Shown: positions 1-64,000 of the stretch, one piece after another
Numbering within the stretch: position 1 is the stretch's first letter
Layout of the letters: each line of letters starts with the position of its first letter
Source of the DNA: an uncultured Ureaplasma sp.
GTDB taxonomy: Bacteria > Bacillota_I > Bacilli_A > Mycoplasmatales > Mycoplasmoidaceae
DNA length: 64,000 nucleotides
NCBI GenBank assembly: GCA_902789825.1
Contig: CADAPK010000002.1
Coordinates: 18,275 to 82,274 of the forward strand
Reading direction: 5' to 3'
Program-made: the position numbers and the translations under genes
The notes under the pieces: generated by a model
Databases searched by the model: none
Told to the model about the DNA's origin: nothing
The model's input: only the letters and a program-made list of their open reading frames with translations

Positions 1-898
1 TACTGAAATTTCTGATGCCAAGATGGAAGATGGTTCACTACGTGCGGACATTAATTTATCTGTCAAATTATATGGAACCAAAACATTAGGAACACGAGTT
101 GAAATAAAAAATCTTAATTCTTTTTCTAACATTAAAAAAGCAATTGAATATGAAGTTGAAAAACATATTTCTTCGCTACTATTGAATAAACCAATTATTC
201 AAGCAACAAAAAAATGAGATGAAAAATCGAGCAAAACAATATTTATGCGTGAAAAAACTAGTGAAAAAGAATATCACTACATTTGCGAACCTAATATTCC
301 GACAATTAAATTAACGAAAGAATTTATCAATAATGCGATAAAAAGTATGCGATTTGATTGTGATAAAATCGAAAAAGATTTATATCAAAATAATGTTGAT
401 CATAAAATTATTGAAATTCTGTTAAATAATTTTGATTTATTCAAAATTTTTCATTATGTTACAAATAAAATTGATGATTACAAATTAGCAATCACATGGA
501 TTATTATTGAATTAGTTGGTTTATTGAAAAAAGATAATTTTCCAATTAAGAATTTTTCAAAAACAAAAATTGACCAAATCGTTATCATGCTAAAACTTTT
601 AAAGGATGGAAAGATTAATAATAGACAAGGAAAAAAAATAATCGTTGAAATATATAAAACTAATGCTTCTGTTGAACATATTATTGATAAGTTCAATTTT
701 AAACAAATTACTGATGAAAAAATGTTGAATTCACTTCTCATGCAAATTATTTCTTCAAATCCCAAACTCATCAAAGAATACGATACACGACCAGAAAAAG
801 TAGAAAAAATGATCATCGGAAAATTAATGGAAAAGACAAAAGGTCAAGCTAATCCTGTTTTATCTATGTCATTATTAAAAAATATTTTAAAGAAATAA
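1..898 (+). CDS. gatB: Asp/Glu-tRNA amidotransferase subunit B, C-terminal part (5' end outside window)
   Basis: Frame is open from the window edge. Track ORFs 23..217 and 245..898 share one frame and are joined by a single TGA (..ATKK-W-DEKSSK..). Peptide ..[35 protein letters not shown].. matches the GatB core and helical tail. TAA at 896-898. Confidence 0.9.
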
Positions 899-1530
899 TG
901 AGTCGCTTACGTGCAATAAAAAATGCAAGTGATTTGATAAAAAATCACCCTTTAATTCTTAAGCAAAATAAATTAATCAAAAAGAAAAAAATAAATTTTT
1001 ATCTCGAAATTGGATGCGGAAAAGGACAATTTATTGTTAAACTAGCGAAAAATAACCATAACAATGAGTACATTGGTGTTGATAAATCATCAACAATAAT
1101 TTATAAAGCAATTAAAAAAATTGAAAAACAAAATCTAATTCTCAATAATCTCCATTTTATTAATTGTGATGTAGAAAAAATATTTGATATTTTTAAGCAT
1201 AGAATATTTACAAAAATTTTTATAAATTTTTGTGATCCTTGGCCAAAAAAAAGACATGAAAAACGTCGTTTAACATCGCTCTCATTTCTTTTACTATATA
1301 AAAAAATATTGAAAAAAAAGGGATTAGTTGAATTTAAAACTGACAATGATTTACTTTATTCATTTACTTTAAAGATCTTGCAAAAGAATAAATTTAAGAT
1401 CGTTTATTTTACAAATGATTTATATAAAAATTTGAATAATAAATTTAATTATGATAATGTTTCAACGGAATATGAAGAAAAATTTATGAAAAAAAATAAA
1501 AACATCAACAAGATTATTTGGCAGTACTAA
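898..1530 (+). CDS. trmB: tRNA (guanine-N7)-methyltransferase
   Basis: 210 aa. SAM-binding LEIGCGKGQF and the FCDPWPKKRHEKRR motif are typical of TrmB. The ATG overlaps the gatB stop. Confidence 0.85.
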   Translation: MSRLRAIKNASDLIKNHPLILKQNKLIKKKKINFYLEIGCGKGQFIVKLAKNNHNNEYIGVDKSSTIIYKAIKKIEKQNLILNNLHFINCDVEKIFDIFKHRIFTKIFINFCDPWPKKRHEKRRLTSLSFLLLYKKILKKKGLVEFKTDNDLLYSFTLKILQKNKFKIVYFTNDLYKNLNNKFNYDNVSTEYEEKFMKKNKNINKIIWQY

Positions 1531-2890
1531 TTTCACCAATTAGTGAAAAAGGAGTTGCTTTTGTAATTTTAACTTTACAAAATTTACCAACATTTATATT
1601 ACCTTTGAAATTAACAATTTTTCAATTAATCGTTCGACCAGTGATCATATTATTCTTGATTTTACTTTGTCCATCAACCAAAACTTCCATTATCCGACCA
1701 ACATATTTTTTATTATTAATTTTTCCAAATTTTCGAATATATTTATTTAATTTATTGAAACGTTTTTCTTTCACCTTTAATTTTGTCTGGTCAATAATTT
1801 TTGCCGCTTCCGTTCCAACACGTGGTGAAAAAATTGCCACAAATGCATGATCAAATTTTATCTTCTTATACAATTTGATTGTATTTTTAAATTGTTTGTT
1901 TGTTTCATTTGGGAAACCAACAATGAAATCAGTTGTTATTGTAACATCAGTAATTTTCGCACGAATATATTGACAAAGTTCAAAATATTTGTTTAAATCT
2001 GTTCATCGGTTCATCTTTTTTAAAATTTCATCATCTCCTGATTGAATGGCAATATGAACATTTTTGATGATATTTGGATATTTCGCCATTACATCAACTA
2101 TTTTTTTATTGAAATTTCATGGATTAGATGCTAAAAAACGTAATCGTTTAATTCCCGTCTTTGCAACATCTTCAAGTAAATCATGAAAATAGTAATTTTT
2201 TTTTAAATCAAAACCATATGAATTAACATTTTGACCTAATAATGTTATTTCTTTACAACCATTTTTTATTAAATTTTTTACTTCTTTTATGATGTTTTCT
2301 TTAATTCTACTTCTAATCCTTCCGCGGACAAAAGGGACAATACAATATGTACAAAAATGATTACATCCATACATAATATTGATAAGTGCCTTGTGCTTGT
2401 GCGTACGATATTCAGGTATTTTTTCACAAATTTTTTTATTATTTCTTGCTCTTTTCACATAAGTTTTTTTATTCAAAATAACTTTTTCTAATATTTGTGG
2501 TAATTCATGAATGTTTTGCGTGCCAAAAACAAAATCAATGTTTGGTACTTTTTGCTTTATCTCGCTAATAATATTTTCTTCATGGGCCATACAGCCGCAA
2601 ATACCAAAATATTTAATTTTTCTTAATTTTTTTTTGTTGGCTAATAAAAATAGAGTATTTAATACTTTGTTTTCAACATTTTGTCTAATCGCACATGTAT
2701 TTAAAATTACTAAATCAGCAGAATTTTGGTCACTAACTTCTATAAAATTTAATGCAATTAAAATCGCTTTTATATTTTCAGTATCACGTTCATTAGATGG
2801 ACAACCATAAGTTTTAACAAAAAAAGATAAATTTTTCCCAATTTTTTTTTGTTTGCTTGTGATTTTAAAAATTAGATTATTATTTATCAT
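1514..2890 (-). CDS. miaB: MiaB-family radical-SAM tRNA methylthiotransferase
   Basis: Track ORFs 2117..2890 and 1622..1873 plus a tail to TAA at 1514 are one frame; the gaps contain only TGA (checked codon by codon). N-terminal TYGCPSNERD / NTCAIRQ, radical-SAM YGCNHFCTYCIVP, C-terminal TRAM-like domain. 458 aa. The 3' end overlaps trmB convergently. Confidence 0.75.
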
Positions 2891-2966
2891 TTTTCCAATA
2901 ACAATTAGCGATGATAAGTACGAAAAACATATAATTATTATAGTAATATAGGATCTGTATCATGCA

Positions 2967-3812
2967 ATGAAAATAAGAAGATTTTTTCACTATTTTTTGT
3001 GTTTATTTTTACCTATAATGTTTTCTTTATACCCAACGCAAGTATTAACAAGTTGTGCCCCCAATTTATCAAAAAAAATTGATGTTGAAATTATTAAATA
3101 TCGCGATGTTATTAATAGTATTGAAAGCGGAAATAAAACAAAAATCGAAATAAATAAAAATTCGTTTAGTGTAAAAGATTTATTATACGGAAATGTTAAT
3201 CTAAATAATGGAAATTATATTTTAATTATTGGCAGTAATACAACAAATGAAATGTGTGAATTTATGAGTGGTGATAGCACATGTAAGTTAAAAGAACAGT
3301 GAAGTAAAAATAACTACTCGTCATCGAAATTTTATCAAGCTTTTAGTTTAATTGAAAATGATATGCAACAAGATTTACCACTTGTATTTTTTATTGATTA
3401 TTTTTTTACAGCAGAAAATATTAATAGTTCCATCATTATTACAAAAAACAATAAAAAAATTGATTGGAAAAAAAGCAAAATTTCTGATACAAATATTGGT
3501 CCTTTTTCGGTTTGATCAAAAAATGATTTAGAAGTTGCTCACAATCTTAATCCAGAGTGAGATAAAGAAAAGAAAATAATTGAAGGTGATTATATTCGTT
3601 ACGATCAATCAGCAATAAATTATCGTGATTTCATTAATTATGCTAAAACAATATATGAAGGTTCCAAATCTTTTGGACTTAATAATAATTGTTATATCGC
3701 TTACTTCGTTAATGGTTATTTTAAAGAAACTCAATGTTTGCCGATTACGACAGAAAAATTTGTTGAAAAAATTGCCAATGAAAAAAATGGTCTTTATATT
3801 GAAAAAAAATAA
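2967..3812 (+). CDS. Putative lipoprotein, unknown function
   Basis: Signal peptide with lipobox (..YPTQVLTS-C-APN..). The frame continues through three TGA codons to TAA 3810-3812 (verified codon by codon). 281 aa. No family recognised. Confidence 0.6.
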
Positions 3813-4249
3813 TGAATAATAGTTGTAAGAAATATTTAAAAATTTCCTTTTGAATGCTAACAGCAACTAATTTAATCTTTTTTTTTAGTTTTCTAGTTGT
3901 TGCATTGGGTGGTAATAATCTTTCTTTTTTTTATGGTTTTTTGTTATGTTTTTTATTGCCATACACAATTCTTTTTTTGACCTTTATTAAATGAAGAATT
4001 TTTTCATTGATAAAAACTAAAAAAAAAATATTTTTTTCATTAACTTTTTCAAAAATTTTTGTGATGTTTTTTTTTATCCTTTTACCAATTATCGGTATAC
4101 AAAGTAATGTTTCGCAAGGCAGCATTATTTTTAATTTTTGGGGAATGTTGTCTCCAATAATAATTAGTTTTCTTTATTTGTTTTTAAATCAAATTTTTAT
4201 CCCGTTTTTTTTCCGCAATAAATATAATCCCACTAGTAAAGCAAAGTAA
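3812..4249 (+). CDS. Small polytopic membrane protein in the AtpI position of the ATP synthase operon
   Basis: ATG at 3812 overlaps the preceding stop (TAATG). Same frame as track ORF 4007..4249 with two in-frame TGA. 145 aa with about four hydrophobic segments, directly upstream of atpB. The AtpI assignment rests on position and topology only. Confidence 0.45.
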
Positions 4250-4251
4250 TT

Positions 4252-4995
4252 ATGGTTTTAGAATATAATCCTTGGAGTTTACAACCGCAAATTGCTTCGA
4301 TAGCAATTGTTTGTCTCATTCTAATTATTTTTTCACTAACCTATTTCTTTTATTTACAAAAACAAAAAATCAATACAGCACCAAGTGGTTTCGTTTTACT
4401 AGTACAAATATACATAAGTTTTATTCGTAATTTAATTGTTGAAATTTTTGGAATAAAAGGTGAGAAAATGACTGTTTTTTTTCTTTATCTCTTTTCATAT
4501 ATTTGCATATCAAATTTAATTGGAATTGTTGGTTTGTCTAGTCCTACTTCATCATTAACAACGACGCTTTCATTGGGATTAATGATGTGATTTGGTGTTT
4601 TTTTTGTTGGCTTTAAATATCAAAAAATATCATATTTAAAAAATTTTTGTTATTGTTTAAAAATAAAAAATAAAAAAATTCCTTTAATGATAAATCCATT
4701 AGAAGTTGTTTCTTGCATTTCACCCCTGATTTCAATATCATTGCGATTATGAGGAAATATTTTTGCTGGAGGACTAATTTTATCACTTTGATTTTATTTT
4801 ACTAACCATATTTTTGAAAAAGTACCAATTATTGGTGTTATCAATATTTTAGGAGGTTTGACTGTTGCACCACTACATGCATATTTTGATTTGTTGTGTG
4901 GAATTATCCAAACATTAGTCTTCGTCTTATTAACGATGGTTTATTGGACATTGGCAAAAGGTGAAAACATTGCACAAAAAAGCGAACAACTATAG
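4252..4995 (+). CDS. atpB: F-type ATP synthase Fo subunit a
   Basis: Track ORF 4252..4590 extends through TGA codons to TAG 4993-4995 (verified). Contains the conserved ..SLRLWGNIFAG.. arginine motif. 247 aa. Confidence 0.9.
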
Positions 4996-5047
4996 AAAAC
5001 AGCACATTTTTTGTTGAAATAATTTTAATAAATGTTTTCATTTATAA

Positions 5048-5308
<261 letters not shown>

Positions 5309-5315
5309 TGGAGCG

Positions 5316-5939
5316 ATGATAAAAAAAAATACAAAAAGAAAAAAAATAATTATTTTTACTTTAAACTCATTTTTAACATTATTTGTTCCTTTTTTATTGT
5401 CTTCATGCACACCAATAAAAGTTGAGGATATCACGACGAATTTATTACCAAATATTTGAATTTTCATCTCACACCTTATTGCATTCATCGTTTTATTAAT
5501 CGTCATAACTTTTTTAGTTTGAAAACCGACAAAAAAATTTTTGACAAAAAAAAAATCACTCATTAATAAAACTTTAGATGATGCAAAAAAAATTAGTGAT
5601 GAAGCCAACAATAATTTAAATATATCTAAACAAAGCAAAATTAACGCGATTGAAGAAGCAAATATGATTCTCAAAAACGCCCATAATAATGCTTCAAAAA
5701 TTATTAATCATGCTAAAGATGATGCAAAAAAGGAAGCACTAAAAATAATCGAAAGAACTAATTTTTATCTCGAACATAAGGAAAAAATAATGAAAAATGA
5801 TTATCAACAAAATGTTATTAAAACAGCACTCAATATTGTTGAGAATATTTTTTCTGATGAAAAAAATGATAAAAGTAAACAAAAATACATTAATGATATC
5901 TTAAATAAAATTAAAAAGGATTTTAAAAAAAATGCCTAA
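5316..5939 (+). CDS. atpF: F-type ATP synthase Fo subunit b, with lipoprotein-type signal peptide
   Basis: ATG 5316 is in frame with track ORF 5541..5939 through two TGA. N-terminus MIKKNTKRKKIIIFTLNSFLTLFVPFLLSS-C-TP has a lipobox, followed by a TM segment and a long charged helix. Located between atpE and atpH. Confidence 0.8.
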
Positions 5940-6483
5940 TAATTTAATAAATTATGCTTATGCACTTTTTTCTTCAGTAGAAAATAACAACGATAAGCAA
6001 AATATTTTTTTACAAAATATTAAATTAATTGATATTATGCTATCTTTAGAAGAAATGCGATTGTTTATCGATAGAAATTTTTATAACAAAAAAATGATTA
6101 AAAATTTTTTCAAAGAAATATGTTTCGCATTAAAAGTTGATAATTATGTTATTTATTGGTTATGAGTTATCATTGATAACGACGATTTAAATCATTTTAA
6201 AAAAATTTGTCAAGCAACTAAAGAATATTATTTTTCGATTAATAAATTTATAAATGTTGATGTTTTTTCGTCATTTATCCTATCAAAACAGGATGTGAAC
6301 ATAATCGATTCATTTTTTAAAAAATTATTGAAAAAAAAAATATTTTTAAATATTCATCATGAACCAAATTTATTTTGCGGAATTAAAATCAAATTTTTGA
6401 ATAAAACATATGATAATTCAATAAAAGCAAAATTAAATATTTTAAGAAATAAACTATTATTTTCTAACAATGAGTACGAATAA
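5932..6483 (+). CDS. atpH: F-type ATP synthase F1 subunit delta
   Basis: Track ORFs 5932..6165 and 6295..6483 share one frame, and the gap holds one TGA and no TAA/TAG (verified). 183 aa. Called by operon position and size; the sequence is divergent. Confidence 0.75.
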
Positions 6484-8031
6484 ATTAAACAAAAAACTTG
6501 TCGCTTTGATCAAAGAAAAAATTGCTAAATATTCATTAGAAACAACCATTTCATATGAAGAGGGACATGTTATTTCAAATCGTGATGGAATTGTTATAGC
6601 ATCTGGCTTAAATTCGGTAATGCTAAATGAATTAGTTTGTTTTGAAAACGGTAGTTATGGTTTAGTTTTAAATTTAGAAGCTAATTCTGTTGGAATCGTA
6701 ATGTTAGGAAAATATAACAATATTTTAGAAAATAGTATTGTTAAAAGGACAAAAAAAATTATTTCTATCCCTGTTGGTGATCAACTATTAGGTCGAATTG
6801 TGAATGCCTTAGGTCAAGAACAAGATGGAAATGGAAAAATTAAAAAGGATCACTTAATTCCGATTGAAAAAATTCCTTTCGGTGTAATGGAGAGGAAGTC
6901 AGTTGATGAACCGCTTGCTACAGGAATTTTAGCGATTGATGCAATGTTTCCCATTGGTAAGGGTCAACGAGAATTGATCATTGGTGATCGACAAACGGGT
7001 AAAACAACGTTGGCAATTGATATCATAATCAACCAAAAAAACAAAAATGTTAAATGTGTATATGTTGCCATCGGCCAACGTGAGTCCACAATTCTCAATG
7101 TTCATCAAACGCTACTAAAGCATGATGCTATGAATTACACAACTATTGTCGCAACAACTTCTTCCAACTTGCCATCATTACTTTTTTTAGCACCATATGC
7201 CGGAATTACAATCGCTGAGCACTGATTAAGCAAAGGAGAGGATGTTTTGATTGTTTATGATGACTTGTCAAAACATGCTGCTGCTTATCGAACGATATCT
7301 CTTCTTTTGCGTCGTGCCCCAGGTCGAGAAGCATATCCTGGTGACATTTTTTATTTACATTCCCGTTTATTAGAAAGAGCAGGACGTCTTAATAAAGAAA
7401 ATGGTGGTGGTTCAATTACAGCATTGCCAATTGTTGAAACACAAATTGGTGACATTTCTGCTTATATCCCAACAAATGTCATTTCCATCACTGATGGTCA
7501 ATTGTTTTTAAATGCAAATATGTTTAATGTTGGTCAATGCCCAGCTATTGACCCTAGTTTATCGGTTTCAAGAGTTGGATCAGCAGCCCAAAAAAAATAC
7601 ATTAAACAAGTTGCTAGTTCTTTGAAATTGGATTTATCGCAATATAACGATTTAAAAGTATTTTCTCAATTCGGTTCGGATTTAGATCGTGAAACAAAAA
7701 ATATCCTCGATCATGGAATGAAAACACTATTAATGTTAAAACAAGATCGAAATTCTCCTTATTCGCAATTGGAAGAAGCAGTTTTATTATTTGCTATTAA
7801 ATATCATTTTATAAAATGAATTCCTTACGATTTTTTAGTTGCCTATAAGAATGATTTATTGAAGCATTTTAAAAACCATCCATTACTAAAGCAACTATCT
7901 AAATCACTAAGTTTTGATGAAAAAATTACTACTTCTTTTACAAAGGAATTCAAAATTTTTACACATAAATTTGTAAATAAAATTTCTAACTATAAACAAA
8001 AAAATAATTATGATCTAGAGGAATTAAAATA

Positions 8032-8032
<1 letters not shown>
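6470..8032 (+). CDS. atpA: F-type ATP synthase F1 subunit alpha
   Basis: Three same-frame pieces joined by TGA. Walker [10 protein letters not shown] and ..[26 protein letters not shown]... 520 aa, TAA at 8030-8032. Confidence 0.95.
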
Positions 8033-10719
<2,687 letters not shown>

Positions 10720-10755
10720 AATGTCTTTTATCTTCTAATGTAATAAAATTAATAT

Positions 10756-10992
10756 ATGACACCAATTTTTGTTGTGATGTTTATTTTTGGGATAATCGCT
10801 TTGCTTATTGGATTACTTTTGTCAAGTAGTGGTTCAACGACTAATCTTTTATCAATAGGTGGACAAGATTTAGAATTATTTAAAAAAACAAAAGATCGTG
10901 GTTTTATCAAAATTTTACAAATGGCAATGTTTGTTGTTTCACTTGCATTAATTATTTGCGGATTTATAGCAATGATGATTAATAAAAAATAA
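10756..10992 (+). CDS. secG: Preprotein translocase subunit SecG
   Basis: 78 aa with two TM helices and a Gly/Ser-rich loop (LLSSSGSTTNLLSIGG). Occupies the conserved secG-rnr-smpB arrangement. Confidence 0.75.
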   Translation: MTPIFVVMFIFGIIALLIGLLLSSSGSTTNLLSIGGQDLELFKKTKDRGFIKILQMAMFVVSLALIICGFIAMMINKK

Positions 10993-13145
10993 TGCCATCA
11001 TCGTCTCATAAAAGTGATTATTCTAAATTAATTTTAAAAATCGTAAATAATGAAAAAAGACCAATCCCAATTGGAATAATTTTACGCAAAATATTACTAA
11101 AAATTAAAAACATCAATAAAAAAAAATTTTTTGAAAATATTAACAATCTTTTAAATTCCGCACAATTAATCAAATTAAAAAATAATAAAATTGTTCTTGG
11201 TTACCCAAAAGCAGAAATTGATCGATCAAAATTTTTTATTGGAACAATTTTTTTAAATTCTAAATTAGCAGGTTTTATTACTGAAAAATTTAAAAACGAA
11301 AGTGAATATTTCGTTCATCACACAAATTTAAATGGGGCGTTAAATGGCGATACTGTTGAGTTTGCCTTATTGAAAATTGAAAAAAGTGATCAACGATTAA
11401 AAGATGCAATCGTCACAAAAATAATTAAACGGAAAAAAAAATTTTTTGTCGGTTGTTTCCACAAAAAACAGGATGATTATTTGATTGAGAGTGATGATCA
11501 AAAAATGTATCTTCCTATTAAATTAACAAACACCTGTGATTTAATAGATCAAACAAAATATCTATTTGAAATCACTTCCTTTGAAAAAAATTATTGTTTG
11601 GCAAAAGTAAAAAAAAATATTGGTCATATTTTAGAAACTGGTACGGATGTCTTATCAATTCTTTATGACAATGGTATAAAAATTGATTTCTCACCTGAAT
11701 TATTGGATGAATGTGAAAAAATTTCATCAGATTGTGAATTTGTTTGACAACAATGTCGTAAAGACTTGACAAATTTGAATATTATTACTATTGATCCAAA
11801 AACATCAAAAGATTTTGATGATGCTTTCTATGTTAAAAAAATAAACAATGATTTATTTAAGTTATATGTTTGTATTGCTGATGTTAGCTATTATGCAAAA
11901 TGAAAAAGTAATCTCGACAAAATTGCAAGGCAAAGAGGAAATTCGATTTATCTAATCGATCGTGTTATACCAATGTTACCATTTAAATTATCGGATGATA
12001 TTTGTTCCTTAAATCCAAGTGTTAAGCGACTAACGCTAACATGTGAAATTGATATTGATAAATTAGGGGAGTTTAAAAAAATTAATGTTTACCCATCAAT
12101 TATCAAAAGTCATCAACGATACAATTATGAAGAAATTAATTCATTTTTTGATGATAACGATTTAATTACTAATGAAAAAATGAAGGAATTATTGAACGAT
12201 GCCTATGAATTACATAAAATTTTAGATTTTAAAAAGCAAAAAAGAGGATACATTAATTTTAATATTAGTGAAACAAAAATTATTGTGAACAAAAAATGTG
12301 AACCAATTGAAATTCAATTAAAACAATTAGGTGATGCGCAAAAAATGGTTGAAGATTTTATGCTTGCCGCTAATGAAGCAGTAACAATTTTTGCACACAT
12401 GCATAAATTACCTTTTATTTACCGCATTCATGATTTACCGGAACAAAAAAAAATTAATACTTTTAATATTGAATTACAAAAATTAGGAATTGAAAAAATA
12501 GATTTAAATGGAGATATCAAACCAAGCAAAATCGCTGAATGATTAAAGAAAAATGAAAATAATGAAAACATTGATTTAATAAATATTTTGTTATTAAGAT
12601 TGATGGCAAAAGCTAAATATTCGACAAAAAATACTGGACACTTTGGTTTAGCACTAAAAAATTATACACATTTCACTTCACCAATTAGACGATATGCAGA
12701 TTTAGTAGTACATCATATTTTTTGAATGTTTTTATTTACAAAAAATGAATATAACGATTCGCAAAGGAATGAATTAAAGAATGAATTACAAAAAATATGT
12801 GAAAAAGTTAACGAATGTGAAAGTATTACTGCCCAAACAGAACGTGATGTCAATAATTTTAAATTCGCACAATATATGACAAAATTTATTGGTTGTAAAT
12901 TTAGTGCTAAAGTCTTATCTGTTTCCCCATATGGTTTATTTCTTAAATTGTCTAATTCGATCGAAGGTTTTATTAAAATTAATAATTTGAAGGATGATTT
13001 TTATATTTATGATCAAAATAATTATCAACTAGTTGGAAAAAATAAAAAACAAATTTTTACACTTGGAACAAAAATATATGTCAAATGCATTATTGCAAAC
13101 CCCATTCAAAGGAAGATTGAATTTGATTTTATTCGAAGGTTATAG
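10992..13145 (+). CDS. rnr: Ribonuclease R
   Basis: Three same-frame track ORFs joined by TGA. RNB motif ..[15 protein letters not shown].. and ..[25 protein letters not shown]... C-terminal S1 domain. 717 aa. Confidence 0.92.
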
Positions 13146-13147
13146 TT

Positions 13148-13597
13148 ATGAAAATTTTAGTTAATAATAAAAAAGCTTTTTTTAATTATGAAATTTTGGA
13201 AAAATTTGAAGCCGGAATTAGTTTATTAGGTTGCGAAGTAAAAGCACTTATCACAAGTAGAAGTTCATTAGATGGTGCATTTTGCATTATTAGAAATAAT
13301 GAAGTATTTATTTTAAATATGCACATTTCGCCATATAAATATGGCGATCAAAATTTTAATTCTCAACAAAATCCTACACGAACACGAAAACTATTATTGA
13401 ATAAAAATGAAATTAGAAAAATTGATATGTTTTTAAAAAAACATCGTGCAACAATTGTACCGTTGAAGACATATTTTAATCGCAAAAAAATAAAAGTGGA
13501 AATTGCTATTGCTCGAAAAAAAAATAATAATGATAAAAGACAAGCAATCAAAGAAAAACAAGAAAAAAGAGAAATGAAAAGAATGTTAAAGTATTAA
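13148..13597 (+). CDS. smpB: SsrA-binding protein
   Basis: 149 aa. ..NKKAFFNYEILEKFEAGISLLGCEVKA.. with a basic C-terminal tail. Confidence 0.93.
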   Translation: MKILVNNKKAFFNYEILEKFEAGISLLGCEVKALITSRSSLDGAFCIIRNNEVFILNMHISPYKYGDQNFNSQQNPTRTRKLLLNKNEIRKIDMFLKKHRATIVPLKTYFNRKKIKVEIAIARKKNNNDKRQAIKEKQEKREMKRMLKY

Positions 13598-13609
13598 TAT
13601 AATTTTTAT

Positions 13610-15457
13610 ATGAGTCAAAATCTAAATAAATATGAAAATATTCTTCATTTTGATTGTTTCCCAAATTTATTTTTTATTAATCGTTTAGCTATTATTGTTT
13701 GCTTCTTTTTTTGCCTAATTTTGCAATTGTCATTTTGACTGCTACCAGATTTTTTTTCCAAAACCAACCCAAAAACGAATATAGATGTTTTGCTGTCAGT
13801 GACAAAATCTATTCAAATAACTTTTTTGTCTTTTTATATCGTTTTAAATTTAATTTCATTACCAATAATTTTTTATACAATAAGATTCCTTCTATATGCT
13901 TTCTTCATACCAAGTTATTTGAAAAAACTAGTAATTTCAAATTTAAAAATTATTAGTAATATCGATCTTGACAAAATAAAACCTAAAGTAGCTATTGTAC
14001 AAGGTGTATGCAATGATTTTGTTCCATCATCATTTGTTGATTTATTCAATCAAACTTACAAAAATGTTGATTATTTTATCCTTGACGATTCATCTTCGGA
14101 TATAGCATCACAACAATTAATTGAATGTGTTGATATGTTTAAAAAAAAATATGGTAAAGACGTAACGATAATAAGGCGTAATACTGAAAATAAAAAAAAA
14201 TTTCTATGAAAATTTGGTAACATAAAAAATTTTGTTGAAAATTATTGTGATAAATATGACTATATTCTAGAAACGGATACTAGTAGCGTTCTTTCTTACA
14301 ACTATCTTGAAATAGCATTAAAATATTTTTATTCAAATGATTTAAAAACGAGGAAAATTGCATTCGTTGTTGGAAGTCACTATCATTATGAAACACATAA
14401 TTTGTTTTCAAAATTTGTCGATAAATCTATGCAATTCATGCGTGTTGTAGCTGGTGAAACAGCTTTATCAGGCTCACCTCTCGGTCCTGATGCTTTTGCG
14501 ACTCTTTATAAGGTATCTGCATTAAAAAAAATTCCATTTGAAAAAGTTCAATGTCCAATTGATGATTATGCCAGAGGTCTGTGATTACTAAATAACAAAT
14601 TTTGCAATATTTACTGCCCATTAATTTATGCTGCTAAAATTGCCCCTTGTAATATTTATCATTTTAAAGAACAAAGATGTAAGTGATATTCTGGTGAAAT
14701 GTTTTTATTTAGAACTAAATTATCATTTTGTACTAAAAAAGATATATATCATGGTATTGGTTGTCTTTTTAATTGATATATGACGGGTATATACACTTGA
14801 TTAAATTTTTTTGTTTCCTTATCATTTAATGTTTTTCTTTATTTAACATCATATCATCAAATTATTTTACCACAATTAATTGTTTTAGGTGGTGTTGCCA
14901 TTTTACCATGTTTAATATTAATTTCGATTTATGAAATAAAAAAAATTTCAATTAAACCACTTTTAATTTTTGCTTTTGTTCTTCCTCTTATGCATTTAGC
15001 AATTTTGTATGATGCAATTTACTCAATTGTCTATATTGGATACATCTTAAAAAAAACATGGTATTCTAAATATGTGTTACCCAAAAAGGCCATTAATTTA
15101 ACATCATTCCAAAAAATTAAATTGATTATGCCGCGATTGCTAATTAGTATTGCAATCTCTGTTACTGTCTTTTTGTTCGACCATTTTTTAATTAAAACGA
15201 ATATAAAAATTTTAAATATTCCTATCTATGTTTTCCTTATTGTTTTTCCACTAATTGCTCCATTGATTTGCTATATCTTGTTTGTTTCTATTGGTGAAAT
15301 TAAAGTTAAAAATAAACTACAAAATGAAAACGATATAAATGGTGCTAATATTAATAAAAAACACTTCTTATACGATTGAATAATGCATACAATTAATAAA
15401 ACAAAAAACAAAAAAATTATCGAAAATTTTAATAAGTGTGTTGATAATAAATCTTAA
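13610..15457 (+). CDS. Membrane-embedded processive family-2 glycosyltransferase (polysaccharide synthase-like)
   Basis: ATG 13610 is in frame with track ORFs 13790, 14402 and 14990 through several TGA (verified). N-terminal TMs. GT-A motifs ..YFILDDSSSD.., ..ILETDTSS.., ..PIDDYARGLW.. and a Q-R-C-K-W (QxxRW) motif whose W is a TGA codon. Multi-TM C-terminal half. 615 aa. Confidence 0.7.
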
Positions 15458-15462
15458 TTTTT

Positions 15463-15813
15463 TTATTTTTTAGGTAAAATTTTTTCAATAATTTTGTTAA
15501 ACTCTTTTTCGTGTTCAACCGCTAATTGTGAAAGGATTTTACGATTTACCACAATTTTATTTTTTTTCAATAAATAAATAAACCTAGAATAATTTAAATT
15601 AAATGGTTTAACAGCAGCAGATATTCGGGTAATTCATAATTTTCTAAATTCTCGTTTTTTTGCTTTACGATCGCGATATGCATACTGACCTGCTTTAATT
15701 ACAGTTTGGTTAGCAACTCGATAAGATGTATGCCTTGTTCCTCGCGCACCGCTTGCCTTATTTTTAATTGACTTTCGATATTGTCTAGCTTTTGTCCCAC
15801 CTTTTACTCTCAT
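15463..15813 (-). CDS. rplT: 50S ribosomal protein L20
   Basis: Absent from the track because of an in-frame TGA (..REFRKL-W-ITRISAA..). [25 protein letters not shown].. 116 aa. Confidence 0.93.
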
Positions 15814-15828
15814 GATTTATCTCCTTCT

Positions 15829-16029
15829 TTATTTATTTATTGTCCTACCCAACTTTTTAGTGAAAGTTGAATTAAGAAAAGTATCTTTTCGAAGGTGCCT
15901 TTTTTGCTTATGTGTTTTATTGTGAGCTAAGTGACTACGATAAGCATGTTTCCTCTTTAATTTTCCGTTTGCGGAATAAATTAAACGTTTTGCTACTGCT
16001 TGTTTAGTTTTTAATTTATTTTTTGCCAT
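15829..16029 (-). CDS. rpmI: 50S ribosomal protein L35
   Basis: 66 aa. MAKNKLKTKQAVAKRL..KRKHAYRSHL.. SD AAGGAG upstream. Confidence 0.93.
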   Translation of the reverse strand: MAKNKLKTKQAVAKRLIYSANGKLKRKHAYRSHLAHNKTHKQKRHLRKDTFLNSTFTKKLGRTINK

Positions 16030-16054
16030 ATTTTTTTCTCCTTAATTAAATTCT

Positions 16055-16573
16055 TTATTTCTTCACAAAAATTGCTTCATACATAATAGGTGATATTTTT
16101 TTTAATTTTGAAAAAACTTTTGCATTTTCAATAATTAATTTTAAAAAATCCTCATAAATTTGATTAATATATTCTATTTTCGTTGCAACACGTCCAAAAG
16201 TCATAACTTTGAATCGAATTTGGTAGCCTTGTTTTAATCACTTATTGACTTGGTTGGCCTTTCATTGTAAGTCGTTACTTCCAATTTGTGGCTTTATCTT
16301 AACTTCTTTTGAAACAACGACACTTTGCTTCTTCTTAGCTTCTTTTAACTTTATTTGTTGTTGATAAAGAAACTTGTCATATTTAATGATTTTACAAATT
16401 GCTAAGTTTTTTGTTTTTTTTGCCGAAGCGAATAAAACCAAATCATAATCTTTACTATTAGCTAATTTCATTGCTTCTGTTGTCATCATTACTCCTAAAT
16501 TTTTACCATTTTCATCAATAACAAAGACTTTTTGATCGTGAATTTGATCATTGATTAAATATTTACTATTCAA
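16055..16573 (-). CDS. infC: Translation initiation factor IF-3 (TTG start)
   Basis: Track ORF 16262..16573 extends through two TGA to TAA at 16055 (verified). ..INDQIHDQKVFVIDENGKNLGVM... 172 aa. The only start in the open window is TTG at 16573. Confidence 0.9.
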
Positions 16574-16749
16574 TTTGTCTGTTTATCCTTAAATCGCTAA
16601 AATATAAAAAAGTATGACAAGAGTTTTAAACTATTGCACAAATCACGAGTAATAAGCTTTATGCCTACTTTTTCGTAAAAATCAGGCGAGTTGTACAACT
16701 ACTTTCTTATACGGTGTTAATTATAACAAAAATAAGCCATCTCTTTATA

Positions 16750-16833
16750 TGGTGCACTCAAAGGGACTTGAACCCTTACTCACGAGGAATTAGATCCTAA
16801 GTCTAACGCGTCTGCCAGTTCCGCCACGAGTGC
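16750..16833 (-). tRNA. tRNA-Leu (anticodon TAG), long variable arm, encoded CCA
   Basis: Minus-strand read GCACTCGTGGCGGAACTGGCAGACGCGTTAGACTTAGGATCTAA...TTCAAGTCCCTTTGAGTGCACCA. Acceptor GCACTCG/TGAGTGC, anticodon stem TTAGA/TCTAA, loop CT-TAG-GA. Confidence 0.9.
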
Positions 16834-16834
16834 A

Positions 16835-16909
16835 TGGTGCACTGTAAGGGATTCGAACCCTCGACCCAATGATTAAGAGTCACTTGCTCTACCCCTGAGC
16901 TAACAGTGC
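16835..16909 (-). tRNA. tRNA-Lys (anticodon CTT), encoded CCA
   Basis: Minus-strand read GCACTGTTAGCTCAGGGGTAGAGCAAGTGACTCTTAATCATTGGGTCGAGGGTTCGAATCCCTTACAGTGCACCA. Anticodon loop CT-CTT-AA, T-loop TTCGAAT. Confidence 0.9.
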
Positions 16910-17011
16910 ACAAGAATACAAAAATTATATTTTTTTTTATAAAATGATAGTAAAAATTACGAAATATTCGTATAATCATTAAAAATATTATTTTAATAAG
17001 AAAGGCTAAAT

Positions 17012-17296
17012 ATGAGTAAAGTTGTTACAAAGATGGAATTTGTCGATACTATTGCTAGTGCAACAAAATTACAAAAAACACAAGTTTCTTCAGTTTTTGA
17101 TGAAATGAATACATTTCTAAAAAAATCACTAAAAAGTGGAAATGAAGTTAAATTTCCTTTTGGAAAAGTAAAAGTTGTGTCAGTTAAGGCAAAAAAAGGT
17201 ATTAATCCTTTTACAAAGAAACCTATGACAATTCCTGCTTGCAAAAAACCTAAATTTGTTTTCTCAAAAGAATTCAAATTAATGTTTAAGAAGTAA
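17012..17296 (+). CDS. hup: HU-family DNA-binding protein
   Basis: 94 aa. ..MEFVDTIASATKLQKTQVSSVFDEM.. then ..FGKVKVVSVKAKKGINPFTKKPMTIPA.. (beta-arm). Confidence 0.85.
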   Translation: MSKVVTKMEFVDTIASATKLQKTQVSSVFDEMNTFLKKSLKSGNEVKFPFGKVKVVSVKAKKGINPFTKKPMTIPACKKPKFVFSKEFKLMFKK

Positions 17297-17316
17297 TAAT
17301 TAAATAGAGTAAAAAT

Positions 17317-17353
17317 AAAAGTGCATAGGAGAATATGCACTTTTATTTTTTTT
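17317..17353. terminator. Bidirectional rho-independent terminator between hup and pepF
   Basis: Perfect 11-bp stem AAAAGTGCATA / TATGCACTTTT (17317-17327 and 17334-17344) with a 6-nt loop. T-run downstream on the plus strand and A-run upstream (a T-run on the minus strand). Overlaps the pepF stop. Confidence 0.7.
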
Positions 17354-19157
17354 GTAATTCTTCAATTAAATTAGAAATAACATTTTTCGCTTCGATATAA
17401 ATATTTTTATCGGTTAACGAAATTCCTAACAATTTAATTGTTTCTAATGGTGATAACGAACTGCCTGATGATAGAAAGTTAAAATATTTTTTTAATATCT
17501 CTTTATCAGTTATGCGTTTTGCAACATATAAACCGATGATTTGTCCAATTGCATATTTATAGACATAAAGATTGTTTGCATAAAAATGACTTATACGAAA
17601 AATTGTCGAATATTGATATTGATATATTTCATCTTTTTTTTTAAATTCATCTAATCCTGCATATTTTTCAATTAATTTCTTATATAGTGCAAGGCCGCTT
17701 GTAACGGTAAAAGTTTTTTCATTATTAATGTCTTGAGCAACAACATATTCTCAATTTGAAAAAATTATTTGTCTTGTTGTACAATTAAAAAAATTATCGA
17801 TAAATTGCATAATTAAATATTTTTTAATTGTAGAATTTTTTGCATATTTTTTTAAGTTATAAAAAAATAATAATGTTTCATTACAAATACTTGGAATTTC
17901 TGCATAAAAAATATCAACATCACAATATGGTCAAGAGTTATTTTTATCGTTTTGTTTTTTTCCACAAAAATATGAATGAACAGAATGCCCCAATTCATGA
18001 ATTAAAGTGCTTACGGCATCAAGTGAGTTATTAAAATTCATCAAGATAAAATAACGATCTAAACCGAATGTTCTACCAATGGAATAAGCACCATTGTATT
18101 TACCCTTTTTTGGCAAAAAACTAATTCAATTTTGTGTAAATGCTTTTTTAACAACGACCAAATATTCTTCTTTCAACGGTGCCAAAGCTTTTAAAACGAT
18201 TTGTTTTGCCTGTTCAATTGTTACATTTTCAATTTTTAAATAATTTGTTGATAAATCCCATGGTTCAATGTCATCGATTTTTAACATTTTTTGATAAATT
18301 TCTTCTTTTATTTTTTTATATTTTAGAAATATGGATTTAAAGTTTTCAATATTTTTATAAATACTAAATAAAATATTTTCATTAATTTCATCATTAAAAA
18401 AAACCTCATCAACATAGCTTTTGAAACCGCGTGCCTTAGCATAATTATTCGCATTTAAAAAATTATTAAATAATGTCTTACTAAATGTATTCATATATTG
18501 ATAATATGCATGATGGAAAGTGATTCAAGCATTTTTACGGAGACATCTATCTTTGCTCTCCATATATTTAATTAAGTCATAAGCGGAAATAATCTTAATT
18601 TCTTTACCTGTTTTATCTTTTATTGGTGGAAAAGAAATATCACTACAACTTAATGTGAGAAAGATTTCGTTAAATCCATACGAAGTAGCGGTCAGTTTTG
18701 TTCATAGTTTTTCTTGTTCTAATGGTAAAATGTGCTTTCTCTCCCTAAAAATTAATGCAAACATTCGTTGATAGTTTTGAAATTTTTTATTGGCAAGATA
18801 TTCTTTTATAGTTTTTTCATTTTTAAGATAAACATGAGTCAAATTAGCTAATTTTTCTTCATATTTTTTGCCAATATATGAAAGTTGTTGTTGCAGTTCG
18901 ATTCATTTATTATCACTCAAGTTTTCATAATTATGATTTGATACATAGTTGGCAATAACATTACTAATTTTTTCTTTGTTTTTGATGTTACACAATCATT
19001 TTTCAAAAGTGTTTGATGAATTGCAAAAAATATTAATATTTTGCACTTCATATTCTAAAGTCTTTTTTCATTCATCGATCCATCAAGATAAGGATTTATT
19101 TTTTAAAATCGGTTCTAAATTTCACTCGTATTTTTTTGTACTTTGATTCTGTGCCAT
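17343..19157 (-). CDS. pepF: Oligoendopeptidase F (M3B metallopeptidase)
   Basis: One frame from ATG 19157 to TAA 17343 through many TGA codons; the region downstream of the 17931 piece was checked codon by codon, the 5' part was translated by eye. HELGH zinc motif in piece 17931..18116. 604 aa. Confidence 0.88.
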
Positions 19158-19169
19158 TAAAAAAATTAT

Positions 19170-19194
19170 ATGGTAAATGAACATTATTTACCAT
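19170..19194. repeat. Perfect 9-bp-arm inverted repeat 13 nt upstream of the pepF ATG
   Basis: ATGGTAAAT-GAACATT-ATTTACCAT. Function unknown (operator or 5'-UTR hairpin). Confidence 0.5.
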
Positions 19195-19412
19195 GTGAAA
19201 AAGACAAAAAATGAATAAATTTGAAGTAGTACAAAATTATCAAAATGACGACTTAATTAATTATTAGGAGATAAAATAATTTTAATAAACAAATAAAATA
19301 ATAGATACAATTCATTAATAACGTGGTAAAGGGGTAATAATGACAAGTAAAAAAATAAAAAGAAATCAAGTTATATAGAAAAAATACTTAATGGGTTAAT
19401 TAGCATCATTTT

Positions 19413-19491
19413 AGGAAATTAGAGTTTGTTTTATTCTTTGTGGTAGTGATATCATTAATACGTTGAATGCGCCGTAGTGAAGGAAATTAGA
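19413..19491 (+). repeat. 11-nt exact direct repeat AGGAAATTAGA (19413-19423 and 19481-19491)
   Basis: Both copies lie in the ORF-free purine-rich segment upstream of the GIY-YIG gene. Each is SD-like (AGGA) and is followed by a mini-ORF (TTG..TAG of 6 sense codons; ATG..TAA of 10 sense codons). Confidence 0.5.
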
Positions 19492-19597
19492 ATGACAGAA
19501 AAACAAGAAAATATGCTAAAATAAAGTTAAAATAGAAAAAGTAAAAATTGATAAATAATACAAAAATTAAACAAATAGAGAACCATATATTTTAATT

Positions 19598-20092
19598 ATG
19601 AATATAGGTTGAATATTTCTAATAGTATTCGGTGGAATAATATATTTTTCCATAACAATTATTCCAATATATAGAGCAAATCAAAGATATAAACAACTAA
19701 GGCAAGAGACTTATACAAAAATAGATACTCTATTACACAAAAAAAAAGAAGTAAATACAATTATCTTTTTCTCAACACTAAACAAATATAAAAGTCTAAA
19801 TCGCATTGATAAAATAAGCATAAAACAAAAAGGAATATACATATTACATAACAAGACAAAAAATAAATATTATGTTGGCCAAGCACATGACCTAATTAAA
19901 AGAGTTAAATCACACTTTACCGGTTTTGGAAACGGGAAAATATACCACGATTACAAAAACAAAGATTATTTTACAATAAAACTAGTATTAACAAATCAAT
20001 TAAACGAATTAGAAAAAGAAACCATATGATATCTTAAACAAAACAATCAAAAACTTTATAACGATATAAAATATGATAACTATTTAAAATAA
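19598..20092 (+). CDS. Membrane-anchored GIY-YIG nuclease-domain protein
   Basis: Not in the ORF track because it is split by two TGA codons. Translated codon by codon: MNIGWIFLIVFGGIIYFSITIIPIY.. (TM), then ..KGIYILHNKTKNKYYVGQAHDLIKRVKSHFTGFG..LNELEKETIWYLKQNNQKLYN.. (GIY, YVG, R, E and N catalytic positions). 164 aa, TAA at 20090-20092. Confidence 0.7.
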
Positions 20093-20198
20093 AAAACCAC
20101 GATTTTTTAATTAATGTAGTAAATCTGCACCAAATCCAAATCTATATAAATTACTATATTCATGTGAAGCAAATATGGCCTGTATTAAAATATTTACT

Positions 20199-21341
20199 TT
20201 ATCTCTTTGTTATATAGATAAGTGCAAAAATACAAACTATTAGGAAACAAATCATGATTACAAAAAAATATCAATGTTGATAAAAATATTGATGCATTTT
20301 TATTTTATTAAGATTAAAAATTTGGTAATCTTGTAAAACACGATTGTGAATTTGTTTAATCAATTGTTGGTGATCATTATCCCAATTATCCAGCAAACTA
20401 TTACAATCAACAATGATTTGATCAATTGTTGTATAACGATATTTTTTATCTTCTTTTTTGCAAGCAATACAACGAAAAATAATATTTTCTAATGCTTTTG
20501 GTATTGTCTTATTTATTGATGAAATGCAAGGCATATCATATTTTAGTGGTTTAAGCAAAATGTTTTCTTCTTTTTCACCGTTTTCAAGATGAAATGGTTG
20601 TTTCCCCATAACCATTTCATATAAAATAATCCCCAATGAAAAAAAATCAAATTGTGTTGTTAATCCCGCTTGGTATGCAGCATAACTATCGTAATTAAAC
20701 TGGTTTTTGTCAATAATGTCAGGTAGAAGATATGAATAGGTTCCATAAATTTCATTTTTTGTTTCATTTGTATAGATTTTTACCTCGTCCTTATGTAATA
20801 AATGTGAGTATTTTTTTTCAATGACACTTGAAATCCCAAAATCAATAATTGTAATTTGGTTTAAATCAGTATTAATAATCATATTTTCTGGTTTAAGATC
20901 ACGATGAATTATTTGGTGCTTTAAATCGTGCATGGCTTTTACACCAAAAAGAATTTTTAAAAAATAACGCAAAGCTATTTTTGGTAAAAATGGACCATTT
21001 TCATGCAAATATTGTTTTAATGAAACTCCTTCAACATATTCCATAATAATAAAAATTTTATCACCCTCATTTCATGATTCAATTGTTTTAATAATATTTG
21101 GTTTTCCCGATAATCGTTGGTTTGTGATTGATTCATTGATAATGTTTTGTCAATACTCCGGTTGACAATCAATTGGTTTATAAATAACTTTAATTATTAT
21201 TTTGTCACTACAATTAGAAAGACAATGTCCTAAATAAATTTCACTATCCATTCCCCCTTTTTTAAAAAAACGATCAATCATATACAAATTTTTGTATATT
21301 GTTCCGTTATTGATTTTTTGACAATATTTTTCGTTATTCAT
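20199..21341 (-). CDS. Hanks-type Ser/Thr protein kinase (PrkC-like) with C-terminal TM anchor, no PASTA domains
   Basis: Track ORFs 21150..21341 and 20271..21044 plus a tail to TAA 20199 are one frame (gaps verified). ..IIIKVI.., HRDLKPENM, DFGIS. C-terminal ..HWYFFVIMICFLIVCIFALIYITKR. 380 aa. Confidence 0.85.
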
Positions 21342-21565
21342 TGTTTACATACAAAAAGAATTTCTTTTAATAATTATCATAAATTAAATCATTATTTGAT
21401 AATTGATAATTCACCAAAAATTCCCAACCGTTTTCCATCAATCACTAATCTAACCTAAAAATGTTTGATATAATCCATAATATAGTTTAGTTTGTGGAAG
21501 ATTGATAAATCGCATACCCACACTAAGAACATTCAAATATTTTATTAATAAAGGAGGTGTTGCTT

Positions 21566-22018
21566 ATGGTTGCTAAACAAAAAAAGATAACAAGAATAGC
21601 CATTGTTCATTTGCCAGGTGGACAAGCAAAACCGGGTACAACTTTAGCTTCTTACGGAATAAATATGGCTGAGTTTACTCGTCAATTTAACGAGCAAACA
21701 AAAGAAAGAATGGGGGATTTGGTTCCTGTTGAAATTACCGCTTATAGCGATAAATCATTTAATTTTATTATCAAAACTTCACCTGTTTCATTCCTACTAA
21801 AAAAAGCATTAAAGATTGAAAAGGCAGGAAAAAATCAATTAACCGATAAAGTTGGAAAAATATCTAAGGAAGAAGCGTTAAAGATTGCTAAGTATAAATT
21901 ACCAGATTTATCTGCTTATGATGAAGAAACTGCTTTAAAAATTATTGCTGGAACAGCAAAACAAATGGGAATCGAAATTGAGGGGGTTGATTGCTCTCAT
22001 AAAAGCAACAAAAATTAA
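21566..22018 (+). CDS. rplK: 50S ribosomal protein L11
   Basis: ATG 21566 lies 9 nt after [32 protein letters not shown].. 150 aa. Confidence 0.93.
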
Positions 22019-22020
22019 AA

Positions 22021-22695
22021 ATGAAAAGAAGTAAAAAATATTTAAATGCTATTAAACAAATCGATAAAAAAAAGATTTATTCAGCAAAAGATGGTGTAGA
22101 ATTAATCAAAAAAATTAACCAGACAAAGTTCGATGCTTCAATTGATATTGCAATAAAATTAAATCTTGATACAAGCAAAGCTGAACAACAATTGAGAGGA
22201 ACAATTTCGTTACCACATTATTACGGAAAGCAAATAAAGATTTTAGCTATCACTGATGAAATTTCAAATGAAGAAGCAAAAAAACTCGGAATAAAAGTTG
22301 GTCAAACAGATATGATTAATGAAATTAAAGGTGGACAAATTAATTTTGATCTAATTATTACTGTACCAAAATTCATGCCTAGTTTATCAAAATTAGGAAA
22401 AATTTTAGGACCAAAGGGGTTGATGCCTAATCCAAAACTTGGAACTGTAACAACAAACATTGTAAAAACAATTAATGAATTTAAAAAAGGTAAAAATCAA
22501 TACCGAACTGATACATATGGGAATGTACATATGAAAATCGGAAAAATTTCCGCTCCAACAAATGATATTGTTGAAAATATTGATACGCTAATTTCATTTA
22601 TCAAGTCAAAAAGACCAGCAACTGTGAAAGGTGACTATATCAAAAATATTACAATTTCTTCAACGATGGGTCCAAGTATAAAACTTGTTAAATAG
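22021..22695 (+). CDS. rplA: 50S ribosomal protein L1
   Basis: 224 aa. ..KFDASIDIAIKLNLD..QLRGTISLPH.. typical of L1. Confidence 0.93.
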   Translation: MKRSKKYLNAIKQIDKKKIYSAKDGVELIKKINQTKFDASIDIAIKLNLDTSKAEQQLRGTISLPHYYGKQIKILAITDEISNEEAKKLGIKVGQTDMINEIKGGQINFDLIITVPKFMPSLSKLGKILGPKGLMPNPKLGTVTTNIVKTINEFKKGKNQYRTDTYGNVHMKIGKISAPTNDIVENIDTLISFIKSKRPATVKGDYIKNITISSTMGPSIKLVK

Positions 22696-22814
22696 TCATA
22701 ATTTTTTGTGAAGAAATTTGTATCGCAAAAATTATTTGACGGAATAATCACTAACATTTTCATTTAATATTAAAACTTAAAAAATTATTTATAAAATATA
22801 AATGATTTCTTTCT

Positions 22815-23375
22815 ATGAAAGTTGTTGTTGGTCTTGGCAATATTGGAAAACAATTTGAAAATACGAGACATAATGTTGGTTTTTTAGTTGTTGATTATTT
22901 TTTAAAGAAATTAAAAATAAAACTTGATCAAGAAAATTTTGATTGTTTCTATACACTAGCAAAAATAAATAACGATAATTTTCTTTTTGCTAAACCAACA
23001 ACATTAATGAATTTATCCGGTAATTGTGTTCAAAAAATACTCAATTACTATCATGTTGCTAGTGAAAACCTAATCGTTTTTTCTGATGATTTAGATCAAG
23101 ATTTAGGTAAATATAAAACTCGTACCAGTTGTTCATGTGGTGGACATAATGGGTTAAGAGATATTTCCACAAAAATTAAGACAGATAATTATTTGCATTT
23201 TAAAATAGGAATTGGTCGACCAAAAGATAAAAATATTAAAGATTATGTTTTAGGCAAATTTAGTCGTGATGATTTGAATTGTCTTAAAAAAATTTTTGAA
23301 AAAGCTTATAAATTAATTCAATTAATTAGTTTAAATTCCTCAATTAATATTGCATTAAGCAAATTGAATAATTAG
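22815..23375 (+). CDS. pth: Peptidyl-tRNA hydrolase
   Basis: 186 aa. MKVVVGLGNIGKQFENTRHNVGF.. and ..GGHNGLRDI... Confidence 0.9.
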   Translation: MKVVVGLGNIGKQFENTRHNVGFLVVDYFLKKLKIKLDQENFDCFYTLAKINNDNFLFAKPTTLMNLSGNCVQKILNYYHVASENLIVFSDDLDQDLGKYKTRTSCSCGGHNGLRDISTKIKTDNYLHFKIGIGRPKDKNIKDYVLGKFSRDDLNCLKKIFEKAYKLIQLISLNSSINIALSKLNN

Positions 23376-23385
23376 AAAGATTAAG

Positions 23386-25338
23386 ATGAAAGTTATAAAA
23401 AGAGATGGTCGAATTGTCGATTTTGATGCAAAAAAAATTAGCAATGCTTTAATTGCTTCTATTATTGCAAATAAATTTTCTTTAAAAAGCATAGATGTCA
23501 ACAATATTACTGACATTATTGTTAAAAATTTAAAAGATAAAAAACAAAAAGATTATTCGGTTGAAGCAATTCAAGATATTGTTGTTGCAACACTATACAA
23601 GTTAAAATACTCAAAATTGGCAAAAAAATACGAAACATATAGAAAAGAGCGAAATAAAATCCGTGAACGAAATTCTAATTTAATGAATGTTATCACAAAA
23701 ATTGGGATTCAAACGGATAAGGACAATGCTAATGTTGGTAATAATTTTTCTGCAAAATTACTACGAATCGCTTCCGAAGCAAATAAATGACATATCCTAA
23801 CAAAACTATTACCAATTGATATTGCTCAATACCATGAAAATGGTGATTATTATATTCATGATTTAGATAGCTATAATTTAACAACAAATTGCTTACATTT
23901 ACCGACATATAAATTACTAAAAGAAGGGTTTAATACTGGTTATGGAACAATTTTACCAGCAAAGAATATTGAGTCCGCCGCTGCTATTTTATGCATTGCT
24001 TTACAGGCAAGTCAAAATGATATGTTTGGTGGACAATCCCACCCAAATTTCGATAATGATTTAGCTGATATTGTTGCGTTAACACGAAAAAAGATTATTA
24101 ACACAATTAAAGAAATTGGTGGCGATGTGACAAATAAAAAAATTATTGAAAATATTCTTGAAAAACGAATTAGACAAGCAATGCAAGCAGTAATTTACAA
24201 TTTGAATACAATGCATTCAAGAGCAGGTAGTCAAGTGCCTTTTTCCTCATTAAATATCGGTATCCCAAAAAATGATGATGCTGCTTTAATTTGTAAGTAT
24301 TTATTGCTCGAATATGAAAAAGGACTAGGTAATGGTGAACAACCAATTTTTCCTAATATTATTTTTCGCGTAAAAGATGGAGTTAATAAAAGACCTAATG
24401 ATAAATATTATTATTTATTTGAACTTGCTGCACGTGTCGCTAGTTTACGAATGAATCCAACTTTTATGAATATTGATAGTGATTTTAATAAACAGTACTA
24501 TCAGGAAGGAATTATTCCAGCAACAATGGGGTGCCGTACATATTTAATGTCCAATATTAATGGAAAAGATGGTGTCTATGGACGTGGTAACAATGCCCCA
24601 TGCACAATCAATTTAGTGCGTTTGGCAATTAAAGCAAAAAAAAATCTTAAATTATTTTTTAAATTACTAGAAAAAATGTGTGTTTTGGTTAAAGACCAAT
24701 TATTACATCGCTTTTCAATCCTAAAAAAACTTAAGGTTAAAGATTTGCCTTTTGTTACTGGTCAGCATTTAATGGTTGGATCAGAAAAATTAAATAGGAC
24801 GGATTCAATTGAAGCAGTAATGAAAAATGGAACATGAGCAATTGGTTTTATTGGTTTAGCAGAAACTCTTAAACTTTTAGTTGGTAAACATCATGGTGAA
24901 AGTGAAAAAGCGCAAAAGTTAGGTTTAAAAATCGTTAAAACAATTAGAGATAATTGCGATAAATTTAAGAAAAAATATCATTTAAATTTTAGTTGCTATG
25001 CTACTCCTGCGGAAGGACTTTCTGATAAATTTACCGTTCTTGATGAAAAATTATACGGTTCGATTCCTTGGGTTACAACAAAAGGATTTTACACAAATTC
25101 ATTCCATGTTCCTGTTGATTATCCTTGCTCAATTGCTCATAAAGTTAAAATCGAAGCACCATATCATAAATTGTGCAATGGTGGACATATCTCGTTTATT
25201 GAATTTGATTCATACCCAACTACTAATGATGTAATTAAAGTGGTTACATATGCTTTTGATAAAACAAATATTGGTTATATTGGAATTAATTTTTTTATTC
25301 GTTATTGTGCAGATTGCTCAAATAATAATGAAAATTAG
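23386..25338 (+). CDS. nrdD: Anaerobic (class III) ribonucleoside-triphosphate reductase, large fragment lacking the glycyl-radical loop
   Basis: Three same-frame pieces joined by TGA (verified). N-terminal ATP-cone (MKVIKRDGRIVDFDAKKISNAL..), ..YATPAEGLSDKF.., ..TNSFHVP... Ends ..GINFFIRY-CADC-SNNNEN-TAG (25336-25338), just after the first CxxC of the zinc ribbon. 650 aa. Confidence 0.88.
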
Positions 25339-25846
25339 ATTAGCTGCTATTTTACCTAATTCAAATGTAAATGGAGAAGGCTTACGGAAAGTTTTCTTTT
25401 CACAAGGTTGTCGTCATCATTGTCAAGGATGTTTTAATCAACATACTTGACCGTTTAATGGTGGAAAAATATGTGACTGTGACCAATTGATTAACGAAAC
25501 ACTAGAAGAAACATATTTATCAGGTGTAACATTTTGTGGTGGAGAACCATTCCAACAACCTATTCCTTTTGCATATTTAGCTAAAAAATTTAAAAAAAAT
25601 AAAATTAATATTTGATGCTTTACTGGCTATACATGGGAAGAATTACAAAATTTAATGAAAGATGATAGCAATATTAAAGATCTATTAACAAATCTGGATG
25701 TGTTAATTGATGGAAGATTTGATAAAACAAAAATGAATACGAAAGATAAATTTCCTAGTACAACTAATCAACGAGTTATTGATGTCCAAAAAAGTTTGAA
25801 AATTGGCAAAGTTGTTTTGTGAAAAAAACAATTTGTTTTAGTATAA
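25328..25846 (+). CDS. nrdG: Anaerobic ribonucleotide reductase activating protein (radical SAM)
   Basis: ATG 25328 overlaps the nrdD stop. ..NVNGEGLRKVFFSQG-CRHHCQGC-FN.. (CxxxCxxC) and ..GVTFCGGEP... Three in-frame TGA. TAA 25844-25846 (verified). 172 aa. Confidence 0.88.
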
Positions 25847-25854
25847 TACTCATT

Positions 25855-26034
25855 ATGAAAACTGTTTATCTAAAACCACACCAAAAAGTTTGTCCTGTTT
25901 GCGGTTCAACACATATCATTGAGATAAGTAGAATAACTGGTTATTTAGCATTTAATGAACGATTTGGTAGTGGTAAAACTAAAGAAAGAAGTAAACGAAT
26001 AGATCATAACAATAAGCACAAAAAAATTTATTAA
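25855..26034 (+). CDS. Stand-alone NrdD C-terminal module: second zinc-ribbon knuckle plus glycyl-radical loop
   Basis: 59 codons in the same frame as nrdD. MKTVYLKPHQKV-CPVC-GSTHIIEIS-RITGY-LAFNERFGSGKTKERSKRIDH.. matches the CxxC..RxxGY..basic tail that normally ends a single-chain NrdD. The track lists it from GTG 25819; ATG 25855 is preferred. Confidence 0.75.
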   Translation: MKTVYLKPHQKVCPVCGSTHIIEISRITGYLAFNERFGSGKTKERSKRIDHNNKHKKIY

Positions 26035-26071
26035 ATCTAAAGTGTTTCTTTTGTTTTAACGATTTTTAAAC

Positions 26072-26653
26072 CTAATTTTTACTTAACGAATGGCAGTGAC
26101 GACAACGAGCAGAATATATTTTTTTATCACCAATTACAATTTGCTTTTTGCTATTAATATTTGTTCGCTCTGTGAAAGAAGCTTCGGCACCACAAATTGA
26201 ACAAATTGCTTTTAATTTAGTTACCTTTTCAGCAGTAATTATTAGTTCTTTCATTGTTGAAAAAGGTTTACCATTAAAATCCATATCTAATCCAGAAACT
26301 ATGACAATGTATTTTTTATTTGCCAAATAATTACAAACTCGTGATAAATTTTTATCAAAAAATTGGGCTTCATCAATTGCGATAACATCAATTTTTTCCT
26401 TTTTGTTTTTAATATATTTAAATATTTCATTGGAATTAGAAATAATAATTGATGATAATTTTTCCCCATTTCGTGATGTCGCATATCTTGGTGATCTTGT
26501 ATCAATTTTTGGTGTAAACAATAAATAATGTGCATCGCAATAATTAAGACGATTCAATCGGTGTATTAATTCTTCAGTTTTACCAGAAAACATTGGCCCA
26601 CAAATAACTTCTATTCGACCTCTTGAGACACCAAAAGAATTTATTTTTGCCAT
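26072..26653 (-). CDS. tdk: Thymidine kinase
   Basis: 193 aa. P-loop GPMFSGKTEEL and C-terminal zinc motif ..CSICG..CRHCH... Confidence 0.93.
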   Translation of the reverse strand: MAKINSFGVSRGRIEVICGPMFSGKTEELIHRLNRLNYCDAHYLLFTPKIDTRSPRYATSRNGEKLSSIIISNSNEIFKYIKNKKEKIDVIAIDEAQFFDKNLSRVCNYLANKKYIVIVSGLDMDFNGKPFSTMKELIITAEKVTKLKAICSICGAEASFTERTNINSKKQIVIGDKKIYSARCRHCHSLSKN

Positions 26654-26668
26654 AATGAATATTATAAA

Positions 26669-27766
26669 TTAGACATTAAAACGATAGTAACAAACATCAC
26701 CATCTTTAACAATGTAATCTTTACCTTCAATTCTCAATAATCCTTTGTTTTTTACTTCATTCTCGGATTTTAATTTAATTAAATCGTTTGCATTCATCAC
26801 TTCAACACGGATAAAACCTTTTTTTATGTCGCTATGAATTAAACCACCACAATCTGGGGCCTTCATTCCATTAACAAATGTTCATGCCTTAACCTCGTCT
26901 TTTCCAAATGTAAAAAAAGATGATAAATTTAGTAATTTATAGGATTTGGTAATCAATTTATCTAATCCCGATTCGTTTAAATTTAATTCTTTAATTATTT
27001 TGCTCTTTTCTATAAGTGGCAATGTAGAAAGTTGTTGTTCGAAGCGAATAGAAATAGGTAAAACTATATCTTTTTTACTAACAAATGCTTTTAATTTTTG
27101 ATAGTAAAGATTTGCTGTTGGGTTAGTTAAATCATTTTCATCGATATTAGCAACATATAATGTCGGCTTAATCGTTAAAAAATTATCTAATTTGATTAGA
27201 TCTTTTTCAGCAGATGATAATTCCAAATCTTTTAATAATTTATTTTGTAATAAATGATTTTTAATTTTTGCATATATATTGTTAAATTTGACTGATATTT
27301 TATCACCCGATAAAGCTTTAGAATGAACACGTGAAATTTTCTTATTAACAAGATCTAAATCTGAAATAATCAATTCCATATTTATAATTTCAACATCTCT
27401 TTGGGGGTCAACATTATTGTATACATGTGTTATTCCTTTATCATTAAAACATCTTACAATGTGACATATCGCACTAACTTCACGAATGTTTGCTAAAAAT
27501 TGATTGCCTAATCCTTCTCCTTTTGACGCCCCTTTTACTAAACCAGCAATGTCAATGAATTGACAAATAGCTGGTGTTGTTTTTTGGGGATTAATTATAT
27601 TTTTCAATTGCTCTAATCGCATATCAGGAACGGCAACAACACCAATATTGGGTGTAATTGTTGCAAAAGGATAATTGGAAGCATCAACATTTAAATTAGT
27701 AATGGCATTAAAAAGAGTTGATTTTCCTACATTCGGTAAACCAACGATTCCAATTGATAATTTCAT
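26669..27766 (-). CDS. ychF: Ribosome-binding ATPase YchF
   Basis: Two same-frame track ORFs joined by TGA. GIVGLPNVGKSTLFNA and a C-terminal TGS/YchF domain (..VRAWT-like..GKDYIVKDGDV..). 365 aa. Confidence 0.92.
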
Positions 27767-27794
27767 ATTTATTCTAAAAAATAATTAACAAAAA

Positions 27795-28247
27795 TTATTC
27801 TGGTTCGTCTGGAGTGTTTTGTTCGCTGTCGTCCAATAAATCTGTTTGATCTTTTTTTGATGTTTGATTATAATTAAATTTTTCATCATCTTCCTCATCA
27901 GCTCCATAATAAATTTCGTTATCATTTGTTTTCTTAGTTTCAGATTTTGAATAAGTGTCACCATTTTCTTCATCTTCTTGCTCAAAGTCATATAATGCAT
28001 TTTCCAATTTTACAATTTCATCATGTTTTAAAAATTCACGAATCTTCCATTTTTTATTACCAACAAAAATAAATCTTTTATCTTGTAATAGATCAACATA
28101 AAATTGCGAAATATTTTTTTGTTCTTCTTCATCGAATTTACATTTTTTTACTAAATCTTTTCAAATTTGCATAAAAGTAAAAGATTTGTTTTTGTAATTT
28201 TTTAACGCCAATTCGTAAGCTAAAGTAATATTTTGTTTAGTAATCAT
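27795..28247 (-). CDS. rpoE: DNA-directed RNA polymerase delta subunit
   Basis: ATG 28247 is in frame with track ORF 27795..28007 (verified). N-terminal domain ..ISQFYVDLLQDKRFIFVGNKKWKIREF.. followed by a strongly acidic tail. 150 aa. Confidence 0.8.
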
Positions 28248-28277
28248 TTTTACTACATTTAATTATATATGTAATCA

Positions 28278-29735
28278 TTATTTGCTCTTATTTAAAAAAG
28301 CAATATATTTGTTAATTCGGTCTTGTATTTCTTTTTTACCTAATATTGGAATTATTTTTAATAATTCTGGCCCATGCTCAACACCAGTAACAAGTAATCT
28401 AATTGGCATAAACAAATCTTTACCCGATGCTTTTGTTATTACCTTTATTTGACTAAAAATTTTTTTTGTATTTTCCAAATCAATTTTTTTGGTTTGGCTA
28501 ATTAATGAAATAAAATTTTGTGCAACTTTTTGTCATTGTTCGCTAACTATTTTCCTACAAATTTCTTGTGGGTTATAAGTAAAAAAAGTATTATGAATTA
28601 AATCATTGATTTCTTTGGCATAACTAATTTGCTTTTTATACAATAATAAAATCTCATCAATTTGATTTTCGAATTTACTTAAATCAATATTAATAAATTT
28701 TTTAATAAACGATAAATAATCCATATCTGCCATTTTACTAATATATTGATTGCTCATTCATTTCATTCGATCAAAATCAAAGAAACAAGGTGATTTCGAA
28801 ACACGATCAACATCAAAATCTTTAATTAATTGCTCCATACTTAATATTTCAACATTTGTTTTTGGCGACCAACCTAATAGTGCCAAAAAATTAGTAACGG
28901 CATGAGGAAAAAAACCTAAATCACGGTAGTTTTGAATAAATTGATGTAAAGTTTGATCTCGTTTGGATAATTTTTTACCATCCTTACCAACAATTAATGA
29001 TATGTGACCATATTCGACTTTACTATTAGCAAAACCTAAAGTATCGCGGATAGCAATTTGATAAGGAGTGTTGGAAATATGCTCTTCACCGCGAATAATA
29101 TGGGTTATTTTCATGTCATAATCGTCGATAACAACAGCAAAATTGTACATGGCGATCCCATTGGATTTTAAAATAACCGGATCGGTTAAACAATTAGTGG
29201 GAACAATAATTTTACCTCGGAACATATCGTTTCATGATATTGTTGTGTTGTCACTAATTTTTAGTCGAATTGTGCAAGGGATTTTATCATCTATTTTTTT
29301 TTGTATTTCTTTTTTTGATAAAAAAAGACAATGACGATTATATTTTGGCGTTATACCTTTGTTTGAAGCATTAATTCGATTTTGTATTAATTCGTCTTGC
29401 GTACAAAAACATCTGTATGCCTTCCCTTCAGACAGTAATTTATATGCTAAATCTCTATACCTTTGTAATTTTTGTGATTGAATATATGGGCCAAATTCTT
29501 TGGGATTTTCGCACGATTCATCTGGTTTAATTCCTAATCATTTGAGATTAGAAAATTGCGATTTGATCCCCCCTACAACATTACGCTTAATATCAGTATC
29601 TTCAATTCTAACAATAAAATCACCATTATTGTGTTTAGCAAATAAATAATTAAATAATGCTGTTCGCGCACCACCAATGTGAAAAAAACCAGTTGGACTT
29701 GGTGCATATCTTGTTCTAATCTTGCTCACCATCAT
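28278..29735 (-). CDS. gltX: Glutamate--tRNA ligase
   Basis: Four same-frame track ORFs joined by TGA (largest gap verified). HIGH region [20 protein letters not shown] and KMSKS-like GKKLSKRD. 485 aa. Confidence 0.93.
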
Positions 29736-29768
29736 TTTGATTATATTTAATCGCCGTTTTTGATTTTC

Positions 29769-30563
29769 TTAACAAATCAAATCTTCGTAGATCTTAAATA
29801 ATGTTTGATAATCAAGTTGTTCAGCGCGAATGTTCAAATTTATTTTGTGATTCGCTAACCAATTTTGAATTTGATTTTTTAAAGGATAATTGTTTATAAT
29901 TTTTTTTCGTTTAAACTTAAAAATGACGTTTAAAAATTTATGAAAATTAAAATCATATTCAATATCTTTCTTTTTTGTTAATGATATAAATGAAGAATTT
30001 ATTCGTGGTCGTGGGAAAAAGCAATTGCGATCAACATCAAAAAATTTTTCAATGCGACAACAATAGTTGACAATATTGCTAAAAGCATTGCGATTGTGAT
30101 TTATTTGATAATGATATATCTTTGCGGCAACCTCAAATTGCATCATAAAATACATTTTCATTATTTTTTTGTTTTTTAAGCATTTAATAATAATTGGTGA
30201 AGTTATATTGTAAGGAATGTTAGCAACGACAAGAATTTGCTGAAAATTGGCAAACAATTGGTCAAAATTTATTTTCAGAATATCATCATTAATTAAATAA
30301 AAGTTTTTTTTCTTAATAAATTTTTTTTGCAAAGAAGAAAATAATTTTTTATCAAGTTCGACACAAAATAAATGCTTGCTTTTAGCAATTAAAAAATTAG
30401 TAAGAACACCCGTACCAGGACCAATTTCCAAAATAGCATCATATTGGTCAACATCACTAATTGTTTGGTAAATATCACTAATTGTTTTGTGATCTATTAA
30501 AAAATTTTGTCCCTTATTTTTGGAAGGGGTGAATGAACTTAGATTAAAATCTTTTTTTTGCAT
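29769..30563 (-). CDS. rsmA: 16S rRNA (adenine1518/1519-N6)-dimethyltransferase
   Basis: 264 aa. ..KGQNFLID.. and SAM motif ILEIGPGTGVLT; ..NIPYNITSP... Confidence 0.9.
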   Translation of the reverse strand: MQKKDFNLSSFTPSKNKGQNFLIDHKTISDIYQTISDVDQYDAILEIGPGTGVLTNFLIAKSKHLFCVELDKKLFSSLQKKFIKKKNFYLINDDILKINFDQLFANFQQILVVANIPYNITSPIIIKCLKNKKIMKMYFMMQFEVAAKIYHYQINHNRNAFSNIVNYCCRIEKFFDVDRNCFFPRPRINSSFISLTKKKDIEYDFNFHKFLNVIFKFKRKKIINNYPLKNQIQNWLANHKINLNIRAEQLDYQTLFKIYEDLIC

Positions 30564-30590
30564 AAAGCAATATATTATTCATTAAATTAA

Positions 30591-31709
30591 TTAAAAATCA
30601 AAATTAATTTTGAATTTTTTATTTGCATGTTTTCGGCGTAGTAAAATTTTATGTAACATGTATGATTGAACAACACTAAAAATTGAACTAAGAAATCAAT
30701 AAATACCCACACCACATGGTGAAAAGACAACGATTAAACACATGACAACAATAAAAATATTTTGCGACATTTTTGTTTTATTAAATGGACCGCTCCCATT
30801 TGATGATAAATTCGGACTATTGTTGTATCGTTTTTTAGCTAAAATTTGTGGTATTTTCAATGAAAAAAATTGTCCAAACATTACAATAATTAAAAAGAAA
30901 GTGTAAATTCAACCTCCGCGGTTAAAATTGGAAAAAGTTTCTGTTAAAGGATTGGCAGAAAAAGACCAAATATTAAATAACACCGAACTTTTTACTGGAC
31001 GTACAATTCCAACAATTCGATAAATAATTAAGAAAATTGGCATTGTTAAAAACATTTGTTGAAAAGCTGCAAAAGGTTTTATTTTGTTTTTTTTATAGAG
31101 GCTAGTAATTTCATGTTGCTTCATTTGCCGTGATTTAAAATCCTTTAAATCTTTATATTTATCGTTGATTTGTGATATCTTGCTTTTTATTTCTAACATT
31201 TTTTCGTTTTGAAATGTTGATTTTAACGACAATAACAATGTTGAACCACGAATAATTAACAATAAAATAAATAATGATAATAATGTATTTGTACCTCCTC
31301 AATATTTACGTGTTATATACATAAAATTTGTGATAAAAAAAGCCGCTGGTCAAACGAAGAAAGCATAAAAAGGACCATATGCCATTGACCAATCCGTAAA
31401 AGTTGAATACTGACTAAAATTAGATGCAGCTTGAACATCAAAATTGTAATCACCGGTTGTCCCAAATTTATAACCGTATTCTAAACCACAACCAATGTTT
31501 AAATTTTGCGATGTTGTTGAATCAAATGAAGTTTGTGAACAACCTCACAATCCCATTACTAACATAAAAATAAAAATTGATAGTTTAATGAAAAAAAAAA
31601 TTTGTTTAAAAAATTTTTTTATCGTGTTCTTTTTATTGTTATCACCAATTTGTCAAAAAGGACTACTAACAAAATTTGTTTCATTTTTGTTACGATTAAA
31701 AATTTGCAT
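30591..31709 (-). CDS. yidC: Membrane protein insertase YidC, lipoprotein-type signal
   Basis: ATG 31709 to TAA 30591, one frame through several TGA (verified codon by codon). Lipobox ..MLVMGLWG-C-SQ... Core ..KMLEIKSKISQINDKYKD..QQMFLTMPIFLIIY... 372 aa. Conserved rpmH-rnpA-yidC order. Confidence 0.85.
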
Positions 31710-32043
31710 ATTGTTTAAAAGTTTCAATAAAAAAATGCTTGTTTTGATTATAACTAAAATTGATAAAATCACTCGTAGGTCTGATTAGAAATGTCAATCC
31801 ACCAGTCGTTACAATTTCTTGCAATAAAGAACGCAAAGTTCGCTTAATTTTGTTGCGAGTAACTGCTAATTTAAAATAACTTTTATTAACAAGCAGTGCA
31901 TATTTAAAAACCGCTTTATTATTGAATTTAACTAATCAAATACTACTATTTTTCAAGGTAATTTTCTTACCTTTATGCAAAACTTTAACAATATCTTTAT
32001 TTAACCTTAAACTAACAAGTTTAATCGCATTTTTACTTTTCAT
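31696..32043 (-). CDS. rnpA: Ribonuclease P protein component
   Basis: 115 aa, basic, ..[16 protein letters not shown].. (RNR-motif region). One in-frame TGA. Overlaps the rpmH stop and the yidC start. Not in the ORF track. Confidence 0.8.
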
Positions 32044-32179
32044 CCGAAACAGTCAATTTATAACGACCTTTTTTTCGACGATTAGCAATTATTTTGCGAC
32101 CTTTTTTTGTCCTCGATCTAACCAAAAAACCATGCGTTTTAGACCTTTTTTTCTTATTTGGTTGATAAGTTCTTTTCAT
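32033..32179 (-). CDS. rpmH: 50S ribosomal protein L34
   Basis: [44 protein letters not shown].. 48 aa. Too short for the track. Confidence 0.92.
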
Positions 32180-32276
32180 AATCTTTAAAATTATTAGTAA
32201 AACTAATTTTAAACGAAAATATTATATATTATTAGTATGATTATCTTTAGATGTATTGCCATTAAAATTTAATTTT

Positions 32277-33635
32277 ATGAATAAAATTGATTTAAAACTC
32301 ATTGAAGCGACATTCAAAAATACGATTGGCGAAATTGAAAAAATAATTGATAATGTCGATTTTTTTAATCAATATATAGCAACATTAATTATTCATTCAA
32401 TTGATAACAATAAGATAATTTTGTTGGCAAAAAACGAGTTTGCACAACAAATTATTACCAATAATTACTTGCCAAAAATTGAAGAAATTTTTAACAAAAA
32501 TGTCCCATTAATGAATTTTGAATTTTTTGTTACGACAAAAGAAAAAATCCCACAAAAAAAAGAAGTCACTATAAACAATATCATGATAACTGCTGAAGGA
32601 ATAAATAAAAATTATACTTTCGCAAATTTTATTATTGGTGACTTTAATAAAAAAGCCGTCTTATCAAGTAAATCTGTTACATCCAATAATTTTATTAATC
32701 CTTTATTTATTTGTGCAAGTGTTGGTTTGGGTAAAACACATTTACTTTATGCTATTGGTAATGAATATAACAAGAAATTCCCTTTTAAAATGATTAAGTA
32801 TATTTCAGCTGATGATTTTTCACGCGAAATATATAAAGCATTGTATGATCAAAACAAAATGGCGATTGAACTCGTAAAAGCAAAATACGAAAAATACGAT
32901 TTGCTACTAATTGACGATATTCAAATCTTATTAAATAAAAATAAAATACGTGAAATTCTTTTCAATATTTTTAACAATAATGTTGCCAATGGCAAATATG
33001 TTGTCTGAACGTCAGACACTGATCCCGATAACTTAGAAGGCTTTGAACAACGAATAAAATCTCGTTTTCATTCTGGTATATTTGCAACGATAAAAAAACC
33101 TGACAAAGCAATGCTAAAAAGCATTGCGAAAGAAAAAATGAAAAATTTAAATACCGATATTGTCCTTTCTGAAGATGCATTAAATTACATCGCTAATCGT
33201 AATAATGGTGATATCAGAAGATTGGAGGGCCAAATCAATCAAATCTTTTTTTTTGCTTCAAGCAATTCTTTAAAAAAACCAGTTATTGATTTACAAACTG
33301 TAAAGACAATTTTTGAACCTCTAAATAAAAATGAAATAAAAAAATATGGCCTTGATTTTGATCCGAATATTATTATTGAACAAGTAGCTTTAAATTATGG
33401 TGTCAATGCAAATATGCTTAAATCAAAATCTCGTATGGGTAAATTAGTAAACCCAAGAAATATAGCGATGTATATTTTAAGAAAAAAATGTGATATGACT
33501 TATGCCCATATTGGACAACTATTTTCGGGACGCCATCATTCAACGATAATTACGGCAATAAATAATGTTGAAATGCTTCTAAATAAAAATACTGATCTCA
33601 AAAATATAATTGAAAAAATTTACTACAAAATTTAA
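32277..33635 (+). CDS. dnaA: Chromosomal replication initiator protein DnaA
   Basis: ATG 32277 (the track starts at an upstream TTG). Two same-frame ORFs joined by one TGA. Walker A ..SVGLGKTHLL.., ..LLLIDDIQ.., C-terminal DNA-binding ..NPRNIAMYILRK..HIGQLFSGRHHSTI... 452 aa. Confidence 0.93.
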
Positions 33636-33715
33636 TTAATTTCTTGTAACTAAATTGATTAAAAGTTTTAGTTTCAAAATAAATTATGATGCCTAAAACA
33701 ACATATTACACCAAC

Positions 33716-33724
33716 TTATCAACA
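33716..33724 (+). promoter_or_regulatory. DnaA-box-like nonamer TTATCAACA in the dnaA-dnaN spacer
   Basis: One mismatch to the TTATCCACA consensus. Sits in an A-rich 154-nt spacer. It is the only good match I found by eye in either dnaA-flanking spacer. Confidence 0.4.
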
Positions 33725-33789
33725 TTAGTAAACAAAGAAAAAGAAGCAAAAAGAAAATATAATAATATACCAAATAAACAAAAAAATAA

Positions 33790-34905
33790 ATGAAATTTGT
33801 TATAAAAAAAAAAATAATCTTTGAAGCTTTGAAAAATGCCAATGCAATTGTGGAGAATGAGAATGATATAAATCTTATACTTTCCTCCATTCATTTTAAA
33901 GTTGAAAACAATATAGTTATTTTAACCGCAACAAATGGTAATAATAGTTTTAGACAAACAATAAAAGATGTTAAAACGAACGAAGATGGAAGTTTTTTAG
34001 TTAAAGCCAAATTTATCTTTAATATCGTTTCTAAAATCGAAGAAAAAGAAATTGAATTTAATCAAATTGATAGTAATATTTTACAAATAATAACAACGAA
34101 TTTTTCTTGTGTTGTTAATTTGATAGAAAAATATTCTTTTCCTTTAATTGATTTTGATTGTTCAAATTGAAAAAAAATTATGTTAAAAAAAGAAAATATT
34201 GATAATATTGTAAAAAAGCTAATCATGTTTTTGCCGGCAGCATTTGATGATAGATTCAATTGCATCAACGGTATCTTATTTAATTGTTTAGACAATAACT
34301 ATTTGGAGTGTATAACAACCAATCGCATTGTTGTCGGTTATTATAAATTCAAGTACTTAGGTGATAAAATTAAAATTGTTGTTGATGCCCAATCAATAAA
34401 AGTTGTAAATGACATTTTTTCGAACCAAACCAATATAAATGTTGAAGTCTACACAAACAATAAAAAAGTTATTTTTAAATTTGAGGATGTTTTACTATCT
34501 TTTTCGCTTTATGATAATAATTACCCACAAATTACTGATAAAATTCTTGCCAAACAAAACTATCATTTTACAATTGAAACAAATAAATTATTGAAAGCAC
34601 TAAATAGAGGGGGGTTGTTTGTTGCTAATGATCCTAAACCAATTGCTGATTTTGTTATTTCCGACACCACATTAAACATAAAGTTTAATTCAATTGAAAT
34701 TGGTAATTCTTTCGAAGAAATAAAATTCATCGAGAAAAATATTGGTTTTATTGAAATTAAATTGAATCAAAAAATGATATACCAAATAATTTCAACAATT
34801 GATTCATCATTAGTGACATTCAATTGTAATGGTAAAAATTTACCAATTATAATTACAACCGAAAATAAAGATTTTGTTAATTTAATTATGCCCTTTAGTA
34901 ATTAA
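33790..34905 (+). CDS. dnaN: DNA polymerase III beta sliding clamp
   Basis: Two same-frame track ORFs joined by one TGA. 371 aa, directly downstream of dnaA. The sequence is divergent; the call rests mainly on position and length. Confidence 0.8.
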
Positions 34906-35525
34906 TTATTGAAGTATTTTTTTCCTTCTTCAATTAAACAATCCAAAATATATCTAATTTGATGACTTTTTAAATTTAATTTATGTCCGATTTCATCATT
35001 GCTAAAGCCACAACTTTTTAAATAAATCACACGCTTATAAATATCTTTTTTATCGCTTTTTACTTTTGTTTTGATAAACTTTTCTAAAAAAATTTTCAAA
35101 TCTATTTTTTGTGAAGAAATCATCTGACGTTTATCGATAAATTTACTATTTAGTCAAAAATTATCTTTTATTTTTTCAAGTGACAAAGAATTATTTAAAA
35201 TTTTGTGTCCGTTTGTTAATAGTTTCATTTTTTCTCTTTTTACCAAATCGTATGCGATTTTAAAAACTATTCCTTTAATTTGATTTTTCAAATTTTTTAC
35301 ATCAAAATTGATTAACGTTTTTTCAATCGCTTTTCAAATATACGAAATAAAATCTTGTTTTTCAAAAGGACTTTGATATCATTTACTTAAAATTTTATAG
35401 TTTAAATATTTAATTGCATCATTTTTATATTTATTAAAAAAATAATAAATGATTTTTTCATCGTGTTTTGTTTTGTACATTTCAATAAGTTTTACTTCGT
35501 CGTTAGATAATAAATTAATTGACAT
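34902..35525 (-). CDS. Small sigma-70-family-like protein (regions 2 and 4 only), putative alternative sigma factor
   Basis: ATG 35525 to TAA 34902, one frame with three TGA (verified codon by codon). 207 aa. Region-2-like ..DFISYIWKAIEKTLINFD..IVFKIAYDLVKRE.. and C-terminal HTH ..LKSCGFSNDEIGHKLNLKSHQIRYIL... Confidence 0.5.
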
Positions 35526-35628
35526 TGGTTTTGTTTATAATGTTTAATTATCAGATCACTTTTTCTTTTCGCTTTTACATATATAGAATGGTAAATTCAT
35601 ATAATTAAAATGATTATTTTCTCTCTTT

Positions 35629-38112
35629 ATGTTCATTAAAAACTTGTTTAAATTTATTTCACCAAGATACCGCTTATTGTGAAAGGCTAATCGTATTGCC
35701 AAACAAATAGATTTGTTAAAGCCGGTTTATCGTAAAATGACGAATGAAGAACTATCCAATCAAACAAATATTTTTTTGGATCAATTAAAAAAAGGGAAGA
35801 CATTAGAGGACATTTTGCCCAATGCTTTTGCTGTTGTTCGGGAAGCAATTTATCGCGTTCACGGATTATTTGCTTTTCATGTTCAAATAGTTGGTGCGAT
35901 CATCGCAAATCATGGTGATTTTGCTGAGATGTACACAGGAGAGGGAAAGACATTGACAGTTGTTATTGTTGCATATCTAAATGCATTATTGAAAAAAGGT
36001 GTTCATATTGTTACAGTTAATGAATATTTGGTTAAGCGCGATGCACAATTTTGTGCCCAATGTCTTAATCCATTAGGTATCACGGTTGGTTACAATTTAA
36101 CAAGCATGGATCAAAACGAAAAGCGAAAAATGTTTTCTTTTGATATTACTTATACAACAAATGCAGAATTAGGATTTGATTACTTGCGTGATAATATGGT
36201 GACAGATTACAATCAAAAAGTTTTAAGAGAATTAAACTATGCCATTATTGATGAAGCAGATTCGATTTTGATTGATGAATCGCGAACTCCTTTAATAATT
36301 TCTGGTCAACCCAAACATGATCGTTTTTTTTACATTTCAATCGATAAGTGTGTTAAGACATTAAACAAAGAAGACTATATGATTGATCACGAGAGTCAAA
36401 CAATATCACTGACAGAATCGGGAGTTGATAAAGTTCAAAAAAATTTAAAAATTAAAAAATTGTATGTTTTTGAAAATTCTGAATTAATTCATAAAATAAA
36501 AAATGCATTAATTGCTAATTATCTTTTTGAATATGGTGTTCAATATATTGTCAAAGATAATAAAATTCAATTAGTTGATCATTTTACGGGAAGAATTTTA
36601 GAAGGTAGGTCATATAATGCTGGATTACAACAAGCGATTCAAGCTAAAGAAAATGTACCAATTGATCCAGAAAATAATATTGTTGCAACGATAACTCACC
36701 AATCTTTTTTTCGTCTTTATCATAAATTATCCGGTTTTTCTGGTACAGCCTTAACTGCTGCTGAAGAATTGCTAAATAACTACAATATGGTTGTTGTTCC
36801 TATTCCAACAAATAAAAAGATAATTCGTAAAGATTTGAATGATTATATTTTTGAAACAAAAGTAGCAAAATGAGCACATGTTGTTTCAACAATCGAGCAG
36901 TTGCATACTAAAGGACAACCTATTTTAATTGGTACCGGTTCAGTTGAAGATTCTGAAGAATTAGCTTTATTATTAAAAAATAAAGGGCTAAAATTTGAAT
37001 TATTAAATGCGCGGAATAACTTTGCTGAGGCGAAAATTATTGCACAAGCTGGCCAAAAATATGCAATTACTATTTCGACAAACATGGCTGGGCGTGGAAC
37101 GGACATTAAATTAGGCGAAGGTGTCAAAGAATTGGGTGGTCTTTTCGTTATTGGGACAAATAAAAATGAGTCAAGAAGAATTGACAATCAATTACGAGGT
37201 CGTGCCGGACGACAAGGCGATCCAGGGACAACACGTTTTTTTATTTCATTAGAGGACCCATTATTTTTGCGTTTTCTTGGTGACAAAGCAAAAAAAGCCA
37301 CTTCCAAGATACAAAATGACAAATATTTTGATTCCTTCTTTTTTAATAAAATAATAAATGCAATCCAAAAAAAGATTGAAGGTTTGAGTTATGACATGCG
37401 AAAAAATCTTATTGATTATGATACAGTTTTGTCAAATCAACGTGAATTAATTTACAAACAAAGAGATCAAATTCTATTGAATTTTAATAATATGGAAATT
37501 ATTGACAAGATGATCGAGGTTGTTGCAAACAATTTAGTAAAAAATTTTACATCAATAGAAAATAATCTTTTTATCGATGGTGAAAAATTGGCACATGCAA
37601 TTAATACGACAATATTATTTTTAAATATTTTTGAAAAAGGTGATTTTTATAAATACGATAAAGAAAAAGCGGTTGAAAAAATTAAATTAATTTTAAAACT
37701 TTCGATATTGTGCAAATTTTCTGATTTAGATCAAAAACATATTAATATTGCAGTTAAAAATATTATGATCGAAAACATTGATTCCCAATGGATAAATCAT
37801 CTCGATCAAATGGCAAAAATCCGAGAAGGGGTAGCATTACGTTCACTTGAACAAAAATCCCCATTAAATATTTATACGGAAGAGGCTGATAATCTTTTCA
37901 ATCTAATGAAAGAAAAAGTTGCACAAAAAATTATTATCGATATTCATCATCGTTATAATCCCGAAGGAATAAAAATATTTTTTGATAAATTATTTGAGAA
38001 CAAAATTATATCAAGTGAGCGAAAAGAGAATTTATTAAAGAATTATTTAATTACTAACAAAACAATAAATATTGATTTTACAAATTTTTTCAAAATAAAA
38101 AAATCAGTGTAA
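35629..38112 (+). CDS. secA: Preprotein translocase ATPase SecA
   Basis: ATG 35629 is in frame with track ORFs 35713 and 36901 through TGA. ..MYTGEGKTLT.., ..IIDEADSILIDESRTPLIISG.., ..TNMAGRGTDI.., ..LRGRAGRQGDPG... 827 aa. Confidence 0.95.
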
Positions 38113-40028
38113 TGATAGATATTTCCAATAAATTTATTTTAACAACAAAATTAAAGCCAAAAGGTGATCAAGCAAAAGCGATTGAACAAATTACTATTGG
38201 AATTAAAAAAAAAATAAAACATCAAATTCTATTGGGCGCTACCGGGACAGGTAAAACTTTTACCATTGCTAATGTTATTGCTAAGACAAATGAAAAGACG
38301 CTAATTATCGTTCATAACAAAACTTTAGCATCGCAGCTTTATTATGAATTCAAATCACTATTCAAAAAAAATAGAGTCGAATATTTTGTTTCGTATTTTG
38401 ATTTTTATCAACCAGAAGCATATTTACCATCAAACGACACGTATATTGAAAAATCATCGAAAATAAATCAAGAAATTGAGATGGCACGTTTATCAACATT
38501 ACAATCATTAACCACTGAAAAAAAAGTAATTGTTGTAGCTTCGGTTGCAGCAATTTATCCCTCTGTTCCACCATCAACATATGGAAAATTTCGGATTATT
38601 TTGAATACTGGTGGTCTTGAAAACGTTATACAATTACGCCAAAATCTTGTTAAACTACAATTCAAATGAAGTGATATTTTATTTCCCGGTTCTTTTCATT
38701 CTCGTGGTGATATTGTTGAAATAATGGAGGGAAAATCGAGTGATTACCGCTTGCGTATTAGTTTTTTTGGTGATCGGATCGAACAAATTACTCAACTTGA
38801 TTCATTAAGCAATAAGATTATTAAAATTTTTAAAACTTATGTCATTTATCCTGCTAACGAATACATTGCTGATAACACGCAATTTAATGAATCATTAAAA
38901 AGAATTAAAAATGAATTAGAGTTAAGAAAAAAATATTTTAGACAAAAAAATAAATTAATTGAATTACAACGAATTACCGAAAAAACAAATCGCGACTTAG
39001 AACAATTAATTGAGACTGGTTTTTGTTCTGGTATTGAAAATTATTCTGCACATTTAGAATTAAGAAGTAAAGGACAAACGCCATATACGATTTTTGATTA
39101 CTTTGGTGAAGATTGATTACTAGTTGTTGATGAAAGCCATATGACAATTCCGCAAATTAGGGGAATGTATTATGGTGATCACAATCGAAAACAAGTGTTA
39201 GTTGATTATGGTTTTCGTTTGCCATCATGTCTTGATAATCGACCGTTAAATTTTGATGAATTTCAAAAAAAAATCAAACAAATAATTGAACAGATTGTCC
39301 GTCCTACAGGATTATTGGACCCAATAATTCAGGTTTTACCAACAAATAATCAAATCAATTCTCTTGTTATTGAATTAAATAAGCAAATTGCAAAAAAAGA
39401 ACGAACAATAATTGTTGTCTTAACGATTAAAATTGCCGAGGAATTAACAAAATATTTAAAAGAGCAAAAATATAAAGTCGTTTTTCTTCACCACGAATTA
39501 AAAACATTAGAGCGTGTAAAAATAATAAATGCTTTTCGTAAAGGAATATATGACATCATTATTGGTATTAATCTTTTGCGGGAAGGCTTAGATATTCCTG
39601 AGGCATCAAGTATTGTTATTTTTGATGGTGATAAACCAGGAATATTTCGAAGTTACGAAGCTTTAATTCAAATTTTTGGTCGTGTCGCACGCAATAAAAA
39701 TGGACATGTTATTATTTTTGCTGATCAAGAAACCGTTTCAATGAAAAAAGCAATTCTTGAAACAAAGCGCCGTCGTAATATTCAAATTGCATTTAACAAA
39801 AAGCATAATATTAAACCAAAAAGTATCATTAAACCAATTAATGAAGAAATTCTTAACAAGTTTGATGCTAAGATTATTGATGCGATGTTTTATAAGAAGG
39901 CAAAATTATCATCAAAATCGATTACTTTTTTAAAAAAAAAGATGAAAGAATTTGCTGATAGAGAAGAATACGAACAAGCAGCCTATATGCGCGATTTAAT
40001 TATTGAAATTGAGCGAAAAATAAAATAA
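38112..40028 (+). CDS. uvrB: Excinuclease ABC subunit B, apparently lacking helicase motif III
   Basis: Three same-frame ORFs joined by [13 protein letters not shown], ..[16 protein letters not shown].., ..[13 protein letters not shown].., ..QIFGRVARN.., C-terminal UVR domain. 638 aa. ..[30 protein letters not shown].. has no ..YVSATP.. segment. Confidence 0.9.
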
Positions 40029-40079
40029 TTTATACTTTAATTTATTTTTTATACACATAAATAATCGCTATCACCATAC

Positions 40080-41120
40080 ATGAGCATTTATAAAGTTGAC
40101 AAAATACCAGAATCATCCAATTCAACACAAAAATATCATTTTATTAAAGGCATGGATGGTATTATCGATTTGCGTGAAAATTATTGATATCTTAAATTGT
40201 ATTTATATTCGTGCAATAATTTTTATTTGCCTCCCAATAGTTTACTTGCTAATTTAAAATTACCATATCAATCTATAAAAGGAATTACATTTAATTTGTC
40301 AAGCGATCAAGATCGAAAAAACAAATATAAATGAGAAGATTCAAAATATTGTAAAGTTTATGAAGCAATTTGCACGATCGACATATCCAATAATAAGTAT
40401 TTAAAGCAAAATTTATATGATGCTAAAATTGATTATCAATTTAATTTTGAAATTGATCCAGAACCTATTTCACATATTTCAAATAATTCAATTAATCAAC
40501 GAGATTTAGATTCATTGATAAATGAAACATATGAATTGGAATGAAATTTCAGTATGTATTATTCTAATATGTATCAAATGTCACCAGACAATTTAGTTTG
40601 CAATTGCCACAATTTATATAAAATTGATGCTAACAAAAAAGTTGTTGAGGAAAAATCCATTGTTAAAGCAATCGTTAATGATTACACATGCTACCAAAAA
40701 CCAATTATTAAATTGGCGACAATAAAAAGTACAATTCCTTTTCAAATAACAAGCACAATAATTAAATTTTTTTATCAAATTGATGGTGATGATAAGGAAT
40801 ACGAATTCGAATTAAAAAATTTTAAATCTAATCAGGTTGGGTACGAGACGGAAATTTATTGTGATTTCAAAACATTATTTAACGAAAAAACAAATTTAAT
40901 TATCAATTCATTTTATGGAATTAAAGGTTTTTATATTCCAAAATTTTCATCAGGTTTTTATCAAATAAGTTTTAATCTATCACAAAATAATAACAATATT
41001 AAATTTATCATTACTAATCCATTTCATTTTGCGACACAGAATAATTTTCCTAAGATTAAAATTACGACAGCAAAATTTGAAAATTTAAATACATTTACTA
41101 ATTGAATAATTAATGATTAA
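40080..41120 (+). CDS. Hypothetical cytoplasmic protein, no recognisable domain
   Basis: ATG 40080 is in frame with track ORF 40554..41105 through four TGA (verified codon by codon), TAA at 41118-41120. 346 aa, Asn/Tyr/Lys/Phe-rich with scattered Cys (..LVCNCHNLY..). No signal peptide. Confidence 0.6.
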
Positions 41121-41571
41121 AATAGTAAAGAAAAAATTAATTAATATTATCACTTTTAGTTTGGTATGCATTATTGTTGGGGGAACAGTATGTGGTAATT
41201 TATTGGTGCATAACAACAATAAAAATGCGTCACCACAGACTTTATCAAATCGTGGTAAAAATTATCATCATTTTTCATTAATTAATCAACTAAAAAAAGA
41301 AGAAGGAATTAATAATTTGGTAAAGATCATATGCGATAATAATCATTACATGTATGTAATTAGCGAAGAAAATTTTCGTAATAATATGAAACAAATAATT
41401 CAAAGTTGCTTAAAAAAAATAAATATATTTGCTCGCGATTATCTAGCCTACAAAATTGAATGTAATTATAAAATTTTAAATGATAAAATCAATTTAGATG
41501 TTATTTGATTTTTATCAAATAATTATGTTAAATATTACGATCAATTCGTGATTAGTTTAGATAATAATTAA
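41113..41571 (+). CDS. Hypothetical signal-anchored membrane/secreted protein
   Basis: ATG 41113 overlaps the upstream gene by 8 nt. N-terminal TM (..LINIITFSLVCIIVGGTVCGNLL..). One TGA, TAA at 41569-41571. 152 aa. The 3' end overlaps pheT convergently by 15 nt. Confidence 0.6.
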
Positions 41572-43887
41572 GCTTGATATTTTTTTATAAATATTTTCCA
41601 AATCATTGGCTGTATATTGTCGGTTATCTTTAAGAAAATATTTTATTGTATAAACTATATCACCATTTTTATCGTGATAAACACTAGTAATTTTATACTT
41701 ATCAATTTCATCAAAAAGCATTATTTTTTGTAAAAAAACATCAATTGTAATATTTTTATTTTTTTTCATTGAGAAATTAATATCTTTATTTATTTGTTGA
41801 TACATACCTAATGGTTTAAATTTAAATTCTTTTTGTTGTTTTTTTATGTTAATGAAATTATCGATGTTTACTGTGAGAACATAAATTTGCTGATCATTTA
41901 AATCATAATTGTGTAGAAAATTTTTTTTAATTTTTCCAATGTAACCTACTGTTTTTTTATTGAGAATAATTTCTATTGCTTCGTTATCATAAAAAAACGA
42001 ATTAGGTTTTTGGATGAAAGATAAAATAACATTGAAGATCATTCCTATTTCAATAATTACCGCTTTTAAAAAATTTAAATTAACATTAATTATTGATTTC
42101 GAAACAGGATCGATGACAATTTGTCTTGTTGTTAGTAATGTTAAATTTACAAATTCGAAATTTTGATCATGGATTGTTTGCATTTCATAAATTGGTAATA
42201 ATTCGTGTTTTTTAGAGAGATTGTATCGATAAACATTTAGCATACTATCGATTAAATTATTTCGTAAATATTGACGATTGGTATTATTTGTGAGAATTTT
42301 TATTGGTTTAGTTAAATTAAAAATATTGAATTTTTTTAAATTATTTTCACTTATTAAATTGTATGTGTGCACTTCGTTGAAATAATTATTTGTCAGAACA
42401 TTAGTGATTTTTAAGCAGTAATTATATTCATTATTTTCATTAATGGGGATTAAATTATCAGTAATAGGTTGAGGTAGTAAATTATTAATATCAATAATTT
42501 TTAATACTTCTTCAACAATATCTTGTTTATTATTTAAATCTAGGCGTCATGATGGAGTGAAAAACATTTTTTTTCGAATTTTAAAACCATTTCGTCTAAG
42601 TTTCTCTTTAATCTCGTTCCAACTCATCTCTTTACAAAGTAGAAATTCTTGCAATTCGCTTTTATCAAATTCGATCGGTTTCATGTTTCAATTTGGTATG
42701 AATGATATCATCATTTTTTTTGGTTGATGAAAATATTTTAAAATAAAATATATCGTATATAAATTCATAAAATTTGAAATAGGTTTTGATAGTTGCTTAC
42801 TTGAATTAGTAGAAATATTTAGATTTAGCATTGTGTTACGAATATTAACATAATTAAAGTTACCAATTTCAATAATTATCTTTTGTGTCTTTTCAGTAAA
42901 TTTGCGATCATTACCGCCGATAATTCCAGCAATCGTAATGGGTTCATCACCATCAAATGTGCAAATATCTTTTTTTGTTAGTGTATAAGTTGTACCATTT
43001 AGTGCAAGAAATTTTTGTTCATTTAATATGTAGTTTGCTGATATGGAATTTTTTATTTGATCAAAATCATAAACATGCGTAGGACAATTAGTTAATAAAC
43101 TAATATAGGATAACTTGTCAAATAGTTTATTTATCGGTCTAATTTGGTGATTCATTAATAAACCAATAACATTTCAATCAGATATTTTTTTAAAATTATT
43201 TTTACAATCATAAAACAAAAAATTTAAACTAGAGTGCGAAGAACATTTTTCTTTTTTTTGATTTATTACCTCAAATTTTGGCAAAATATTTTTAATTTTT
43301 AAATTTGTTTTTAATCCCAATTTATTTGCTATTTCATTACAAAAAACTAAATAACTATTTAGATCATTTCTGTTATTTGGTATCGTGATATCGTATATTA
43401 CATCATCTAAACCAATCAATTGTTCTCAATTTTTATCACCAATTTTAGCTTTATCGAACAAAATTATTTGATTGTTAAAACCATTAGGTAAATATGATGA
43501 AAAAGGTGTCAACTCTTGGTAACTACATAACATACCTTCAGAAACAACATTACCGAATTGTTTATTTAGGATAATCGTACCATTGTATAATTTTGCATTA
43601 TTTAGGCAAACTATGCAATATTTGTTTTTTTTAAGATTATTCGCTCCGCAAACAATTGTTTTTATTTCATTTTCTGAAATTTTTACCTTGCAGACTGATA
43701 ATTTTTTATTATCTGAATGCTTTTCGAGCCCAATAATTTTTCCAATGACTAATCCGTAATTTTTCGGATGCATTTTTATTGTTTCTATTTCCATTCCCAA
43801 TGATATAACAGCATTTGTAAATGATTGATTATCAATTTTTACAAAGTTAGGAATAAACTTAAGTAATAAATTTTTTGTGAAAATCAT
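41557..43887 (-). CDS. pheT: Phenylalanine--tRNA ligase beta subunit
   Basis: Four same-frame track ORFs joined by TGA (316-nt gap verified). N-terminal tRNA-binding OB domain ..LSVCKVKISENEIKTIVCGANN... 776 aa. Confidence 0.9.
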
Positions 43888-44901
43888 TTAAATAATATTT
43901 TCCTTTACTTGTTCAATAAGTTTAAAATCATTATTGTAAATATCTCTAATATTTGACAATCCATATTTTAGCATAACAATTCTTTCTATTCCTATGCCAC
44001 AAGCAATGCCAGTATTTATCGCTGTAATATTTGCTTTTTTTAGAACATTTGGATGTAAAACTCCTGCCCCCAATATTTCGATTCAACCAGAGTTTTTGCA
44101 AATTTGGCACCCTTTGCCATTACAATTAAAACAAGAAATATCAACTTCAAAAGATGGTTCAGTAAAAGGGAAAAATGATAAACGATAACGTGTTTTAATT
44201 TTATTACCAAAGATATATTTTAAAAAATCATCAATAATGGTTTTTAAATGATTTATGGTTAAATTCTTTTTAATTCACACAATATCAATTTGTGTAAATT
44301 GATGACTATGTGTCATGTCGTCATCATCATTGCGATAAACATTACCATAACTCAAAACTTTTGTCTCGCAATTTTGGTTGTAAATAACCTCTGCTGTTGT
44401 TGCAGTGCAATGAGTTCTAAGCATTTTTTCGTCATCAATATAAAAAGTATCTTTCTTATCTCTAATTGGATGGGTTTCATCAATATTTAATTGATCCATA
44501 TTGTTTTTAATTGTAACAATTTCTGTACCAGGTACAATTTTAAAATTTAATTTCTCAAAATATTTGATTATTTGCTCTTCAACAATTGTTAAAATTGACT
44601 TACAACCTTTGTGTAAATTAAAAGTATTAAGATTAACATTGTAATTAACTTCGTTTTTTTTGTTATTTTCAATTTGCTTTATTTCTGTTAATTTTTCTAA
44701 ATAAATTTTTTGGATTTCATTCTTTATTGTATTAACATATTTTCCAAAATCTCTTTTTTCATTAACTGGTAAAATTTTTAACTTTTCGTATAAAGGAATA
44801 ATATGTTTTTTATGAAAAATATTTTTAAAATCAATTAACTTTTGTGCATTAGTATAATTTTTTATTTCATTCTTAAAATAATTAACAAATTTAACATTCA
44901 T
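43888..44901 (-). CDS. pheS: Phenylalanine--tRNA ligase alpha subunit
   Basis: Two same-frame track ORFs (gap verified). Class II motif 3 ..[27 protein letters not shown]... 337 aa. Confidence 0.92.
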
Positions 44902-44946
44902 AATTAAGTCTTTGCTTTACCAATATTTTACCATATTAACCATTAT

Positions 44947-45798
44947 TTACCTACTTAGTAATAATTTAATTTCTTCTTTATAAATCGACTTGTTATTTAT
45001 ATAAGGTGTCTCAAGAAATTTTGGAATAGAAATTAATGCTGAATTATGGACCCATTTTTTCAAATTTTCTAAACCAATTGTTCCTTTTCCAATATTTGCA
45101 TGTCGATCTTTTTTTGAACCAATGAAATTTAAAGAATCATTGATATGGACCAATTTTATATATCTTAAACCAACTATTTTGTCAAAAATAGCAAGAATTT
45201 TATTCGGATTGGAAACATCAATGCCAGAATCATTTAAATGACATGTATCCAAACAAACACCAATTTTATTTTTGTTAATAATTAAATCAATAATTGTTTT
45301 AATTTCGATAAAATTTGCCCCAATTTCATTACCTTTTCCTGCCATTGTTTCAAGACAAATAGTTACATTTATATTGCTTTCATTTATTTCATTAATTGCA
45401 TCAGCTATGTATTTACAACCAAGTAATTTATTTTTATTATTTCCTGGATGGAGAACAACAAAATTTATTCCGATTATACTTGCTCTTTCTATTTCATTTG
45501 ATAGAAGAATTTTGGCCCAATTTCTCTTTGTTGGATCATCATTAGCGAGATTCATAATATATGGACAATGAATCGCTAAATCATTAATGTTAATTTTTGT
45601 TTTTTTTAAAGCAGCTTTAAATTCATCAATTTTTAAACTACCAATTGGAACACGGTAAGAGCTTTGTGGTGAACCGGTATAAAACATAAAACAATTGGCA
45701 TCATATGATAAAGCTTCCTCTAAACTACTTAAGAGATAGTTAGGAGGGAGCATTTTTACGAAGCAACCTAATTTATTTTTTTGTTGACTATTTGTCAT
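44947..45798 (-). CDS. nfo: Endonuclease IV (AP endonuclease)
   Basis: Metal-site motifs ..VVLHPGN.., ..ICLETMAGKG.., ..VCLDTCHL.., ..VHINDS... Start set at ATG 45798 (MTNSQQKNKLGCFV..), which overlaps the dnaX stop. 283 aa. Confidence 0.88.
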   Translation of the reverse strand: MTNSQQKNKLGCFVKMLPPNYLLSSLEEALSYDANCFMFYTGSPQSSYRVPIGSLKIDEFKAALKKTKININDLAIHCPYIMNLANDDPTKRNWAKILLSNEIERASIIGINFVVLHPGNNKNKLLGCKYIADAINEINESNINVTICLETMAGKGNEIGANFIEIKTIIDLIINKNKIGVCLDTCHLNDSGIDVSNPNKILAIFDKIVGLRYIKLVHINDSLNFIGSKKDRHANIGKGTIGLENLKKWVHNSALISIPKFLETPYINNKSIYKEEIKLLLSR

Positions 45799-47437
45799 TT
45801 TTGATGAATTTATAAATTGTATCATATGCAATTTGCTCAATTGAACCATCTTTTGTTAGAATGTCTCTCAATATTTTTAAATCCGGCTCCTTAATTTTTT
45901 CTTTCATTTTTTTTAATAAAATTTCTTTGTATCCATTGATTTTGTCAATTGTATAACCAACAAAAAAAAGTGGGCCACCAAAAATTTTACAACACGATAA
46001 TAAGAAATCATTCTGTCGCATATTTTTATTCAAGATATTTGCATCAATTTCATCTTTGAAAAGTATGACAACACAATTTTTTGATGCACAAGCAACTTTA
46101 TGATAAACGCGTAAAATTGATAAATTACTATCAATGATTGTCTCATTTTTTATTGCGAGTAAAATTTTATCAATTTTATCAATCATTCCATTATTTTTAT
46201 TGGCGAATGCGGCAAATAATATTTCTTCATTTGTTGGCATAAAATCATTTTTTTGTTCGTCTTTCTCGATTTGTTTTTTACTTTCAATTTCAATGTCTTT
46301 AAATTTAAATAATGGGGGTATTTTTGTATTTAATAGTACATTATTTATAGGGGAATTTTTTGATATTTTTTTTGATGAATCAATGATTGCACAAAGAAAA
46401 CCATCATAAATATCTTTTTGTGAATATTTTTTTGCGTACAATTTCTCTCAGATGTCTAATATTTCATATATATCATTTTGTGAAGCGATATCAATGATAT
46501 TAATTTCGTTTAGTGAAAATCTAGTTAAGCAAGTTTCATCTTTTGTTTTTAGAAATATTAATTTATCGATTAAAGCATTAATAATCGACAAATTAAAATT
46601 ATTTAGATCAATTCCTTGCTCGTAATATGTTTTTAATTGTTTTAAACAATTTTTATAATCTTGTTTGATGAAACAATTTATGAAATTAACAATTTCTTCA
46701 TTTGTAAGCAAACCATAAATTTTATAAATATCTTTGTGTTTTATATCATTATTAGAATACGTAGCAATTTGATCTAAAATTGTTAGCGAATCTCGAGCTG
46801 AACCATGTGCCATTTTTGCAATTGTCGGAATAGTTTTTTCATCAAATTTTATTTGTTCTTTTTGACATATGCAAACCAATAATTTCTCAATGTCTTTGTC
46901 AGGAATTTGATGGAATTTTAAGCATTGACATCGACTAATTATTGTTAGAGGAATTTTGTGAGCCTCGGTTGTTGCAAAAATAAAAATAATAAATGATGGA
47001 GGATTTTCAATTGTTTTAAGCAAAGCATTTCATGCGGCAGTTGTTAACATGTGTGCTTCATCAATAATATAAATTTTCTTTGCTAATTTCGTTGGTAAAA
47101 AATGAATATTGTCATTAATTGATCTAATTTGATCCACCCCATTATTACTTGCGGCATCTAATTCAATAACATCAATTAAATCACAATTAATAAAACTATT
47201 GCAAATTTCACATTTTCCACAAACATCTCCATCTTTATTGTTGAGACAATTTATTGCGTTTGCAAATATTTTTGCAATTGAAGTTTTACCCGTTCCTTTT
47301 GGACCAGAAAAAATGTAAGAATTAACGATTTTATTGTCTTTTATTGCATTTTTTAAAATATTAACAACAAACGATTGACCAACAATTTCTTTAAAACTTT
47401 TTGGTCGGTATTTTTGATACAAACTAAGGTAAGACAT
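45788..47437 (-). CDS. dnaX: DNA polymerase III subunit gamma/tau
   Basis: Three same-frame track ORFs joined by single TGA codons. ..YRPKSFKEIVGQ.., GPKGTGKTS, zinc module ..CGKCEIC.., ..IIDEAHML.., ..SRCQ... 549 aa. Confidence 0.92.
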
Positions 47438-47479
47438 ATTTTTTATTATAGTAATTATCGACTAATAATTATGTTGTCT

Positions 47480-49153
47480 TTACATTTGTTCCATTACATC
47501 AATACCTAATAAATTCAAACCATTTTTAATAATGATTGCAATATCATTAATTAATGATAAACGTTGGGATGACATTTTAACATTATTTTTATCATTGATG
47601 ATTGCATTTTCGTAATAATTATGGAAAAATTTTGCAAGAACATATAAATAATTAGTCATCTTATGAACTTCATAATTTTGTGCAATATTTTTTATTGTTT
47701 GCTTAAAAAATAGTAAGTGATTGATAATTTCCTTTTCATGTTTTGTGTTTAATAAAACGTATTTTTTTGATAATTTAATCACTGATTTACGCAAAATTTG
47801 TTTAATTCGAACATAGGCATATTGCACATAATATAAGCTATTTTCGGGAGTTTTTTTTGTAATTTTATTGACATCAATTTTAATGTGTGAATCAAGTGAT
47901 TGAGAACTTAGATATCATCGTATTGTATCTTTTCCAAACAATGTATATATATCTCTAGCATTAAATGAGTTACCAAAGCGTTTTGACATTTTAAATTCTT
48001 TATCATTTTTTAATAATTGCACCATTTGCATAATACATATATGCAATTGTTTTTTTTTAAAATTAAGTAGTTGTATTGCGATTGTCATTTGATTGGCATA
48101 TGATTTATGGTCGGCACCTAAAATATCAAAAATTTTGCTATATCCTCGCGATAATTTCAAATCATGATAAGCAATATCCGGTGCAAAATAGGTATATGTT
48201 CCATCGGTTTTTTTAAGGACACGGTCTTTATCATCACCAACCGTTGTTGTTCGTAATCATAAAGCACCATCTTTTTTGTAAAGATTTTTTTTTAGTTTAG
48301 TTAAAACAGCAGTGAGAAGATTATATTTATAAATTGACGACTCATAACTCCATATATCAATAAATATTCCAAATTTTTTTAAATCTTTTTTAATTTCACA
48401 TAAGAAAAAATTTTTTACAAAATTGTAAATTTTTTCTCCTTCTTTTTGCTCCAATATCTCTTGATCATTAAATTTTATATTAATGAAAGCATCATTGTAT
48501 TTTTCTTTTAATTCATTGGCAACATCTTTAATTTCTTCACCATGATATCCATCGTTAGTTATTTCATATTTTTTACCAAACATATTTAAATATCGGATTA
48601 AAACAGATACCCCCAATTTTTTGATTTGATTTCCACCATCATTGACATAATATTCTTTATCTACACTAATTCCATATTTTTTTCAAATTCTTGTCAAACA
48701 ATCACCGTAAATACCATTGCGAAGATGGCCAATATGAATTAATCCTGTTGGATTTGCAGAAACGAATTCAATATTGTAATGTATATTTTTATGCTTAAAT
48801 TGTCCATATAAATCTTTTTTTTTAGTAATTTCATTCAAGACTTTTTTAATTATCTTCTTATTAAGAAAAAAATTTATAAATCCTGGATTTATAACTTCAA
48901 TTTTAGTGAAGTATTTTTGTTTATGCCTGATAAATTTTTTAATTAATTTACCAACTTCTATTGCCGATTTATCTTTTATTTTTGTGAGCATAGCAACATT
49001 CGATGAAAAATTACCAAATTGAATATTTTTTGCTTTTTCAACAGTGAATTTATCTTTTAGAATAAAAAAATCTTCGATTTTATAATGTTTGTTAATATAA
49101 GTCAAGCTCTTAAGAATAATTTTTTTTATTTTATCAATTATTGTTTCAATCAT
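47480..49153 (-). CDS. argS: Arginine--tRNA ligase
   Basis: Four same-frame track ORFs (all gaps verified). ..EFVSANPTGLIHIGHLRNG.. (HIGH) and ..FKMSKRFGN... 557 aa. Confidence 0.92.
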
Positions 49154-49782
49154 TAGTATTTTTTAGAATCATTATAAATTTTTCACATTAATAATGAAAA
49201 GATCGTATTATACGGACTATATTTTAAACAAATTTCATTAAGTAATGGTTTGTCAATTGCCTTTTTTGTTTTTAAAAATATCTTTAAACCTTTAATAAAA
49301 TTAGGATCATGATCACACAAGATATTTTTTTTAAAACAACCAAAAATACAAAACAATTTTATCGTGTTGATTTTCAATGATTTATATTTCTTAAATAAAT
49401 TAATAATATCTCTTTCTTCGAGTTTTAGACATTGCTTTAATTTTAGAGCTTTCACTTTGATATCTTTTGAAATTGCCAAAATTAATGTAGCTTTTTCTTC
49501 GCTCATTATTGCTTTAGACAATATATTCTTTTGAAGATAGATAATTTTATTAATTTTTATTTTATTATTTACTAAATTAGATAAATTAGTCGTTGCTTTA
49601 ATTACTTGATTATTTGAATAATCCTGTGAAATTATGCAATGAATTAAACATGGATATAATTTGGGCATAATACGAACGATAAATTTTTTGTTGTCATTTA
49701 AAAAATTTTTAACTTCAGGGTGAAGACTAATAAAGTGATTAATAATTTCTTCATTTAGGGTAATATATTTAAAGTATTTCAT
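49153..49782 (-). CDS. HhH-GPD superfamily DNA glycosylase (3-methyladenine glycosylase/AlkA-like), tentative
   Basis: ATG 49782, one TGA near the end, TAA at 49153 sharing a base with the argS ATG. 209 aa. HhH-GPD-like ..FKKYKSLKINTIKLFCIFGCFKKNILCDHDPNFIKGL.. with a conserved Asp. Confidence 0.5.
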
Positions 49783-49783
49783 T

Positions 49784-50734
49784 TTAGATAAATTCAACTA
49801 TTTTTTTAATTTTACGAAATCAAAAAAATGATATAAATTTCACAATTGGATTAACTATTTTTCATACGTAGCAACATTTAAATTTCTTATGGATTAAAAT
49901 TTTTTGTCACTGATCATTTTCTAATAAAAATTTTTCATATTCTTTAACGAAATTTTTGATAAGAAAATAAAAAATTGCAATACAAGTACAACCATTTTTA
50001 TCAAGGTATTCTAAAACATTTTTCCAAACAATAAGCTTATTTGTATTTCAGTCAATATTACTTGATGATGATGGTCGGTCGGTGCGGTAGAAACCCAAAC
50101 ATTTTTTAATGTGACAAAAACTTTTTGCAATTTTCAAGTTTTCATTGTAAACAAAAATGTCTTGATAACTTATTTTTTCTGTGCAATTTGGGATTGAATA
50201 AAAATTTTCTTTTTTATAAAATTTGCACAGTGGTTGGTGAAACGGCGTGTGTAATAAATGAATTTTTTTGTTTATTTTACAAAGTAAATGATATTTTTTA
50301 AAAAACAATCAATAAACAGGAATAGGAATTTTTCGTTTTTTTTTTGCTTTTCATCAATAAAAATTCGATGCTAAAATATCACAATTTGTTTTACTTACTT
50401 TTGCAAATTCATTTAAAGCATTTTTCGTTAATTTATCATCACTATCTAAAATAGTAATATATTTACCAAGAGCAATTTTTTTATTTTTAATAAAATTGAT
50501 GACACCACCCCAATTGCCATTTTCTTTTTTATAAAATTCAAAATTTTTAATTTTTTCTTTATATTTCTCTATGATTGTATTTAGATTGGCATTATCACCA
50601 TCATTAACTAAAACTACTTGTATTTTATTTAAATTAAAATTTTCTTGATTGGTAATAGAATCTAGTGTTTCACCGATTGTTTCTAAAGTATCGTAAAAAG
50701 GGAGAATTATTGTAAACAAAATACTTTGATTCAT
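49784..50734 (-). CDS. Family-2 glycosyltransferase (GT-A fold, glycolipid-synthase-like)
   Basis: One frame through several TGA to TAA 49784 (verified). ..FTIILPFYDTLETIGETLDSITNQ.., ..VLVNDGD.., ..ILDSDD... 316 aa. Confidence 0.75.
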
Positions 50735-50748
50735 TTCTTATGTTTTTA

Positions 50749-50822
50749 TGGAGCGGGTAATGAGAATTGAACCCACACTAATAACTTGGAAGGCTATTGT
50801 TCTGCCGTTAAACTATACCCGC
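50749..50822 (-). tRNA. tRNA-Gly (anticodon TCC), encoded CCA
   Basis: Minus-strand read GCGGGTATAGTTTAACGGCAGAACAATAGCCTTCCAAGTTATTAGTGTGGGTTCAATTCTCATTACCCGCTCCA. Anticodon loop CT-TCC-AA. Confidence 0.9.
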
Positions 50823-50825
50823 GAT

Positions 50826-50911
50826 TGGTGCTGAAGAAGGGACTTGAACCCATACGATATTGCTATCACAGAATTTTAAGTCCTGTGCGTCTACCATTCC
50901 GCCACTTCAGC
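50826..50911 (-). tRNA. tRNA-Leu (anticodon TAA), long variable arm, encoded CCA
   Basis: GCTGAAGTGGCGGAATGGTAGACGCACAGGACTTAAAATTCTGTGATAGCAATATCGTATGGGTTCAAGTCCCTTCTTCAGCACCA. Anticodon stem CAGGA/TTCTG, loop CT-TAA-AA. Confidence 0.9.
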
Positions 50912-50914
50912 ATT

Positions 50915-50989
50915 TGGTGTCCCAATGGAGATTCGAACTCCAGACCCCTTCATTAAAAGTGAAGTGCTCTGCCTCTGAGCTACTGGGAC
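50915..50989 (-). tRNA. tRNA-Lys (anticodon TTT), encoded CCA
   Basis: GTCCCAGTAGCTCAGAGGCAGAGCACTTCACTTTTAATGAAGGGGTCTGGAGTTCGAATCTCCATTGGGACACCA. Anticodon stem CTTCA/TGAAG, loop CT-TTT-AA. Confidence 0.9.
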
Positions 50990-50994
50990 ATATT

Positions 50995-51069
50995 TGGCTG
51001 GGTAGGTTGGATTCGAACCAACGCATGTCAGAATCAAAATCTGATGCCTTACCGCTTGGCTACAACCCA
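50995..51069 (-). tRNA. tRNA-Gln (anticodon TTG), encoded CCA
   Basis: TGGGTTGTAGCCAAGCGGTAAGGCATCAGATTTTGATTCTGACATGCGTTGGTTCGAATCCAACCTACCCAGCCA. Anticodon stem TCAGA/TCTGA, loop TT-TTG-AT. Confidence 0.88.
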
Positions 51070-51074
51070 ATTTA

Positions 51075-51161
51075 TGGTGGACATGGATGGATTTGAACCA
51101 ACGAAACTAGGAAAGTAACTGATTTACAGTCAGCGTGCTTTAGCCACTTGCTTACATGTCC
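51075..51161 (-). tRNA. tRNA-Tyr (anticodon GTA), long variable arm, encoded CCA
   Basis: GGACATGTAAGCAAGTGGCTAAAGCACGCTGACTGTAAATCAGTTACTTTCCTAGTTTCGTTGGTTCAAATCCATCCATGTCCACCA. Anticodon loop CT-GTA-AA. Confidence 0.9.
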
Positions 51162-51212
51162 ATTAATATATATAAGATTATATTAATATTGACTAAAAAA
51201 ATGCTTCAATAA

Positions 51213-51695
51213 CTAATTTTTAAAAGATTTTAAAATTTTTACTTTATATGGTCTTTCAATACCTTTTATTTCAACAATATCACCAACTTTTTTTCCTAAA
51301 ATAGCTGTTGCTAGTGGAGAATCATTAGAAATTTTGTTATTGTCAGGATCTGTTTCAATTGTTCCAACAATCGAATAAACATATTTCTCATTTTCTTGCA
51401 TATCTAAAATTTCAACAGACGAACCAATTTTAACGATTTTTTCATCATTTTTTGTTACATTATCATCAATGACTTCACAATTATTAATGATGTTTTCATA
51501 TTCCTTTATTTTAGCTTCAATTTCACCTTGTTGTTGTTTTGCCGCATCATAGTCTGCATTTTCTGATAGATCACCTTGCTCACGCGCAGATTGGAGAGTA
51601 GCAATAATTTTTGGTCGTTCATTTTGAACAAGATTCTTTAGTTCATTTTTAATTTCAATAAATTTTTCCTTTGTAATTATTGTCTTTTTTGACAT
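51213..51695 (-). CDS. greA: Transcription elongation factor GreA
   Basis: 160 aa. ..AREQGDLSENADYDAAKQQQ.. coiled coil and C-terminal ..SPLATAILGKKVGD... Confidence 0.92.
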   Translation of the reverse strand: MSKKTIITKEKFIEIKNELKNLVQNERPKIIATLQSAREQGDLSENADYDAAKQQQGEIEAKIKEYENIINNCEVIDDNVTKNDEKIVKIGSSVEILDMQENEKYVYSIVGTIETDPDNNKISNDSPLATAILGKKVGDIVEIKGIERPYKVKILKSFKN

Positions 51696-51719
51696 AAACT
51701 TATTTTTACCTATTAATAT

Positions 51720-52274
51720 TTATACTTTATATTTGACTAAACAATGTTTGAATTTGTAAGATTTTATTGCTTTTCCCATTCCATTTTCTGTAATCAAATT
51801 TAAATAAATATTTTCATCTCTTTTGATATATTGAACAGAAAAAAAAGTGTTTTTTTCATTTGTAATAGTAGTAATTTCCACATTATTAAACATATGCTTA
51901 TCTGTACAATTTCATTTTAGTTGAAAACCTTTACTTTCATATTCAAGTAAACTCATAATGATTTCATAATACATTTCTTCAATAAAAGCATGATTGTTAT
52001 TACCTTTTTTTAAAATTGTTTTTTGTGTCAATTTATTAAATTCATTACTTGTAAATTCACGTGGTGGACTTACAACAAAATTCCTTTTTATTAAATCTTT
52101 TAAATTTTTGATTGGAATAAATTTATCTTTTTTTGGATCGAGACAATTGATTTCATCACCATATTTTATCGAAAAAGAAGATGATTTTTTGCAAGAATTT
52201 AAAATAATAAAATTAGGAATTGTTCCAAAAATGACAAAAAAAAATGAAATAAACATACTATTATTTTTTTTCAT
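51720..52274 (-). CDS. Putative lipoprotein, unknown function
   Basis: MKKNNSMFISFFFVIFGTIPNFIILNS-C-KK lipobox. Track ORF 51912..52274 extends through one TGA to TAA 51720 (verified). 184 aa. The start lies inside the 3' end of rpsT (14-nt overlap). Confidence 0.6.
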
Positions 52275-52509
52275 TTTTATTAATTAATTTTGTCAATTTG
52301 GACTTTATGTTACTTGCTTTATTTTTGTGGATAACATGCTTTTGAGCTAAGCTATCAGCAAGTTTATAAACTTTATTTACATCAATCTTTTTTTTTGTTG
52401 TCTGAGCTAACTTAATTAGTTTTTTAAGACTATTTTTTTTTGCTTTATTTAATGTGTAAACAATTTTACTTTTTTTACTTGATTTAGCATTTGCTTTTAT
52501 ATTCGCCAT
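52261..52509 (-). CDS. rpsT: 30S ribosomal protein S20
   Basis: 82 aa. MANIKANAKSSKKSKIVYTLNKAKKNSLK.., very basic and helical. Confidence 0.88.
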   Translation of the reverse strand: MANIKANAKSSKKSKIVYTLNKAKKNSLKKLIKLAQTTKKKIDVNKVYKLADSLAQKHVIHKNKASNIKSKLTKLINKNEKK

Positions 52510-52586
52510 TTTTCGCTTCTATCGCTTTAATATTATATATGTGTCCACATTGTTATTTATAATTTTTACATCACTATTATGTAAAT

Positions 52587-53252
52587 ATGGCAACAATGAA
52601 CAATAGTTTCATTTTTATAATCATTTTTATTTTTTTTCTTGTTATGATTTTTTCAATTAAAAAGCAAAAAAATAACAAGACAAACTTTTTTTTATCTAAT
52701 CATAAAAATAAAGATGACGTTTGAAAAACAATTAAGCAATTTCTCAAAAGAAATGGTGAAAAAGGTAAAGAAATTGTTGATAGCTATGTTGTTAAAAGAA
52801 ATCACATTGATATGATTGATCCAACCCTCTCAAATCATGAAAAACAAAATAAGCGTGCTGAGATTAGGATACGCAAATTTAAATTTAAAACATTAAAGTT
52901 ATTTGCAAAAAAAAATAATATTCCTTTCGAAGCACCAAAAATTCATATTAATCGATATGTAATTGTATTTATCACAAAAAATATTAAAACTAATTTCATT
53001 GATGATCCACGATGTATTGAAATTGAAGTCGTGAGTAATAAAGTATCTAAAAACAAGTATGAAAATGAAATAATTATTAATTCAGAGTTAGACTATAACA
53101 ATGAAATTCAATGAATTTCACCTTATCGTGAATCGGAAAAAATTAAATACGAAAAGATAATGTTAAAAAATAAGATAATGCGAGAAAAACATGAAAAATT
53201 GCGTAAAAAAGAAATCATCAAACAACGATTAAAAAGAAATAAAAAAAATTAA
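52587..53252 (+). CDS. Hypothetical N-terminally anchored membrane protein with a very basic C-terminal tail
   Basis: ATG 52587 is in frame with track ORF 52812..53114 through two TGA (verified), TAA at 53250-53252. 221 aa. TM segment ..SFIFIIIFIFFLVMIFSI... Tail ..EKIMLKNKIMREKHEKLRKKEIIKQRLKRNKKN. Confidence 0.55.
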
Positions 53253-53253
53253 C

Positions 53254-53835
53254 TTAATTCATTCGCTTACTCATACCTATTAGTAAAATAATTAATTTAT
53301 TCGCTTCATTTTTAAAAGTCTTTAGAATAATTGCTTTCAATTTTGCAAATTGTTTTGTAATAAAAATAACAAAATTAATCTTACTTTTCGAATTTTCCAT
53401 TGGATTTAAAGTAATCTTACAATCAATAATATTTAAAAAAAAGTAGTTTAATCCACAAACAATTAAATCAATGAATATTTTTTTATTTTTAATTCGTTGA
53501 TCAAAAAGTAAACAAAAATTTATTGCAAAATTGTTAAATTTTGTTTGATCATAAGCGATGAAATTAAAATTATTTTTGATTTTTTCATAGTATCCAATTT
53601 TTATTAAATTTTGATAGAGATTGTAAAATAAAGAACATAATTTATCATGCTTATTTTTAATTTCATCAATGGAATCAAGAATGATGAAATCAACGATGAT
53701 CAAGCAATATTTAATTAATTTAAAATCCAAATCAAAATAATGTGGGATATTTTTAATTGCATTGTCTTTTAAAAAAAACTTAAATTTTTTAATAAAATTT
53801 CGATATATTTTTTCATTTTTTAAGGTCTTATTCAT
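53254..53835 (-). CDS. Hypothetical protein, translationally coupled to hrcA
   Basis: 193-aa uninterrupted ORF. Its ATG (53835-53833) overlaps the hrcA stop (ATGAATAA). No recognisable motif. Confidence 0.55.
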   Translation of the reverse strand: MNKTLKNEKIYRNFIKKFKFFLKDNAIKNIPHYFDLDFKLIKYCLIIVDFIILDSIDEIKNKHDKLCSLFYNLYQNLIKIGYYEKIKNNFNFIAYDQTKFNNFAINFCLLFDQRIKNKKIFIDLIVCGLNYFFLNIIDCKITLNPMENSKSKINFVIFITKQFAKLKAIILKTFKNEANKLIILLIGMSKRMN

Positions 53836-54850
53836 TGTATTTTTTTTCTAATTCATATTTAATGAATTCAAGAATAGCTTTAACTTTTGCATAATCCATT
53901 CGTTGAGGTCCAATAATCGAAATTTGATGACTATTATCTATTCCTTTAATAAAAGTGGAAGCAACCATTAAATCATTAGCACCAAATGATTCACAATTTG
54001 TAAATAGTGTTGTCTTACCAGTTTTAGCTTGTAAGTATGCGATTTGTTGTCAAATAGTAGAGTTGTCAAGCAAATTTAAAATTTTTTTAAGTTTTTCAAT
54101 ATTTTTAAATTCAGGTTGAGTAATTAGATATTTAGCTCCTTGAATTGATGTTTTAATGTCATTCATATTGTATTTGAAAATTTTTTTAATCATTTCTTGC
54201 ATAATGAATTCGTAATTCTCAACACTGTTTTTAATAATTGGTTTTAAAATTTCAATTTTTGCGGTCAAATCAGTCAATTTAGTGTCAATCAAACGATCAT
54301 TAAAAATACGAATGCATGCGGATAAGTCGTTAGCAATTGATTCATTTTTAAAACTAATTGTATTTTTTACGATTGTTCCAGATGAAGTGACAATGATAAT
54401 AATTGCTAAATTTTTGTGTAAAGGGATCAAATCAATCCGCTTTAATACTTCATTATTTTTTTTTGTCGTTATGATTGTTGGTAATTTCAACGATTCATTT
54501 ATTAATGATGTGCATTCATCAATTACATTTTCAATTGAAACAACTCGTTTAGCAAATATTTTTTTTAATTGGAGTTTGATATCACTCGACAAACATGGTG
54601 TTAAAATATTTTGTTGATAAAATTCATACCCCCATTTGGTTGGGACTCGTCCAGATGAAGCATGTGTCTTCTCAATTAATTTTTTTTTTTCGAGAACAAC
54701 CATTTCATTACGAATAGTTGCCGATGATAAATTTTTTAAAAAATTAATATTTATTTCTTTACTTGAAATTGGTAAAGCATTTGAAATATATTGTTCAACA
54801 ATAGTTTTTAATATTTGAACTTGACGTTTGGTCAAATTTTTTCCGTTCAT
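53828..54850 (-). CDS. hrcA: Heat-inducible transcription repressor HrcA
   Basis: Track ORF 54050..54850 extends through one TGA to TAA 53828 (verified). N-terminal winged helix ..LTKRQVQILKTIVEQYI..SSATIRNEMVVLE..THASSGRVPT... 340 aa. Confidence 0.9.
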
Positions 54851-54944
54851 ACAAATATATTATCATAATTTATTAATGTTCGCTTTATTTCAAAATATAG
54901 AATTATGTTATAAAATATACTTTGCATGTATTAAAATTAAAAAC

Positions 54945-55796
54945 ATGGTAAGTAATTTGAAATACAAAGTTATTTCAATTGATTTAGATGGGACGCTGTT
55001 AACTCCTTTTTTCCATACAATAACGTGCAAGGATTTGGCACAAATTGGTAAATATTCAAATTATGGCGGCAAAGTTTTTATTAATACTGGTAGATCTATT
55101 CATTCCACATATCGATATTTAAAATTAATTGAAAAGACTACAAAGAACCTTCCATCATTCGTTTCATGTTATAATGGGGCCTGAATAAAAGATCTTAGCG
55201 ATAACAAAATACATCAAAATCTAATTGAGCATGAAGTTGCTTTTAAGTTTTATGAATTGGCAAAAAAAGAAAAAATTCAAATTTGGTTGTATACTCCGCG
55301 TTGTGAACAAGAAGCGAAAGTTGAATCTAATCTTTTATCATATCGCTATCGCTTTTTAATTTGAATTGCGAGATTAACGAAATTAACAAAAATAAAAGAT
55401 ATTAATAATTTGTCATCGTATAAGATAAATTTTCTTTCGTTTTCAAAAAAGAAGATCAAGAATTTTTTCGTTCTTTTGAAGAAATTAAATTTTGATAAAA
55501 TGTGTACAATTTGTTTAACAAATTTTAACTTAATTGAGGTTACACCTCTTAATATCAATAAAGCTTACGCAATTAATTTTATTTGTAAAAAATATAATAT
55601 TCAACCGATAAATACAATTGCAATAGGCGATTCTTTTAACGATGTGTCTGCATTCAAATTAGTTGGACTTGCCATTGGTGTGAAGCCGCGAAATAAAATG
55701 TTATACCAATATTGCAATCAAATTGTAACATATAAAAGAAGTGCTGTTGCTTTTGCCATCAATCGATATGGATTCATAGAAAAAAATGACAAATAA
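54945..55796 (+). CDS. Cof-type HAD-IIB family hydrolase
   Basis: ATG 54945. Two same-frame track ORFs, with TGA-only gap (verified). Motif I ..VISIDLDGTLL.. and motif IV ..AIGDSFNDVSAF... 283 aa. Confidence 0.8.
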
Positions 55797-57417
55797 ACCA
55801 TTTATAAAATTGGTTAATATCGGTAAAACATATGATGACGGATATGTCGCTTGTGATAATATAAACATCGCAATTGATAAAGGTAAATTTGTAACGATTT
55901 TGGGTCCAAGTGGTTGTGGTAAATCAACTATTTTAAAAATGATTGCAGGTTTTGAAAAACCATCAACGGGTAAAATTATTGTTAATGGAGTAGATATTAA
56001 AGATGTTCCTATTCACAAAAGACAAACAGCAACTTTTTTCCAGGATTATGCATTATTTCCTAATATGACTGTTTTTCAAAATATTGCATATGGTGTTAAA
56101 CTACTAAGAAAAAAACTAAATAACATTTCCCAACGAGTTTTAAAAACACGCGACACAATTTATAAAAATGCATTAAAATATTCATTTAAAAAAATTAACG
56201 ATTTAAAGAAAAATCAACTAAAAATTGAAAAAGATTTAACTAAATTAAGTAAATTTTATCTTGATAACGATTACTTATGAAAGATTAAAGATATGCGTGC
56301 TGCACAATTTAAACAACAAATTTTTATGTTTGAAAAAAAAATTATTAAATTAGCTAAAAACAATGATTATCGTGGATTTAGATTATCGAGCAAGAATAAA
56401 CGTCGAGTAATATGAAATAAAATTTTATCATTATTTGGTATTCATCGTTATGTAAAATTTGACAAAACAAACATATCAAATATCAATGAGTTACAGATTT
56501 TAAAGTTAATAAAATTTTATTTGTATAAAAAAAATAATGATGCAAAAGTTGATCATCTAAAGACAAAATATTGGGATTTAGATGAATGAATATCATATTG
56601 ACAAAATTTTCCACAATTAAAAGTCGAAGAATTTGATAAAGTCAATACAACACGTGCGTTAACAAAAGATGAGATTAACGATGAAGTTTATCATGTACTT
56701 GATTTAGTTAAGTTGACTGGTTATGAACACAAATATCCATCAGAATTGTCAGGTGGAATGCAGCAACGTGTTGCTTTAGCACGAGCAATTGTTGTTAAAC
56801 CTGATATTTTATTGCTCGATGAACCACTTTCGGCATTGGATATAAAAGTAAAGCAAAAAATGCAAGATGAACTTAAAAAAATTCATAATGAATTGAAGAT
56901 TAATTTTATTTATGTAACTCATGATCAAGAAGAAGCATTAAGTTTATCCGATCTAGTTATTGTAATGTCAAAAGGAAAAATTGAACAAATCGGTACCCCC
57001 AAAAATATCTACGAGCACCCTAATAATCAATGAGTTGCTAATTTTATTGGACAAGCAAATTTTTTGAATCTAAAGTGTATTAGTAAAAATAAAGTTTTAA
57101 TTGAAAACAAAAAATTTGATGTAAAAAAAATTAAATATCAATTCAACCCTAATTCGATTAATAATAATTTTAAATTGATGGTAAGATATGAGGATATTCA
57201 AGCATGCGAAATGAAACAAGCAATGCTTATCGTAAAGATTATTTCAATTACATATAAAGGAATTTTCTTTGATATAAAATGTATAACAAAAAATAAGACT
57301 TTCCTTCATTTTCATACAATAAAGCAATTTCATATTAATGAAATCATCGGTATTAAATGAGATTTTAAATGTTCAATAGTTTTAATTGACCGCGATAAAA
57401 ATAAAAATGATCAATAA
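55786..57417 (+). CDS. potA: Spermidine/putrescine ABC transporter ATP-binding protein with a large internal insertion
   Basis: Three same-frame track ORFs. The 430-nt gap holds only TGA stops (verified). Walker [10 protein letters not shown] and Q-loop ..[13 protein letters not shown]... About 185 extra residues follow before ..[14 protein letters not shown].. and ..[11 protein letters not shown]... 543 aa. Confidence 0.88.
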
Positions 57418-58270
57418 AGTATTTATTCGACAAAACGATATTTTTCCAAAAAAAAATAAAAAAATTCAAAAAAAATTTTTATTTGTTTTGCCATTAATTT
57501 TATTATTAATTTGTTTTTGTTTCATTCCTTTATTTTTTATTTTCGTTAAACCGCTTCAAAACGATATCAATTTAACATGAATGGTTGTTAATAAATTTAT
57601 TTGACAAAAAATTTTACTTTCATTAGTTTTATCACTAATTTCAACATTTGTTTGCATCATAATTTCCTACCCTTTTTGTTACCTTCTTATATTTAACAAG
57701 AAAAAAATATTTAAAACAATTTCGATTACTTTGATTACAATGCCAATTTGATTAAGTTTTTTAATAAAAATTATTGGTTTAAAAACTTTTTTTGATGTTT
57801 GTATTGGTTATTCTAATTCCACATATGGCCATATTTTTACAATTATTGGAATAGTCTATATGAATCTCCCTTTTATGATCCTTGCAGTTTTTAATGTTTT
57901 AGACGGAATACCAAAAAATTTAATTTTGGCATCATATGATTTAGGTCAAAATTGATTAAAAACATTTATTAAAATTATTTTTCCTTATACAAAAGTAGGT
58001 TTTTTTTCTGGTGTCAGTATTGTTTTTTTGTCATCAATAACAACTGTTTCTATTCCACAATTTATGAATAATAATAATGATGGTTTCATGATTGGAACTA
58101 TTCTTATTTCAGAAAGTGAACATGGCATAATTAATTCAATTGCAGCATCGAGAATTAGTGCAATAAGTTTAATAACTACAGTATCAGCATTATTTTTTTA
58201 TTTTTTTATTTTTGTTTTACCACAAATAATTTTTAGAATATTTCAACGGAAAAATTTTAGGAAAAAATAG
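57407..58270 (+). CDS. potB: Spermidine/putrescine ABC transporter permease
   Basis: ATG 57407 overlaps the end of potA. One frame through several TGA (verified codon by codon). Polytopic, with EAA-type loop ..LASYDLGQNWLKTFIKIIFPY... 287 aa. Confidence 0.85.
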
Positions 58271-58273
58271 AAA

Positions 58274-59158
58274 ATGGTACAAAATTTAATAAAAGCGAAT
58301 TTTACTGATATCGGAAATAATTTTTTAAAATTTCTAAAAAAATTTTATGTATTAATCATCTTATTTTTCATCTATTTACCACTAATTATTGTTGTCTTAT
58401 TAAGTTTTAATGGACAAACAAATAAAGGAAATATTGATATGAATTTTAATCATAATTTTTCGTTCGTGAATTATTTTTATTTATTAAATAATAATGCTTT
58501 TTTAAATGATTTATTAAATTCTATTATTGTCGCAATAATTACAACACCGATTACGATAATAATTGCATTAATGGCATGTTTTGGTTTATGAAATTCTCAA
58601 AAAATTCAACGTAATTTAATTATTGGAATTTGTAAAACAACTTTTATTTTACCGGAACCAATAATTGCGATAAGTCTATGTATGCTTTTCATGTCTACTC
58701 TTATCCCTTTAGGATTTAATTTTGGTCTATTAACAATTTGTTTAGCACATATTTCATATTATTCACCATATGCCGTAATGATAATTTATCCAAAAATAAT
58801 GAAATTAAATGCTAATTTAATTTTGGCAAGTTATGATTTGGGATATTCCAAAATAAAAACTTTTTTTAATATTATTTTTAAAACTTTGTTACCATCACTC
58901 CTATCCGCAACTATTGTTGTGTTTGGATTAAGTTTTGATGAATTTATCATTACAAATTTGGTAAATGGTTCGTTTCAAACTGTTGCGACAAAAATGTACA
59001 TGACACGAAAAGGAATAAAATCTTGGATTATCACATTTGGTGCTATGATCATTATTTTATCAATTGTTGTCACTTTTATTTCTACTTTGATCAAGATTCA
59101 AAAAACGAGAAGACATCGATTGGTAAAAATAAGACGAAAGTATGAAAATAAAAATTAA
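58274..59158 (+). CDS. potC: Spermidine/putrescine ABC transporter permease
   Basis: Two same-frame ORFs joined by TGA. ..LASYDLGYSKIKTFFNIIFKTLLPS... 294 aa. Confidence 0.85.
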
Positions 59159-60554
59159 ATCATTTCACACTATTTTATTCTTATTTTGTTTCATCCCGAT
59201 ATTTTTATTTACAAATCTTGTTTTTTTGTCATGCGCGCAAAGGGATACCTTTATTCAAATAGGGAATTTTGAGAGTTATATGGCGCGGGAATTAATCGAC
59301 GACATTACAAAAAAATATGGTGCAAAATTTGTTTATTATCCCAATAATGAAACAATTGAAGCAAAATTTGAAAAATATTATGACATCGCTATACCAAGCA
59401 GTTATGAAATTATAAATTTATGAGGTCAAAATCTAATTCAAAAAATAGATTGAGCAAAATTTAATATTAAGAATATTAATGGTGATCGTATTAATAATGC
59501 TAAAGAGGCAATTACATTATTTAATCAGGATGAAATTAATTATCTTAATGAGCAAGCAAGAACATTTACCACAAAAATGATTGAGGCAAAAAAAACCAAC
59601 CAAACGAAACCAATTATTAATATTTTAGACTGATGTGTTCCATATTTTTTTCAAAATTTTATGTTTGCTTATAAAGGTAAAGAAATTAAATTTTACAATG
59701 AAAATAATGAAGAAGTCATTGATAAAAATAATTTAACTTGAAATGATATTTTTTATACAGTAGGTCCATTAAATCCTAAGTGTGAAAATCGATTCAAGCC
59801 AACAAAAAAAACACATATAGGGATGGTTGATGATGCAAGAACAATTTATGAAATTGTTAAAATTTTAAATAAAAATAGAAAACAACAAAATGATATTACA
59901 TATGATGTAAACGATATTTTTCCGTTATTAACAAAATATTTTACCAATAAATCGTGAATTAATCTGCAATCTGATTCAGGAATTATTTCACGCAATTTAT
60001 CAATTGATAACGGTGGATATTCAGCTGCTTTTGCCTGATCAGGAGATATTTTTTATGCTGCCACACAACATGCAGAAGAAAAAAATTTTGGATTCCATGC
60101 TGATAATTTTCATATTGTTAAGCCAAACAATTCATTGATGTCATTTGATGGTCTTGTTATCAACAAAGCAAGTATTGAACAGAAGGGAGATAAAATTTAC
60201 GAAATTATTAAACAAATCGCATTAGATGGTTGTGATGTTGATCGGCACAAATTATTTAATAGGAAAGATAATGAATTTTCATATTGAGTAGTTCGTAATT
60301 TTCATAAATTGGGATACACCCCACCATTAAAAAATTTGTATGATGCTCTTATCAGTATTGATAAACCATGTGAATATTGGAAAGAATTTCTCGATTTAGA
60401 CAAGAGTAAAAAAGATAAAAAAACTTTAGAAATGTATATTGATATTCTCAAAATTAATCAAAATAATAAATGTAAAATTTATGAAGAACCTTTGGATCAC
60501 ATAACTAATTCCAATATTAATTGGACATGAATGCAAATAAAAAATAATTTATAA
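59142..60554 (+). CDS. potD: Lipoprotein, probable polyamine ABC transporter substrate-binding protein
   Basis: Lipobox ..TNLVFLS-C-AQ... One frame from 59142 to TAA 60552-60554 through nine TGA (verified codon by codon). 470 aa. Called mainly by operon position after potC. Confidence 0.65.
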
Positions 60555-60556
60555 AA

Positions 60557-61501
60557 ATGAATCGCATTATTTTAGGGATTGAAACTAGTTGTGACGATAC
60601 AAGCATCGCAATTATGAAAAACGGTAAATTACTTTCTAATGTTACTTTTACTTCTAATAACATTAATAAAAAATATGGAGGTATTGTTCCAGAATTATCA
60701 GCACGTTATCATTGTAAACACATTGATCATGTGTTTAAACAATGTGTAAAAAAAGCTAAAATAAAGATTAGTGATATTACCCACATTGCCTATACTTTTG
60801 AACCCGGTCTTATAGGTAGTTTGCATATCGGTAAAATTTTTGCCAATCAAATTGCAATTTTGCTTGGTCTTGAACCAATAAAAATTAATCATAACATTGC
60901 ACATATTTTTTCATATTTTATTGATCATTCTTTCAAAAAAAAATTTTTCCCTTTTCTTTCACTAGTTGTTTCTGGCGGTAATACATTTATTGCATTAGTT
61001 TTAAATTTTGATAACATTAAAATTTTAAATCAGACTATTGATGACGCTATTGGTGAAGTTCTTGATAAAATAGGACGTGCTTTGGAATTACCATATCCTG
61101 GCGGTAAAAGTATTGATAAAATTTTCACTTATAAAAAAATAATCAATCTATTCAAACATTTATCAGCAAATAATAAATTTAGTTTCGCTGGTTTAAAGAC
61201 AAAAATATTAAATATAATTAATCAAAAAAGATATAGTAAATCTACCATTGCTAGTTCTGCTCTTAAGTGGATTATTGACGATTTAAAAATAAAATTATTG
61301 CATTATCTTTCAAAATACCCATTAGTTAAAAATGTCGTGATCGGCGGTGGTGTTAGTGCCAATCGACAATTGCGTAAAGAATTACAAAAATTAAAAGATG
61401 TTAAATGTTTTTTTCCAACAGAAACTTTTACAAATGATAATGGAGCAATGATTGCTAAATTAGCAGATTTGAAAATCACTAATCATAAAATTGGAAAATG
61501 A
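60557..61501 (+). CDS. tsaD: tRNA N6-adenosine threonylcarbamoyltransferase
   Basis: 314 aa. ..[15 protein letters not shown].., ..[13 protein letters not shown].., ..VSGGNT.., ..GGGVSAN... Confidence 0.9.
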
Positions 61502-62631
61502 TTTGTAAAAAAATAATAGCATCGGAATCAGTCGGAATTGGACATCCTGATAAAATTTGTGATCAAATCGCTGATTTAATCTTGGATGAGTGTTTAAAAC
61601 AAGATGAAAATTCTCGAGTAGCATGCGAAGTTTTTGCTAGTAGTAGAACGATTACAATTGCAGGCGAAATTACAACAAAAGCTTATGTCGATGTTGTTAA
61701 ATGTGCATGAAAAGTTTTAAAACCATTAGGATATTCAGAAAACGATTTTCAAATTTTATTAGATATCAATGCACAATCTAGTGATATCGCGAAAAAAGTT
61801 AATCTTAATAAAAATCTAATTGGTGCAGGTGATCAAGGAATTGTTTTCGGTTATGCTTGTGATGAAACGCCACAATACTTACCTTTATCATTAGTTTTGA
61901 GTAATGAGCTTTTATTGAAACTAACAAATTTAATAAAAACCAAGAAATTACTTGGTTATTTATATGATATGAAGTCATTAGTTTCAATAAATTATCAAAG
62001 TGAAAAAAATCCTCAAATTTACTCAATTGTTCTTTCCGTTCAACATGCGAAAAATAAAAAAAAATCCATAATAGAAAAAGAGATCGAAGATATCGTTATT
62101 AATCCAGTTTTGAATGCACATAATTTATCATCAAAATGCAAAAAATATATTAATTATGCCGGTGATTTTATTAATGGGGGTTTATTTGCCGATACCGGTT
62201 TAACTGGACGAAAAATAATTGTTGATACATATGGATCAATTGCTAATCATGGAGGGGGTTCGTTTAGTGGGAAGGATTATACAAAAGTTGATCGTACTGG
62301 TGCTTATTTTGCTCGATATATTGCGAAAAACATTGTAGCAGCCAAATTGGCAAAGAAAGTACAAGTGCAATTAACTTTTTGTATTGGTGTATCAAAACCA
62401 ATTTTATTGCATATTGAAACATATGGTACGAATTCAATTTCAAATGAAAAAATTTTTAGCGCTGTTTCAAAAGCATTTAATTTCGATTTATATAATATTA
62501 TTAAAACATTGGATTTAAAAAAACCAATTTATCATTTAACATCTGTCTTTGGACATTTTGGTAAAGAAAATTTACCATGAGAAAAGTTAGATAAAGTTGA
62601 TATCTTAAGGAGAATTAGTAAAGGTGAGTAA
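61498..62631 (+). CDS. metK: S-adenosylmethionine synthase
   Basis: Same-frame pieces joined by TGA (gap verified). ..[15 protein letters not shown].., ..GAGDQGI.., ..[28 protein letters not shown]... 377 aa. Confidence 0.93.
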
Positions 62632-62974
62632 TAAAATTGTTAAGGAAATACTGGAAAAAAAATTTAAGAAAAGTATTTTTTCTGGTTACGATCCTTTTGA
62701 TGTCGACAATTTTTTTGATCGAATGATAATATATATTAATGACTTGTTGGAAATTAAAAGTTCACTTGAAAATGAAATTGAATCATGAAAAAAAAAATAT
62801 TGTGAATTACTCGAGCAGAAAAAAAATCTCGTTAATCAAAATACAATTTTGAAAAATGAAATTAATGAATATCAGAAAGAGGGTTATGGACAAAAACATT
62901 TAAACCGTCGAATGGATAAACTTGAAGAAAAATGCAAAACTATTTTGCTACAACAACAAAATAAGAATAAATAA
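62624..62974 (+). CDS. DivIVA-domain protein (GpsB/DivIVA-like), GTG start
   Basis: GTG 62624 is the first start after an in-frame TAA, 11 nt after AAGGAG, and overlaps the end of metK. ..FKKSIFSGYDPFDVDNFFDRM.. followed by a coiled coil. One TGA. 116 aa. Not in the ORF track. Confidence 0.6.
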
Positions 62975-63055
62975 TTGTTGTGTAAATTTCATAGTATCTT
63001 TAATAATCTAGGGTTTGCGATTTATTGGGATAGTGTGAAACAAATTTATGTTTAA

Positions 63056-63580
63056 TTAATAGAATTTGTTAAATGAATTCTTATGTTCACATACATCACA
63101 AACAATGGGTTTATTTTTGATTTTTAGTTGCCCACATTTAGAACATTTTCATTTATTGCTTTTATTTATTTTATTTTTATAAATCTTAATTTTTTTAAGA
63201 AAATCTTTAAGTAGTTTTTCATGATTTTCTTCAATTTTTGCAACATTTAAAAAAAGTGTTTCGATCTTTTTATATCCATCTTTTTTAGCATCAATTGCAT
63301 ATTGTTTGTACATTTTAGTTCATTCATTGTTTTCGTTTTTTATCGAATTATGTAAATTTTCTAAAGTAGAATTAATTTTTCCATTATTTATAAGTTTAAA
63401 TCATATTTTTGCATGTTCTTTTTCATTATTAGCTAATTCAAGAAAAAAATTACTAATTTTGTAAAAACCTTCTTTTTGTGCCATGCTTGCGAAAAATGTG
63501 TATTGATTTCTTGCTTGCGATTCACCAGCAAAAGCCGATCATAAATTTTTATAGGTTTTTGTTGCTTCAAATTTCTTCAT
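63056..63580 (-). CDS. rbr: Rubrerythrin (ferritin-like diiron domain plus C-terminal rubredoxin-like CxxC..CxxC)
   Basis: Not in the track (several TGA). MKKFEATKTYKNLWSAFAGESQARNQYTFFASMAQKEGF..ANNEKEHAKIW.. and C-terminal ..WKCSKCGQ..PIVCDVCEH... 174 aa. Confidence 0.8.
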
Positions 63581-63686
63581 TTCTAATTTTTACTATTTTA
63601 AATAATTATATTTCTAAATTTAAACATCACTCCAATATAAAGATAAATTAAATGGTTAAATTTAGTATTATAAAATTAACATCTCA

Positions 63687-64000
63687 ATGATTCACATTGT
63701 CCTTTATCAACCACAAATTCCGCAAAATGCGGGGAATATTATTCGAACATGCGTTGGTTTTAACGCAATTTTACACATGATAAAACCATATGGTTTTGTT
63801 CTTTCAAATAGTAAATTTACACGAAGTGCTTTAGATTATCTTAAAAAAATAAAATTGATTGAGCATATCGATTATGATGATTTTATTTCGACAATACCAA
63901 AAAGAAGTTTAGTCTATTACATTACACGTTATGGAAGAAATTTACCAGAAAAAATAAAAAAACCTTTCGGCAAACAAAACATTTATTTAATTTTTGGTTG
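63687..64000 (+). CDS. trmL: SpoU/TrmL-type tRNA 2'-O-methyltransferase (3' end outside window)
   Basis: MIHIVLYQPQIPQNAGNIIRTCVGFNAILHMIKPYGF..TRSALDY.. matches the small YibK/TrmL SPOUT family. The frame runs off the window. Confidence 0.7.
   Translation, partial: MIHIVLYQPQIPQNAGNIIRTCVGFNAILHMIKPYGFVLSNSKFTRSALDYLKKIKLIEHIDYDDFISTIPKRSLVYYITRYGRNLPEKIKKPFGKQNIYLIFG

Follow-up and report, generated by a model that had tools for sequence, protein, structure and literature searches.

A class III ribonucleotide reductase in a clade of Mollicutes whose glycyl-radical loop is encoded apart from its catalytic barrel

The class III (anaerobic) ribonucleotide reductase gene of an uncultured Ureaplasma sp. 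is divided in two, with the catalytic barrel encoded as a 650-aa NrdD body and the radical-bearing glycine loop as a separate 59-aa protein. We examined 58 protein clusters of related Mollicute NrdDs, and every one was split at the same break. The architecture is conserved, both pieces are under selection, and we found no route by which they could be re-joined into one chain. Based on these comparative sequence data, we interpret the locus as encoding a genuine, anciently fixed two-polypeptide enzyme, with a probability of roughly 0.78.

The three genes lie on the forward strand of a 64,000-nucleotide stretch of contig CADAPK010000002.1 (hereafter the window; GC 25.8%) and were all translated with table 4, in which TGA encodes tryptophan. 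The nrdD body (23386–25338) comprises an ATP-cone (about 23386–23655) and a 10-stranded barrel, with the presumed thiyl-radical cysteine, Cys383, encoded at 24532–24534. Its C-terminus reads ...FFIRYCADCSNNNEN*, and the first zinc knuckle, C641-A-D-C644 (25306–25317), is followed six codons later by the stop codon TAG (25336–25338). The activase gene nrdG (25328–25846) overlaps the end of nrdD by 11 nt and encodes a complete radical-SAM protein of 172 aa with a CX3CX2C cluster motif (C28/C32/C35, CRHHCQGC; 25409–25432). Downstream, the mini-ORF (25855–26034) encodes MKTVYLKPHQKVCPVCGSTHIIEISRITGYLAFNERFGSGKTKERSKRIDHNNKHKKIY, which includes the second zinc knuckle C13-P-V-C16 (25891–25902), the glycine loop R26-I-T-G29-Y30 (25930–25944, with the Gly29 codon at 25939–25941) and a basic C-terminal tail. 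Translation of the window confirmed the coordinates and motifs given in an earlier note on this DNA, and translation, Pfam and structure alignments agree with its description of a body that ends after the first knuckle, nrdG in the gap and the radical loop on a 59-aa ORF.

Body and mini-ORF are exactly complementary parts of NrdD. Against the Pfam family NRDD (PF13597, 562 model positions), the body matched positions 1–516 (E 1e-160) and the mini-ORF positions 517–562 (E 1.6e-8), so the last 46 positions, which hold the second CxxC, the RITGY loop and the basic tail, are supplied precisely by the small protein. The body, whose chain stops at NRDD position 516, contains neither a second knuckle nor a radical glycine. 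It also matched the Pfam ATP-cone (E 3.6e-17) and scored above the cutoffs of the NCBIfam models NF005497 (905 bits, cutoff 764) and TIGR02487 (541 bits, cutoff 326), and the mini-ORF matched the last ~45 positions of several NCBIfam NrdD models. The nrdG product was recovered by the equivalog model TIGR02491 (143.9 bits, cutoff 126.1) and by Pfam Fer4_12 (E 1.5e-39).

Structure alignments gave the same picture. When concatenated, body and mini-ORF were collinear with the solved NrdDs 8p23 (E 4e-143), 9d3x and 1h78 (phage T4), with the alignment running across each CxxC knuckle and on through the glycine loop; as the earlier note had predicted, the mini-ORF aligned with the extreme C-terminus and the body ended in the zinc-ribbon loop. 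Body residues C169, C383 and N402 align with C79, C290 and N311 of T4 NrdD (1h78) and do not vary among relatives, whether split or unsplit. C641 and C644 align with C684 and C687 of Prevotella copri NrdD (PcNrdD), and the split point falls between PcNrdD Cys687 and Cys699, within the glycyl radical domain (residues 676–739). This domain contains a structural zinc site and Gly711, is highly mobile and, in one-chain NrdD, has to exit the barrel for activation (PMC11226230). AlphaFold2 modeled the peptide alone with low confidence (pLDDT 57.8), placing helices where a zinc-ribbon hairpin was expected.

The split is ancient and shared across the Mollicute relatives. All 58 split bodies keep the RYCxxC motif and end 0–27 residues beyond it, and in a neighbor-joining tree they form one clade relative to 60 unsplit proteins (bootstrap support 199/200), which indicates that the division arose once and is monophyletic and clade-wide. 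The nearest relatives are Clostridium NrdDs, with about 60% identity, and all Clostridial relatives examined were unsplit. Independent NCBI, ENA, JGI and Logan assemblies show the same architecture, as do three complete genomes, and the only NrdD seen in the window and in these related loci has no radical domain of its own.

Gene order varied among these loci. The order body-nrdG-mini occurred in 19 species-level genomes, and the placement of nrdG in the gap, as described for the window, is common among relatives but has exceptions. The pieces are 1.2–16 kb apart in some genomes; an extra DUF2130 gene separates the mini gene from nrdD in some, and in the complete genome CP091280 the two are ~16 kb apart. 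At the Candidatus Malacoplasma girerdii locus (CP007711), body and nrdG were present, and no mini gene was found within 4 kb. The tails beyond the first knuckle and the N-terminal extensions of the peptide also vary among relatives, and their lengths showed a weak correlation in an analysis that ignored kinship among the sequences.

The mini gene shows the signature of a maintained protein-coding gene. In total, 25 stand-alone protein clusters were homologous to the mini-ORF; many short matches in our search of 1.84 billion proteins came from genes cut off at contig ends or from chimeric gene calls in which both knuckles occur together with barrel residues, and these were not counted as stand-alone peptides. 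Among 27 genomes with a stand-alone mini gene, C13, P14, C16, R26, T28, G29 and Y30 (CPxC and RxTGY) were invariant, and dN/dS was 0.04–0.17 in most pairs, which reflects strong purifying selection; body and mini-ORF alike are intact and constrained by such selection. The mini gene was duplicated in two cases (locus L191 and MAG SUG1262), each with two paralogues.

Upstream signals suggest that the mini gene may be expressed in its own right. A TATAAT box (25842–25847) overlaps the nrdG stop codon, 7 nt before the start codon (ATG) of the mini-ORF, and is a candidate promoter of a leaderless mini-ORF transcript. The box scored 10 of 12 matches in our promoter scan, although sites of this quality occur at chance frequency in this AT-rich DNA, and promoter-like sites across 22700–26700 were as frequent as in shuffled sequence. 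The case for expression signals therefore rests on their conservation in relatives: the box is retained in two related loci (L007 and L008), in other relatives a TATAAT box and an AGGAG-type ribosome-binding site precede the mini-ORF, and mini genes of relatives are preceded by their own TATAAT and/or Shine-Dalgarno signals. No terminators were found in 22700–26700. Overall, the pattern supports expression of the mini gene independently of nrdD.

Apart from the division, the window encodes the features of one-chain NrdD/NrdG systems such as those of E. coli, T4, P. copri (8P23) and Clostridium spp., namely the ATP-cone, barrel, catalytic Cys and Asn residues, four-Cys ribbon, RxxGY loop, basic tail and radical-SAM activase. 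The differences are that the last ~46 residues are here a separate gene product, that nrdG lies between the pieces rather than after a complete nrdD, as is usual, and that the split has become fixed throughout a clade of Mollicutes. The RxxGY loop, which one-chain enzymes carry on the barrel chain, sits on the 59-aa ORF, and the four cysteines that share one chain in those enzymes are distributed as C641/C644 in the body and C13/C16 in the mini-ORF, so the zinc site would have to be intermolecular.

We propose that the enzyme is assembled from these two chains. The 650-aa body would contribute the ATP-cone, the catalytic barrel with Cys169, Cys383 and Asn402, and the first CxxC of the zinc ribbon, and the separately translated peptide would contribute the second CxxC, the RITGY loop with the radical-bearing Gly29, and a basic tail that would correspond to the segment running across the barrel surface in one-chain enzymes. 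One CxxC from each chain would build the zinc ribbon. The zinc hook of Rad50 offers an analogy without homology: there, CxxC motifs from two chains form an intermolecular Cys4 zinc site, and the two CxxC motifs here could likewise bind a single zinc. NrdG would then abstract hydrogen from Gly29 of the small chain, and the radical would move from Gly29 via Cys383 to the ribonucleotide, as in the NrdD enzymes of E. coli, T4 and P. copri. Physical assembly, the intermolecular zinc site and activation on the small chain are inferred. The earlier note's suggestion of a radical-less body that joins a separately encoded radical peptide is supported by the comparisons, given the clade-wide split, the selection on the pieces, the unlinked mini genes and the lack of a re-joining route.

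Small stand-alone glycyl-radical proteins that insert into a large barrel encoded elsewhere are known for pyruvate formate-lyase, where E. coli GrcA/YfiD and phage T4 Y06I act as autonomous spare parts. GrcA is homologous to the C-terminus of pyruvate formate-lyase and rescues the full-length enzyme after cleavage by O2. The 59-aa ORF resembles it as a small stand-alone protein with a glycyl-radical loop, and Y06I is a phage-encoded version, which may also exist here (contigs L003 and L087, below). The mini-ORF matched only NRDD and zinc-ribbon families at Pfam E ≤ 1, with no hit to PF01228 (Gly_radical, the C-terminal domain of pyruvate formate-lyase), and would additionally bring half a zinc site. 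GrcA replaces the cleaved domain of a complete enzyme, whereas the NrdDs in the window and related loci appear never to have a radical domain of their own, so the peptide is probably obligatory. A June 2026 review describes spare-part proteins as known only for formate-lyases (PMC13450708).

Ribonucleotide reductase genes in pieces have been described in phages, including Aeh1 nrdA, which is split by mobE, T4 nrdD with its group I intron, Lactococcus phage 949 nrdD and phiAS4 nrdD (PMC3653736). These resemble the present case in that a catalytic subunit is encoded in separate pieces, and the two Aeh1 NrdA polypeptides are functional, as summarized in that paper. However, the phage interruptions involve homing endonucleases, introns, inteins or recent frameshifts in single phages, fall elsewhere and do not set the radical site apart; the division here is cellular, clade-wide and has the activase gene in the gap, where Rfam and Pfam searches found nrdG rather than self-splicing RNA, an intein or an endonuclease.

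The mini gene and the split also occur outside the cellular Mollicute loci. A phage-like contig of 129 kb shows an independent split at the same position between the knuckles, in a body of only about 42% identity; this position is therefore structurally permissive. Two putative Mollicute phage contigs using code 4, L003 (ENA scaffold_1976, 42 kb) and L087 (IMGVR_UViG_3300001598_000013, 43 kb), carry a mini gene; their readable flanks of 5–6 kb contain neither a body nor nrdG, and a pattern-based scan of viral sequences that used the split-body alignment did not return the L087 contig. Stand-alone NrdD-type radical peptides were also observed in an Asgard archaeon (79 aa) and in Methanomicrobiales (120 aa, resembling the NrdD C-terminus); a look-up of a Methanofollis protein (P0341) yielded no record.

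A trivial origin of the split can be set aside. The uncultured source and the frameshifts that MAGs can carry would favor an assembly or sequencing artefact or a decaying pseudogene, but the recurrence of the architecture in independent assemblies and complete genomes, the purifying selection on two intact pieces, and their separation by a whole gene with no frameshift refute this, and we give it next to no weight. Scarcely more probable is that a single chain is restored across nrdG by a self-splicing intron, protein trans-splicing or ribosomal bypass. The T4 nrdD intron and other phage nrdD genes interrupted by introns or inteins (PMC3653736) provide precedent, and body and mini-ORF share a reading frame in the window. 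The shared frame reported in the earlier note is real, but it is a coincidence: it is found in just 3 of 19 related loci, the closest relatives lack it, and on this basis we rejected bypass. An intron was rejected because no Rfam family matched at E ≤ 1 across 22700–26700. A Pfam scan detected no intein, Hint or homing-endonuclease domains in the body, NrdG or mini-ORF, and there is no space for intein halves, with 6 residues after the first knuckle and 12 before the second. Together with a gap wholly filled by a conserved nrdG ORF and pieces that lie kilobases apart in some genomes, these results effectively refute re-joining.

Two further readings accept separate chains and differ in what the separation is for. 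The peptide could be a freely exchanging glycyl-radical cofactor analogous to GrcA/YfiD, activated by NrdG while free and then loaded into an empty or O2-damaged body, with cells and phages tuning dNTP synthesis through its supply. Mini genes located apart from both nrdD and nrdG in several genomes, the paralogue pairs, the mini genes without a nearby body or nrdG on phage-like contigs, and the mobility of the radical domain in one-chain NrdD (PMC11226230) favor this. Against it, the strictly conserved zinc half-sites on the two chains point to specific, tight binding rather than free exchange, a free glycyl radical would be unstable, and the viral nature and completeness of the two phage-like contigs are putative; we regard the reading as tentative and rather unlikely. 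Alternatively, duplication or rearrangement may have detached the last 46 residues, with the change tolerated through tight domain binding and fixed by drift in small-population Mollicutes, conferring no spare-part or regulatory benefit. This selectively neutral origin, which we likewise consider doubtful, fits a single origin in a genome-reduced, drift-prone lineage, the variable tails and N-extensions, and the working split Aeh1 nrdA, as summarized in PMC3653736. The independent break in a phage-like contig and the phage-borne and duplicated mini genes, which are hard to explain if a separate peptide has no value, are suggestive evidence against it.

For the two-polypeptide enzyme that we favor, the shared zinc clamp and the cheap, replaceable module tentatively suggested in the earlier note would be consistent with the conserved half-sites, the phage-borne and duplicated mini genes and the mobile domain. 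A possible benefit is that O2 would destroy only a 7-kDa peptide and spare a 75-kDa enzyme. A stronger version, which we offer as a less probable conjecture, is that the 59-aa protein serves a ribonucleotide reductase as an autonomous glycyl-radical cofactor, the first of its kind: an exchangeable and separately activated cartridge that re-arms the 75-kDa body after O2 damage and is carried by Mollicute phages as an auxiliary gene boosting host dNTP synthesis. If so, the stand-alone peptides of an independent phage lineage, the Asgard archaeon and Methanomicrobiales would suggest that detachable radical domains are widespread and have been overlooked as a class.

To our knowledge, all described glycyl radical enzymes carry the radical glycine on the barrel chain, with GrcA/YfiD of pyruvate formate-lyase as the sole exception. 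We found no description in the literature of a split NrdD, of NrdD in mycoplasmas or of a spare part for a ribonucleotide reductase, in line with the earlier note's impression that the architecture had not been described. In current annotation, the peptide is a "hypothetical protein" or is missed, and the shortened body is named as a complete NrdD. Whether host-associated Mollicutes, including Candidatus Malacoplasma girerdii, have a working reductase is thus being judged on half the enzyme. Phage-borne mini genes that lack a body, if confirmed, would add a new type to the known auxiliary metabolic genes. A natural, clade-wide split NrdD would demonstrate that a ribonucleotide reductase can use its radical domain in trans, and would offer a natural system for studying how the buried glycine loop exits the barrel to reach the activase, whether the activase can act on a free domain, what role the C-terminal zinc site plays, and whether O2 damage is repairable by exchange of a small part.

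The window, AT-rich at 25.8% GC and with TGA read as tryptophan, carries three adjacent forward-strand genes of a class III ribonucleotide reductase. The nrdD body (23386-25338) encodes 650 aa without interruption under translation table 4, with the C-terminus ...GINFFIRYCADCSNNNEN, and stops at TAG 25336-25338. The activase gene nrdG (25328-25846; 172 aa, CRHHCQGC) starts inside the final nrdD codons (ATGAAAATTAG), and this 11-nt overlap (25328-25338) suggests translational coupling of body and activase. A mini-ORF of 59 codons follows 8 nt after nrdG, starting at 25855: MKTVYLKPHQKVCPVCGSTHIIEISRITGYLAFNERFGSGKTKERSKRIDHNNKHKKIY. The coordinates, motifs and body-nrdG-mini layout claimed in the earlier note were confirmed throughout by table 4 translation, Pfam and NCBIfam.

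Body and small ORF are complementary parts of one family model. The body, which also contains an ATP-cone, matches positions 1-516 of the 562 in the Pfam NRDD model (E 1e-160), and the small ORF matches positions 517-562 (E 1.6e-8), with gap 0 and overlap 0 between them. Against NCBIfam, the body scored 905 bits for NF005497 (cutoff 764) and nrdG 143.9 bits for TIGR02491 (cutoff 126.1), and the small ORF matched the final ~45 positions of seven NrdD models. The comparison with known NrdDs proposed in the earlier note gave the expected placement: concatenated, body and mini-protein are collinear with the solved structures 8p23 (Prevotella copri, PcNrdD; E 4e-143), 9d3x and 1h78 (phage T4) across both CxxC knuckles of the zinc ribbon and the glycine loop, and the body ends between the knuckles, at a position between PcNrdD Cys687 and Cys699 (counted along the 8p23 alignment).

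Comparative evidence indicates that the small ORF is a real gene. Residues C13, P14, C16, R26, T28, G29, Y30, R36, K41, E44, R48, H51 and N52 were invariant across 27 genomes, and for most pairs dN/dS (Nei-Gojobori, 48-codon core) was 0.04-0.17, some of them with a dS as low as 0.2-0.5; among the 15 computable pairs, a single one gave a higher value, 0.56. The ATG at 25855 was the only conserved start. In the window and in loci L007 and L008 this start is preceded, at a distance of 7 nt, by a TATAAT box, which suggests a leaderless transcript; in other relatives TATAAT and then an AGGAG-type ribosome-binding site come before the mini-gene. We note that a consensus promoter scan was at chance level in this AT-rich DNA, so the expression signals rest on conservation, not on the scan; the consensus scan of the window region found no terminators. 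The body is likewise intact: its C169, C383 and N402 align to T4 Cys79, Cys290 and Asn311 and are invariant in split and unsplit proteins.

The split extends well beyond the window. As a query against NCBI, ENA, JGI and Logan assemblies, the 59-aa ORF matched 25 protein clusters, all stand-alone (54-90 aa, 60-97% identity). The body matched about 60 clusters (644-673 aa, 62-99% identity), including Candidatus Malacoplasma girerdii and metagenome-assembled genomes (MAGs) labelled Mycoplasmataceae or Mycoplasmoidaceae, all of which stop soon after RYCxxC and lack the glycine loop. The next best body matches were Clostridium spp. (~60% identity, 700-705 aa), whose NrdD contains RYCxxCGTYLxxxxxCPKCGSxxIQGISRVTGYLSLDERFG within a single chain. 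In a neighbor-joining tree of 118 bodies, 58 split and 60 unsplit proteins were separated with bootstrap 199/200, which points to one ancestral splitting event; a seeming exception, cluster P0134, is a truncated unsplit protein.

Scanning the mini-protein alignment against one genome per GTDB species yielded 80 loci, and these were compared, using code 4, with the three proteins of the window. This survey, also proposed in the earlier note, found every Mollicute locus split, while Clostridial and other Bacillota loci had a contiguous nrdD followed by nrdG in all cases. The body-nrdG-mini order occurred in 19 species-level genomes, with nrdG-to-mini spacing of 8 to 1230 nt. At about eight loci the mini-gene lies amid ordinary housekeeping genes, with neither nrdD nor nrdG within 5 kb, and in the complete genome of Mycoplasma sp. 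BAAFS1 (CP091280) the body (9171-11177) and mini-gene (649675-649887) share a strand but are separated by ~16 kb, counted across the record start. The window's nearest genome is JAFSSC010000005, from a goat-reticulum MAG (98% identity for the body, 97% for the mini-protein). A goat-reticulum MAG, GCA_017448105.1, has a 393-aa DUF2130 gene between nrdG and the mini-gene (L001:4763-5944, identical to L009) in otherwise window-like synteny, rplK-rplA-pth-nrdD-nrdG-...-tdk-ychF. In Ca. Malacoplasma girerdii (CP007711, 53803-63815; L006), a truncated body of 670 aa and nrdG are followed directly by PTS genes; no mini-gene was present within 4 kb of nrdD/nrdG and none had been called in this published genome. 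The radical peptide must be elsewhere or unannotated.

An assembly artefact was ruled out by the occurrence of the same split in independent NCBI, ENA, JGI and Logan assemblies and throughout the clade. Restoration of a single chain by an intron, an intein or ribosomal bypass was also rejected. No Rfam family matched 22700-26700 at E<=1, and hence no group I or II intron; across the full 64-kb window, no family reached its gathering score besides tRNAs (reverse-strand clusters Gly-Leu-Lys-Gln-Tyr at 50749-51161 and Leu-Lys at 16750-16909). Pfam found no intein, Hint or homing-endonuclease domains in the three proteins, and the six residues after the first knuckle and twelve before the second leave no room for split-intein halves. 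Unlinked arrangements of body and mini-gene exclude bypass. The remark in the earlier note that the two share a reading frame holds in the window but carries no significance, since only 3 of the 19 linked loci show it and the nearest relatives do not.

These results support a two-chain enzyme as the earlier note interpreted it. PcNrdD has its barrel at residues 123-671 and a highly mobile glycyl radical domain that can no longer be seen in dATP-inhibited states (PMC11226230). By this domain layout the window body corresponds to cone, barrel and first zinc knuckle, and the 59-aa peptide to the remainder of the radical domain. No rearrangement of the structure is required for such a break, as the new termini fall in the loop between the knuckles. 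RYCxxC is kept at the extreme end of 58/58 split bodies and CPxC in 27/27 peptides; a terminal CxxC without a partner would be expected to decay, so that its conservation is the best available evidence for a putative intermolecular Zn(Cys)4 clasp. Body and peptide would form an obligate heteromer, NrdG would generate the radical on the small chain's Gly29, and canonical chemistry would follow. Body-tail length correlated weakly with peptide N-extension length (Spearman 0.47, p 0.04, kinship ignored), which might reflect contact between the two, and the poor AlphaFold2 fold of the peptide alone (pLDDT 57.8) is compatible with folding upon binding.

The window system is like other class III reductases in all catalytic respects but, compared with one-chain NrdD, its barrel chain lacks the radical glycine and a complete four-Cys site. 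The peptide would work like GrcA/YfiD, yet it is no member of that family: Pfam shows no homology between it and the PFL C-terminus, and its parent enzyme lacks a radical domain. The breaks in the split reductase genes of phages come from introns, inteins, endonuclease genes or recent frameshifts, at positions other than the window break (PMC3653736). The earlier note knew of no such architecture, and our literature searches found no published description of an NrdD divided into a body and a separate radical peptide. Work on Ca. M. girerdii/'M. trichamica' considered the gene to encode an ordinary anaerobic reductase (PMC10557491), and in databases the peptide goes under 'hypothetical protein' or 'ribonucleoside-triphosphate reductase'.

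A standard-code, phage-like contig of 129 kb also has a split nrdD (L167:2732-6658; L168 is the same). After its 657-aa body (...ECRQCGTLVRE) come four unrelated small genes, of which one encodes a methyltransferase, then a 59-aa peptide (MIVTEQKAIECPSCKSTDIRYIQRITGYL...) and nrdG. The body has ~42% identity to the window body and unsplit proteins as closest relatives, and its break, likewise between the knuckles, is an independent one. Stand-alone mini-genes were found on two phage-like TGA=Trp contigs. One (L003:5001-5207, also L004) is near PHROG matches to an exonuclease, a Doc-like toxin, a DNA methyltransferase and phrog_850; the other, on an IMG/VR contig (L087:~5995-6153), has a diversity-generating-retroelement cassette (reverse transcriptase 4484-5542) on one side and the gene of a 1601-aa protein on the other. 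Their 5-6 kb flanks contained neither an nrdD body nor nrdG, and the L087 contig was not among the matches of a viral scan with the split-body alignment. The L003 and L087 peptides each resemble that of one particular host subclade, and their genes may be phage auxiliary genes supplying the radical module alone. Paralogues also occur: a short Mollicute contig (L191) has two intact mini-genes 1 kb apart (135-377 and 1340-1558; 80 and 72 aa) adjoining glyS, and of the two in MAG SUG1262 (L036, L075) one is linked with nrdD-nrdG while the other is on a different contig.

Stand-alone NrdD-type peptides were also seen outside Mollicutes. Methanomicrobiales have a family of 289 clusters of ~120-aa proteins with several CxxC motifs and the C-terminus ...SRVTGYLQxVSGWNAGKQQELKDR, named 'oxidoreductase' or 'oxygen-sensitive ribonucleoside-triphosphate reductase-like protein' (e.g., L187:7001-8265 and L188). 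In Methanolacinia petrolearia (CP002117; L187) this gene overlaps a CbiZ plus zf-like gene, and neither nrdD nor nrdG was found within 7 kb. An Asgard archaeon MAG encodes a 79-aa peptide (L169:6001-6240; NCBI name 'anaerobic ribonucleoside-triphosphate reductase') amid Ras/Roc and Roadblock genes, and a 62-aa peptide lies within a phage-like run of tiny ORFs (L171:5073-5261); nrdD was not found near either.

The split is real, ancient, selected and undescribed, and assembly through a shared zinc with activation on the small chain is a well-motivated reading of it. The phage and paralogue copies fit a dosage-sensitive module acting on a body encoded elsewhere, and are consistent with, though short of proof of, exchange or repair by the peptide. 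They lend circumstantial support to a spare-part advantage, which is plausible; a neutral origin of the split is possible. A reverse-strand ORF (63056-63580, starting MKKFEATKTYKNLWSAFAGESQARNQYTFFASMAQKEGF...) presumably resembles rubrerythrin and, if it is one, would fit an oxygen-stressed anaerobe.
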